Positions 1 through 64,000 of a stretch of 64,000 bases of DNA are shown in pieces. The stretch covers positions 159,218,001 through 159,282,000 of the forward strand of contig NC_086097.1 of assembly GCF_963921235.1 (NCBI RefSeq), in the 5' to 3' direction. This DNA comes from Mobula hypostoma. Taxonomy: Eukaryota. Every line of letters begins with the position of its first letter. Positions within the stretch are counted from its first letter, which is position 1. The position numbers were made by a program, and so were the translations under genes. The notes under the pieces are model-generated. The model did not search any database. It saw only the letters and a program-made list of their open reading frames with translations, and was not told the origin of the DNA.

Positions 1-2935
1 AGAGGGAGAAAAAGGAGCGAGAGAGAAAGAATGTGTGTATATATAAATAAATAACGGATGGGGTACGAGGGGGAGGTGGGGCATTAGCAGAAGTTAGAGA
101 AGTCAATGTTCATGCCATCAGGTTGGAGGCTACCCAGACGGAATATAAGGTGTTGTTCCTCCAACCTGAGTGTGGCTTCATCTTTACAGTAGAGGAGGCC
201 GTGGATAGACATGTCAGAATGGGAATGGGATGTGGAATTAAAATGTGTGGTCACTGGGAGATCCTGCTTTCTCTGGCGGACAGAGCGTAGGTGTTCAGCA
301 AAACGATCTCCCAGTCTGCGTCGGGTCTCGCCAATATATAGAAGACCACATCGGGAGCACCGGACGCGGTATATCACCCCAGCCGACTCACAGGTGAAGT
401 GTCGCCTCACCTGGAAGGACTGTCTGGGGCCCTGAATGGTGGTAAGGGAGGAAGTGTAAGGGCATGTGTAGCACTTGTTTCGCTTACAAGGATAAGTGCC
501 AGGAGAGAGATCACACCTCGCACTTCCCATTTCTACCTCCTACCCAAGATCCACAAACCTGCCTGTCCTGGCAGACCTATTGTCTCAGCTTGCTCCTGCC
601 CCACCGAACTTGTTTCTGCATACCTCGACATGGTTTTGTCCCCCCTTGTTCAATCCCTTCCTACCTATGTTCGTGACACTTCTCACGCTCTTAAACTTTT
701 CGATGATTCTAAGTTCCCTGGCCCCCACCACTTTATTTTCACCATGGATGTCCAGTCCCTATATACTTCCATCCCCCATCAGGAAGGTCTCAAAGCTCTC
801 CACAACTTTTTGGATTCCAGACCTAATCAGTTCCCCTCTACCTCCACTCTGCTCCGTCTAGTGGAATTAGTCCTTACTCTTAATAATTTCTCCTTTGGCT
901 CCTCCCACTTCCAGCAAACTAAAGGTGTAGCTATGGGCACCCATGTGGGTCCTAGCTATGCCTGCCTTTTTGTTGGCTTTGTGGAACGATCTATGTTCCA
1001 AACCTATTCTGGTATCGGTCTCCCACATTTCCCCCACCTGGAGGCTGGTGGGGTGGTAGGTGAGGACCAGGGGAACCCTATTCCTAGTGGGATGACGGGA
1101 GGATGGAGTGAGAGCAGATGTGCGTGAAATGGGGGAGATGCGTTTAAGAGCAGAGTTGATGGTGGAGGAAGGGAAACCCCTTTCTTTAAAAAAGGAGGAC
1201 ATCTCCTCCTCGTCCTGGAATGAAAAGCCTCATCCTGAGAGCAGATGCGGCGGAAACGGAGGAATTGCGAGAAGGGGATGGCATTTTTGCAAGAGACAGG
1301 GTGAGAAGAGGAATAGTCCAGATAGCTGTGAGAGTCAGTAGGCTTATAGTAGACATCAGTAGATAAGCTGTCTCCAGAGGTAGAGACAGAAAGAACTAGA
1401 AAGGGGAGGGAGGTGTTGGAAATGGACCAGGTAAACTTGAGGGCAGGGTGAAAGTTGGAGGCAAAGTCAATGAAGTCAACGAGCTCAGCATGCGTGCAGG
1501 AAGCAGCGCCAATGCAGTCGTCGATGTAGCGAAGGAAAAGTGGGGGACAGATACCAGAATAGGCACGGAACATAGATTGTTCCACAAACCCAACAAAAAG
1601 GCAGGCATAGTTAGGACCCATACGGGTGCCCATAGCTACACCTTTAGTTTGGAGGAAGTGGGAGGAGCCAAAGGAGAAATTATTAAGAGTAAGGACTAAT
1701 TCCACTAGACGGAGCAGAGTGGTGGTAGAGGGGAACTGATTAGGTCTGGAATCCAAAAAGAAGCGTAGAGCTTTGAGACCTTCCTGATGGGGGATGGAAG
1801 TATATAGGGACTGGACATCCATGGTGAAAATAAGGCGGTGGGGGCCAGGGAACTTAAAATCATCGAAAAGCTTAAGAGCGTGAGAAGAGTCACGAACATA
1901 GGTAGGAAGGGATTGAACAAGGGGGGATAAAACCGTGTCGAGGTATTCAGAAACGAGTTCGGTGGGGCAGGAGCAAGCTGAGACAATAGGTTGGCCAGGA
2001 CAGGCAGGTCTGTGGATGTTGGGTAGGAGGTAGAAACGGGAAGTGCGAGGTGTGGGAACTATAAGGTTGGTAGCAGTGGATGGGAGATCCCCTGAGCGGA
2101 TAAAGTCGGTGATGGTGTGGGAGACAATGGCCTGGTGCTCCTTTGTGGGGTCACGATCGAGGGGTAAATAACAGGAGGTATCCGTGAGTTGTCGCTGTGC
2201 CTCGGCAAGGTAGAGGTCAGTGCGCCAGACTACAACAGCACCCCGCTTATCAGTGGATTTAATAGTAAGGTTAGGATTAGTGCGGAGGGAGTGGAGAGCA
2301 GAGCGTTCCGAAGGAGTGAGGTTGGAATGGGGACAAGGTGCGGTGAAGTCGAGACGGTTGATGTCCCGTCGGCAGTTAGCAATAAAGAGATCCAGAGCAG
2401 GCAGAAGACCAGAGCGGGGTGTCCATGAAGAGGAGGAGGGTTGAAGACGAGAGAAGGGGTCATCGGTGGGGGTGGAAGAGTCTTTGCCAAAGAAGTAGGC
2501 TCGGAGACGGAGACGGCGGAAGAAGAGTTCCTCATCATGGCGAACGCGGAACTCACTGAGGTGTGGGCGAAGGGGGACAATGGTGAGACCCTTACTGAGT
2601 ACAGAGCATTCTGCCTCAGACAGTTGAACGTCAGAGGGGATGGTAAAGACCCGGCATAGATGAGAGCTGGGATCAGAGGGGGGAGTGGGGAGGCTGGGGG
2701 TGTCAGTGGAGAGGGGATGGTTGGGGTGAGAGGAAGATGGAGCCTCTGAGGGGCCCAGGAGCTGACGGTAGGATCTGAGGGAGATGGCGTTGCAGAGTGG
2801 TGGTGGGGGAAGAGGAGACGGGAGTCACAATAGCAGCACATAAAGACCTGGCCTGGATTTCAAGGCTGGAGTTGCAGTTGGTGGTTGTGCAATCACTTTG
2901 AAGGTTGGTGGTTGTGCAATCGCTTTGAAGGTGAA
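1..2935 (-). mobile_element. Penelope-like retroelement (Neptune-type), rearranged; 3' end runs off the window start
   Basis: Minus strand encodes the PLE N-terminal motif (VLSKGLTIVP...FFRRLRLRAYFF), RT (MDVQSLYTSIPH, GVAMGTRMGPNYA, LRYIDD; ORF 1004-1822), a Cys-rich linker (PCKRNKCYTC) and GIY-YIG endonuclease (VIYRVRCSRCGLLYIGET; ORF 84-530). Frameshift near 1207. Closely matches the copy at 43247-45333. Confidence 0.95.
512..1032 (+). repeat. Inverted duplicate of the Penelope RT segment inside the same element
   Basis: Reads TPRTSHFYLLPKIHK...GVAMGTHVGPSYAC on the plus strand. It is the reverse complement of about 1534-2054 and replaces roughly 150 bp present in the 43-45 kb copy (about 44325-44472). 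Confidence 0.92.
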
Positions 2936-2959
2936 TGCTTTTTCAAGCTCTGCTGCGGA

Positions 2960-3100
2960 CCTGCACGGGAACACTTCTCCACTGTCTGATGTTTTCCCTT
3001 CCCTCTCTTGACAGTCACCCCTTTATCTGTCTCCTATAGACTTGGAATGACTGCCTCCCTGTAGCTCCTGTCTATCACCTCCTCACTCTCCTCACAGTGA
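2960..3100 (-). mobile_element. Short degraded fragment resembling the CR1 LINE ORF1 region
   Basis: Reverse complement (gaggaggtgatagacaggagctacagggaggcagtc...gtgactgtcaagagagggaaggg) resembles CR1 ORF1 N-terminal sequence. Recognition only, no ORF. Confidence 0.4.
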
Positions 3101-3296
3101 GAGTCTGTACCGCTATCAATCAATTAGAAGTGTTTGTTCAACCTAATGATAAGTTTCTGATCCACCCTGTCACAGAGAAACTTACCTTCAGGGTACTTAG
3201 TGCTCCTCGGATATAGTCTGCTTTTATCAGCAGGCAAGGCATTGCTGTCACTGTGCTGTATTTTGCCTAGTATGCAGGACCAGACTTCTTCCTGAT

Positions 3297-4565
3297 GGCC
3301 CCAGTGAAATCAAACAGAGTTGATTATTGACCCTTATCCACAGTGAAAGATGTCATAAATAAATCAATGTAATGTGGAAGTTGCTTCAAGAACAGCCAGA
3401 GAGGTGTTTGCTTTGATTATTTGTAAATAAATGACTTCTACTGGGAGATGTTGAGTTCAGGTCAAAAAGGAAACTCACTTCTTATAAAATACTTCAATAT
3501 AATCTTCAACTTCTACCTAAAATACAAAGGCATGCAGACAAGATCTGCTTGTAACGTTTCACGTGATGGAGCCCTGATTGTATTTTACACTTTGCTTGCA
3601 ACCATATATTCCACAAAAGCTTTATTGATCCATGACTTGTAGAGAACAGAATCTGCCCCGTGTGTATATGTGACATTCAGAAAGCTCTTGGATTTGGGAT
3701 TGAATCAGAAGAGGCTGAAAGAGTACTTCCATGGTCTTCAAGGAATAAATAAGCATTCTCATTCGGATAACTTACAGAACAGCTCGTGTTTGAAAAGAAG
3801 CTGCACATACTATACGTAGTATTCTATCAAAATTGTGACATGGGTGCATTCATGAGGTAGTGAGAAAGATACTTTACCTTGCCCTTGATTTTGTAATACA
3901 CGAATCAGCTTGAAGATAACATGATGAAGGAAAGTATTTTTGAGAACTGACTTTGTTCCTCTTAATAAAAGCACAACAACCACTGAAAAAGAGACAACCT
4001 GACTTTATTGTTTATACATCGCTACAAAAAATTCTACCAAGATCATGGTCTTGAATATAAGTTAAATAAAATTCTGAATTTCTTAAAAATTGTGACAATC
4101 AATAATCACATCGCAAATGCTTGCTCCACCTAAGAGTTGAACTTACCATGCAGTTTATGGGTAAAACACATTTCTTTGTAGTGTTTACTGCTCCTCAGGT
4201 ATTGTCAGTCGCTCTGCAGCACACGTAATGTTGCCAGACATTTACCGTCACTTGCTGATGTTTATTTGCTGTTGGATAGGATTTGACTTGAGCCTGATAG
4301 TCCCAGTGAAAAGAAGCAGAGCCAATTGCAGACTCTCTGCAGTGGAGATGGCCATAAATAAATCAATATGATGTGGAAGCTTGCCTGAAGTGCTGCCAAG
4401 GGGAACACTTGCAGTACTGCACACAAATAATTTCTATTGGGCAAGGCTAAGTACAGGACAAAAGGAGAACTTTCTTGTCTTTTTCTGGAATTTTCAACTC
4501 CTACTTAAACCCCAGGAACCTCTTATAATAGCGTTTCACCTGACGGCATCTCTGTTGATTGCTGT
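3297..4565. repeat. Two diverged copies (about 3297-3580 and 4300-4565) of an old interspersed repeat, possibly Deu-domain SINE related
   Basis: Shared blocks in the same order: cccagtgaaa, cataaataaatcaat-tgtggaag, caaaa-gga-aact, cgtttcac-tga-gg. Similar sequence near 37985-38220 and 53500-53990. Confidence 0.5.
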
Positions 4566-4842
4566 GCATAATTTGGATATTTAATAGTTCATTAGTGTTT
4601 AATGATCCAAGTATTGATATGCTCATGTGGCCAGATCCTTTAAAAGTTCTGAAGATCCAATAATTATCTATTTTTCCAGCAGCATTTCAGATACTGTATG
4701 TAATTATGTGTGTGTAGACATTTGCTTGTTCAGTTATCCATTAGTTGTGAGCCTAAACTTCCAATTTAGTTTCAGGAAATCCGTGATTATGTTTTAGAAG
4801 CAACATCTACTCTGAGACAGATTATGAGAAGTCAGACATGTG

Positions 4843-6235
4843 TGAATCAGAATCAGAATTGAGTTTATTATCATTGACATTGTTGTTTGTGGCAGTAGTA
4901 CAGGGCAAGGCATAAAAATTACTCTTAAGGTACAAAATAAATGAATTGTGCAAAAGACAAATAGCAACATAGCGTTCATCTGTTCACGGACCATCCAGAA
5001 ATATGAATACAGAGGGGAAGAAGCTGATACTAAACTGTTTATTGTGGGTCTTCAGGATCCTGTACCTCCTCCTTGATGGTAGCAATGAGAAGAAGCCATG
5101 TGCTCTGTGATGGTGTCCTTGGTGATGGATGATTCATCTTTGAGGCACTGAATTTTGAAATTATCCTCAGTACTGGGGAGGCTAGTACCCATGACACAGC
5201 TGGCTGAGTTTATAACTTTCTGCAGCTTTTTATGATGCTATGAAGTGGCTCTTTCTTATCAGATGGTGATGCAAACAGTAAGAATGCTCTCCACGGTACA
5301 CCTGTAGAAATTTGTGAGTCTATGGTGACATACCAAGTATAGCCACTGTTATGCCTTCTTTGTAATTGTATCAATATATTGGGTCCAGGTTATATTTTCA
5401 GAGATGTTGACACTCAGGAACTTGAAACTGCTCACACTTTCCACTGTTGATCCATTGATGAGGGCTTGTGTGCATTGCCTTTACTTCTCCCTCCTGAAGT
5501 TCACAATTCCTGTTGTTACTGATATTGAGTGCTGTTGTGTCACCACTCAGCCAACTGATTTATCTTGCTCCTCTACGTGCCATTGTCACCGTCTGAAATT
5601 CTGCCATCAGTAGTTGTGTCATTAGCATATTTATAGATGGCACACCTATGGTGTTTGAGCTGTGCCTATCCACACAGTTATGGTGGGCCAAGCACACATC
5701 CTCGAAATACACCTGTGTTGATTGTCAGCACAGCAGAGATATTATTACCAATTCACACTGGCTGTGGTCTTTTGATAAAGAAGGCAAGGATCCTGTCACA
5801 GAGGGAGGTCCAGATGCCCAGGTTTTGAAACTTGATGATTGGGGGATGATGGTGTTGAATGTCAAGTTGTAATCAATAAATAGCAGCTTGACTTAGGTAT
5901 TGCTGTTGCCCAGGTGGTTCAAGGCCAAGTGGAGAGCCAGTGAGATTATGTCTGTAGCAGATCTGTTGCGGCAGTAGGCAAATGGCAGAGAGTCCAAGTC
6001 ATTGCTCAGACAGAAGTTAATCCTACCTCTGATCAACCTCTCAGAGTACTTTACAATAGATGTGAGCACGACCAGGTGATTGTTATTGAGGCAGCTCTCC
6101 TTGCTCTTCTTGGGTACTGATATGATTGATGCCCTTTTGAAGCAGGAGAGAACTTCAACTGCAGTAGTGAAAGGTTGAAGATGTCCTTGAACTCTCCAGC
6201 CTTCACAGATTTTCAGCATCCTGCAAGGTACACCA
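4843..6235 (-). mobile_element. Degraded Rex1/Babar-type LINE (3' half of RT)
   Basis: ORF 5893-6219 (CFKRASIISVPKK...DLDSLPFAYCRNRSATDIISLALHLALNHL) is an RT N-terminal region. 3' tail (ttctga)n with aataaa at about 4845-4870 on the minus strand. Confidence 0.8.
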
Positions 6236-6244
6236 GCAAGGTCT

Positions 6245-6712
6245 GAATTAGGTCATTTAAGCCATCAAGTCTGCTCTACCATTCCATTAGGGCTGATTTA
6301 TTATCCCTTTCAACCCCATTTTCTTACCTTCTCCCCGTAAGCTTTTAAGCACATATTAATCTCTGAACCTATTAATCTCTGCTTTAAATATACCCAATGA
6401 CTTGGCCTCCACAGTTGTCTGTGGCAATAAGTTAGCTAAATTCACCACCATCTGACTAAAGAAATTCCTTTTCATTTCTGTTCTAAAGGGGTGTGCTTCT
6501 ATTCTGAATCTGTGCCATCTAGTCCTAAACTCTCTCATTATAGGAAACATCCACTGTATGTAGACCTTTCAATATTCAATAGGTTTTAATGAGATCTCCC
6601 CTCATTCTTCTAAAATCCATGAGGATGTGCTCAGAGCCATCCAATGTTCCTCATATGTTAACTCTTTCATTCCCGTAATCATTGTTGTAAACCTCCCCTG
6701 GACCCTCTCCAA
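6245..6712 (-). mobile_element. CR1 LINE 3' fragment
   Basis: ORF 6356-6550 (TRWHRFRI...FRTEMKRNFFSQMVVNL) matches the CR1 ORF2 C-terminus seen at 11842-12612. Confidence 0.85.
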
Positions 6713-7487
6713 GGGTGCAGAAGGATGGCTTGTGAGGTTCACCCTTTCGAAGAAATGTTTTGACATTGGTTTCTGAGGAAGAGATCATATGGTCACCTGA
6801 TGCTGTGGGGATTCACACAGGAGTTTTATTCTCCCTTTCACAGCATGAATGAAAGGTCTTGAACTCATCAGGGAATAAAGCATTACTGTGAATTCTAATT
6901 GGAAACGTTGCCTTATATAAGAAATAGATTGAATGGAAATTAAATATTAATGGACCAGAGTTAATTGCAAAATTTGGCATTCCCAATATGGAGTGAGGAT
7001 CGCGGGAAGGACAATTTGGAAGTCTTCCAGCATAAATCATCTAACTTGTTAACTTAAATTGTTGAGCTTAGGAGAGCAGTGTAAATGGTAGAATGTGTAA
7101 AATTAATATATATTGTTCATTTTTCCATCAAAATTTGCATCCTGGTATTAATTATTAGACTAAACAAACCTTTTGCTTCTTGGATTAGCCAATTTCATTG
7201 TATGAGTTTATATGCTGTAATGTAGTGGTCACCAACCTTTTTAAGCCCAAGATCCCCTACCTCAGCCTTAGTGAAAGGCAAGATCTACCCACTAAATCGT
7301 TTAGAGAGAAAACAACTCAGATTGTACTTCCAACTTGAGGCCTTTTATTTGGGCTAATTGTATTTTAATTACATAAAATGCTTCTGTCAAACTTCCAAAT
7401 TAGTTCAACCAAGAAAACATTGTAACTAGCATATCAAACAGGCCATAGCTGTCTTTCTTTAAGAATATTACAATACTTCATACCTTT

Positions 7488-8482
7488 TGTAGTAACTTCT
7501 ATTTTGAAAAAGGATCGCTCGACAACTTCGTGTCCAAAGGAACAACTTTATCTGGGACGGCAAAACCAATGTGGCAGAGGGGCTTATACACACATGCGCA
7601 GGAAAGACTGGAAGTAATACCCCACAACCCCGGAAACAACTTCTGTTTACAAACAGCTTTCCGTAGCGGGAGTATTGCTATATTACCATTATCCTAATTG
7701 GTATTAACTTACCTTTATAATGCTCACATTACAACACTTCTCCCCCTTTAAATTCCAACATTCCCCAAATGTAAAAGAACTGGGAAACAAAAACAGTGGT
7801 GTCATTATCTTGCATACCTCTGAAACTTATACTAGTGTCTAGGCTTGCCAACTTTCTCTGTCCCAAATAAGGGACAAAAGTAGCAGTCAAATACCGGAGA
7901 CTTGTGTTTACCCCGAGAAAGACTACCATGACCATGAAGCATTGCACGGGCACTTGTGTGCGCATGCATGATGTGCGCATACATGATGTGAGCATATGTG
8001 TACGTGCCGATTTTTTTCTACAAATCGGTTTTGGCTTAATCTTCCCAATTCTGTTAAGTGAAACTACACTGTACATACATTATTTCTACTTTATATAGGC
8101 TGTGTATTTATCATATCATTCCTGCTTTTACTATATGTTAGTGTTATTTTAGGTTTTATGTGTTATTTGGTATGATTTGGTAGGTTATTTTTTGGGTCTG
8201 GGGACGCTTGAAAATTTTTCCCATATAAATTAATGGTAATTCCTTCTTCACTTTACGCCATTTTGGCTTACAAATGTTTCATAGGAACGCTCTACCTTAG
8301 CAGGAGAAATACAGGACAAGGTTGGTCCTGTATGGAACAAACCAATTTAGCCCAATATACAGGATGTCCCGGCTAATACAGGACAATTGGCAACCCTACT
8401 CATGTCTCAGTAACAGTTTACCAATACAAAACATCTGAAAAATGTGGCAGATTCAACATTCAGTCTAACAAAGGAAACTGTC
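7488..8482 (-). repeat. Older Gypsy LTR plus 3' internal fragment embedded in the hAT element (interrupted by the MITE at 7840-8398)
   Basis: 7488-7839 aligns by eye with 9041-9372 (tgt-gtaacttcta...aatgctcacattac, polypurine tract, aaacttatactagt). 8405-8482 aligns with 9375-9398 plus 12700-12763. A further partial LTR copy lies at about 8845-9000. Confidence 0.8.
7840..8398. mobile_element. hAT-type MITE with TAGGGTTGCCAA-like TIRs
   Basis: Ends taggcttgccaa / ttggcaacccta. Imperfect 8-bp TSD ctagtgtc / ctcatgtc. Removing it restores sequence colinear with 9361-9395. Confidence 0.8.
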
Positions 8483-9040
8483 CATTCAAATATTTATTCT
8501 GTCAGGAGATTTGCGACGGCACTGTGCCGCAACAGACGAAATCTATGTACAGGAGCTGTCTTACTGGCAGACACCTCACAGACTGTCTTAAACTGGCTGC
8601 CTGTCATTATGAGCCAAATTTCAGGGAACTAGCAGAAAGTATGCAGCCCCAGTCATCACACTGAGTGCAACAGTCAATTTTTATTCATTTATTTTTCGTG
8701 TTGAAATAAAATTAAATAATGAAACATAGAATTAAAGATGCTGTAATGTGAACATTATAAAAATAAGTAATACTAATTATGATAGTATTTCTGGGTTGCA
8801 GGGTTTTACTTCCTTTCTTTTCTACCATGGTGCATGGCAGGGGAGCTACAGACATGCACACTGGACAGAAAGAACGGAACTAAAACCCTGCAACCCAGAA
8901 ACAATCTCTCTTTACAAGCAGCTTTCAATAGCAGAAGTATTGCTATATTACCATTATCCTAATTAGTATTACTTATTTTTATAATACTCACACTACAACA
9001 GTATTTGTGTATTTATTTTTCATTTTTCGGGATCTACTGG

Positions 9041-12000
9041 TGTGGTAACTTCTACCTTGAAAAAGGCACAGTCGACAACTTCGTGCCCAAGAAACAACTT
9101 TATCTCGATCTTCAAAACCGTTATGTATATAGTGAGGCTTTCATAACCCGTACTGCACGGCAGGGACACTATATACAAAGCCCACCAGAAGTAAAAAGAA
9201 CGGAAGTAAAACACCCCCATTATCCTAATTAGTATTAATTTACTTTTAATAATGCTCACATTACACACTTCCCCCCGCCCTTTAAAATCCAACATCCCCA
9301 AATGTAAAAAAAACTAGGAAATGAAAACAGTGGTGTTATTAACTTGCATACCCCTGAAAACTTATACTAGTACCTCAGCAACAGTTTATCAATACAAAAT
9401 AGAATAGAAATAGGAGGATAGAAATAGGAATAGAAATAGGAGGATATTTCAGATGAATATGTGGCTTGAAAAATGGTGCAAGGGGGAGGGAATCAAATTT
9501 CTGGGGCATTGGAACCAGATCTGGAGGAGGTGGGACCGGTACAAACAGGACGGTCTGCACCTGGGCTGGACTGGAACCAATGCCCAAGGGGGAGCGTTTG
9601 CTACTGTTGTTCAGGAGGATTTAAACTAATGTGGCAGGGGGATGGGAACAAGTGCAGAGAGACAGAGGGGTGTAAAATGAGGGTAGAAGCAAAAAGTAGG
9701 AAGGTGAAAAGTAAAAGTGGCAGGCTGGCAAATCCAGGGCAAAAATCAAAAAGGGCCACTTTTCAACATAATTCTATAAGGGCTAAGAGTGTTGTAAAAG
9801 CAAAATTGAAGGTATTGTGTGGCAATGCAAGGAGCATTCGTAACAAGGTGGATGAATTGAATGTGTAGATAGTTATTAATGAATATGATATAGTTGGGAT
9901 CACAGAGACATGGCTCCAGGGTGACCAAGGATGGGAGCTCAACATTCAGGGATATTCAATATTCAGGAGGGATAGACATGAAAGAAAAGGAGGTGGGGTG
10001 GCATTGCTGGTTAGAGAGGAGATTAACACAATAGAAAGGAAGGACATCAGCCGGGAGGATGTGGAATCGATATGGGTAGAGCTGCATAACACTAAGGGGC
10101 AGAAAACGCTGGTGGGAGTTGTGTACAGGCCACCTAACAGTAGTAGTGAGGTTGGGGATGGCATTAAATAGGAAATTAGAAATGTGTGCAATAAAGGAAC
10201 AGCAGTTATAATGGGTGACTTCAATCTACGTATAGATTGGGTGAACCAAATTGGTAAGGGTGCTGAGGAAGAGGATTTCTTGGAATGTATGCGGAATAGT
10301 TTTCTGAACCAACATGTCAAGGAACCAACTAGAGAACAGGCCATTCTAGACTGGGTATTGAGCAATGAGGAAGGGTTAGTTAGCAATCTTGTCGTGCGAG
10401 GCCCCTTGGGTAAGAGTGACCATAATATGGTGGAATTCTTCATTAAGATGGAGAGTGATATAGTTAATTCAGTAGTAAAGGTTCTGAACATAAAGAAGGG
10501 TAACTTTGAAGGTATGAGACGTGAATTAGCTAAGATAGACTGGCAAATGATACTTAAAGGGTTGAGGGTGGATATGCAATGGCAAGCATTTAAAGGTTGC
10601 ATGGATGAACTACAACAATTGTTCATCCCAGTCTGGCAAAAGAATAAACTAGGGAAGGTAGTGCATCCGTGACTGACAAGAGAACTTAGGGATAGTATCA
10701 ATTCCAAAGAAGAAGCATACAAATTAGCCAGAAAAAGCAGCACACCTGAGGACTGGGAGAAATTCAGAGTCCAACAGAGGAGGACAAAAGGCGTAATTAG
10801 GAAAGGGAAAAAAGATTATGAGAGAAAACTGGCAGGGAACATAAAAACTGACTGTAAAAGCTTTTATAGATATGTGAAAAGAAGAAGATTGGTTAAGACA
10901 AATGTAGGTCCCCTACAGACGGAAACAGGTGAATTGATTATGGGGAACAAGGACATGGTAGACCAATTGAATAACTACTTTGGTTCTGTCTTCACTAAGG
11001 AGGACATAAATAATCTTCCGGAAATAGTAGGGGACCGAGGGTCTAGTGAGATGGAGGAACTGAGGGAAATACATGTTACTAGGGAGGTGGTGTTAGGTAA
11101 ATTGAAGGGATTAAAGGCAGATAACTCCCCAGGGCCAGATGGTCTGCATCCCAGAGTGCTTAAGGAAGTAGCCCAAGAAATAGTAGATGCATTAGTGATA
11201 ATTTTTCAAAACTCTTTAGATTCTGGATTAGTTCCTGAGGATTGGAGGGTGGCTAATGTAATCCCGCTTTTTAAAAAAGGGGGGAGAGAGAAACGGGGAA
11301 TTATAGACCGGTAAGCCTGACATCGGTTGTGGGGAAAATGCTAGAGTCAGTTATCAAAGATGTGATAACAGCACATTTGGAAAGTGGTGAAATCATCGGA
11401 CAAAGTCAGCATGGATTTGTGAAAGGAAAATCATGTCTCACGAATCTCATAGAATTTTTTGAGGATGTAACTGGTGGAGTGAATAGGGCAGAACCAGTGG
11501 ATTTGGTATATTTGGATTTTCAAAAGGCTTTTGACAAGGTCCCACACAGGAGATTAGTGTGCAAACATAAAGCATACGGTATTGGGGGTATGGTATTGAT
11601 GTGGATAGAGAATTGGTTGGCACACAGGAAGCAAAGAGTGGGAATAAACGGGACCTTTTCAGAATGGTAAGCAGTGACTAGTGGGGTACTGCAAGGCTCA
11701 GTGCTGGGACCCCAGTTGTTTACAATATATATTAATGACTTTGACGAGGGAATTAAATGTAGAATCTCCAAATTTGCGGATGACACGAAGCTTGGAGGCA
11801 GTGTTAGCTGTGAGGAGGATGCTAAGAGGATGTAGGGTGACTTGGATAGGTTAGGTGAATGGGCAAATTCATGGCAGATGCAATTTAATGTGGATAAATG
11901 TGAGGTTATCTACTTTGGTGGCAAGAACAGGAAAACAGATTATTATCTGAATGGTGGCCGATTAGGAAAAGGGGAGGTGCAACGAGACCTGGGTGTCATT

Positions 12001-15000
12001 ATGCACCAGTCATTGAAAGTGGACATGCAGGTACAGCAGGCGGTGAAAAAGGCGACTGGTATGCTGGCATTCATAGCAAGAGGATTCGACCACAGGAGCA
12101 GGGAGGTACTATTGCAGTTGTACAAGGCCTTGGTGAGACCACACCTGGAGTATTGTGTGCAGTTTTTGTCCCCTAATCTGAGGAAAAACATTCTTGCCAT
12201 AGAGGGAGTACAAAGAAGGTTCACCAGATTGATTCCTGGGATGGCAGAACATTCATATGATGAAAAATTGGATCGACTAGGCTTATACTCGCTGGAATTT
12301 AGAAGATTGAGGGGGGATCTTATTGAAACGTATAAAATCCTAAAGGGATTGGACAGGCTAGATGTAGGAAGATTGTTCCCAATGTTGGGGAAGTCCAGAA
12401 CGAGGGGTCACAGTTTGAGGATAAAGGGGAAGCCTTTTAGGACAGAGATGAGGAAAAACTTCTTCACACAGAGAGTGGTGAATCTGTGGAATTCTCTGCC
12501 ACAGGAAACAGTTGAGGCCAGTTCACTGGCTATACTTAAGAGGGAGTTAGATATGGCCCTTGTGGCTACGGGGATCAGGGGGTATGGAGGGAAGGCTGGT
12601 ATAGGGTTCTGAGTTGGATGATCAGCCATGATCATACTGAATGGTGGTGCAGGCTCGAAGGGCCGAATGGCCTATTCCTGCACCTATTTTCTATGTAAAA
12701 TATCTGGAAAACATGACAAATTCAACATTCAATCTGACAACAACAAAAAAACTGTCCCTTCAAAGATTCAGTCTGTCAGGAGGTTTACGAGTGCGCTGTA
12801 ATCTGTGCACTACCCCCGGTGACCCAGCAGGCACTGCTGGCGAGGGTGTTTTGAGTGGATCTGGTTTTGGGGGCATGAGAGGGGTCTGTGTGTCTGCTTG
12901 AGAATGTCCATCATCCTCAGGGGACCCCGACCTCTCTGCCAGCGTCCGCCATCTGGCAAAGTCACTGGTGGACATGCTTCCACCGTAGTCTGTCTCACAA
13001 ATGGAAACTCCATGGAACTGTCTGCCTCTGAGCTGGTATCATGGCGCAAGTGCACATGGTCCTGATGTCTGCGGAAAACACGCCCATCAGTCATCTTAAC
13101 AACATAGGAGATAGGACCACTCTGCTTAAGAATAACCCCAGGCAGCCATTTCTGATTGTTTCTCACATAGACATTGTCATCTGGTTTTAACTGTCTCTCT
13201 TGCACATGTTGATCATGTCCCTCCTTCTGCTTTTCCTGCTTTCTCTCCGCTTTCGCCTTCATATCCGGGCGTAGCAGGTCCAATCTTGACTTGGGCCCAC
13301 GCCCCATCAGCATCTCTGCTGGAGTGCGGGCTGTCGTAGTCTGTGGCGCGAGGCAGTATTTAAACAGGAAATGTGAAAGCCGAATGCTAAGAGAGTCCTC
13401 TGTCATCTGCTTCAGGTCTTCCTTCACTGTCTGAACAGCCCGCTCAGCCAAACCATTTGAGGCTGGGTGGAAAGGGGCCATCCGAGTGTGATGAATGCCA
13501 TTCTGTTGCATGAACTCACTGAACAGTTCACTGGTGAATGTCGGGACATTATCAGTGACCAGAGTGTCAGGCAACCCGTGGACTGCAAACACTTGCCTGA
13601 GTTTGTCTGTGGTTGAGGGGGCTGTGATGTTGTTCATGATGTGAGCTTTGATCCATTTAGAATGCGCATCTACCATTACAAGAAGCATCTGCCCCATAAA
13701 AGGGCCAGCAAAGTCCAAATATAGCCTAGACCAGGGGTGGTCTGGCCACTCCCATGGATGCAAAGGAGCTGGTGGTGGCATATTCTGATTAGTCTGACAT
13801 TGCGTGCATGATTTTACCTTGTTCTTCAGATCCTCATCCACTCCTGGCCATCAAACGTAGGATTTTGCAAGACTTTTCATTTGAGACACTCCCGGGTGAG
13901 TCTCATGAATTTCCTCCACAACCTGTGAATAGCCGGGGGAGGCACAATGACCCTCGTCCCCCCCAGAAAATGCAGTCATCCTGCAGACTGAGTTCTGTCT
14001 TGCGTTTGGCATAAGGCCTCAGTTCCTCTCCTTTCACAACTCTGGGCCAACCTTGTAAAAGAAAACTCTTGACTTGGGACAGGACTGGGTCCCTCTCTGT
14101 CCACTGCTTGATCTGGGTCACCTTTACAGGTGTTTCTGACAGCCTCTCCAATGAAAACACGGTCTCTGGAGGCACATATGTAGCAACAGGTGTCTCAGGT
14201 AAAGGTAGTCAACTCAGTGCATCAGCGTTTGCATTATCCCCACCCGCTCTGTAAACTATAGTGTACTGGTAGCTGACAATGTAAGAGCCCAATGCTGTAT
14301 CCTGGCTGAGGCTAGCAGTGGGATGCCTCTAGTCTCACTGAACAGGCTCATCAGTGGTTTATGGTCCGTATAAATTGTAAATACGCATCCATAAAGGTAC
14401 TGATGAAAGCGTTTGACTGCAAAAACAATGGCCAGACCTTCTTTGTCTAGCTGTGAATATCCCTTCTCAGCAGCTGTCAGGGTATGTGAAGCAAAACCAG
14501 TAGGCTTCTCTGACCGGTCCTCCATTACATGTGAGTGAACGGCCCTGACTCCATCGGGTGAGGCATCGCATGCAAGGGTGATCTCCCTGTCTGGGTCATA
14601 GTGAACAAGCAGCTTCGCTGAGTGGAGGAGTTCTTTCACTTCCTTGAAAGCTTTCTCCTGCTCTTCACCCTACTGCCACTTAGTGCCATTGTGAAGCAAC
14701 TTATACAGTGGGTCAAAACCCTTGAGAGGTCAGGAAGAAGCTTGCCATAATAATTCACCATGCCCAAAAATGATCTGAGTTCCGTGATGGTCTTAGGGCT
14801 TGGAGCTTCCTTAATAGCTCTTACTTTATTCTCCACAGGGCAAAGCCCCTCAGCTGTGATCTTGTGTCCCAGGTAAGTCACACTCGATGCCAGGAATACA
14901 CATACCCTTTTTAGCTAAATGTCCCTTTTTGCTACAAGCATGGCAGACAGTGTCTTTGAATTTGCAATCATTTGCATAGTGCATTCCTCCACACTGGAAA

Positions 15001-15910
15001 CATTCCACCCACCTTGCCTGTTTACCAGTCTCCCTCCTGACTTGGTGCACTGCAGCTGACTGCGACCCCCCCCCCATGTCCTTTCTGGATATCCTTGACA
15101 TTATTAGCAGCTATCTCCACGCCCTGGGCAATCTCTAAGTTTTTCTTGAAAGTCAGCAGAGGGGTTTTCCCAAACAGGCGGCATTGTATGCCGTCATTAT
15201 TAATGCTGCACACTAATCTATCACGGAGCATGTCTTCCAACACCGCTCCGAAATCACAACACTCCGACAGCTGCCGAAGCTCGACCACGAAATTGGCCAC
15301 AGACTGACCTGGCTTCCTGAAACGGCTGTGAAACTTACACCATTGGACTATCACAGAAGGTTTCGGATTGTAGTAGTCCCCCACGAGCATGATCAGTTCG
15401 TTATATGGAATGTCCCCTGCTTTCCGTGGTGTGGCTAAATTTCTTATTAGCTTGTAATTCTTTGCTCCACACACACTCAGGAGAATAGAGTACTTCTTAG
15501 TCTCTTCAGTAATTCCACTAGCACAGAAAAAGTGTCCCAACCTTTCCACATACTCCGGCCAGTCCTCGTTTCCTTCCAGGAATTCACTGATAGTTCCAAA
15601 TGTAGCCAACTGAAACGCGAAGCTCCCGTTCGAAAAATGCGCTCATACGTTCACAAAACCAGTTCACCTCGTCGCCAAAAATATGTGGTAACTTCTACCT
15701 TGAAAAAGGCACACTCGACAACTTCATGCCCAAGAAACAACTTTATCTCGAACTTCAAAACCGTTATGTCTACACAGAGGCTTTCACAACCCGTACGGCA
15801 TGGTAGGAACACTATATACAAAGCCCACTGGAAGTAAAAAGAACAGAATTAAAAACCCCCATTATCCTAATTAGTATTAACTTACTTTTAATAATGCTCA
15901 CATTACAACA
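9041..15910 (-). mobile_element. Ty3/Gypsy (Mag-type) LTR retrotransposon with protease and most of RT deleted
   Basis: LTRs at 9041-9267 and 15684-15910 (TG..CA). 5-bp TSD actgg (9036-9040, 15911-15915). PBS tggcgacgagg (15667-15677, minus). Polypurine tract about 9268-9283. gag 15022-15609 (EDWPEYVERL, LRDRLVCSI) and two CCHC-type knuckles (14850-15101). RT tail and RNase H (14256-14881; LACDAS, YSQLDKEGLA, TDHKPL). Integrase 12810-13841 (LDFAGPF, VTDN, SNGLAERAVQT). Confidence 0.95.
9400..12696 (+). mobile_element. CR1 LINE (end of ORF1 plus full-length but disrupted ORF2) inserted in the Gypsy 3' UTR
   Basis: ORF1 esterase motif WLEKWCKGEG...YKQDGLHL (about 9461-9580). AP endonuclease (NARSIRNK, ITETWL, IMGDFN, LGKSDHN) and RT (PGPDGLHP, YLDFQKAFDKVPH, FADD) across ORFs 10184-12612 with stops and frameshifts. 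3' tail cctattttctatg. Probable TSD aaaata. Confidence 0.95.
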
Positions 15911-17140
15911 ACTGGGAAAGTCTCGAAGATCGACCGGTTGGCGACTGTTGTAGCGTGGATGAAATTACCGGAGAGACAGAGTCACTGGTAGATACAAAGC
16001 AGCTTCTTTATTCGACACAACAAGCAGGCATCTTACGGACGGAGACGCTTTCCGCAGAAAGGTCTGCTAGCTCAATGTGGGCTCGATATTTATATGCTAA
16101 ACACAAAGGCAATCGCTACTTAAAAAGTTACAGACAATGCATAGACAATACTTCTTATTGAAGCTACATACAAACATCACACCTTCGGATTTCATCCTTT
16201 CCTTCCGATGCCAACATGTCTGGGTTGGTATCCACAGCCTTTAGTTCAATCCACAATACATTTATTTGTCATTTTACGTGCTAACATAGAAGACAATTAA
16301 TATTTATAATGTATAGATAATACTGTCTTCGAAACTACAGCATCAGGCACCAGAAGCATCTGGTATTTACACCTTTTAGGAAGCCCATTGTGGTGGACTC
16401 AATCCACAGTCATTTGTCAAACAGTTAAAATAGAAGTCTGGTGGCCAAAGTCATTTAAGTGTTAACAAATCATTACCCAAAAAGATATCCACTCTAACAG
16501 TCCCTCCTCTTGGCCCTCCTGGACAAATTAAATTTGTATCAGGAAAGGCCAACCTAGGAGGATCTGCTCAAATAGGGCAGCAAAAATGCCCTGTCTCGAA
16601 ATTCCCCCCCCCCCAATTTTATGTACCTTGATATCTATCCTAGCATTACCTACCAAATGTTAAGCAGAGAGGCTGTTCCAAGTCTTTAGGAATGCAGCTC
16701 CTTTCATGTGCCTGCAGGCTGACTGCATCTTAAATCACATTCCTTTGTCTTCAGCCCTTTATCCTCTGGTCGCTGAAACTCTTCTTCCAGGAGCACCCAC
16801 AGGCTCTCTCATCGATGTACAGGAAGGGGTTGGGGCAGCCTCTACGTAAATGTCTGCAAGGACCTCTCCCCGGTGGCACCCCCCTTCCGAACTGTCCGGT
16901 CAATCACTGGCCCAGCTGCTGAAAAGGGCTCAGCTCCGCAGACTCGAGTGACTGCTTTCAGATGCTGTGTGCAGCCTGAAATGCCATCGAAGTGGTGGAA
17001 CTTCCCATCTCTGCTTTAACTCAAACATCCCTCCCCATCTATCTCCCAAATTATTTTCTATACTATGCTATAAAATTAATCATCTACCTTCAGCAACCAG
17101 CCTTCTTTACAGAGTACCATCGTCAGCACACTTTAGCAGG

Positions 17141-18844
17141 CTATTCATGGTTTTCCAACACGTTCTCAGTGTCTTCTGCCACGCTGTCAGCGTTTTCTGC
17201 CTTTGCGTTTTCTCCGGGTGTGTTTTCATCAGCTGTGGTCAGGTCTGCCATGGCCGGCTGGTGTTCCTCTCTTAGGTTCTCTGTAATTACATGGTTACTG
17301 GGTACACTTGGTTCCCCACTCTGTCTGTGGGAGCAACAAGAGGGTGAGTTGTATGCTTTAACCTGAGCCAAGTGTTTCCACTGGCTGCCTTGCCGAGTCT
17401 GTACACAGACACACGGATCATTCGTTAAGAGTACCATCTGAGGTCCTATCCACCTGGGGGCAAATCCCGGCCTTTCTGACAGCACCCTCGCCATAACTTG
17501 GTCGCCGGGCTGTGGAAGAACTATCCCTTTTCCCTCTGGCTCTTTCTGATCAGCGATACGCTGTTGTTGTTTCGCTCGGTCCTTTAATACTTTAAGTTGA
17601 CAGTAACTTTTCCCCCTGCTTTTTGGCAGGGACCCTGTGCAGTCTATCTGGATGATTTCCCAGGGTCCCCTCGGCTGAGGCTGATTTGCCAGCTGTAGCT
17701 TTCTGCCCTCACCAGGGTTATGCTGGGCACAAGTGATACAACGGCGGCAGAATTTCTCAACATCCCCATGTGTCCAGCACCCACCTGGACCCTTCTTTGC
17801 TCCTTTTCTCCTCCATTTTCCCTTCTCTTCTGCCTCTACCTCTTCATATAATTTTACTAAGCTGGCTTCTGTCATTTCCTCCTGCACACTTGCAATTTCA
17901 ATTGCCTCTTGTTCCCCTGCTGCCTTATTTGCAGTAATGTCTGCCCTCGGAGGAACTGGGAAAACTTTATGTTCTAAAGTGGCCACAGTCTCTCTGAGTA
18001 TCCCCTGGTGTTTTTGTTCCTTCGCTATATCCTGAACAGTGGTCAGTGTGTCAGTTTGTATAGGATCCAGCTTCGGGGGTTTCAACAGACCTTCCTCTAT
18101 TTTAATTGGGTCTACCTCTACTTGTCCATAATCTTGCTTGTCTCTAGCCCACACAGCTGGGAACTGCTGACAAGGTAACCCATAGACACCATCCTGGCTC
18201 CGGTCTCTGGTGATTGGGGCAGCTGTGCCTATGCTAGCCAGGCCATGTATTCTGTTGGTTGTGCGCGTTCGCTGCCCCTGACTCGTCCATATTATTTCTC
18301 CCTTTCCTGAATCTATGGCGGCTCCTGCTTCCCTTAGGATGTCTATTCCAGGGATCATGCCCTCATTGTTTGGACATACCCAGAAATACACTGGAAGCTG
18401 CACTCCCCCGATTTCTAGTATTTGCTCCTCACTTCTTTCTGCTTTTACTGTTTTCCCTCCAACATCCCTGATATAACTGGCCTGTCCTATTGTTGGTGAG
18501 GGTAAGTCTGTTATCGATACCGATGCCCCTGTGTCCACTATCATATTGCATTGCCGTCCCCCTAACAATGCCGTTGTGTACATCCGCAGGTCACCAGCGC
18601 TGGCAGTGGATCCCGCTACCACATCTTTTTCTGCCTTAAGAGGCGCCGTTACTAACTCTTCTATCTGATCGACAGTCAGACTGTGTGCTGATGGGGTGAG
18701 TGACTGGGTGTCTGCTGTGACCTTTGCCAGGGTTTTCCCCCTCCCTTTTGGACACTGTCTCCAGCCATGTCCCGATAGGCCACAGCTGTAGCATATCAAC
18801 ACCTTCACTGCCTTATACCTGGTCCGGCAGTCCTTTGCAGGCAA
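17141..18844 (-). CDS. Proviral NC-protease-deleted pol fusion ORF (567 aa)
   Basis: CCHC knuckle CYSCGLSGHGWRQC, aspartic protease IVDTGAS, RT N-terminal stub (VWARDKQDYG...QGILRET), integrase Zn-finger tail CRRCITCAQHN, PWEIIQID and GPY/F-like C-terminus (PRWIGPQMVLL). No YxDD and no complete DDE core. Confidence 0.8.
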   Translation of the reverse strand: MPAKDCRTRYKAVKVLICYSCGLSGHGWRQCPKGRGKTLAKVTADTQSLTPSAHSLTVDQIEELVTAPLKAEKDVVAGSTASAGDLRMYTTALLGGRQCNMIVDTGASVSITDLPSPTIGQASYIRDVGGKTVKAERSEEQILEIGGVQLPVYFWVCPNNEGMIPGIDILREAGAAIDSGKGEIIWTSQGQRTRTTNRIHGLASIGTAAPITRDRSQDGVYGLPCQQFPAVWARDKQDYGQVEVDPIKIEEGLLKPPKLDPIQTDTLTTVQDIAKEQKHQGILRETVATLEHKVFPVPPRADITANKAAGEQEAIEIASVQEEMTEASLVKLYEEVEAEEKGKWRRKGAKKGPGGCWTHGDVEKFCRRCITCAQHNPGEGRKLQLANQPQPRGPWEIIQIDCTGSLPKSRGKSYCQLKVLKDRAKQQQRIADQKEPEGKGIVLPQPGDQVMARVLSERPGFAPRWIGPQMVLLTNDPCVCVQTRQGSQWKHLAQVKAYNSPSCCSHRQSGEPSVPSNHVITENLREEHQPAMADLTTADENTPGENAKAENADSVAEDTENVLENHE

Positions 18845-18904
18845 AACAAGCCCTCCGGAACATCACAGCAGCTGTATCCACTATACCCACTTGATGATTT
18901 CTCT

Positions 18905-19720
18905 AACAACAGGAATTCTGCAGATGCTGGAAATTCAAGCAACACACATCAAAGTTGCTGGTGAACGCAACAGGCCAGGCAGCATCTCTAGGAAGAGGTA
19001 CAGTCGACGTTTCAGGCCGAGACCCTTCGTCAGGACTAACTGAAGGAAGAGTTAGTAAGAGATTTGAAAGTGGGAGGGGGAGGGGGAGATCCAAAATGAT
19101 AGGAGAAGACAGGAGGGGGAGGGATGGAGCCAAGAGCTGGACAGGTGATTGGCAAAGGGGATATGAGAGGATCATGGGACAGGAGGTCCGGGGAGAAAGA
19201 CAAAGGCGGGGGGTAACCCAGATGATGGGCAAGGGGTATAGTCAGAGGGATAGAGGGAGAAAAAGGAGAGTGAGAGAAAGAATGTGTGTATAAAAATAAA
19301 TAATGGATGGGGTACGAGGGGGAGGTGGGGCATTAGTGGAAGTTAGAGAAGTCGATGTTCATGCCATCAGGTTGGAGGCTACCCAGACGGAATATAAGGT
19401 GTTGTTCCTCCAACCTGAGTGTGGCTTCATCTTTACAGTAGAGGAGGCTGTGGCTAGACATGTCAGAATGGGAATGGGATGTGGAATTAAAATGTGTGGC
19501 CACTGGGAGATCCTGCTTTCTCTGACGGAGAGAGCGTAGATGTTCAGCAAAGCGGTCTCCCAGTCTGTGTCGGGTCTTGCCAATATATAGAAGGCCACAT
19601 CGGGAGCACCGAACTCAGTATATCACCCCAGCTGACTCACAGGTGAAGTGTCGCCTCACCTGGAAGGACTGTCTGGGGCCCTGAATGGTGGTAAGGAGGA
19701 AGTGTAAGGGCATGTGTAGC
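18905..19720 (-). mobile_element. 5'-truncated Penelope-like element inserted in the proviral gag
   Basis: Reverse complement of about 44514-45327 (GIY-YIG region plus 3' end). 8-bp TSD atttctct at 18897-18904 and 19721-19728. Confidence 0.95.
19001..19038 (-). ncRNA. Minimal type I hammerhead ribozyme motif in the Penelope 3' end
   Basis: Minus strand reads tagtc-CTGACGA-agggtctcggcct-GAAA-cGTC-gactg, identical to 45195-45232. Confidence 0.85.
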
Positions 19721-19743
19721 ATTTCTCTTGACTTTTCTTTGGT

Positions 19744-20358
19744 CTATCTCACTGGGCATGAAACTATCTCAGAGTAGTTGGACCCTACCGTTATGCCTAA
19801 ATCTAAAACTCCTTGGTGGGCTGAGCTCAGGCCTTCCTTCAGCATTTTTAGGAAGATTTTGTTGTCCCTCCCTGGATTATCCAACCCTGAATACTCCTCG
19901 TACACTCGGTATTTACGTTCTGCATAATCCATGGCTGTCTCGTCAGCTTTTTGAATCACTGCCATTATCGTTCCCCAGCTACTCTCGCCTCCTCCCAGCC
20001 GCTGCCTCACTTCCCCTTTAAAGGAGCGAAATCTTTCTTCATTACTGGCGATCCTGGTAGTTGTCCATGTACCATCCCGCACCCCCTGGGCCATCCTGTC
20101 CCACATATTCCTCGGGCACTTGGCTTTCACTAACACATATATATGTTTAGGGTGCATCTGGTGAATTTCAACCATTTCCTCGAGTTTGCGCCAGAACTCT
20201 GAATTCCCACAGGCGACTTTAAGTGAGGACAGCTCGGACAAAATGCTCTGTTTCTCCCCGGGAGTGAAGGGCTTATGAACAGTCGTAATCAAGGTTAAGG
20301 GCTGGCTCGGATCATCAGGGTTCTCAACCTGACGTTGCCTGATCTCAATAGGTGCCAT
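19744..20358 (-). CDS. Proviral gag capsid-like ORF (204 aa)
   Basis: Lies downstream of the PBS and leader. HKPFTPGEKQSIL start motif and an MHR-like VIQKADETAMDYAERKYRVYEEYSGL. Gag-like sequence continues towards the zinc knuckles once the Penelope insertion and a frameshift are removed. Confidence 0.75.
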   Translation of the reverse strand: MAPIEIRQRQVENPDDPSQPLTLITTVHKPFTPGEKQSILSELSSLKVACGNSEFWRKLEEMVEIHQMHPKHIYVLVKAKCPRNMWDRMAQGVRDGTWTTTRIASNEERFRSFKGEVRQRLGGGESSWGTIMAVIQKADETAMDYAERKYRVYEEYSGLDNPGRDNKIFLKMLKEGLSSAHQGVLDLGITVGSNYSEIVSCPVR

Positions 20359-20874
20359 TCTGGTAGATTTTATCTGGGTAAAACCTCTTCCTGAGAATTC
20401 CCCGCACTAATTCCCACACTACGCAAAATATCATAGACGGGTAGCAGTTAAACAGTACAAACTTAAAACCACAGGGTATGTATTCCACAATCTGCCAATT
20501 TTCAGTACCCGAACTCATGATGCCTACTGTATTCCTTTGCATCGCACTTGCACATGCATACACTAAAATGCAGCTCCCCGAACGAGTATACACGCCCCTA
20601 CGCTGGCGTCTCGAAAGTCTCGAACCGTACCGTTGGTTACCACCTTTGGCAACCGGTGGTTCCAAATTAACATGCAAAGATTCCTCACTTACATAAACAC
20701 ACATGCACACGCACACACTACTTTTATATTTACCAGTTCAGCTCTCCGCGTTCGTGATTACCTCGAGACCCGTGCACCTCCGACCGAAAAGATCCAAGTG
20801 TGAGTGTTATTTTAGAAAAATACTCACCAACTTAGACTGCTAGGAACGCTGGCCACACGACGGGTCATGAAGGT

Positions 20875-20892
20875 ATCCCACTCCTGACACCA
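20875..20892 (-). promoter_or_regulatory. Primer-binding site complementary to the tRNA-Leu(CAG) 3' end
   Basis: tggtgtcaggagtgggat, 2 nt from the 5' LTR. Complement of ...atcccactcctgacacca, the vertebrate tRNA-Leu(CAG) 3' end as recalled. Confidence 0.85.
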
Positions 20893-21475
20893 AATGTTGT
20901 AACGTGGATGAAATTACCGGACAGACAGTCACTGGTAGATACAAAGCAGCTTCTTTATTCGACACAACAAGGTACAGCAGGCATCTTAACGGACGGAGAC
21001 GCTTTCCGCAGAAAGGTCTGCTAGCTAAATGTGGGCTCGATATTTATACGCTAAACACAAAGGCAATCGCTACTTAAAAAGTTACAGACAATGCATAGAC
21101 AATGCTTCCTTTTGAAGTTACATACAAACATCACACCTTCGGATCTCATCCTTTCCTTCTAATGCCAACATGTCTGGTTTGGTATCCACAGCCTTTAGTT
21201 CAATCCACAATACATTTATTTGGCATTTTACGTGCTAACATAGAAGACAATTAATATTTATAATGTATGGATAATACTGCCTTCGAAACTACAGCATCAG
21301 GCACCAGAAGCATCTGGTATTTACAACTTTTAGGAAGCCCATTGTGGTGGACTCAATCCACAGTCCTTTGTCAAACAGTTAAAATAGAAGTCTGGTGGCC
21401 AAGTCATTTAAGTGTTAACAAATCATCTATCCAAAAAGAAATCCACTCTAACAGCGACCACTACTGTAATGCATA

Positions 21476-22988
21476 GAGGGGAGGGAAGAGATTGCTGAGC
21501 CTCTGGCTAGGATCTTTATGTCCTCGTTGTCCACGGGAATGGTACCGGAGGATTGGAGGGAGGCAAATGCTGTCCCATTGTTCAAAAAAGGTAGTAGGGA
21601 TAGTCCGGGTAATTATAGACCAGTGAGCCTTACCTCTGTGGTGGGAAAGCTGTTGGAAAAGATTCTAAGAGATAGGATCTATGGGCATTTAGAGAATCAT
21701 GGTCTGATCAGGGACAGTCAGCATGGCTTTGTGAAGGGCAAATCATGTCTAACAAGCCTGATAGAGTTCTTTGAGGAGGTCACCACGCATATTAATGAGG
21801 GTAGTGCAGTGGATGTGATCTATATGGATTTTAGTAAGGCATTTGACAAGGTTCCACACGGTACGCTTATTCAGAGAGTCAGAAGGCATGGGATCCAGGA
21901 AAGTTTGGCCAGGTGGATTCAGAATTGGCTTGCCTGCAGAAGGCAGAGGGTCATGGTGGAGGGAGTACATTCAGATTGGAGGATTGCGACTAGTGGTGTC
22001 CCACAAGGATCTGTTCTGGGACCTCTACTTTTTGTGATTTTTATTAACGACCTGGATGTGGGGGTAGAAGGGTGGGTTGGCAAGTTTGCAGATGACACAA
22101 AGGTTGGTGGTGTTGTAGATAGTGTAGAGGATTGTCAAAGATTGCAGAGAAACATTGATAGGTTGCAGAAGTTAGTGGGCTGAAAAGTGGCAGATGGAGT
22201 ACAACCCGGAGAAGTGTGAGGTGGTACACTTTGGAAGGACAAACCCCAAGGCAGAGTACAAAGTAAATGGCAGGATATTTGGTAGTGTGGAGGAGCAGAA
22301 GAATCTGGGGGTACATGTCCACAGATCCCTGAAAGTTGCCTCACAGGTGGATAGGGTAGTTAAGAAAGCTTATGGGGTGTTAGCTTTCATGAGTCGAGGG
22401 GTAGAGTTTAAGAGTCGCGATGTAATGAAGCAGCTCTATAAAACTCTGGTTAGGCCACATTTGGAGTACTGTGTCCAATTCTGGTCGCCTCACTATAGGA
22501 AGGATGTGGAAGCATTGGAAAGGGTACAGAGGAGATTTGCCAAGATGCTGCCTGGTTTAGAGAGTATGCATTATGATCAGAGATTAAGGGAGCTAGGGCT
22601 TTACTCTTTGGAGAGAAGGAGGATGAGAGGAGACATGATAGAGGTGTACAAGATAATAAGAGGAATAGATAGAGTGGATAGCCAGCGCCTCTTCCCCCGG
22701 GCACCACTGCTCAATCCAAGAGGACATGGCTTTAAGGTAAGGGGTGGAAAGTTCAAGGGGGATATTAGAGGAAGGTTTTTTACTCAGAGAGTGGTTGGTG
22801 CGTGGAATGCACTGCCTGAGTCAATGGTGGAGGCAGATACACTCGTGAAGTTTAAGAGACTACTAGACAGGTATATGGAGGAATTTAAGTTGGGGGCTTA
22901 TATGGGAGGCAGGGTTTGAGGGTCGGCACAACATTGTGGGCGAAAGGGCCTGTACTGTGCTTTACTATTCTATGTTCTATGTTCTATA
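21476..22988 (+). mobile_element. Young 5'-truncated CR1 LINE (RT and C-terminus)
   Basis: ORFs 21518-22183 and 22194-22919 (NYRPVSLTS, DFSKAFDKVPH, SGVPQGSVLGP, FADD, RPHLEYCVQFW) separated by one frameshift. Tail (ttctatg)n. Confidence 0.95.
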
Positions 22989-23699
22989 TATCAGTATTGA
23001 AATTATTATATCATTTGCCTTTGAAGATACCATTCTCTTGATACTATATATGAATGTTTGTCTAAAATTAACAAATATAACACTCAATGCAGCATGTTAT
23101 GAATTGTCTCTGGCTATTCTTTAGTTATTTTGACCAATTCTATTTTCACTTGTTACTGTTGCTTTAACTATACTCTTTGCTAAAGTGCTACATTCTTTTA
23201 CTATTTCAAAATACTTAAAAGGTTGTTACTTTTGTTTTTCTTTCATGTGTATTCTAATTTTGATAAGAGCTGGAGAACTTCAAGAAAAATTTTACTGAAT
23301 GGAAACAAGTGCTGAAGGTGATTTACTCTGTTCTGAAAAGACCAGATTTCAAAAGCAGGCACAATGCAAACTGGTCAAAGTTCTCACACATCAAAATTGC
23401 CTCTAATATTTGATACCAGGGTCCTGGAGCAACATTCAAGTGAAGGCACATTGGATTTAAATATACATCATACTTAAAACGGTTAACTTACCAATTTTTG
23501 AAACTACGATTTTATTGCAATTCCATTGTTCATTTGAATTAGCTGAGGCTATTATTCAGTTCTGACAGTGTCAGAATTTTCATTCCTTAGAAGATGCTGA
23601 CAGCTTGAAAATTGACAAGGTGATGTTACACAACAGAGAGGGAAAGATGAATTTTTCATAGGCAGAGGAATGGAGAACTGAATTGCATGTGAGGGAAGT

Positions 23700-25860
23700 T
23701 TTTGTCCAGGAAGGAACAGCTGGCTTTTGCATGACATTTTTTTCCAGCAGCTTGTATGTGAAGATCATTAGGAAACAAATTGGAAGGATGTGAAAAGCCA
23801 TGGAGTAGTGAAAATGAGGGGTTTCAACTAGTAGCAAGGCATCAAACAATGCAAAACAAGTGGAGCAAGTATCAGTGGGGAACATTTAAAAATAAACCAC
23901 AATCAAAATATTAATTGGATTAGAATAGCCAGAGGTAGGGAAATAAACCACTCCAGGTGGAAACTGTCAATTAAAGAATGGCCATTTTCAATGGGAAAAG
24001 GATGGATATCGCCTGAGTAAATTGGAATCTATTTTAGGTAGGTGAATTAGTGTCAAATAATGACAGGCCATTAAAGTGGATGTGTTTCAGATGTAGCATG
24101 TTCTCAGGAAGGAGAATGATGGTGGAATTAAAAAACAAAGGTACACAAATAGTCAAAAATATAGAGAGTAAATACACCACAAAAAGACAATGTACAAGCC
24201 AGAGAATGGTTTATCAAATCTGAGAACCAAGATGGTCATAGGAAGTTAATGGTGAGTATTGAGAATCAGCAAACATGAAAGTGAATGCAAAAATATTTTA
24301 TGGTGTACAAATATGAAAAGTGTTGCAGATGGAAAAATGATCAGGGATCAATGGGAAAATCTACATAAGGGACTGAATTGCCAAATGAGTAACTAACATT
24401 TATTTTCACGAAGGAAGAAGATACTACTGGAAGATCAGGGAAGGAATGCATAATTGAGGTCTTGTGTATTTAGACTGGGTAGTGGGGGAATTTATTGAAA
24501 TAATATTCAATTACAACAATTTCAAAAGTTAAAGATGTGAATTGATTACAGAAAACCAGCATGGGATTGTTAAAGTTAATTAAAATCCAACTAACTTGAT
24601 AAAGTTGAAGATCAAAAAACTGCATATAGTGAATATCTGAATTATAAACAGAAAATATTGGAAACACTCATCAGGGAATAAGGAATGCCTTTGATAGGGT
24701 AAGCTCAGAGATAATATGATGATGCAGAGGAGCTTTTTGAGGAAGTTACCAGGAACATGGATGAAGGCAAGACAGTGGGTGTTACTTATGGGACTTTAAC
24801 ACAACATTTGACAAGGTCCTGTGTGGGAGGTTAGTCAAAAAAGTTCAGTCACTTGTCATTCAAGATGAAGTAGTAAATTGGATTAGACTTTGACTTTGTG
24901 GGAGAAGCCAGAGAGTGGAAGTAGATGGTTGCCTCTGACTGGAGGCCTGTGACTAGTGGTGTGCTGCAGGGATCAGTGCTGGGTACTTTGCTGTTTGTCA
25001 TTTACATCAATAATCTGGATGATTATGTAGTCAGCTGGATCAACAAATTTGTGGATGATACCAAGATTGGGGCTGTAGTGGGCAGCAAGGAATGTTATTA
25101 TAGCTTGCAGAGGGGTCTGCATCAGCTGGCAAAATGGTTTGAAAAATGGAAGGTGAAATTTAATGCAGATTTTGCACTTTGGAAGGATCAACCAAGATAG
25201 TTCTTACACAGTGAATGGTAGGGCACTGAGGAGTGTGCTAGAAAAAAAACGGATCTGGGAATACAGGTCCAAGCGGCATTGTGTGCAGATATGGTCATAA
25301 AGAAATCTTTTGGCACATCGGCCTTCATAAATAAATGTATTGAGAACAGGAGATGGAATGTTATGTTGAAGTTGTACAAGATGTTGGTGAGGTGTAATTT
25401 GGAGTATTGTGTGCAGTTTTGAAATGTATAAACAACATTGAAAGAGTATAGAGAAAATTTACAAGGATGTTGGAGGACCTGAATTGCAAGGAAAGATTGA
25501 CAGACTGTATTCCTTAGAATTTAGAGGAGATTTGAGAGAGGTAAACAACATTGAGGGATATAAATAGGGTAAATGCAAGTAGGAGTTTTCCACTGGGTTG
25601 GGTGGGATTACAACCTGAAGGTCATAGGCTAAGGGTGAAAGGTCAAACGCTAAGGGGAGCATGAGGGCAAACTTCTTCACTCAGAGGATGGAATGAGATG
25701 CCAGCACAAGTGGTCCATGCAAGCTTGCTTTCTAAGTTTGGATAGGTACATATGGTAGGTGTATGGAGGATTATGGTCTTGGTGCAGGCCAATGGGAGTA
25801 TGTAGTTTAAATGGTTTTGGCAAGGACTAGAAGGGCTGAAGGGCCTGTTTCTGTGCTCAC
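23700..25860 (+). mobile_element. Degraded CR1 LINE fragments (an older 23700-24700 piece and a 24730-25860 RT/3' piece)
   Basis: ORF 24925-25200 ([24 protein letters not shown]...KFVDDTKIG). CR1-like 3' end gggctgaagggcctgtttctgtgct. The upstream part is only weakly recognisable. Confidence 0.75.
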
Positions 25861-26144
25861 TTTTCTGAGGTGATGGATTAATTGGAGGGCAGTTACAGCA
25901 TTGAAATATAAGCAAGGCAGTGCAAAACATTATGAAATACAGGGTTGCAGAACATGCCTAACAAGTTAGGCTGTATTAATGAGAGAAATTTTGATACTGA
26001 GAAAAAATGCAATAATTTTAGATGACTAAGTTTTGTTCATCTTTGCCAAATCTTTCCATTTCTGCTGTATCATTTATCTATCCATTATATTGACTCAACC
26101 TTTCTTTCTATTAGCATATTCTGATCTAAGGTGAGGTCAATCCA

Positions 26145-27075
26145 GACAATGGATTCCAGTTATCTGAGTCATCAGTTAATCCGAGCAGCCGCTTATTTGG
26201 GATAACTCTCAAAGAATAAAAAAAATCAAGAAAATAGCCAGGACTTTTTCCATGTATTTGGCATATTATGCAACTTAACTAGGGCAGAAATTGGTCAGTC
26301 ACTTTTGTGCCCGTTAGAAACTATACTGTGCATACAGCGATCAGCTGCTTGTGTTATATTATCTATTTGGGCTGACGGATTCCAATTCAAAAAGCAGTGG
26401 TTTTTGATTTTTGACACCTTTGCCAAGATGTCACAAAAAGATTTGACACTGGCTGAAAAAATTACCCTACTGGACCAAATTAAAAGCCACCAGTCTAATA
26501 CCACTCATTGTCAGCTGGCAGAGATAACTAGAGTGCTGAAATCTGCAATTGCACACTTGATACATCAGCAAGAATACAGCGAGAAGAATGTGTATTACAC
26601 CAGGGACAACGGGGACATCCCAAAAATGAGAGCATGAAAGTAAGGAGCCAGCTGTCAAAAAGGCAATGCAACTGGATGAGAGATGCATGTCAGTGGACCA
26701 GTGTTAAAAATCAAGACAGAGGAGGTAGTTAAGAAGCTGGGTCATGAAGGTTTAAAACAACAGATGGTTGGTTCTTTTGATGGAAATGTAGGCACCAAAT
26801 TAAATTCAAGAAAGCACCCAGCAAGAAAGTTAATGCTGATGCTGCAAGTTCAGAAACATTGAAATCTTCAAAACTCCCTGATGATGTTTACAATGCTGAT
26901 GAAACAGACTTTTTTTTTATTGTGCCATGCTGCACAGTTCTTTGTTACAAACATGCAACACCATCAGGTTCAAGGAAAGCAATGGTTTGTGTTGTGTGAC
27001 TATGTCAGGAAATGATATATTTAAAAAAATAAATTCTTGGCTATTGAGGGGGGAAAATGTTAAACCTCTGCTTTA
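26145..27075 (+). mobile_element. Degraded Tigger/pogo transposase remnant
   Basis: KDLTLAEKITLLDQIK (CENP-B-type HTH start, ORF 26305-26637). GW..WKCRHQIKFKK-like stretch at about 26765-26815. DVYNADET motif at about 26883-26906. Confidence 0.7.
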
Positions 27076-28403
27076 ACTTCCATTGAGGATCATTGGGACC
27101 TCTTTTAGGGCAGGTGTGACCTGTACAAAAAGTACTGGTTGCACTTGAAACTGAGGGGTCCAACATTCTGACAGGAGGTTTGCTTAGGCTATTGGGGAGA
27201 ATCTAAACTAGAATGGCTGGGAACCAAACTGAAGAGATGGAGGAAGGGGCGGTTGGCTCACATATAGAGAAAGCTTGGAGACAGTACGAGAAGGAGGATA
27301 GGCAGGTGACAGAGAAGGGGTACGCTCGGACCAATGGTTTGAGATGTGTCTATTTTAATGCAAGAAGCATCATGAACAAAGTAGATGAGCTTAGAGCATA
27401 AATCAGTACTTGGAGCTATGATGTTGTGGCCATTAGAGACTTGGATAGTTTAGGGGCAGGAATGGTTACTTAGCCTGCCAGGCTTTAGATGTTTCAGAAA
27501 GGACAGGGAGGGAGGCAAAAGAGGTGGCGGCATGGCACTGCTGATCAGAGATAGTGTCACAGCTGCAGAAAAGAAGGAAGACATGGAGGGATGGTCTACT
27601 GAGTCTCTGTGGGTGGAAGTTAGAAACAGGAAGGGGATCAATAACTCTACTGGGTGTTTTTTATAGACCACCCGATAGTAACAGGGACATTGAGGAGCAG
27701 ATAGGGAGAGAGATCCTGGAAAGGTGTAATAATAACAGGATTGTAGGGGTTGGAGATTTTAATTTCTCAAGTATCGATTGGCATATCCCTAGAGCGAGGG
27801 GTTTAGATGGGGTGGAGTTTGTTAGGTGTGTTCAGGAAGGTTTCCTGACACAATGTGTAGCTAAGCCTACAAACTGTACTTGATCTGGTATTGGGAGATG
27901 AACCTGGTCAGGTGTCAGATCTCTTAGTGGGAGAGCATTTTGGAGATAGTGATCACAATTCTATTTCCTTTACCATAGCATTGGAGAAGGATAGGAACAG
28001 ACAAGTTAGGAAAATGTTTAATTGGAGTAAGGGGAAATATGAAGCTATCAGGCAGGAACTTGGAAGCATAAATTGGGAACAGGTGTTCTCGGGGAAATGT
28101 ACAGCAGAAATATGGCAAATGTTCAGGGATATTTGCGTGGCGTTCTGCATAGGTACATTCCAATGAGACTCGGAAAGGGTGGTAGGGGTACAGGAACTGT
28201 GGTGTACAAAGGCTGTTGAAAATCTAGTCAAGAAGAAAAGAAAAGCTCATGAAAGTTTCAAAGAACCAGATAATAATACAGATCTAGAGGACTATAAGGC
28301 TAGCAGGAAGGAGTTTAAGAATGAAATTAGGAGAGCCAGAAGGGGCCATGAGTAGGCCTTAGCGAGCAAGATTAAAGAAAACCCCAAGGCATTCTACAAG
28401 TAC

Positions 28404-30042
28404 CAGGTGTCCCCCGCTTTTCGAATGTTCGCTTTACGAAACCTCACTGTTACGAAAGACCTACATTAGTACCCTGTTTTCGCTTTCAGAAGGTGTTTTC
28501 ACTGTTACGAAGAAAGGCATCACGTGATAAAAAATCAGCGCGCGTAAAAATCAGCGCACGATAAAAGGCAGCACACGCCCCGAGCAGCCGCTCTTCCCGG
28601 GATTCAGAACTGCATTCTTGCCGGCATTGCTTAAACATGTTGCATTGAGCAGCCATTAGCAAGATAAGTTCAAGTTCTAAGGTGTTGGAAAAGCCTGAAA
28701 GAGCTCGTAAGGATGTTACACTTAGCGTAAAACTAGACATAATTAAGCGTTTCAATCGTGGTGAACGAAGCAAGGACAAAGTGAGTTTGGATTGTGGAAG
28801 CTGACAAAGATGATTTTGAAGAGGTTTTGGCATCCCATGACCAAGATCTGATAGATGAAGAGCTAATGCAGTTGGAAGAGGAAAGGATAACAATCGAAAC
28901 CAAATGCAATAGCGAAAGTAATGCAACTGCGTGAAATTTTCGCTGCAATGAGAAAGTACAATTTTAATTTTGAAAGGGTACATAGGTTTAGGGGATATTT
29001 TCAGGATGGTTTGAGTGCTTACAAAGAACTGTGTGACAGAAAAATGCGCGAGGCTCAGCAGTCAAGCAAGCCTTCCACATCAGCCACAGCAGACGACGAA
29101 CCTCGACCTTCGACATCGAGGCGGGCAGTCATAGGAGAAGATGAGCTGCCTGCTCTAATGGAAACAGACAATGAGATGGCACTCCCGTGTCCCACCACCC
29201 CAACCCCTAGGCCCCGGACAGATACTGTACCGATTCGTGGAGAATGCAGCGGTAGCTGGGAGGCACACAACACATCTTTAAGAAAAAAGCCGAAATAAAC
29301 AGGCTAATTAATTAGGTGCCGCCCGGCACGTAATTGTCGGCCCAGATCAGAGATGATTACCGATTGCGTCGCCTCTGATCTGGGCTGACATTTACGTGCT
29401 GGGCAGCACCTAATTAATTAGCATGTTTATTTCGGCTTTTTTCTTAAGGATGTGCTGTGTGTCTCCTGGCTACCGCTGCATTCTTCGCGGCAATGTATCG
29501 GGACGGCGGCCTGGAGGGTGGGGGCCACTGCACCACCCCAACCTGTGACGACTCAGTCTAACACACCATCATCAGTGTGCTCGGCACTGTTTTCCCAATT
29601 CTGGTAAGTGATACTACATTGTACATATATTATTTCTACTTTATACAGGCTGTGTATTTTTACGTGTTATTTGGTAGGTTTGGCGGCTTCATAGTTTACC
29701 GGAGAGCGCGTTTATGCCAACAGCGCTTGCGTGAGATTTTCTGCCGAGAGCGCTTGCGTGAGGTTTTTGCTACGGAGATCTTTGCAGGCAATCACTGTAG
29801 AGAAGTATTTCTACTTTACATAGGCTGTGTATTTATCATATAATTCCTGCTTTTACTATATGTTACTGTTATTTTAGGTTTATGTGTTACTTGGCATGAT
29901 TTGTTAGGTTATTTTTGGGTCTGCGAACGCTCACAAAATTTTCCCATATAAATAAATGGTAATTGCTTCTTCGCTTTACGACATTCCGGCTTATGAACCG
30001 TTTCATAGGAACGCTCTACCTTCGGATGGTGGGGGAAACCTG
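28404..30042 (+). mobile_element. Non-autonomous Tigger-like DNA transposon
   Basis: TIRs caggtgtcccccgc / ggtgggggaaacctg, flanked by TA (28401-28402, one base off the left TIR, and 30043-30044). Removal restores the CR1 FYKYV sequence. Internal remnants RKDVTLSVKLDIIKRFNRGERSKD joined to acidic C-terminal EEVLASHDQDLIDEELMQLEEE. Confidence 0.85.
29241..29484. repeat. Long inverted repeat (about 112-bp arms, 20-nt spacer)
   Basis: agaatgcagcggtagc...taattaattaggtgc...cccagatcagag (29241-29352) pairs with ctctgatctggg...gcacctaattaatta...gctaccgctgcattct (29373-29484). Confidence 0.92.
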
Positions 30043-31107
30043 TATGTGGAAAAATAACAGGATAAGACATGAGAGAATAGGACCAGTCAAGTGTGACAGT
30101 GGAAAAGTGTTTGTGGAACAGGAGGATATAGCTGAAGTACTTAATGACTACTTTGCTTCAGTATTCACTATGGAAAAGGATCTTGGCAATTGCAAGGATG
30201 ACTTGCAGCAGGTTGAAAAGCTTGGGCATATAGACATTAAGGAAGAGGATGTGCTGGAGCTTTTGGAAAGCATCAAGTTGGATGTCACTGGGACTGGATG
30301 AGATGTACCCCAGGCTACTGTGGGAGGCGAGGGAGGAGATTGCTGAGCCTCTGGCGATGATCTTTGTATCATCAATGGAGACGGGGGGAGGTTTTGGAGG
30401 ATTGGAAGGTTGCAGGTATTGCTCCCTTATTCAAGAAATGGAGTATAGATAGCCCAGGACATTATAGACCAGTGCATCTTATTTCAGTGGTTGGTAAATT
30501 AATGAAAAAGATCCTGAGAGTCAGGATTTATGAACATTTGGAGAGGCATAATATGATTAGGAATAGTCAGCATGACATTGTCAAAAGCAGGTCATGTCTT
30601 ACGAGCCTGATTGAATTATTTTGAAGATGTGACTGAACACGTTGATTAAGGTAGAGCAGTAGATGTAGTGTACGTGGATTTCAGCAAGGTATTTGATAAA
30701 GTGACCTATGCAAGGCTTGCTGAGAAAGTCAGGAGGCATGGGATCCAAGGGGGCATTACTTTGTAGATCCAGAATTGGCTTGCCCACAGAAGTCAAGGAG
30801 TTGTAGACAGTTCATATTCTGCATGGAGGTCGGTGACCAGTGGTGTGCCTCAGGGATCTGCTCTGGGACCCCTTCTCTTCATGAATTTTATAATTAACTG
30901 GGATGAGGAAGTGGAGGGATGGGTTAGTAAATTTGCTGATGACACAAAGGTTGGGGGTGTTGTGGATAGTGTGGAGGGCTGTCAGAAGTTACAGCAGGAT
31001 GATGCGATGCAAAACTAAGCTGAGAGGTGGCAGATGGAGTTCAACTCAGATAAGTGTGAGGTGGTTCATTTTGGTAGGTCAAATATGATGGCAGAATATA
31101 GTATTAA

Positions 31108-32228
31108 TAGTCATAGTCATAGTCATACTTTATTGATCCCAGGGGAAATTGGTTTTCGTTATAGTTGCACCATAAATAATTAAATAGTAATAAAACCATA
31201 AATAGTTAAATAGTAATATGTAAATTATGCCAGGAAATAAGTCCAGGACCAGCCTATTGGCTCAGGGTGTCTGACCATCCAAGGGAGGAGTTGTAAAGTT
31301 TGATGGCCACAGGCAGGAATGACTTCTTATGACGCTCTGTGCTGCATCTCGGTGGAATGAGTCTCTGGCTGAATGTACTCCTGTGCCCAACCAGTATGTT
31401 ATGTAATGGATGGGAGACATTGTCCAAGATGGCATGCAACTTGGACAGCATCCTCTTTTCAGACACCACCGTCAGAGAGTCCAGTTCCATCCCCACAACA
31501 TCACTGGCCTTACAGATGAGTTTGTTGATTCTGTTGGTGTCTGCTACCCTCAGCCTGCTGCCCCAGCACACAACAGCAAACGTGATAGCACTGGCCACCA
31601 CAGACTCGTAGAACATCCTCAGCATCATCCGGCAGATGTTAAAGGACCTCAGTCTCCTCAGGAAATAGAGACGGCTCTGACCCTTCTTGTAGACAGCCTC
31701 AGTGTTCTTAGACCAGTCCAGTTTATTGTCAATTCGTATCCCCAGGTATTTGCAATCCTCCACCATGTCCACACTGACCCCCTGGATGGAAACAGGGCTT
31801 GCTGGTACCTTAGCTCTCCTCAGGTCTACCACCAGCTCCTTAGACTTTTTCACGTTTCCTACCGTAGCCCTGTACTCAGCCTCATCTCCCTTGCTGATGT
31901 ATCCCACTATGGCAGAGTCATCAGAAAACTTCTGAAGATGACAAGACTCTGTGCAGTAGTTGAAGTCCGAGGTGTAAATGGCGAAGAGAAAGGGAGACAA
32001 GACAGCCCCCTGTGTAGCCCCAGTGCTGCTGATCACTCTGTTGGACACACAGTGTTGCAAGCACACGTACTGTGGTCTGCCAGTCAGGTAATCAAGAATC
32101 CATGACACCAGGAAAGCATCCACCTGCATCTCCATCAGCTTCTCCCCCAGCAGAGCAGGGCAGATAATGTTTTACGCACTGGAAAAGTCAAAAAACATGA
32201 CCCTCACAGTGCTCGCTGGCTTGCCCAG
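31108..32228 (-). mobile_element. Rex1/Babar-type LINE, 5'-truncated
   Basis: ORF 31254-32135 (WILDYLTGRPQYV, GATQGAVLSPFLF, KFSDDSAIVG, QSRLYFLRRLRSF). aataaa followed by a (tatgac)n tail on the minus strand at 31108-31134. Confidence 0.9.
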
Positions 32229-32584
32229 GGACCCTGATCAGACCCCACTTGGAATACTATGCTCAGTTCTGGTCACCTCACCACAGGAAGGATGTGGAAA
32301 CTATAGAAAGGGTGCAGAAGAGATTGACAAGGATGTTGCCTGGATTGGGGAGCATGCCTTATGAGAATAGGTTGAGTGAACTTGGCCTTTTCTCCTTGGA
32401 GTGACAGAGGATGAGAGGTGACCTGATAGAGGTTTATAAGGTGATGAGAGACATTGATCATGTGGATAGTCAAGGCTTTTCCCCAAGGCTGAAATGGCTA
32501 TCATGAGAGGGCACAGCTTTAAGGTGCTTGGAAGTAGGTACGGAGGAGATGTCAGGGTAAATTTTTGAGCAGCAGGACAATTTT

Positions 32585-32723
32585 GAGCAACACAGACAAA
32601 ATGTTGGAGGAACTCCTCTGGCCAGGCAGCATCTATGGGTGGAGGGGGGGGGGGAGAAAAGTACAATTGACATTTTAGGCCAAAGATTCCATAGATGCCA
32701 TCTGGCCTGCTGAGTTCCTTCAG

Positions 32724-32778
<55 letters not shown>

Positions 32779-32818
32779 TCAGATTTTGAGCATCTTCAGA
32801 TTTTTCTCTTGTTTGTGA
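32585..32818. mobile_element. Short palindromic element related to the Penelope 3' terminus, with expanded (GT)n at 32726-32777
   Basis: Arms ggaggaactc-tggccaggcagcatctatgg and ccatagatgc-tggcctgctgagttcc are inverted copies of each other and resemble 45240-45330. Confidence 0.75.
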
Positions 32819-33284
32819 GGACAATTTAAACTGTTTTCTTCCTTCAGATTCAAACATTCAGGCTTGGAGAGGCTGGAAATGGCCAAAAGTGAAAATGGAA
32901 CTATTTCACTACTTCAGCAAGTTAGGATCCATGCAGAATTTGAAGGTATCAACAATCATCTTAAATATTACGATCAAAATTTAAGATTTGAGAGATGCAA
33001 TTGTCTGAAGTATTGTATCAAAACAACAAACTGGTGAATATAAAGATAAGGAAAGTGATGAGGATAACATAACTGAACCTGAGTTGGTCATTACACATGA
33101 TGCCAGGAACCTTATTGATGCATTACAGCATTACTTCATGCAGGAAGGCAATGTAGGCAGTCAATTAGCTGCACTAGCTATCTGCACTGATTGTTCAATT
33201 ACAGTCAATCAAAAGAACACACCAGCGTACACTGAATGACTTGCTGTCAGTAAACATTTTTGTTTTTACTGGGAGGAGGAATTT

Positions 33285-33420
33285 GTGCTCATACCATCAG
33301 GTTGGAGGCTACCCAGACATAATACAAGGGTGGCCTCACTGTAGTTCAAGAGGAGGCCATGAACCAAAATATCAGAATGGGAATTGGAATCAAAATTAAA
33401 ATATTGGGCCACAGGGAAGT
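33285..33420 (-). mobile_element. Old Penelope GIY-YIG fragment
   Basis: ccatcaggttggaggctacccagac...gaggaggcc...tcagaatgggaa matches 110-260 with divergence. Confidence 0.75.
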
Positions 33421-33582
33421 AAAATATCTCTTAGTCAGAAGAGTAGTGTGCTGTTGACTTCCCTCATGTTACACAGCATGGGGAAGATTGATATTGTTAC
33501 CTTTGTCGAGAAGGACAACAAAAGGTTTAAAGAAGATTGATGGACAGAAGTCTGGTAGATGGAATTTAACACCATGACATAT

Positions 33583-36531
33583 TGTGGCAAGCATTCGGTC
33601 CATAATGTCAGACAAGGAAGCTCGTTAACGCAACAATGGTTTTATTGTTATAAACAGACCAGATACCATAACCTGGCGAGTGAACCCTACCAGTTCCATA
33701 CAGATGGGGGGATGACCATCACACGACCCGGTTACAGTTGGGGTGACCCACAAATACACAGTGAATAACCGTATAACCCAAGCTAAAATGTAACAATAAA
33801 TGAACAGGAACTTCCCACCATAATCCCATAAAAGCATTATAACACAAAAACGATAACCTGTGCTCTTCATTAGAAATGCAGGGATGGGCTGTCAACCACA
33901 ACCCCAGAGTGTCATGCTGCCCCCACCTGAGGGGTCAGCCATCCTTGGCAACCCGAGTTCATAACGAAGTCCAAAAGTCCCGGTGGGCGTCGTCACTGCT
34001 GCCTGTTTGTGTGAGGCAAGAGGCAGGGCACCCAGCGTGTCACTTCCTGCCTTCATTCCTTCAGCCTCGCTGGGTTAGTGGTGGCCAAAGGCTGACATGG
34101 TGCCAGTCAGTCCTAATGCAGCAATACTGCCTTCTGCCACTCAGGCAATCGCACCCAGTGTACCACATCGGAGATGCAGTCAAGCACCTCTCCCAGTTCT
34201 GCTGCTGGGAGGGGCAGTGGACCCATACTGGGGCCCCCACCATGTACTGCTGCATTGGCAACCTAGACTGTCGGCCTGGCCCCTTCTGGGACGTGTAAGC
34301 ATCCTGCCTGTACCCAAGCCAGTAGATGCATTCACGCAGCCTGCCCAATGTCTTTGCAACTCCGAAATGGCCAGCCCCCACCAGCCTGTGCAACGACCGC
34401 AGCACCGTGGTGCAGAGCCCCGGGGGGACAGTCAGCTGCAAGGGATGTCTCTCACCACTGGACAACTGCCACCTGTCAGGCACCTCCAGTGTTCCCCACT
34501 GCGGGTATAGGGCTTTGGTCTCTGGATCTAGGGCGGAGACCTCTGCCCACTCCGGTCGTCATCCCACACTCAGCCATCCCCTCATTGGGCCAGCACAGGA
34601 CTGCATACCTGTTCGCTGTGCAGCTGCTGGTCCGTGGCAGGGAGGTCATCGCTGGCTGTCACCTGAAATGCCATCACTGTCCCTTGCCCGTGGTTCAGCT
34701 GTGTTGCATTGGGCTGCTGCGTAGTGTGCTGCACTGCCGCAGACCGCTATGAAACCGGTGGTGGTCGCTGCTCCAGCTGGGCCTGCTTCCTGCAGCTGCC
34801 CTGCTGGAGAGCCACTGCTTCGGCACCAAGGTAGAGTGTTGCCCCCGACACATCCACACGGGCCCCCCAGCGGGACAACAGGTCCAGCCCAACGATGCAT
34901 GTCTCTTTGAAATTGGCGAGCCACAATCTGGGCTCCACTTTTTATCCCTACTACGATGTGCAGCCTCCTCTTCCCTCGCATCGTGGCACAGTGACCGGAC
35001 ACCATAGCCAGTTGGACCGCCGTTGTTGTCCACCAGGCGGGGATGGCTTGTCTGTGTTGGGGAGAACACTGGGATGGATGATAGTGATAGCTGACCCCAT
35101 GTCCACCAACGCACGGCATCTGATGCCCCCCACCTTGCTGTCCACGTATAAGCCTTGCTCATCACCCAAACGGCCCACCCAGAGGGGCGACTACAAATGG
35201 ATTCTGCTAGAAGATTTGGGCTGCACTGCCCGCTTGGCATTTCCCGATGGTTGTGCTGAGCAGTCCCGGGCCAAGTGACCTGCCTCACTGCACTGGTAGC
35301 AGAGGTTGTTTCGTGGCCAAGGGCAGGGCTGGCATGGCATTGATTGGGCCTGTCTCACGGGCTCCTCCTCGTCCGTTTTCTCCTCTGCCTCACTGACACA
35401 AGCCCGGGCTCATGGCTTGCTGGGACACCTTGAGCGGCTAAAAGTGATTCTGCCCTCTCTGCCTCATCCAGCGATGATGGTGATGTCAGACGAAATGCTG
35501 CCGAAGGCACTTCAGCAAGAGTATCTTTACAAAGGTGTGGAGGGCAAGCTATTCCTGGGCCGTGGGAGGGAACTGGGAGTAGCTATGCAGAGTACAGTGG
35601 CAGGTATCTGCTACTAATGCCCCCAGGCTTTCTCCCATATGGCACCATCTGCTGCACAGTTCTTCCCCCATTGCTTCCACCAATGACCTCTGCTTGAAAC
35701 GCCACTATGAGGGCCCTGTAGTCATGCTGCTCTGCCAGTTTTAAGTTGAGGAGTGCCTGCCGGGCATCTCCCTCCAGTGCCAGGGCAAGGTGCACTACTG
35801 TTTCGGTGGGGCCCCACCTGTTGTGCCATGTGGCAAGTAGACTTGCGCCAGGCAAGGCTCCAGGTGGCTGGTACCATTGTATCTGGAGAGCTTCAGGGTA
35901 GATGTTGAGGTGCAAATTGTCGAGGACCTTTGGTCTTCCTGTTGCTCCAGCGATACCATGGTGGCCTTCCTCCCATGGCTATGGCGTCTTGGGTTCTCCA
36001 GTGCGGGTCGTGACAGAGGGTTGGGGAGCCCGAGGAGATCCACTGGTGCTCCCTGGGAAGGCACAATGCTCGGTTCCTACGTCCTCCCTCTGGGTCTTGT
36101 CTTCATGAACCCTACCCATGGGTGCGGGGAAGGCATACTGCTTCATTCTTCATCTTATTCCACAGGTCTTAATGCACTTTCTCCGACATCGTAGCTCTTC
36201 AATCGTCATCAACTTCACATCCCACTCCTGACACCAATGTGGCAAGCATTTGGTCCATAATGACAGACGAGGAAGCTCGTTAACTCAACAACCATTTTAT
36301 TGGGATAAACACAAAACAGACCGGACACCATGACTCAGTGAGTCAACCCAACCAGTCTCTCACAGATGGGGGAGGTGTCCATCACACACCCCGGCTATAG
36401 TTAAGGTGACCCACAAATACACAACTGAATAACTGTATAACCTAAGCTAAAATGTAACAATAAATGAACTGGAACTTCCCACTATAATCCCGCAAAAGAA
36501 TTTTTAACACAAGAACAAGAGCAGGAACACA
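33583..36531 (-). mobile_element. Degraded non-autonomous Ty3/Gypsy LTR element (RT and RNase H deleted)
   Basis: LTRs about 33583-33916 and 36238-36531 (second one truncated). PBS tggtgtcaggagtgggat at 36219-36236. G-rich polypurine tract near 33917-33928. gag (KLSRYNG, HLALALEGDARQALL), CCHC (CYQCSEAGHLARDC, about 35260-35302), protease (CRALVDMGSAITII), integrase Zn finger (LH..GAGHFGVAKTLGRLRECIYW). Confidence 0.85.
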
Positions 36532-36604
36532 CTGATAATGGCAGTAGTGGTGTAGATTCAACTGCAGCCCTCTTTGGAGGTTACATAAATAACTCAAAGG
36601 AATG

Positions 36605-36895
36605 AGCGCTGCCATGGTAGTATAGCAGTTGGCATGTCACATTTACAGCTTTGGGTGTCAGAATGCAGAGTTCAATCCCGGCACCCTCCCTGTGGAATAC
36701 GTGGGTTTTCCCCAAGTGCTCTCTTTCCCACGCAGTCCAAAGGCACAACACGTAGGTTAATTGGTTATTGTAATGTCTCCTGTGATTGGGTTAGGGTTCG
36801 ACCGGGTTTGTCTGGGGGTTCTGGGCGGCTTGGCTCGAAGGCCCATAAGAGCCTATTCTGCACTTCATCTCTAAGTTAAAACAATAAATGTAAAG
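36605..36895 (+). mobile_element. tRNA-derived V-SINE-like element
   Basis: A-box/B-box-like head (tggtagtatagcagttgg, gagttcaatccc), V-domain-like cgtgggttttcccc...cccacgcagtccaaag, gtaggttaattgg, A-rich tail. Confidence 0.7.
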
Positions 36896-39800
36896 TATGG
36901 GGAGAGAGTGTGTTGACTGGAGCTACCTGTTCTTTTGTAGAGCTGGTACAGCTGTAATCATTCAGGGCTACTGGGCTCTTTACATGGGTAGCAACATGGT
37001 AAGTGTGTTAGGGAGAGATTTATTTGGTTTGTCATGCAGCCAATAGAGTAATTGTTTCTTCATTCAGTGTCATGTTAAAGGAAAAGGTGCAGAGGTGAGT
37101 CAACTGTATTCCAAATCGCCGGGGGAGTAGGCCATTTAGTTTTTCTAGCTTGTTGATCTCTCTCCCATTTATATAATGGCTGGTCTGTCTCTTAGTTCTT
37201 TTTTTTTGTCCTCTCCTCAGTTCCATAACCCTTAATATTCTGGATCATTGAAAATCTCTGTGTTGAAATTTTCAGTTGCCCCAGCCCCTCTAGTTTTAGA
37301 TGAGAATGAGAGAACTGAATGTGAAGGAACTGATTCTTAATGAATATTTTCTTACTCACCTCCTTTTTACCTCCCCCTGCCACCAAGATAGTCATGTCGC
37401 TTATTTTTCTCAACTCCAATTGCTGCCGTTGAGTTTAGCACTGAATCTTGTTACCACCACCTTGCCATTCTTATTCATGAACTGAAGAACATAAATTTCT
37501 TTTGAATGCAATATTTTCCCTACCAGACTACACTAACAATCTTGGGAAAATTTGACTGAATAAATTTTTTTACATAGTATTTTGGAGATATCAGCACCTC
37601 TGATCAATTTCTTATGCATCCAAAATAAGCACACCAATATCATTGAGGAAAGTTGTCAGAGAGATCTGTTTCTTACTTGCTGTGTTTCATCAACAAATGG
37701 TCTTGGTTGATGTATTGACCTCCTGGTTTTCAATCACTTGGTCACCAAAAAAAAACTCTGGAAAGGCATATCCAGCAAGAGTCTGATCCAGAGTGCAAGC
37801 AAATGCCAATTGTTCCATTTGGTTCATGGGTTTATTTAAATCATTTCAAAAGGAAAGCTTTCCATTCATACGCTCTCTTCTCAGAATGCACTAAATAGCA
37901 AATGAGAGTTTTGGGAATGTAGTCACTGTTGAAATGCAGACGTCAGTTTTCATACAGCAAAGAATGGAGACATCGATGTGTCCGATTCTTCAGCTGTTTA
38001 GTTCTGTTAGTTGAGGATAAATATTCTTCTTTCCATCATATCAAAGGAAAAATATTTATTATTCCTTCAAATGGGTTCTTTCATGACCATCAGAGGATGT
38101 TGATAGGAACTCTGTTCAATATCTTATCTGAAAGAAGATTATTTCGAACAATGCAGGAATCTGAGGAATGGAAGAGTTTCACTAATCCTGAAAGCACAAT
38201 GTGAAGTCACAATCTTCTCATTTGGGGAAGACAGAAATACCAATGAGATACACTTGATATTCCAACAAATTTATGCCACAAACCCATCAAAATAAGATTG
38301 TCGAATCCCGCAGGTGGAACCCTAGATCTTAAAAAGGTATTTATGCCATATACATGTGTACTACTCACATTTTCGTCTGCTGTGTTTTAATGCACTGCTC
38401 TATTGTACAAAATGGAGGAGACTGAAGGCAAGTGGCTTCTTTATGGAGAAAATGGATCAAAGACAGAATAGAACTGACTTGTTATTTTTTCATTCTCCAT
38501 TACAAAGTAAGATAAGATAGATCACACTTAAATTGTTAATCGCCTATGGCTTGCCTAGTTTCTAATTTAAATTTATATTAAGCAAGAAACCAAATAAATT
38601 CAGGGCTATTTTTTCTAATGCCCAATATTTTGTCAATTCCCATTTTGTGTCCACAGATTCTGTTGCTAAACTCCCATTCATTATATTTTTTAATTGGCTG
38701 TTTAGAGCTGAGCAGGAGTGAAATGGTTGACTTCCCCCTTGTTAAATTTCTGTGGCTGCTTTTGACTCCAATTACCTTCTCCCTGCAACAGTATGATGAC
38801 AGTACAGAGTGGGCAAGACCCTGTGCCTCACGCATTGTCACTTACAGTTTTAACTAATTATGAGGCAATGCTTGATGCCTCTCATGTTGTAACAGTGACT
38901 CTGACAAGCTGTCAGGCAAGAGGAAAGGGATTCTTCACCAAAACAACCAGTAAATGAGATGCATTGTTGTGAGTGGGCAGCTCATGGACAGTTGTTTAAC
39001 GTGGCACTAATTAAGCCTTCAGAACTGGAACCTTAACGGTGCATAACACATGACAACAGAGAAAGAGAAGCATATTGAAATGCATTTCAATGCTAAAGAT
39101 GTTCCTTTATTTTATCTGGTCAATATTATAGCCAAAACCCAGTATTAACTATTTTGTTCTATTATTATTATGGTTTTCAAGGCTTTGGAAAACCATGAAT
39201 TTGATATTAAATTTTAACACAATTCAGGAAGTTTTCCTTGACTTGTCTCTACTGACTGGCTATGATCCATTTTCTCCATAAAGAAGCCATTTGTGTTCGA
39301 TCCTCTTCCATTCTTATGTGAGTATAACCAAGAGAAGGAACTTGCCTCTTTGGGAATTGTGGATGGTGACATAGCCCTACCACTCACTGTGTGATTTCTT
39401 GTTATTACCTGGATGTTCAACAGGATCCTCCTGGATTGCCTGCAAACAAAATTCACCCCCCCCCCCAACCAGTGCATCTGATACACATTACAATAATAAA
39501 CCAGTGTTCCAAGACAAGTTATTCTATAAGATAATAGAGTTCATTGGCTTTTAAGTAAATTAAATCAGGTAATTATTACTATCCACAGTTTCCCATATAC
39601 AATGATAATCATTACAATAAATAAATCACATTCATGGCCAGACCTTTTGGACTGAGGAAGACGTTCTTCCAGTCTGGTTTTGTGGGATCTACGATGACTG
39701 ACAATTACAATGTGGAGTCTGTAGACTCATCCAGAGATGGCTAATGGAGCTGGTGTTTGGGTAGATTTGACATGGTGTATTCCTTCCACTGTGTACATGA

Positions 39801-39929
39801 GGCTTCTGCATATTCCCTAAGTATGTTCTCCCTTGTGTACCTGATGGTGAGGTATGGCAACTAATCACAGGTTCCTAGCTGGAAAGGAAATGCTGGAGTC
39901 ATTAAATCTGTCAGATAAGAGAAACAGAG

Positions 39930-40425
39930 TTGGCATCGGTCAGACCACTCTTGGAGTATATGAGCAGCTTCGCGCCCTTATCTAAGAAAGAATGTGCTGG
40001 CATTGAAGTGGGTCCAGAGGAAGTTCACAAGAATGATCATGGAAATGAAGAGTGGGCATCTGAGGAGGATTTGATGACTCTGGGTCTGTACTTGCTGGAA
40101 TTTGGAAGAATGAGGTAGGACCTCATTTAAACCTCTGGAATATTGAAAGTCCTAGATAGAATGATTGTGGCGAGGATATTTTCTCCAGTGCAGGAGTTTA
40201 GGACCAGAGGGCACCGCCTCAGAAGACAAGGACCTATTTAGAGCAGGGATGAGTAGAAATTGGTAAATTGTTGGGATTCATTGCCACAGATGGTGGTGGG
40301 TGCCAAGTTATTCAGTATATTTAAAACAGTTGATGAGATTGGAGAAATAATAAATCAGCCTTGATGGAATGGGGGAGCAGACTCGATAGGCCGAATGGTC
40401 TAATTTTTCTGATGTTTTATGGTTT
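39930..40425 (+). mobile_element. Degraded CR1 3' fragment
   Basis: VRPLLEY, LGLYLLEFGRMR motifs and a CR1 3' UTR (actcgataggccgaatgg). Confidence 0.8.
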
Positions 40426-40439
40426 AACATTTGTAAGTC

Positions 40440-40790
40440 AACAAGACACTTTTGACTTGTCAGCTCTATTTTTCTTTGCACAGATGCTGCCTGATCTACA
40501 AAATGTTTCCAACATTTTTTTTATTACTTCAGATTTCTAGCATCTATACTCTTGAATAAACTGTTCATTTATGTAGTTGGACACAAAAGAGACTACAAAT
40601 GCTGGAATCTGGAGCAAAATGCAAACTGCAGGAGGATCTTTGCAGGTCAAGCAGCTTCTGGGGAAAATGATGTAGCATCTCAACCTGACATGTTGAGTGG
40701 TGTGCCTCTGTCTAAGCAGATGCTGTTTGACCTGCTGAGTTCCCTAGCAATTTATTTTTTGATTTTGAATTATGAGGTGTTTGCGTTTAT
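40440..40790. repeat. Degraded Penelope-terminus-related short repeats
   Basis: cagatgctgcctga, aaatgctggaatctggagcaa and cagatgctgtttgacctgctgagttcc motifs similar to 32585-32818 and 47088-47281. Confidence 0.55.
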
Positions 40791-40884
40791 GCTAACAGTT
40801 CTAAAAACTATGCCAATACATAGCCCAAACCATTTATTTTCTCCAGCACAACATTTGTTTTGCTTCAATCACAGCTCTGATGAA

Positions 40885-41627
40885 TGGTAAATTTGCTTCT
40901 TATTGTCATGTGTACTGAAGTGTAATTGAAAACTTGCCTCACATGCCATTCATATTTAAAAAAAACATCATTACAGTAGTACATTGACTTGCAACAGAAT
41001 GTGGAATATAGTGTTATAATTACAGAGAAAGTGCAGTGCAGTTAGACGATAAGATACAAGACCATAACAAGGTAGATTGAAGTCAAGAGTCCATCTTGTG
41101 GTACCAGGAGACCATTCAATAGTGTTCTTAGGGTGGAACAGAAGCTGTCTTTGAACCTAATGATTCTGTTTTCAGGCTTTTGTATCTTCTGTCCTATTGG
41201 ATTGGGAAGAAGAGAGAATACCTGTGGTGGGTAGGGTCTTTGATTATGCTAGCTGCTTTACCAAGGCAGCAAGAATGTAGAGACCATGAAGGGAAGGCTG
41301 CTTTCTGTAATATGATGTGCTGAGCTGTTTTCATAACCCTCTCGTTTCTTTATGGTCATGGGTAGAATAGTTGATTTACCAAGCCGTTATGCATCCAGAT
41401 AGGATGCTTTCTATGGCGTACTGATAACATTTGGTGAAGGTCAAAGGGGACATGGCACATTTCTTTATCATCCTGAAGAAGTGGAGCTTTCTTGGCCATG
41501 GCATCTACATTATTCAACCATGAGAGGATATTGGTGATGTACACTCCACGAAACTTAAGGCACTCAATCCTCTCAATCTCAGCACCATTGATGTAAACAG
41601 GAATTGGAATCGGGTTAATATCACTGG

Positions 41628-41668
<41 letters not shown>

Positions 41669-42788
41669 GTGCAATCGTGAACAATAGCCAGATCAGAAAT
41701 GCTGATCAAGTTCCCAAGGAGAACTCTGATAGGCCAATCAGATGGTTCACTGCTACTCAGCGATAGAACACAAAAAAAAAATCATATGTACAATTAAGAA
41801 ACATTAAAAAGTAGTAGAAATACCGGAGTCATGATGATTATGATGAAGTCTGCTGGAGAGAGACACTTATACACATGCTGTCCTCCATAATTCAAAGAGA
41901 TTGAAGGATGAGGTTACAGGGTAACAAAATGTAGCAGGAGCACTTGGAACTAAAAACTGATCCCTACGGGGAGAAAACAGCACCTGTTCTTTCTGCACTG
42001 TTCTCCAGCGGTTTAAGGACTAAGTCATGAAATTTGTTATTTTTGCAGCAGTAATACGTAATAATAAAAACCTACAAATTTTAAACAATCAGGTAATGTT
42101 CATGGGTTGATTGTCCATTCAGAAATCTTGGAGAGAAAGAAGCTGTTCCTGAAACACTATGTCTACAGGCTCATGTGCCTCCACCTTGAAAAGGGGCCAT
42201 GTCCTGGCTGATGAGGATCCTTAATGATGGATTCCACCTTCTTGAGGCATTGCCTTTTGAAGGTGCCCTCAGATCTGGAAAGCCAGTGCCCATGGCAGAG
42301 GTAGCCCAGTTTACGACTTTCTGCAGCTTTTCATGATCCTGTGCAGTGGCCTTTCCGTACCAACTGGTGATGTAATGTTGGAATGCTCTTGACAGCACAC
42401 CTGTAGAAATTCTCAAGAGGCTTGGTGACATACCAAGTCTCAAAACTCGTAATGAAATATAGCAGTTGCCGTGCCTTCTTTGTAATTGCATCAATATATC
42501 GGACCCAGCATAGATCTTCAGAGATGTTGACACTCAGGAACTTGAAACTGCTCATCCTCTCCACTGCCAATCCATCATTGAAGTCTGCGATATATTCCCT
42601 ATACTTCCTCTTTCTGAAGTCCAGAATCAGTTCTTCTTACTGACATTGGGTGCAAGGTAGTTGTTGCAACACCACTCAACTAGCTGCTCTGTCTTGCTCC
42701 TGTATGCCTCCTTGTCACCATCTGAAATTCTGTCAATAATTGTTGCATCATTGGCAAATAGCTAGATGGTATTTGAGCTGTACCTGGC
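40885..42788 (-). mobile_element. Two tandem Rex1/Babar-type LINE 3' fragments (about 40885-41600 and 41600-42788)
   Basis: ORF 42331-42570 (VERMSSFKFLSVNISEDLCW..IDAITKKARQLLYF) and ORF 41356-41544. Sequence matches 4843-5700. Confidence 0.8.
41628..41667. repeat. (ATT)n microsatellite
   Basis: About 13 perfect units. Confidence 0.95.
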
Positions 42789-43246
42789 TGTTGTATTTAA
42801 TAGTAATATTGTAAATGTACAGTACTTTGCAAAAGGCCATATAGCCAGGATGCTTATAGAGCTAGACTTTTGCACAGTACTGTGTAATTTTTTGTATTGT
42901 ACTCTACTGTTGCTGCTGCAAAAAAAATCAAATTTCATGACATGAGAGTGATGATATACTTGATTCTGATATGGGTCTCTATTGTGGACAGAGAGTGGGA
43001 AGGGGGCAGGGAGAGGAGAATCATGGTTTGGGAAAGAGCAGGAAGCACCAGAGAGAGAGACATTCTGTAATGATCAACAACCGAATTGTTTGGAATCAAA
43101 TGAACTTGCCTGGTGTCTTAGGGCAGGGTGTGTCTGCACCCACTCTATCACTTGTCCCAGGCACTTCTTCTCTGCCACCTTTTCAAAACTCCTCCTATGG
43201 AGCTCCAACCTCACCATTCCCTACATCCTTAGTTCCTGCCAGAATA

Positions 43247-45333
43247 TCCATCACCGACTTTATCCGCTCAGGGGATCTCCCATCCACTGCTACCAACCTT
43301 ATAGTTCCCACACCCCGCACTTCCCATTTCTACCTCCTACCCAAGATCCACAAACCTGCCTGTCCTGGCCGACCTATTGTCTCAGCTTGCTCCTGCCCCA
43401 CCGAACTCATTTCTGCATACCTCGACACTGTTTTATCACCCCTTGTTCAATCCCTTCCGACCTTTGTTCGTGACACTTCTCACGCTCTTAAACTTTTCGA
43501 TGATTTTAAGTCCCCTGGCCCCCACCGCTTTATTTTCACCATGGATGTCCAGTCCTTATATACTTCCATCCCCCATCAGGAAGGTCTCAAAGCTCTACGC
43601 TTCTTTTTGGATTCCAGACCTAATCAGTTCCCCTCTACCACCACTCTGCTCCGTCTAGCGGAATTAGTCCTTACTCTTAATAATTTCTCCTTTGGCTCCT
43701 CCCGCTTCCTCCAAACTAAAGGTGTAGCTATGGGCACCTGTATGGGTCCTAGCTATGCCTGCCTTTTTGTTGGGTTTGTGGAACAATCTATGTTCCGTGC
43801 CTATTCTGGTATCTGTCCCCCACTTTTCCTTCGCTACATCAACAACTGCATTGGCGCTGCTTCCTGCACGCAAGCAGAACTCGTTGACTTTATTAACTTT
43901 GCCTCCAACTTTCACCCTGCCCTCAAGTTTACCTGGTCCATTTCCAACACCTCCCTCCCCTTTCGAGATCTTTCTGTCTCTGTCTCTGGAGACAGCTTAT
44001 CCACTGATGTCTACTATAAGCCTACTGACTCTCACAGCTTTCTGGACTATTCCTCTTCTCACCCTGTCTCTTGCAAAAATGCCATCCCCTTCTCTCAATT
44101 CCTCCGTCTCTGCCGCATCTGCTCTCAGGATGAGGCTTTTCATTCTAGGACGAGGGAGATGTCTTCCTTTTTTAAAGAAAGGGGCTTCCCTTCCTCCACT
44201 ATCAACTCTGCTCTTAAACGCATCTCCCCCATTTCACGTACATCTGCTCTCACTCCATCCTCCCGCCACCCCACTAGGAATAGGGTTCCCCTGGTCCTCA
44301 CCTACCACCCCACCAGCCTCCGGGTCCAACATATTATTCTCCGTAACTTCCGCCACCTCCAACGGGATCCCACCACTAAGCACATCTTTCCCTCCCCCCA
44401 TCTCTCTGCATTCCGCAGGGATCGCTCCCTACACAACTCCCTTGTCCATTCGTCCCCCCCATCCCTCCCCACTGATCTCCCTCCTGGCATTTATCCATGT
44501 AAGTGGAACAAGTGCTACACATGCCCTTACACTTCCTCCCTTACCACCATTCAGGGCCCCAAACAGTCCTTCCAGGTGAGGCATCACTTCACCTGTGAGT
44601 CGACTGGGGTGATATACTGCGTCCAGTGCTCCCGATGTGGCCTTTTATATATTGGCGAGACCCGACGCAGACTGGGAGACCACTTTGCTGAACATCTACG
44701 CTCTGTCCGCCAGAGAAAGCAGGATCTCCCAGTGGCCACACATTTTAATTCCACATCCCATTCCCATTCTGACATGTCTATCCACGGCCTCCTCTACTGT
44801 AAAGATGAAGCCACACTCAGGTTGGAGGAACAACACCTTATATTCCGTCTGGGTAGCCTCCAACCTGATGGCATGAACATCGACTTCTCTAACTTCCGCT
44901 AAGGCCCCACCTCCCCCTCGTACCCCATCTGTTACTCATTTTTATGCACACATTCTTTCTCTCACTCTCCTTTTTCTCCCTCTGTCCCTCTGAATATACC
45001 TCTTGCCCATCCTCTGGGTCCCCCCCCATTGTCTTTCTTCCCGGACCTCCTGCCCCATGATCCTCTAGTATCCCCTTTTGCCTATCACCTGTCCAGCTCT
45101 TGGCTCTATCCCTCCCCCTCCTGTCTTCTCCTATCATTTTGGATCTCCCCCTCCCCCTCCAAGTTTCAAATCCCTTACTCACTCTTCCTTCAGTTAGTCC
45201 TGACGAAGGGTCTCGGCCTGAAACGTCGACTGCACCTCTTCCTACAGATGCTGCTTGGCCTGCTGCGTTCACCAGCAACTTTGATGTATGTTGCTTGAAT
45301 TTCCAGCATCTGCAGAATTCCTGTTGTTTGCGT
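43247..45333 (+). mobile_element. 5'-truncated Penelope-like element with an uninterrupted RT-GIY-YIG frame but mutated RT active site
   Basis: ORF 42971-44902: from ITDFIRSGDLP onward it is PLE RT, Cys linker and GIY-YIG. LRYINN replaces the LRYIDD of the 1-2935 copy. Pyrimidine-rich 3' UTR with a hammerhead motif. Confidence 0.95.
45195..45232 (+). ncRNA. Minimal type I hammerhead ribozyme motif
   Basis: Helix I tagtc/gactg. Core CUGACGA (45200-45206). Helix II agg/cct with a 7-nt loop. GAAA (45220-45223). Loopless helix III followed by the GUC triplet, with predicted cleavage after 45227. Confidence 0.85.
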
Positions 45334-47087
45334 ATACAAACTTGTTCTTTGCCTCACATTGACAAACACAGTACTAAAAAAAAAACAAGTAGACACATTT
45401 CCCAGCTCCTCTGTTGTCCTTTCAATTAGTTTCTGGAGTTAAAAAACAAAAGTGGCAGGAAGGAAGTTTTAAAACATACCAGAGATGACTACCTACTCGG
45501 TGAATCTGGAGGAAAAAAGGCAGAGAATGGACAAAATTCACAAGTTCATAATCAGAGTATTGGGTGATAATAATAAATTTTTGAGAAGTGTAGAAATGGC
45601 TGGCTACATCAGAAAGAAAGATGCATTCATAGAGAGCTGGATGATATATACTGACCAAATTGAGCAGAGTTTTGAAGCAAATGAAGTAACCAATAGAAAA
45701 TGAATGCCAGTGTTGCTGAGTGCAATAGATGTCAAAAACATACAGTTTGCTTAGAAGTTTAACTCCTCCAACTAAACCAGCTGAAATGAGCTTTGTTGAT
45801 ATTGTGAATGTAATGCAGGAACATTTAGAACTGAAACCATTGCTGATTGCAAAACACTTTAGGTTTCAAAAGTGGAATAAAATGGAATTGCAGTCCTTTT
45901 CAGCTTGTGTGGATGAACAAAATAAAGTGTCTGAGCATTATCAGTTCAGAGATGGGCTTGATGATACACTGAGAGATTGTGGAGCTTGTGCAATCCTAGA
46001 AGAAAGCATTCAAAAATGGCTCCTAACTGAAGCACAACTCACATTCAGAAGAGGTGTTGAAATCGCTGTATTGATAGAAACTGCACAAAGTGTCACATTT
46101 GATTTACAGTCTGGAATGAAAGGGAGTGTGAAGAAAATTGCTGTGTCTAGCTGGAGGCCTGCCTGGTCGATTAAAATTGTTATCATACAGCAGACCAATG
46201 TAGATTTGAAGGTGAAACTTGCAGAAACTGCAACAAAGTAGGACAGATACAAAGAGCATGTGAGGCAGACTAAAATAAATGGACTGCACAGGGAAGAAAA
46301 AAAGATTTAAAAAGTCAAGCTACAGTTTTAAAAAGAGCATTAATCTTCATGTTGTTAATGAAAAATCTAATAATGATTGATGCAGGACTATGTAGCCTTA
46401 AGATTTAAAACGTGAAAACTAACAAGAGGCAACCAGCATGACTTACACCAGAAATGAATGGCAAATTAATTAAAATAGAATTGAACACTGGCTCAGCTGT
46501 TTCAGTCATTACACCAAGAAGAATTTTAATGACATATCAATGATGCTGAACTGCAGCCTGCAGCTATACAGTTAAGAAACTATACTGGGGAAAAGATAAC
46601 TCCTGTAGGAATGACATTTGTAACAGTGAAATACAACAACCAACAAGGCACATTGTGCTTGAATGAGCTAAATTTAGGAGGGCCAGCATGCAGGGCTATA
46701 ATTGACTGAGAGAACTACAATTTGATTGGAGATCCATTGACAATTTTCATGCAACATCCTCTGCAATACAATCAATTGCAAGCAAATTAAAAATGGTACT
46801 GGATGATGCCACAGCAGTGTCAAGGATGGCATTAGAAAACTCAAAACATCAAGGCACACTCAAGTTTTACCAAGCTCGTCTGGTTCCTCACACCATACAT
46901 AATAAAGTAGTCCGTGAGCTAGCTTGCACAGAGGCTGAAGGAAATCTTTCCAAGGTTGAGTGGAGCCCATGGGTTCCACAGGTTTCAGTAGCTATGAAGG
47001 ACGGGTCTGTCAGGATCTGTGGTAATTTGAAGGATATCATCAACCCAGTACTGAAATTAGATCAATACCTTCTGCCCAAGATAGAGC

Positions 47088-47281
47088 CACAAACAAGAGA
47101 AAATCTGCAGGTGCTGGAAATCCAAGCAACACACACATAAAATGCTGGAGGAACTCAGCAGGCCAGGCAGCATCATTGGGGGACTGGGGGTGGAAGAACA
47201 ATCGATGTTTCAGGCTGAAATCCTCCAGCAGGGTCCAAGGTCCAAGGTCCTGGCAAAGGGTTTTAGCCCAAAACATCGACT
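47088..47281. mobile_element. Short Penelope-terminus-related element with two inverted, decayed hammerhead-like motifs
   Basis: aaatgctggaggaactcagcaggccaggcagcatc head, then atcgatgtttcaggctgaaatcctccagcagg and its inverse cctggcaaagggttttagcccaaaacatcgact. Confidence 0.7.
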
Positions 47282-47700
47282 TTAATCCAAGCATCACTTA
47301 CTGTGGTCACACTATTGATGCACAAGAACTACACAAGTCCAGTGAGAAACTTCAAGAAGTAGTGCTTGCCCAAGGCCAAATGATAAGTGACAGTAGTGGT
47401 CTCAGGATTTTTCAATTACTATAACAGTTTCCTGTGAACCTGGCTACTGTGCTCCACTCCGAACTTATTACTGCAGATTGGGAAGAAATGGCAATGGACA
47501 AAGCAGTGTGAGGTGGCTTTCCAAAAGACAAAGGAAATTTTTATCATGCTCTTATTGCTGCAGAGAAAAATTACACATAGATTGACAGAGAAACTTTGAG
47601 TTTGGTTTGGGGCATGAAGCATTTCAATCAGTACCTGTGTGAGAGACGATTTGCCCTTTTTACTGATCATCAACCACTGGTGTCCATTTTCAACCCACAG

Positions 47701-48690
47701 TCTCTCAGATGGTGTCAGTGAACCACAGTGACATTCTGAGGGCTACATACAATACGTTTAAATATACCTCTTGAATTACTCTCACTGCAATCTGCAGTAT
47801 GCAATTTCCCTCCAAGCAATGTACTTTCAAATCACCTTAATGATCTATTGGCTTTACGGTCATCTGAAGGCTCGGTGGACCAAGCAGATGCAGCACCTTT
47901 AAATGGACGATAGTTGATCACTATGGTTGGAAGCAAGGCAGGAGTAGGGAACTTGAAGCCAAGCTGAAACACAAAGGGATGAGGACCCCTCTACCCAGCA
48001 TCTTGTAGCAAATGTGCAGTTGCTGGAAAACAAAATTGAGGACCTGAGGGCAAGATTGCTGTATTGAAGGGAAATGAGGGATTGTTGTGATTATGTTTGA
48101 GTGAGACATGACTTTCTCCCAGGATGCAAGATACAGTGATCAGACCAGACGGCTTCTCAGTTTACAGAACGGATCAAACTGCTGATTCACTAAAGGCAAA
48201 AGGTAGAGGTGTGTTTTGCATAATAAATTCTCAGTGGTGATCTGATGTGGCAGTTTTATTAAACTCACGTTCCCTGACCTTGACCACCTAATCATTAAAT
48301 GCTGTCCAATCTGTTTACCTAGGAAGTTCTCCTAATCTGGACCGCAATTTACATTCCACCAGTGGCCAACTATAATCAAGCGCTCATGATACAGCATGGT
48401 GCCGACTCTAAACAAGAAACTGTTCATCCCGATACATTTCAAACCATATTAAGGGGTCTTCAGTCAGGTTTGTTTAATGAAAACCTTGCTCAATTACCTT
48501 CAGCATATAACCTGTAGCACCAGAGGTCCCAACACACTAGACCACTGTTATATTAAGATAAGAAATGCCTACAGTTCCACACCCAGACTGCATTTCGGCA
48601 AATCAGATCACTTGGCTGTCCTTATAACCGCATACAGGCAGAGGCTAAATAACAAAGCTCCAAAAAATGCAGAGATGGTCTCTGTTTCTT
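47701..48690 (+). mobile_element. Rex1/Babar-type LINE endonuclease fragment nested in the Gypsy element
   Basis: ANVQLLENKIEDLRARL (about 48007-48060) and ORF 48477-48746 HITCSTRGPNTLDHCY...FGKSDHLAVL (AP endonuclease motifs). Confidence 0.8.
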
Positions 48691-51600
48691 GGAGGACACA
48701 ATTGCAAGATCAGTTTCAAGAGGACAGCTTATCACGGAAATGCTGATGTCCTTTTTACCCTTGAGAAAGGAAATGCCTGAAAAATTTACAAGAGGACACT
48801 TCTCTTGACGTATTCTTCCTAATACGGATTGAGATAATCCAAAGGGAAATCAGAAAAGACCTCACACAATCTCAGGTCTATGTGGCCACCCAAAATTGAT
48901 GGAATGTGTAGCAGTAATTCCAGTTCTCCCAATTTTACCAGCCCTGGGATGAATTTGCCCTTGATTGGGGTTGCAGGATGTGAGGATTGTACCATCCGAA
49001 CTGTAAGCTAAAATATTAGAGGAGCTACATGCATACCAGTCATCTAGGCATGATCAAAATGAAAGCATTGGTTCAAAGCTTTGTCTGGTGCTCTGTAAGG
49101 ATCTTCTGATCGAGCAGCTCTCCAAGCACTGTTCAGGATGCCGACGCATCCAGAAGAAGCCAAGAGCAGTACCTCTCCATCCCTGAGAATGGCCTGCATT
49201 GCCCTGCAAAGGATTATTGTGGATTTTGCCAGACCATTCATGGGCACATTTCTTGGTAGCAGTAAAAACAGCTACAGAGTGGCCAGAAGTGTTCCCAATA
49301 GCCTCCACTACATGATGTGTTGAGAAGCCTCTTCTCAAGGACTAGTGTTCCAAGGCAATTAATCAGTGACAATAGACCACAGTTTTTTGTGGAACAGTTT
49401 CAGCCATTGCTGAAAATGAATGGAATAAGACATAGTATATCTGTATCACGCAGTTATAAATGCCTTGGAGGAAAGGTTTGTCCAGAGTCTAAAGAGTGCA
49501 CTGCAAGCAATGTCAGCAGTACATAGACACTGAATCAGAAGCACGCCAATTTCCTCCTAACATACCATAATGCACAACACTCCACAACCAACAGCTCACC
49601 AGATATGCTGTTACTGGGTTATCCTTTGTGTTTACATCTGGATCATCCCAAATCCCAATCTCAGAAGGAGTTGCAAACAAGGAGCTTCAATGTTTCATTC
49701 CTGAACAAGTAGTGCTGGTGAGGGACTGGAGGTACTGAAAAGTAGGTAGTTGGAAAGATTAAGGACAGAACTGGTTCACTCTTACGCAGTGCTGATTGCA
49801 TCTGATATCATCTGGAGATGACTCATTGATCAGTTGATCAGTGAAGAGCCAATTGTTAGAGAAGAAAGGTGTCCAGAGCTATCAGAACCACTTTCTGCAG
49901 TCCCAGAGTCAACTCCTACAGCCACCACAGAGAAGGCCACAAAACCTGAGATTGTTTCACAGCCACAATTCTCCCCTGCCAAGCAGAGTGATCCCCCTTG
50001 TCAGGAAGGATTGTATTCCACAAGACTAAGAAATCCTCCATAATGATTAAATCTTTAGAGTTGAATGGGACAACAGATATAGATGTCGATATAAAGAAGA
50101 TGACTAGAGAGCAATATGTTACATATGTGAGTTGGGATGCATTCTACATTGAGTTGGAGTTCATAGCTGAGCAGCCAAGAGTGTATTGTATTTAATATTT
50201 CAGTAATATTGAAGTAATAAGGAAAAACTGAGTAAATACATTTTCCTGGCTCTTGTGCTTCCCTTTCAATTAGTTTCTGGAGTTACAAAGCGTAACACTA
50301 GCCACACAGTAATGAGTGCAGAGAGAATGGAGTATTGAGCTAAGCATGCATCCTTGCTGTATGCCAGTGCTGATTGCACGTTCCCACTTCTCGAAGTCAA
50401 TGACCAGGTCTTTTGTTTTGCTGACATTGAAAGAAAGATTATTGTCATGATACCATGGCACTAGGCTCTCTATCACTTTCCTGAATGGACATCAGTCTGA
50501 AAAATCAACACTTTTTTTGTCTCCCTCAACAAATTTGAGTTCTTCCACTATTGTCTGCTTGATCATAGATGTCTATCAAATCAGCACTGTGAATTTGGAA
50601 GTGAAAATTTACCTGACATGGTAGAGGATTGGCGGATAAACTTAAAATTTCATTGACATGATTTTGATGTCATGAGAGAGATCTTGAGAACATTTCAAGA
50701 GTCTGCCATTTTATCTTGTAAGCTCAATAAAGAAGATGACTAAAACTCTATGAAGGAATACATCCTGAATTACAACATTAATAAGAACAGCAGGAGACTC
50801 TAAAGGCATCAACACTTTTGTTTTCCAAGTGGCTGGTTCCCTCAGATAGAAGCAATCACTGATATATAAGAAATATTATTGCTCCATCAGTATGCAAATT
50901 GTATGCAATTGTAACAAAAACAATACACATCAGTGCAGGGTTCGTGAGACAAACATATGAAGCTTTCATTCAGAGACAATCAATAGTAAAGCAACTCTTG
51001 ACAAAGGATGGAAAGGATGAAAGAGGTTCCTTTGGGATTCAATAATTCCAAAGGAATAATTCAATAATTCTCCCATGCAGTATCCTTAGTGTTTATGGTT
51101 TTAATTCCCCCAATGCGCTATCAAGATTTGGCTTAAACCACATTTTAACTCCATTCTTAAGACCAGTATTAAGAAACTGTTGTGTGGTAACTGAGACAAA
51201 AAACCCAAAGAAAAACAGATAATTTGAGTTGAAGTAAAGGTCTGCAGTAATTTAACTAAATGGCAGAGAAAGGTCAAAATGTTGAAATGCCTAATTCTAC
51301 TTCAGGTTTATTGTCATGTGCATACATACACACAAGATATAAATGTCATGAAAATGGGCTTTTTGTAATGTCAGCACAAAACATTGAAACATGACAAACA
51401 TAAATTACCTAAACATAAATTAAAATAATTTAGACGTAACTAATGCAATATAATAAACAAAACAGTAACATAACATTAGTGTAAATTGAGTATACTCTGT
51501 GGCAGAATTAGGGCCTTTAAGAAGGGTTCAAGAGCATGATGTGAGAAGCCGTAGCTAACCTTGAAGAGTGGGTCTTCAAGCTCCTGTACCTCATGTACCT

Positions 51601-52599
51601 GGATACTATGTTAATGCTGTGGTGCTCAGCACTTGTCCTGAGATCTCCTGGTATACAAGTTTACCAGTGTCCCAGCTTTAGAATATCAAATAACCAAGGT
51701 ATATTCCTGAAATTCTGTAATTGTATAATAAAAAATATTCTGCTCAAATCTGAAACACTTCGTTATTTTAGCACAAAATTAATGTAAATGGATTAAAGAG
51801 CACAATAAAGAATTTCTGGAATGTATACTGAGTTTTCATTTGGCACTGTGTGATTCTTTGCCTTAAACTCCTTTAGTGTAAAATATTAATTGTATTTGTT
51901 AGTTTTTAAGGTTTCTCGGTGAAGACCAGGCAATATGACATTGCCATTCATTTTACAAAATGCAGCTAATAACCTCGTCACTAAGTGATGTCTCATTTAA
52001 ACAAACTTACTGACTTCCAAGCTTTAGTTTGCACCACAGGATGAAATGTTGCAAAAATCAATTAGTGCAAGAGGCCAGCTGTCAAATATATGTCTTGTGT
52101 ATTTATGAAGTATTTGGATTTCCCTCAGCTGTTGTAACCTTCAAGATGAAAATCTGTCAATATTCTGAAGATTCCCCTTTAGCTGGAGAACCCTCTTTGC
52201 TGTCGGCCATTTAATAGCTTTCTGGGAACAACTATGGTGGTAGTGACTGAGCTCTGTCCATGTAACTTCAAACAAACTAAAGGCAGATGAAGCTGCAGAA
52301 AGGAAGGAGCTGTATCCTTTGGGCAGCATTTAACTGCTTTCAAGGAATGTAATACAGGAATGCTGTGGATTTTTGGAGTTTAGATCCAAAGGCAAGGTAT
52401 CTAAAAGTGTTTGGTTCTTATAATCTTTCAACAGCAATTTCTTCAAGGTCTTCAGGTCCACTGCCACAGAAAAGTCTGGGAAACTTCTTTCATTGCTGAT
52501 TGAGATTAACACTTACATTTAAAGAAGATTCCCTCTGCCCACTAGCATCCCTTCATGTTTTGCAGGAGGTTTAAACTGAATGGTAACTCCATCAATAGA

Positions 52600-52910
52600 G
52601 TGGGGGAAACAGTGACTCTGCTGCTCAATGCTCCAGTGCCCTACGTTCAGTCCTGACCTTGTCTATGGAGTTTGCACATTCTTCTTGTATCTGTGTGGGG
52701 GGTTTTCCAGGTGTTTCGGTTCTCTCCCACACCCTAAACGTGTGCGACTGTAAATAGCCACTGTAGTAGAATCCAGAGTTGGGAGGAGATGACAGTAAAA
52801 TGAGGGATTAAAATGTGTTTAGTTTATGATGAGTTTAAATGGTTGCTTGATGGTTGGTGTGGATGTAATGGGCCTAAGGGCCTGTTTCTGTGAAGTGTGT
52901 CTCTTTATGA
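52600..52910 (+). mobile_element. V-SINE-like element with CR1-type tail
   Basis: tgtctatggagtttgcacattct...gtggg...ccaggtgtttcggttctctcccacaccctaaac central domain and tail gggcctaagggcctgtttctgtg. Confidence 0.7.
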
Positions 52911-53998
52911 CAAGTGTTAAGCTTTGAAACATTAATATCACCCTGTGCGATCTCAAGTCCTGAATCATCAGCTAAGGGTAATATTCAGCAATTGACTGAT
53001 GTTTATTAATGTCAAAAGAATTACCCAACAATGTCATCATTGTAGACCAGCACTGACTTTGTAGGTATTGCCTTATAATTGCTTTATGATGTTAGTGCAC
53101 CCGTTCACTGCACACTATGGATCCCAAGCATAATAATAGTGTTAATACCTTCATTTTTCTCTGGCTTTTACAAGTAATACAGATGATAAACAATTTCTCA
53201 GCTGGAAGGAAAACTATATTATGTGGTGGAGAAATAAAGAAAAAATATTCCACTTATCTGCTCAGCAGGACTTTTCTTTATCAGATCCTGGAAGGCAGAA
53301 ATAAGGAAACTAGAAGCTCTATTTACATCATCAAGTCAGATTTTAAATTAGCAGGAGGGTTTAGAACCCCCAAATGATGAAAGATATAAATCAGTATCAT
53401 AAAATGATCTTTACCCTGAACTTGATCTCGAATTGGACACAAGACCCAAATATGACCCGTACCATGGGATATGCCTTGCTGGTAGTATAAACTTAATCAG
53501 AAAAAAGACAGAATGCACTTTTCATGATGCCTGGACTTCATAAAACTCTTCAAAGCCAATCACTGCTCTAATATAGAAATAGGACTGTCAATTTCTGCTC
53601 AGCCAACCTCCAGAAAGGAAATGTTATATTGACAAAATAACGTGATTTTGATTGAGGGGTAAATAATGGCCATCTCCTGTTCTTCTAAGCTGCAGTATAA
53701 GAGCTTTAACTTGCTGCTAAGAGTGTCTCAGATTAACATCTCATCCAAAACACACAAAACCCATTACATTTAATGAATCCATATTGAGAGAATACAGAGC
53801 TGAGGTATTGTCAGGAATGTTGCTTTTCAGATCAAATCACGATCTGCTTGCTAAGTGCTATAAATATCCCCCTGGAAACTGGGTTTAAGGCTTGTACCTT
53901 CCCTTCAATCAAAAAAGCAAAACAGATTCATTGGTTCTTTTTCTCACAGCTATTTGTGAAATCCTGCTATATTATTGTTCCTGGCTGAGAGATTACTT

Positions 53999-54400
53999 TA
54001 GACCATAAGACATAGAAGCAGAATTAGGCCATTCAGCCCATCGAGACTGTTCCAGCATGTTATCATGATTGATTCTTGTTTCAACTCCATTTTCCCACCT
54101 TTTACCCTGTAATGGTTAAAACCATTACCAATTAGGGGCCTATCAGTCTCTTTCTTAATTATACCCAATACCCAATGGGTATAATTGGGACTTAATTATA
54201 CCCAACCAGTCAATTGCATCTGTTGTGTATCGTACTTCTAAATTATACCTTAATTATACTCATTCTCCATAAATCTGTGTCAACAAATTCCACAGATTCA
54301 ATTCCCACTCGGTGAAGACATAACTCATCATCTCAGTTCTAAAGGAACAATCTTTTATTCTGGGGCTGTGCCCTCGGATCCACTTGACTGTCTTACTAGT
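53999..54400 (-). mobile_element. CR1 3' fragment with local rearrangement
   Basis: Starts tagaccataagacatagaagcagaattaggccattcagcccatcgag (reverse complement of the CR1 tail) and continues into ORF2 C-terminal sequence. Confidence 0.8.
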
Positions 54401-54638
54401 AGTATTACTACTAATAGCAATTTAAACTAGATTTATGTTTAATTTACTCATTCAGAGGATGCAGACTTCGCCAGCATTGCAGCATTCATTTTCCATCCCT
54501 GATAGGGAAGTTAATAGTCAATTGCATCTGTTGTGTATTGTAACTTCAAAACATAAAACTAATTGCAAGAGAAACAAGGGAGTTGGGATTGGTTTATGCA
54601 CATTTAGTTTTGCTTTTACTTTAAGAGAGGAGCACATA

Positions 54639-55478
54639 CAGTGGCATGCAAAAGTTTGGGCACCTCAGTCAAAATTTCTGTTACTGTGAATAACTAAGCG
54701 AGTAAAAGATGAACTGATTTCCAAAAGGCATAAAGTTAAAGATGACACATTTCTTTGTTATTTTAAGCAAGAAAATTTTAAAATTTCCATCTTTCACAGT
54801 TTCAAAAGAACAAAAAAGGAAAAGGGCAAGAAGCAAAAGTTTGGGCACCCTGCATGGTCAGTACTTAGTAACACCCCCTTTGGCAAGTATCACAGCTTGA
54901 AAACACTTTTTATAGCTAGCTAAGAGTCTTTCAATTCTTCTTTGGGGGATTTTCGCCCATTCTTCGTTGCAAAAGGCTTCTAGTTCTGTGAGATTCAAGG
55001 GCCGTCTCGCATGCACTGCTCTTTTGAGGTCTATCCACAGATTCTCGATGATGTTTAGGTCAGGGGACTGTGAGGGCCATGGCAAAACCTTCAGCTTGTG
55101 TCTCCTGAAGTAGTCCATTGTGGATTTTGAGGTGTGTTTAGGTTCATTATCCTGTTGTAGAAGCCATCCTCTTTTTATCTTCAGCTTTTTTACAGACGGT
55201 GTGATGTTTGCTTCCAGAATTTGCTGATATTTAATTGAATTCATTCTTTCGTCTACCAGTGAAATGTTCCCCGTGCCACTGGCTGCAACACAAGCCCAAA
55301 GCATGATCGATCCACCCCTGTGCTTAACAGTTGGAGAGGGGTTCTTTTCATGAAATTCTACACCTTTTTTTTCTCCAAATATATTTTTGCTCATTGCGGC
55401 CAAAAAGTTCTAATTTAACTTCATCAGTCCACAGGACTTGTTTCCAAAATGCATCAGGCTTGTTTAGATGTTCCTTTG
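54639..55478 (-). mobile_element. Tc1-like transposon, 3' half (DD34E catalytic domain, IR/DR-type end)
   Basis: TA then TIR cagtggcatgcaaaagtttgggcacc, with the inner repeat gcaaaagtttgggcacc near 54832-54848. ORF 54858-55403 with QQDN...SPDLNIIE (34 residues between D and E). First Asp (VLWTDE) lies in a shifted frame near 55420-55438. 5' half missing. Confidence 0.93.
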
Positions 55479-55479
55479 A

Positions 55480-57537
55480 ACCTTTTGAATAGAAGGGTGG
55501 GTTTCATTCTGCTTGCCATGGGAAACTTGTGGCTGTGAAAAAATCTCGGGTTCTGGGACTTCCTTTGTGGTGGTCATAGGGGTTGACTCTGGGACTGCAG
55601 GAAGTAGTTCTGACTGCTCTGAAACCTTTCTTCTGGACTTGCTAGCATCCTAAACAGTGGATGGCAAGCTTCACTGGACAATATGGATCATAACGTGGGA
55701 GTAGAGTGCCTGAAGTCACCATTTCCTCCTCACACTGCTTTTCTCATTGCCTTTTCTTCCCGATCTGTAGTAATGAGTTCAGGGGTGGCGCATTCTAGCC
55801 AGATGTAGCAGGAAGCTGTTATAGTAGTTAACAAATTTTATAAAGGACTACAACCGTGGCATGTCCCTTGGCTTTGGGGCATCCATCACTGCTGAATTTT
55901 CTCAGCACACTGATGTAATACTGTGTGTCAGTGGTGTGACCACAGTAAGGGATGCATGGATTAAAGAATTCACACTGGTTGTATCATGCAATGAGCCCAT
56001 TAACTTTTAATATTTTTAACACTGCTTTGAGATTTTGGAGGTTATCCTTGTTATCCTTACTGGTAAGGATGTCATGAAGGTACCATTGAGCACCTGGGCA
56101 GACTTGCAACACCTGGTGCATAGCTTTCTTCCAAAGTGCAGGTGCAGATGCTACTCTAAAAGTAAGTCTATAATAACAATGAAGCCCTTTGTGAGTGTTT
56201 ATGGTGAGAAACACTTTGAACTCTTCTTCCATCTTCATCTGTATGTAGGCCTCAGCCAAGTTCACTTTGCTGAAGTGTTTTCCTCCAGAAAGGTCTACAA
56301 AGGTATCGTCTATCCTGGGCAGAGGGTATTAGTCTACCTTTAGTACAAGGCTGATGGTGACCTTAACATCACCACAGATCCTGACAGATCCATTATTCTT
56401 GGCTACTCGGAACACTGGCATTGCCCACGGGCTCCACTCTACTTTAGAAAGAATTTGTTCAGCCTCCATGTGACCTAGCGCACAGACTTTTTAGCTTTTT
56501 CGTATCTCTGTGCAGTCCATTTATTTTTGTCTGTATGTTTCCGACTTTGTTACATTTTCTTCAATTTTCACCTTTAAACCTGTATTGGTTTGCTGTACGT
56601 GACCCTCTGCCACAATAGTTATAAAATTTGTTTGGCCAGGCTGGTTTCTGTTTAGACATTGCAATTTTGTTCATGCTTACTTTCATTCCTGACTGCAACT
56701 TAACTGTGTCTCTGTCTGCTGTTTCCATTGATACAGCTAATTCAAATGTTCTTTTCAACGTAATTTGTGTTCAGTTAGGAGCTGTTTTTGAATGCTTTCT
56801 TGTAAGATTCCACAAACTAAATGATCTCTCAGTACAACATTAAGCCCATTACCGAACTGACAATGCCCATAGAACTTCTTCAATTCAGCCATGTATGCTG
56901 AAATGGTCTCCCCTTCCTTCTGATTCCACTTATGAAACCTAAAGCATTCTGCAATCAACAACGGCTTTGTTTTTAAATCTTCCTGCATAGTTTCATGACA
57001 TCAGCAAACATCATTTCAGCTGGTTTGGTTGGAGCAGTTGAACTTCTAAGCTAACTATATTCCTTAAACCCAATGTACTCAGTAAACCTGGGACTCACTC
57101 CACATTGGCTATTTAATTTGTTTCAATATGTGGCTCAGTCATTCCGAATTCAGCAGCCAGCTGCGCTGCTTTTTTTATAACTTGATTGTTCCTATTGCAC
57201 TTTTTGTAAAATCAAACGTCTCACTGCGCTTCAACAGATAGGCTGTCATCTCGAGTTTGTTTGTTTAACAGAACATAACTGCCTCTGTTATGTTTTGTAA
57301 CTTCTAAACATAAAATTAATTGCAAGGGCAACAGGGAAGCTTGGAATAAGTTGTGTATGTTTAGTTTCATTTTTGCTTTAAGTGAAGCACATGAATAACA
57401 CATGGTGGCACAAATGTGTACGCTATTTACATACTTTTACATAGAACCTGGAATGTATTACATAAACAACAAAGAATGCTTAATCAAACACGTATTAACA
57501 ACATTACTCAAATATTACTAAAATATTAAATATACAA
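55480..57537 (-). mobile_element. Degraded Mag-type Gypsy element, same family as 42789-50298
   Basis: gag ORFs 56561-56988 (KPLLIAECFRFHKWNQKEGE, LRDHLVCGI), RT ORF 55984-56265 (LTINTHKGL..Y.RLTFRVASAPA), LTR-like AT-rich segment 57285-57537. Confidence 0.85.
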
Positions 57538-58662
57538 AGGCATCAACAGATCTTCAGTCACACACAGGGCAGAACAAATAATAATGTTTTGTTCCTTGAA
57601 GGGCATCAATTTGATCACCACATGAGCACCTTGCCCTTTGCTTCCTCTCTGCATGTGAGAAGGAAGAAAATGTGGATTTCAGAGAGAAAGAAAGCAAGTC
57701 AGGAAATGGGAGATGAGCTAAGGATTTTGGATTTAGACCTGAAGATGCTTGTAGAAGTAGGTAAAACTGAAGCATAGAAGAGAAGTGATCTTAAAAACTG
57801 GGTAATGATTCTAAATGGAATGAAGATTGGTTATGAATTATTGGAGAATTCTGTCTTCTATGAAGATGGAAAACATAAGGGTAAATCTGGTGCCCAACTC
57901 GTACTGAATATGATTTTATTTTACTTTGAAGTGGAGGGAAGGGAAACTGACTGAACCTAGGGTGTTGATTATTTTCACCAAAATAAAGCAGTTTTCTCTC
58001 CATGAATGTTGGTGAAGTGGCATCCAACAGCAATTGTTAAGGTCATGTTGATCAGGCACTGTAAACAGAATGTTCATATTTGGTCCATGTGACTGCAAGA
58101 CATAGGATCAAAATTAGGCCATTTGGCCCATCGAGTCTGCTCCTCCAAACAGTCATGGCTGATACTTTTTTTCCCTCTCCTCAGTCCCATTCCCCAGCCT
58201 TTGCCCCATAACCTTTGATGCTGTGGCCAATCAAGAACCTACCAATCTCCACTTTAAATACTCCCAATGACCTGACCACCACAGATGCTTGTGGTAGCAA
58301 ATTCACCACCCTCCAGCTAAAGGAATTTTGTTGCTTAGTTTTAAATGGACACTCCTCTATCCTGAGGCTGTGTCCTCTTTTCCTAGACTCCCACACCATG
58401 GGAAATATCCTTTCTACATCTACTCAATCTAGGCCTTTCAACATTTGAAAGGTTTCATTGAGATCTCCACCTCATCCTTCTAAATTCCCGTGAGTACAGG
58501 CCTAGAGTCTTCAAACGTTCCTCATATGATAACCCTTTCATTCCTGGAATCATCATTGTGAATCTCCACTGAAACCCATCCGATGTCATCACATCTGTTC
58601 TCAGATAAGGAGCCCAAAACTGTTCACAATACTCAAGGTGAGGCTTCTCCAGTGCTTTATAA

Positions 58663-59836
58663 CAGCGGTCCCCAACCACCGGGCCGCGGACCAGTACCAG
58701 GCCACAAAGCATGCGCTACCGGGCCGTGAGGAAGCTATATGATTTGGCGATATGAGTGAGCTGCACCTTTTCTCATTCCCTGTCACGACCACTGTTGAGC
58801 TTGAACGCACACGAGGTTATTACTCGCGCTTCATCTGTTTCAGCGCGGGAAGGAGATCAAATCCTCGAGCTTGCAAATGATGGCGGGCTGGAAAGTATGT
58901 TTTACATAAAATCTCTGCCGGCATTCTGGATCAAAGTCAAGGCTAAAAATCCTGAGATAGCCACGAAAGCACTTAAAACGTTGCTTCTATTTCCAACATA
59001 ACTCTGCAATGAATGCAACGAAAACTAAATTGCGGAATAGACTGGACATAAGGAACCCATTCGAGTATCGCTGTCTCCCATCACCCTTCGATAGGACCAT
59101 GTTGTTGCAGGAAAACAAGCCCAGGGCTCCCACTGATTCAGCGATATTGGTATGTTGCAATGATTTTATATGTTCATACGGGAAAAACGTGCTGCGTCTT
59201 TAATATCCAAACGTTACTTAAAATGTTATGATGCTATTGACTTATATAACCATGTAACAATTACAGCACGGAAACAGGCCATCTCTGCCCTTCCAGTCCG
59301 TGCTGAATGCTACTCTCACCTAGTCCCACTGACCTGTATTCAGCCCATAACCTTCCATTCCTTTCCTGTCCATATATCTGTCCAATTTTTCTCTGAATGA
59401 TAATATCGAACCTGCCTCTACCACTTCTACTGGAAGTTCATTCAACTCTTACTTCAAGCTCCCCTGATAATTGACTTATTGCTATATTCATATGAGGAAA
59501 ATATGTGCTGTGTGTTTAATATTAAATTCGTTAGATAAACCCTTTTAAAAACGAAATTGAGTGTATTAGCCACTTATCACCGATATTCCGGTCATGATTA
59601 ACACCCGCGCCCCCCCCGAACAGAATTGCCAAAAACAATTTGTAGAAAGAAATCGTACACGCATGCCAAATCACGCATGTGCACTGGTGCCCACGCAAGG
59701 CTTCATGGTCATTGTAGTCTTTCTCGGGGTAAACCCAGCGTATTTGACTGCTACTCTTGTCCGTTGGCAACCCTACTGCCACCCCCCCTCCCACCGGTCG
59801 GCCGGTCTGCAGTGCGAAAAAGGTTGAGGACCCCTG
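58663..59836 (+). mobile_element. Non-autonomous hAT (Charlie/Buster-like) element
   Basis: TIRs cagcggtccccaacc / ggttgaggacccctg. 8-bp TSD ctttataa / ccttataa. hAT dimerization-domain remnants LPAFWIKVKAKNPEIATKALKTLLLFPT and TKTKLRNRLD. Confidence 0.9.
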
Positions 59837-61597
59837 CCTTATAAAGCCTCAGCATCATATCCCTACTCTTATAGACTAGACCTCTTGAAATGAATGTTAA
59901 CGTTGTATTTGCCTTCCTCACCACCAACTCAACCTGCAAGTTAACCTTTAGGGTGTTCTGCACAAGGACTTCCAAGACCTTTTGCATCTCAGATTTTTAG
60001 ATTTTTGGAACTTCTCCCTGTTTAGAAAATAGTCTGCATATTGATTTCTTCTAGTAAAATTCATGACCATGCATTTTCCAACATTGTTTTTCATTTGCCA
60101 CTTTCTTCGGCATTCTCCTAATCTGTCTAAGTCATTCTGCAACCTACCTGTTTCCTCAACACTACCCGCCCCTCCACCAACCTCCTTATCATCTGCAAAC
60201 TCAGCAACAAAGCAATCTATTCCATCAATGAAATCATTGATATACAGCATAAAAAGATGCAGTCCAACACTGACCCCTGTGGAACACCAGTAGACACTGA
60301 CAGCCAATCAGAAAAGGATCCTTTTATTCCCACTCACTATCTCCTACCAATCAGCCAATGCTCTAACCATGTTAGTAACTTTCCTGTAATCGCATGGGCC
60401 CTTAACTTGGTAAGCAGCCTCATGTGTGCCACCTTGTTAAAGGCCTTCTGAAAATCCAAATGTACAACATCCACTGCAGCCCCTTTATCTGTCCTACTTG
60501 TAATCTTCTCAAAGATTTCCAACAGGTTCATCAGGCAAGACATTCCCTTAAGGAAACCACGCCATCTTTGTTCTATCTTGTTCTGTGTCATCAAGTACTC
60601 CATCACCTTATCTTTAACAACTGACTTTAACATCTTCCAATCCACCAAGATTAGGCTAACCAGGCTATAATTTCCTTTCTGCTGTTCCCTTCTTTCTTAA
60701 AGAGTGGAATGACATTTCACCTTTCCAGTCCTCCAGAACCATACCAGAGTCTAATGATTCTTGAAAGCTCATTACTAATAGCTACACTATCTCGGCTGCT
60801 ACCTCTTTCAGAACCCTAGGGTTCTGTGCGTCTGGTCTGGGTGACTTATGCACCTCTAGGTCTTTCAGCATTTTGAGCACCAACTCTCTAGTAACTGTAC
60901 TCACCTCTCTTCCCTCACACCCTTCAACAACTGGCATACTGCTAGTGTCTTCCACAGTGAAGACTGGTGCAAAATACTCATTTAGTTCATCTGCCACTTC
61001 AGTGTCCCTTGTTACTCTTTCTCTGGCTGCATTTTCTAGCCGTCCTATATCCACTCTTATCTCTCTTTTCTTTTTTAAGTACTTGAAAAAGCTTTTACTA
61101 TCCACTTTGATAGTGTTTGCTAGCTTGCTTTCAGATTTCATCTTTTCCCTCTTAATGATTCTTTTAGTTGCTTCTGTAGGTTTTTAAAAGCTTCCCAATC
61201 CTTTATCTTCCTGGTAAATTTTGCTTTGTTGTATGCCCTCTCTTTTGCTTTTACATCTGCTTTGACTTCTCTTGTCAGCCACGGTTTTTGCCATTTTGCT
61301 TGTTTTTGGAATACATCCATCCTGCACCTTCCTAAGTTTTCCCAGAAACTCAAGCCTTGCTGTTCTACTGTCATCCCTGCCAGCACCTCTTTCCAAAGAG
61401 AGCTACTTGAATTAAAAAAAGATCAAAAGCATTAACTTTGGCTAACTACATTACTTTCTCCCTATTGAACTTCAAATTTCAAATTTAACTCAATCATATT
61501 GTGATCACTGCCTCCTAAGGATTCTTTTACCTTTGGTTCCATAATCACTTCCGGTTCGTTATATAAATCCCAATCCAGTATAGCCGATCCCCTAGTA

Positions 61598-61803
61598 TAG
61601 GGTTCCCCATCCTCTTTTGCACCGCGGACCGGTTTCATATTGACAATATTCTTGCGGACCGGCCGACGGGGGGTGGTGGTGGGGGGGCGGTGTTCAAGTT
61701 CAACAGTGCATGACAAGGAATGAAGAAAGGTGCAGCTGACTCATATTATTTTATATTGCCAAATCGTATCATTTCCTCATGGCCCGGTGGTTGGGGACCA
61801 CTG
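61598..61803 (-). mobile_element. 206-bp hAT MITE related to 58663-59836
   Basis: Perfect 8-bp TSD ccctagta (61590-61597, 61804-61811). Ends tagggttcccc / ggggaccactg. Subterminal sequence is the reverse complement of about 58663-58790. Confidence 0.9.
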
Positions 61804-62719
61804 CCCTAGTAGGCTCAATAAGAAACTGCTCGAAGAAGCCACCTCATAGGCATTCAACAATCTCACTCTCTTTCTATCAAATTTCAAGTTGAACTTAATC
61901 ATATTGTGGTTATTGCCTCCATAATTTTAATTCATAAGCTCCACAAACAGAATTAGGTTTGTCAAGCCATCTAGTTTTAAATGTGTTTCCCTCCCACAAT
62001 TCTCATATCATCTTCCTTTAAGTAAAGCTGACAGACTGGATGATCAGCTGCATTCAACACACTTGTGTCTCCAGCCTGTACTTCTCTTTCTTTGCACATA
62101 GTTCCCTTTGAAGGAATCCATGTCATTCACTTTAACTACTCCAAGTGGCAGTAAGTTGCAGATTTTCATCTCTCTGAGGGAAGGAGTTCCTTTGAAATTT
62201 TCATCATCTTTATTAGTGATGTACTCTAGATTTTGGGCTTCCTCTTAAGTGGAAGTACCTTTTTGTTTAACACCAGAGGAGGTTTCTGCTGGTGAACTTC
62301 TTTGGTGATTCACCTGACTGAGCACAGGAACGACCAGAGAAGATCAAAGGTATGTAGGGTACTGTCCAAGTTAACCAGAGGACATTTCCAGTGTTTGCCC
62401 TTCAATCCAGGTAAAAAACAACAGCACAGAATGGAAAATATTAAGATATTTAAGTTCCATCTGGGACTGCAGACTGCTCATTCATGGGCTCTCCCACTTC
62501 ACTATCATAGATTTAATTAATCAACAATAGAAAATGGAATTAGCAAGGTATGGATAAATAACCTCTTTGTTAAACATGCAGATATAAACATTATACAGAG
62601 TGCAGGTAGATTATTTTCCACCGAAGAGGGAGATGAAGATTTTACCCCAATGGATATAAGAGAACTGTAACAATTGTTTATTTCCATATAGGCACCCTGT
62701 ATTATGTTTCTGTATATTG

Positions 62720-62740
62720 TTCTCTCTCTCTCTCTCTCTC
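62720..62740. repeat. (TC)n microsatellite
   Basis: About 10 units. Confidence 0.9.
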
Positions 62741-62865
62741 ATTATTTCCATGTGTTGTATAAAAATGTATACATTTTACTGTGATTGTTTATTTATAATG
62801 TATTATATTACATAATATTTATAATTTTTTCTTAACTAAATTGTTTTTAATTTGTGTGTCTGTGT

Positions 62866-63597
62866 TTAGAAACTTAGAAAACCTAAAGCACAATACAGGC
62901 CCTTCGGCCCACAAAGTTGTGCCTAACATGCTTACCCATAGCCCTCTATTTTTCTAAGCTCCATGTACCTATCCAAAAGTCTCTTAAAAGACCCTATCGG
63001 ATCTGCCTCCACCACCATTGCCGGCAGCCCATTCCACGTACTCACCACTCCCTGAATAAAAAACTTACCCCTGACATCTCCTCTGTACCTACTCCCCAGC
63101 ACCTTAAACCTGTGTCCTCTTGTGGCAACCATTTCAGCCCTGGGAAAAAGCCTCTGACTATCCACATGATCAATGCCTCTCACCACCTTATAAACTTCTA
63201 TCAGGTCACCTCTCATCCTCCGTCGCTCCAAGGAGGAAAGGCTGAGTTCACTCAACCTATCCTCATAAGACATGCTCCCCAATACAGGCAACACCCTTGT
63301 AAATCTCCTTTGCACCCTTTCTATGGTTTCCACATCCTTTCTGTAGTGAAGCGACCAGAACTGAGCACAGTACTCCAAGTGGGGTCTGACCAGGGTCCTA
63401 TATAGTTGCAACATTACCTCTCGGTTCCTAAATTCAATTCCATTATTGATGAAGGCCAATACACGTATGCCTTCTTAACCATAGAGTCAACCTGCGCAGC
63501 CGCTTTGCGCGTCCTATGGACTCTGACTCCAAGATTCCTCTGATCCTTCACACTGCCAAGAGTCTTACCATTAATACTATATTCTGCCATCATATTT
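62866..63597 (-). mobile_element. Young CR1 LINE 3' fragment
   Basis: ORF 62932-63459 (LYRTLVRPHLEYCAQFWS, ERRRMRGDLIEVYK, TRGHRFKV) and a CR1 tail at 62866-62920. Confidence 0.93.
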
Positions 63598-64000
63598 GAA
63601 ATAAAACATTACAGGATTTTGGAAAATAATTGTCCTGGAGGAACGTTGTTTCATTTTTAATGTGCACTGTACAAGCAGTTTATGGTCGAAATGACAATAA
63701 AAAGCAACTTGACTTGACTTAAAACAGGAAATCCTTATTTGATTAGGTGGGATAAGTACCTCGATGATTTTTTTTTCTCATTCTTGACTTATGCTGATGT
63801 ACTTGTCCAATGAAAAACTTACATTTCTTCCATTATTCTTTCCTAATAAGAATTAAGCTTGAAATTGGGATTAAGGTTTATAGGGATGGGCTCATACTGA
63901 AATTATCACTTACATCATGATGCACAATGGTTCCTGTTACCAAGATTGGCAAGGGAGGGGAATGTTTACAGAGTAAAATGCAACACCTTTCCATCTGCAC

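Follow-up and report, generated by a model that had tools for sequence, protein, structure and literature searches.

Structure of the element

The 64,000-nucleotide stretch of the Mobula hypostoma genome that we analysed (the window) contains an element on the minus strand, bounded on both sides by long terminal repeats (LTRs); apart from the flanking duplication, all features of the element given below lie on that strand. The 5′ LTR (559 bp; 20895..21453) and the 3′ LTR (554 bp; 15946..16499) are close to the ~555 bp of the initial annotation. Both run from TGT to ACA, and the 5′ LTR has a TATA-like box at LTR position 406 and AATAAA at 495. The two align with 532 matches, 19 mismatches and 11 gap columns (K2P 0.035), a divergence that would convert to ~80 million years at the rate assumed in PMC4422223, a passage of which itself warns against that rate. 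The 5-bp target-site duplication (TSD) proposed earlier was seen as the same 5-mer directly outside each LTR (15941..15945 beyond the 3′ LTR and 21454..21458 beyond the 5′ LTR), which does not extend to 6 bp; identical flanking 5-mers would arise by chance about once in 1000 cases.

The primer-binding site (PBS; 20875..20892), two bases past the 5′ LTR, is the annotated 18-nt Leu site: it is complementary at 18/18 positions to the 3′ end of tRNA-Leu(CAG) and equals the first 18 nt of a human tRNA-Leu(CAG) reverse primer given in a passage of PMC7229842. A splice-donor-like site (G|GTGAGT; 20821..20830), previously placed about 50 nt after the PBS, lies 47 nt past it and is a consensus match only; the polypurine tract is at 16500..16511. 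By standard retroviral biology, a transcript from the LTR would have been primed by tRNA-Leu(CAG), reverse-transcribed and integrated, giving the 5-bp TSD.

A retroviral Gag split by insertion and frameshifts

The capsid (CA; 19759..20358) has an N-terminal β-hairpin, the expected MHR-like motif near 19953 and a frameshift near 19756, at the CA end. Structure prediction, which the initial annotation had recommended, gave a two-domain retroviral CA with the N-terminal β-hairpin (pLDDT 88.6). The best structural match was MLV CA (Z 9.3, rmsd 4.2, 182 aligned), and the predicted fold aligned over its full length with MLV, CAEV and HIV CA. Every match in an Atlas search with the capsid was <0.9, and these are treated as leads only.

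The second of two CCHC knuckles is intact (18752..18793) and the first (18827..18851) is damaged by a small frameshifting deletion, in agreement with the one intact and one partly deleted knuckle noticed before; the Mobula copy P0004 has both. Frameshifts and a GIY-YIG-bearing, Penelope-like insertion of 816 bp (18905..19720) split gag. The insertion is bounded by an 8-bp duplication (18897–18904 and 19721–19728), and a second, 94% identical copy of it lies at 44514–45328.

A 5-bp TSD, a Leu PBS and CCHC knuckles had initially been taken as a contradictory mix that might mark a new lineage. This did not hold up: 15/44 Gag relatives have two knuckles, so the combination is not paradoxical. Knuckles and GPY/F-like motifs were already noted in snakehead retrovirus (SnRV)-related endogenous retroviruses (ERVs) in a section of PMC4299795, and a passage of PMC8922424 states that phylogeny is not tracked by PBS type. 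Knuckle number, TSD length and PBS do not separate ERV classes cleanly.

Deletions in pol and the region downstream

An aspartic protease (18310..18590; DTG at 18535) is followed by an N-terminal remnant of reverse transcriptase (RT; 17954..18163) and then by a deletion of ~525 residues comprising the RT core, the tether and most of RNase H. The end of RNase H and the integrase (IN) N-terminus persist as remnants (17600..17950), with the His pair deleted and the CxxC and first Asp region kept; the IN C-terminal domain (17351..17599), with its PRWxGP motif, follows a deletion of the catalytic core. The annotated retroviral-style integrase motifs are therefore present as CxxC, the first catalytic Asp region and PRWxGP. 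In a PDB sequence search the IN C-terminus resembled MLV at E 0.12, and with the Pol frame the search had no match below E 0.1. A word-indexed search with the deleted Pol frame found one match among 7999 longer candidates and none among 7998 of near length, which is weak evidence of absence.

Between pol and the polypurine tract, neither env nor any other protein family was detected in the 3′ region (16512..17140); a PH-domain-like motif considered there had no Pfam match and was dropped. The description of the element as env-less stands for this copy only, in which no env was detected in the element frames with Pfam, and not for the family. When relatives were checked, as the initial annotation had advised, L005 proved to carry a TLV_coat env (E 1e-20). 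This copy is now incapable of making Gag, RT or integrase. The Penelope-like insertion, the three pol deletions, and the absences of a matrix-like domain and a gag–pro stop described below were all missing from the initial annotation.

The RT, RNase H and IN cores were removed by three in-frame deletions, and the chance that all three would keep the frame is 1 in 27. Because such deletions resemble changes fixed in a transcribed lineage, we lean somewhat towards a history in which env and the RT and IN cores were already missing from the RNA, which a complete member of the family then mobilised in trans. Alternatively, the deletions would have arisen after insertion. None of the 32 contig pieces listed, a small selection of 476,607, bridged a pol deletion junction, and contig X10 record 10 ceases to fit at 17600, with another 113 letters to run; the deletions may therefore be private to this copy. 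The Penelope-like insertion and the gag frameshifts would represent damage after insertion.

Placement through relatives

The element belongs to a populous set of copies. Related contigs covered 30/30 bins in 4/4 runs, each position being spanned by tens of contigs that differ, and the closest named copy (Gag 91%) is from Mobula hypostoma, which agrees with the cartilaginous-fish host suggested initially. Further relatives come from sharks, rays, turtles, sturgeon, eel and minnow; the Mustelus XP_078069418.1 cluster, Heterodontus XP_067870587.1, Mobula XP_062926799.1 and the herring-cluster L004/L005 have only ‘uncharacterized’ labels. A description of the family was not found in the open literature (Repbase, Dfam and subscription papers lay outside the search). 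Viral-contig scans with P0001, P0078 and a class I alignment gave no match and thus no named gamma or epsilon reference, and metagenome loci L006–L012 (7/11) were set aside as distant, Gypsy-like matches.

As the element has no RT core, its placement runs through these relatives. In a fragment tree of the Pol remnants (418 columns, with P0107 and 17 other references), the remnants and the shark-cluster Pol P0107 were sisters (support 100/99), with 41% identity between them, compared with 14–30% for the other 17 references; the P0107 cluster includes a Mustelus asterias protein, and SnRV fell in an open fork. The RT tree used 22 relatives out of 43 rows, and an earlier 43-row tree, for which the careful search was incomplete, had the same topology. 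The SnRV reference (L001) was recognised by its 10,688 nt and UAGGGC junction, L014 was confirmed as foamy by a PDB match, and class I labels were inferred from Pfam domains and hosts rather than from names. Shark sequences, a fish clade and SnRV, itself a long branch, shared one branch (91/91, below the tool’s starring threshold). The relatives were nested inside the sampled retroviruses, with foamy viruses lying further from class I than they do (96/92).

Gag points in the same direction. A profile of the capsid matched SnRV Gag at 97.8% (E 1.1e-12, 165 columns), whereas controls reached 54.5% (Gag_p30-type), 32.9% (Gag_p24-type) and 61.7% (Gypsy-type Gag), and the CA type and RT type are joined in single proteins (P0002, P0111 and P0113). 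On these sequence comparisons, the element is probably (about 80%) a dead provirus from a multi-copy ray ERV family of the SnRV-related group (clade Huo), the SnRV-like option among those first listed. It would extend the SnRV-related retroviruses by a two-knuckle, Leu-primed branch that is thinly described.

An ordinary Ty3/Gypsy retrotransposon would share the missing env and the open gag–pol, and a neighbouring Gypsy-type element is also flanked by a 5-bp TSD. We nevertheless regard this origin as highly improbable: forcing the shark rows with Gypsy was rejected (AU 0.026), identity to Gypsy rows is 14–19%, the CA has an N-terminal β-hairpin and aligns with retroviral CAs as described above, and the relatives encode a tether and retroviral RNase H. 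The retroviral assignment of the initial annotation is upheld. Foamy viruses (clade Tu) were rejected more strongly (AU 0.007), and their Gag generally has no knuckles, which are present here.

The case for an epsilon-like ERV (class I, clade Mu) with an atypical TSD draws on the two knuckles, typical of epsilonretroviruses (PMC1224870), on the fold search, which ranked WEHV2 and WDSV Gag second and third, and on the MLV-like IN C-terminus. It is quite unlikely, given that class I formed its own clade without the shark rows (100/99), that forcing them together was rejected, if only at AU 0.044, and that the ERV1 TSD is typically 4 bp according to a section of PMC4299795, against 5 bp here.

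A lokiretrovirus or an ERV-L/ERV-S/ERV4-type element also seems quite unlikely, although the trees contained no ERV-L, ERV-S, ERV4, lokiretrovirus or class II RT. Leu priming is typical of ERV-L. ERV3 and ERV4 typically have a 5-bp TSD, and TGT...ACA ends are likewise shared (PMC4299795, in part); clade Huo takes in ERV-L according to a passage of PMC8922424. Against this, knuckles occur here and in P0004, whereas XtERV-S has none and ERV3/ERV4, as described in part of PMC4299795, have neither knuckles nor a GPY/F-like motif. Lokiretroviruses are reported from lampreys, bony fish, amphibians and reptiles; their Env is paramyxovirus-F-like, unlike the TLV_coat env of L005, and they are sister to all retroviruses, whereas the relatives here nest inside the sampled retroviruses, which include no lokiretrovirus reference.

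The Gag N-terminus and the gag–pro junction

Upstream of the capsid is an open frame of 122 codons (20372..20737) with a moderately hydrophobic stretch. In this copy a frameshift near 20370 puts it out of register with CA, compared with related contigs, which place it in register; in P0022, a 55%-identical copy, a homologous hydrophobic stretch is in frame with CA. Downstream, gag and pro share one frame, and their junction (18591..18751) is open, without a stop codon, here as in P0004; 4/4 complete loci (two of them one family) have an in-frame TAG between gag and pro.

These features raise the possibility, in our view a doubtful one, that within the same SnRV-related ancestry the family has become adapted as an intracellular retrotransposon: env lost, the matrix-like domain replaced by an unrelated hydrophobic N-terminal extension and the gag–pro stop lost. 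The lineage would then be ray-specific and intracellularised, with gag fused to pro-pol and a Gag:Pol ratio set otherwise than by readthrough, a picture to which we give as little credence. The extension would serve to anchor Gag at an internal membrane, by analogy with mouse IAP and MusD. In mice, IAP uses a signal-peptide mechanism.

A profile of the relatives’ N-terminal, matrix-like Gag domain recovered four held-out relatives (E 9e-16 to 1e-6) and matched none of the element’s three frames, but it also missed SnRV Gag, along with three relatives whose N-termini are long. The openness of the upstream frame is rare, being reached in one frame by 1/3000 shuffles and in any frame by 5/3000; it is modestly hydrophobic, with a KD of 1.72 that 8% of shuffles reach, and the T-rich leader of L005 translates hydrophobically too. 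The frame had no Pfam match and no usable Atlas match. Leader and CA were bridged by 2/32 contig pieces listed (of 476,607), whereas contig X1 record 8 diverges upstream of 20279.

Stop loss is sporadic among relatives, as P0113 reads through where its cluster-mates P0010 and P0114 end, and a passage of PMC13517186 reports that MoMLV stop-to-sense mutants cannot replicate. Among 40 of 919 related-contig differences listed, none creates a stop, a sample too partial to serve as proof. Env loss, moreover, is read from this deleted copy alone, with no intact family member among the copies seen. The absent matrix-like domain and absent stop may alternatively reflect simple decay.

Should both the swap of the matrix domain and the loss of the stop be family-wide and selected, they would offer a case in which convergent intracellularisation could be tested outside mammals and, if true, an independent repeat of the IAP/MusD route within a basal retroviral clade. 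Mouse IAP and ETn/MusD show comparable env loss, high copy number and trans-mobilised non-autonomous members (PMC6466679, in part), but are of betaretroviral ancestry, so the analogy would be functional only.

Comparison with SnRV and its relatives

For the SnRV-related provirus that we favour, SnRV itself shares capsid homology, the RT clade, the order PR-RT-RH-IN, a single frame for gag and pro, a CCHC-type NC and a splice-donor-like site in the leader. It differs in having a single knuckle, a long N-terminal region in Gag, the in-frame TAG, env, accessory frames and another PBS, and identity to the Pol remnants is only 21%. The shark, turtle and fish relatives are closer, supplying the nearest Pol and, from Mobula, the nearest Gag, and many have two knuckles; unlike the element, most of those with a long Gag have the matrix-like domain at its N-terminus and a stop after gag, and L005 has env.

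Within cartilaginous fish, the SnRV-like CmiERV lineage I of the elephant shark, as presented in part of PMC4422223, has longer LTRs, another PBS, one knuckle seen and an env. By eye, the same source shows an LTR start of TGTTAG and end of ACA, a TT spacer before the PBS, and RT and IN motifs, all shared with the element, and gives a similar LTR divergence of 0.033.

A defective SnRV-related retrovirus

The endogenous retrovirus (ERV) occupies 15946–21453 on the minus strand. Its LTRs (559 and 554 bp; K2P 0.035) have TGT...ACA termini, and a 5-bp duplication exactly abuts both of their outer ends. The 18-nt primer-binding site (PBS) is identical to the tRNA-Leu(CAG) 3′-end primer as printed in the consulted part of PMC7229842, a splice-donor-like site stands 47 nt downstream of it, and a polypurine tract directly adjoins the 3′ LTR. 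The ~555-bp LTRs, 5-bp target-site duplication (TSD), Leu PBS and donor-like site about 50 nt past it, proposed in the initial annotation, were thus borne out; neither the LTR nor the internal region recurs elsewhere in the 64-kb window.

The 205-residue capsid frame, run by HMMER over the complete set of 1.84 billion representatives, gave 44 matches. Names were looked up for 25 of them, and those with a name are uncharacterized proteins from Mobula hypostoma itself (91% over 70 residues), horn, whale and bamboo sharks, four turtles, sturgeon, eel, minnow and two characiform fish. The predicted structure (pLDDT 88.6) comprises two helical domains and, at its N-terminus, a beta-hairpin; the closest solved structure is the MLV capsid (Z 9.3, rmsd 4.2, 182 aligned), and HTLV-1 and BLV capsids rank top in Foldseek. 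The capsid profile matched snakehead retrovirus (SnRV) Gag at 97.8% (E 1.1e-12), compared with 54.5, 32.9 and 61.7% for Gag_p30-, Gag_p24- and Gypsy-type controls.

Two CCHC knuckles, part of the mix that in the initial annotation might mark a poorly sampled lineage, are ordinary in this branch, since 15 of the 44 capsid matches carry two (6 carry one, and 23 none, mostly because those sequences end early). Six fish proteins (P0020, P0032, P0035, P0041, P0042 and P0044; the two named are from characiforms) combine this capsid type and two knuckles with N-terminal coiled-coil repeats and are possibly Gag-only or domesticated genes. In BFVD the capsid model scored best against a chelonid alphaherpesvirus 5 protein that bears the label ICP4c (E 4e-5, 182 columns, 18% identity); because turtles carry close Gag relatives, that record may hold a captured gag or host fragment.

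The ERV Pol remnants grouped with P0107, their closest Pol relative, at 100/99 in a tree of the query and 18 references, from which foamy rows were omitted since they covered RT alone. A second tree, built on RT from 22 of the 43 extracted rows, put SnRV on one branch with the shark pair and three fish-type Pols (91/91). SnRV was recognised by its UAGGGC junction and foamy by a PDB match, class I and Gypsy labels were inferred from Pfam domains and hosts, and the tree's scope excludes ERV-L/S, ERV4, loki and class II rows. Constrained trees that joined the shark pair to class I (AU 0.044) or foamy rows (AU 0.007) were rejected, as was the Ty3/Gypsy grouping against which the initial annotation had asked its proposal to be checked (AU 0.026). 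Both trees and the capsid match favour the SnRV-like option among those first listed.

The ERV is a genuine and defective member of a group that is known but has been thinly described. The suggestion of a poorly sampled lineage holds as to thin description, but the group itself is already known: the consulted parts of the sources describe it as clade Huo, from all major vertebrate lineages (PMC6001957), and report an SnRV-like ERV from elephant shark (PMC4422223). Our literature search found no description of the ERV's own family; it may be included in supplements to PMC6001957 and PMC10435555.

Deletions, env and proposed mobilisation

Three lesions break gag in this copy: a frameshift near 19756, an insertion of 816 bp that carries GIY-YIG and is flanked by an 8-bp duplication, and a small deletion that damages the first knuckle. 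The GIY-YIG (Penelope-like) fragment, at 18905–19720, has two further copies in the window (44514–45328 and 1–472, ~94%) and very high depth in all four contig runs described below.

A single frame of 573 codons begins at the second knuckle, passes through protease and reaches as far as the end of integrase. Relative to P0107, whose cluster includes a Mustelus protein, it lacks ~525 residues (RT core including YxDD, tether and RNase H active site), and the integrase His pair and core are also missing, with the frame preserved across all three deletions. At the LTR-pair mutation rate ~1.4 stops and 6 frameshifts would be expected in this frame, and none was observed; the rate read from the LTRs may be too high for indels, or the two LTRs may not have been identical at insertion. 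Beyond the integrase C-terminal domain this frame continues into an acidic tail of 70 residues (17141–17350) with no family match.

Neither SnRV env nor that of L005, a herring-cluster relative, matched the ERV (tblastn, E up to 0.05), and none of the three frames of its 3′ region matched Pfam. The description as env-less fits this copy but, because the copy is heavily deleted, need not hold for the family; L005 itself carries a TLV_coat env (Pfam, 1e-20). The herring-cluster relative (L004/L005) has intact Pol along with this env, and its gag is internally damaged.

ERV-related contigs from each of four runs, which come from four studies under three organism codes (one run possibly the source), covered every one of the 30 bins. 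Tens of differing contigs lie at each position, which shows a multi-copy family, contig depth not being copy number. Among the 32 pieces listed of 476,607, none bridged a pol deletion junction, one departed at the integrase junction, four bridged the gag–pro junction and two joined leader and capsid.

Anatomy, homology and breaks were observed; the inferred history is that LTR-driven transcription, reverse transcription primed by tRNA-Leu and integration with a 5-bp stagger produced the copy. By analogy with ETn/MusD, which are mobilised in trans (consulted part of PMC6466679), an already deleted RNA was probably mobilised in trans (roughly 0.6). The copy is now inert.

Two features of the ERV are odd. 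The first concerns the N-terminal domain of Gag: a profile built from eight relatives and tested on 21 targets recovered four held-out relatives and matched none of the three ERV frames (hhalign 0.05%); it also missed SnRV Gag and three long relatives. Upstream of the capsid lies a 122-codon open frame, of a length reached in 1 of 3,000 shuffles in one frame and 5 of 3,000 in any frame, and its register is the one linked to capsid in related contigs and in P0022, a distant copy; its hydrophobic stretch is modest, being matched by 8% of shuffles. The second is that neither the ERV nor the Mobula copy (P0004) has any stop between gag and pro, where all four complete loci carry an in-frame TAG; one relative has lost that stop sporadically. 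MoMLV mutants without this stop fail to replicate, according to the consulted part of PMC13517186. A bolder reading, in which the family adapted to an intracellular life by swapping its matrix and losing both env and the stop, seems unlikely. The IAP signal peptide is a precedent for such adaptation.

Neighbouring elements

Just upstream, a second minus-strand LTR element (9041–15910; ~225-bp LTRs, 90% alike) encodes Gypsy-type RT/RNase H, has an apparent 5-bp duplication at 9036–9040 and 15911–15915, and ends 30 bp from the ERV. A LINE-type reverse transcriptase frame (21470–22919; RVT_1, E 3e-28) begins 12 bp right of the ERV TSD, with related copies near 11200–12200, 24900–25400 and 30400–31100. 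Long inverted repeats with short spacers at 29236–29489 and 8739–9000 (117-nt arms at 90%; nested 46–56-nt arms) resemble small non-autonomous elements.
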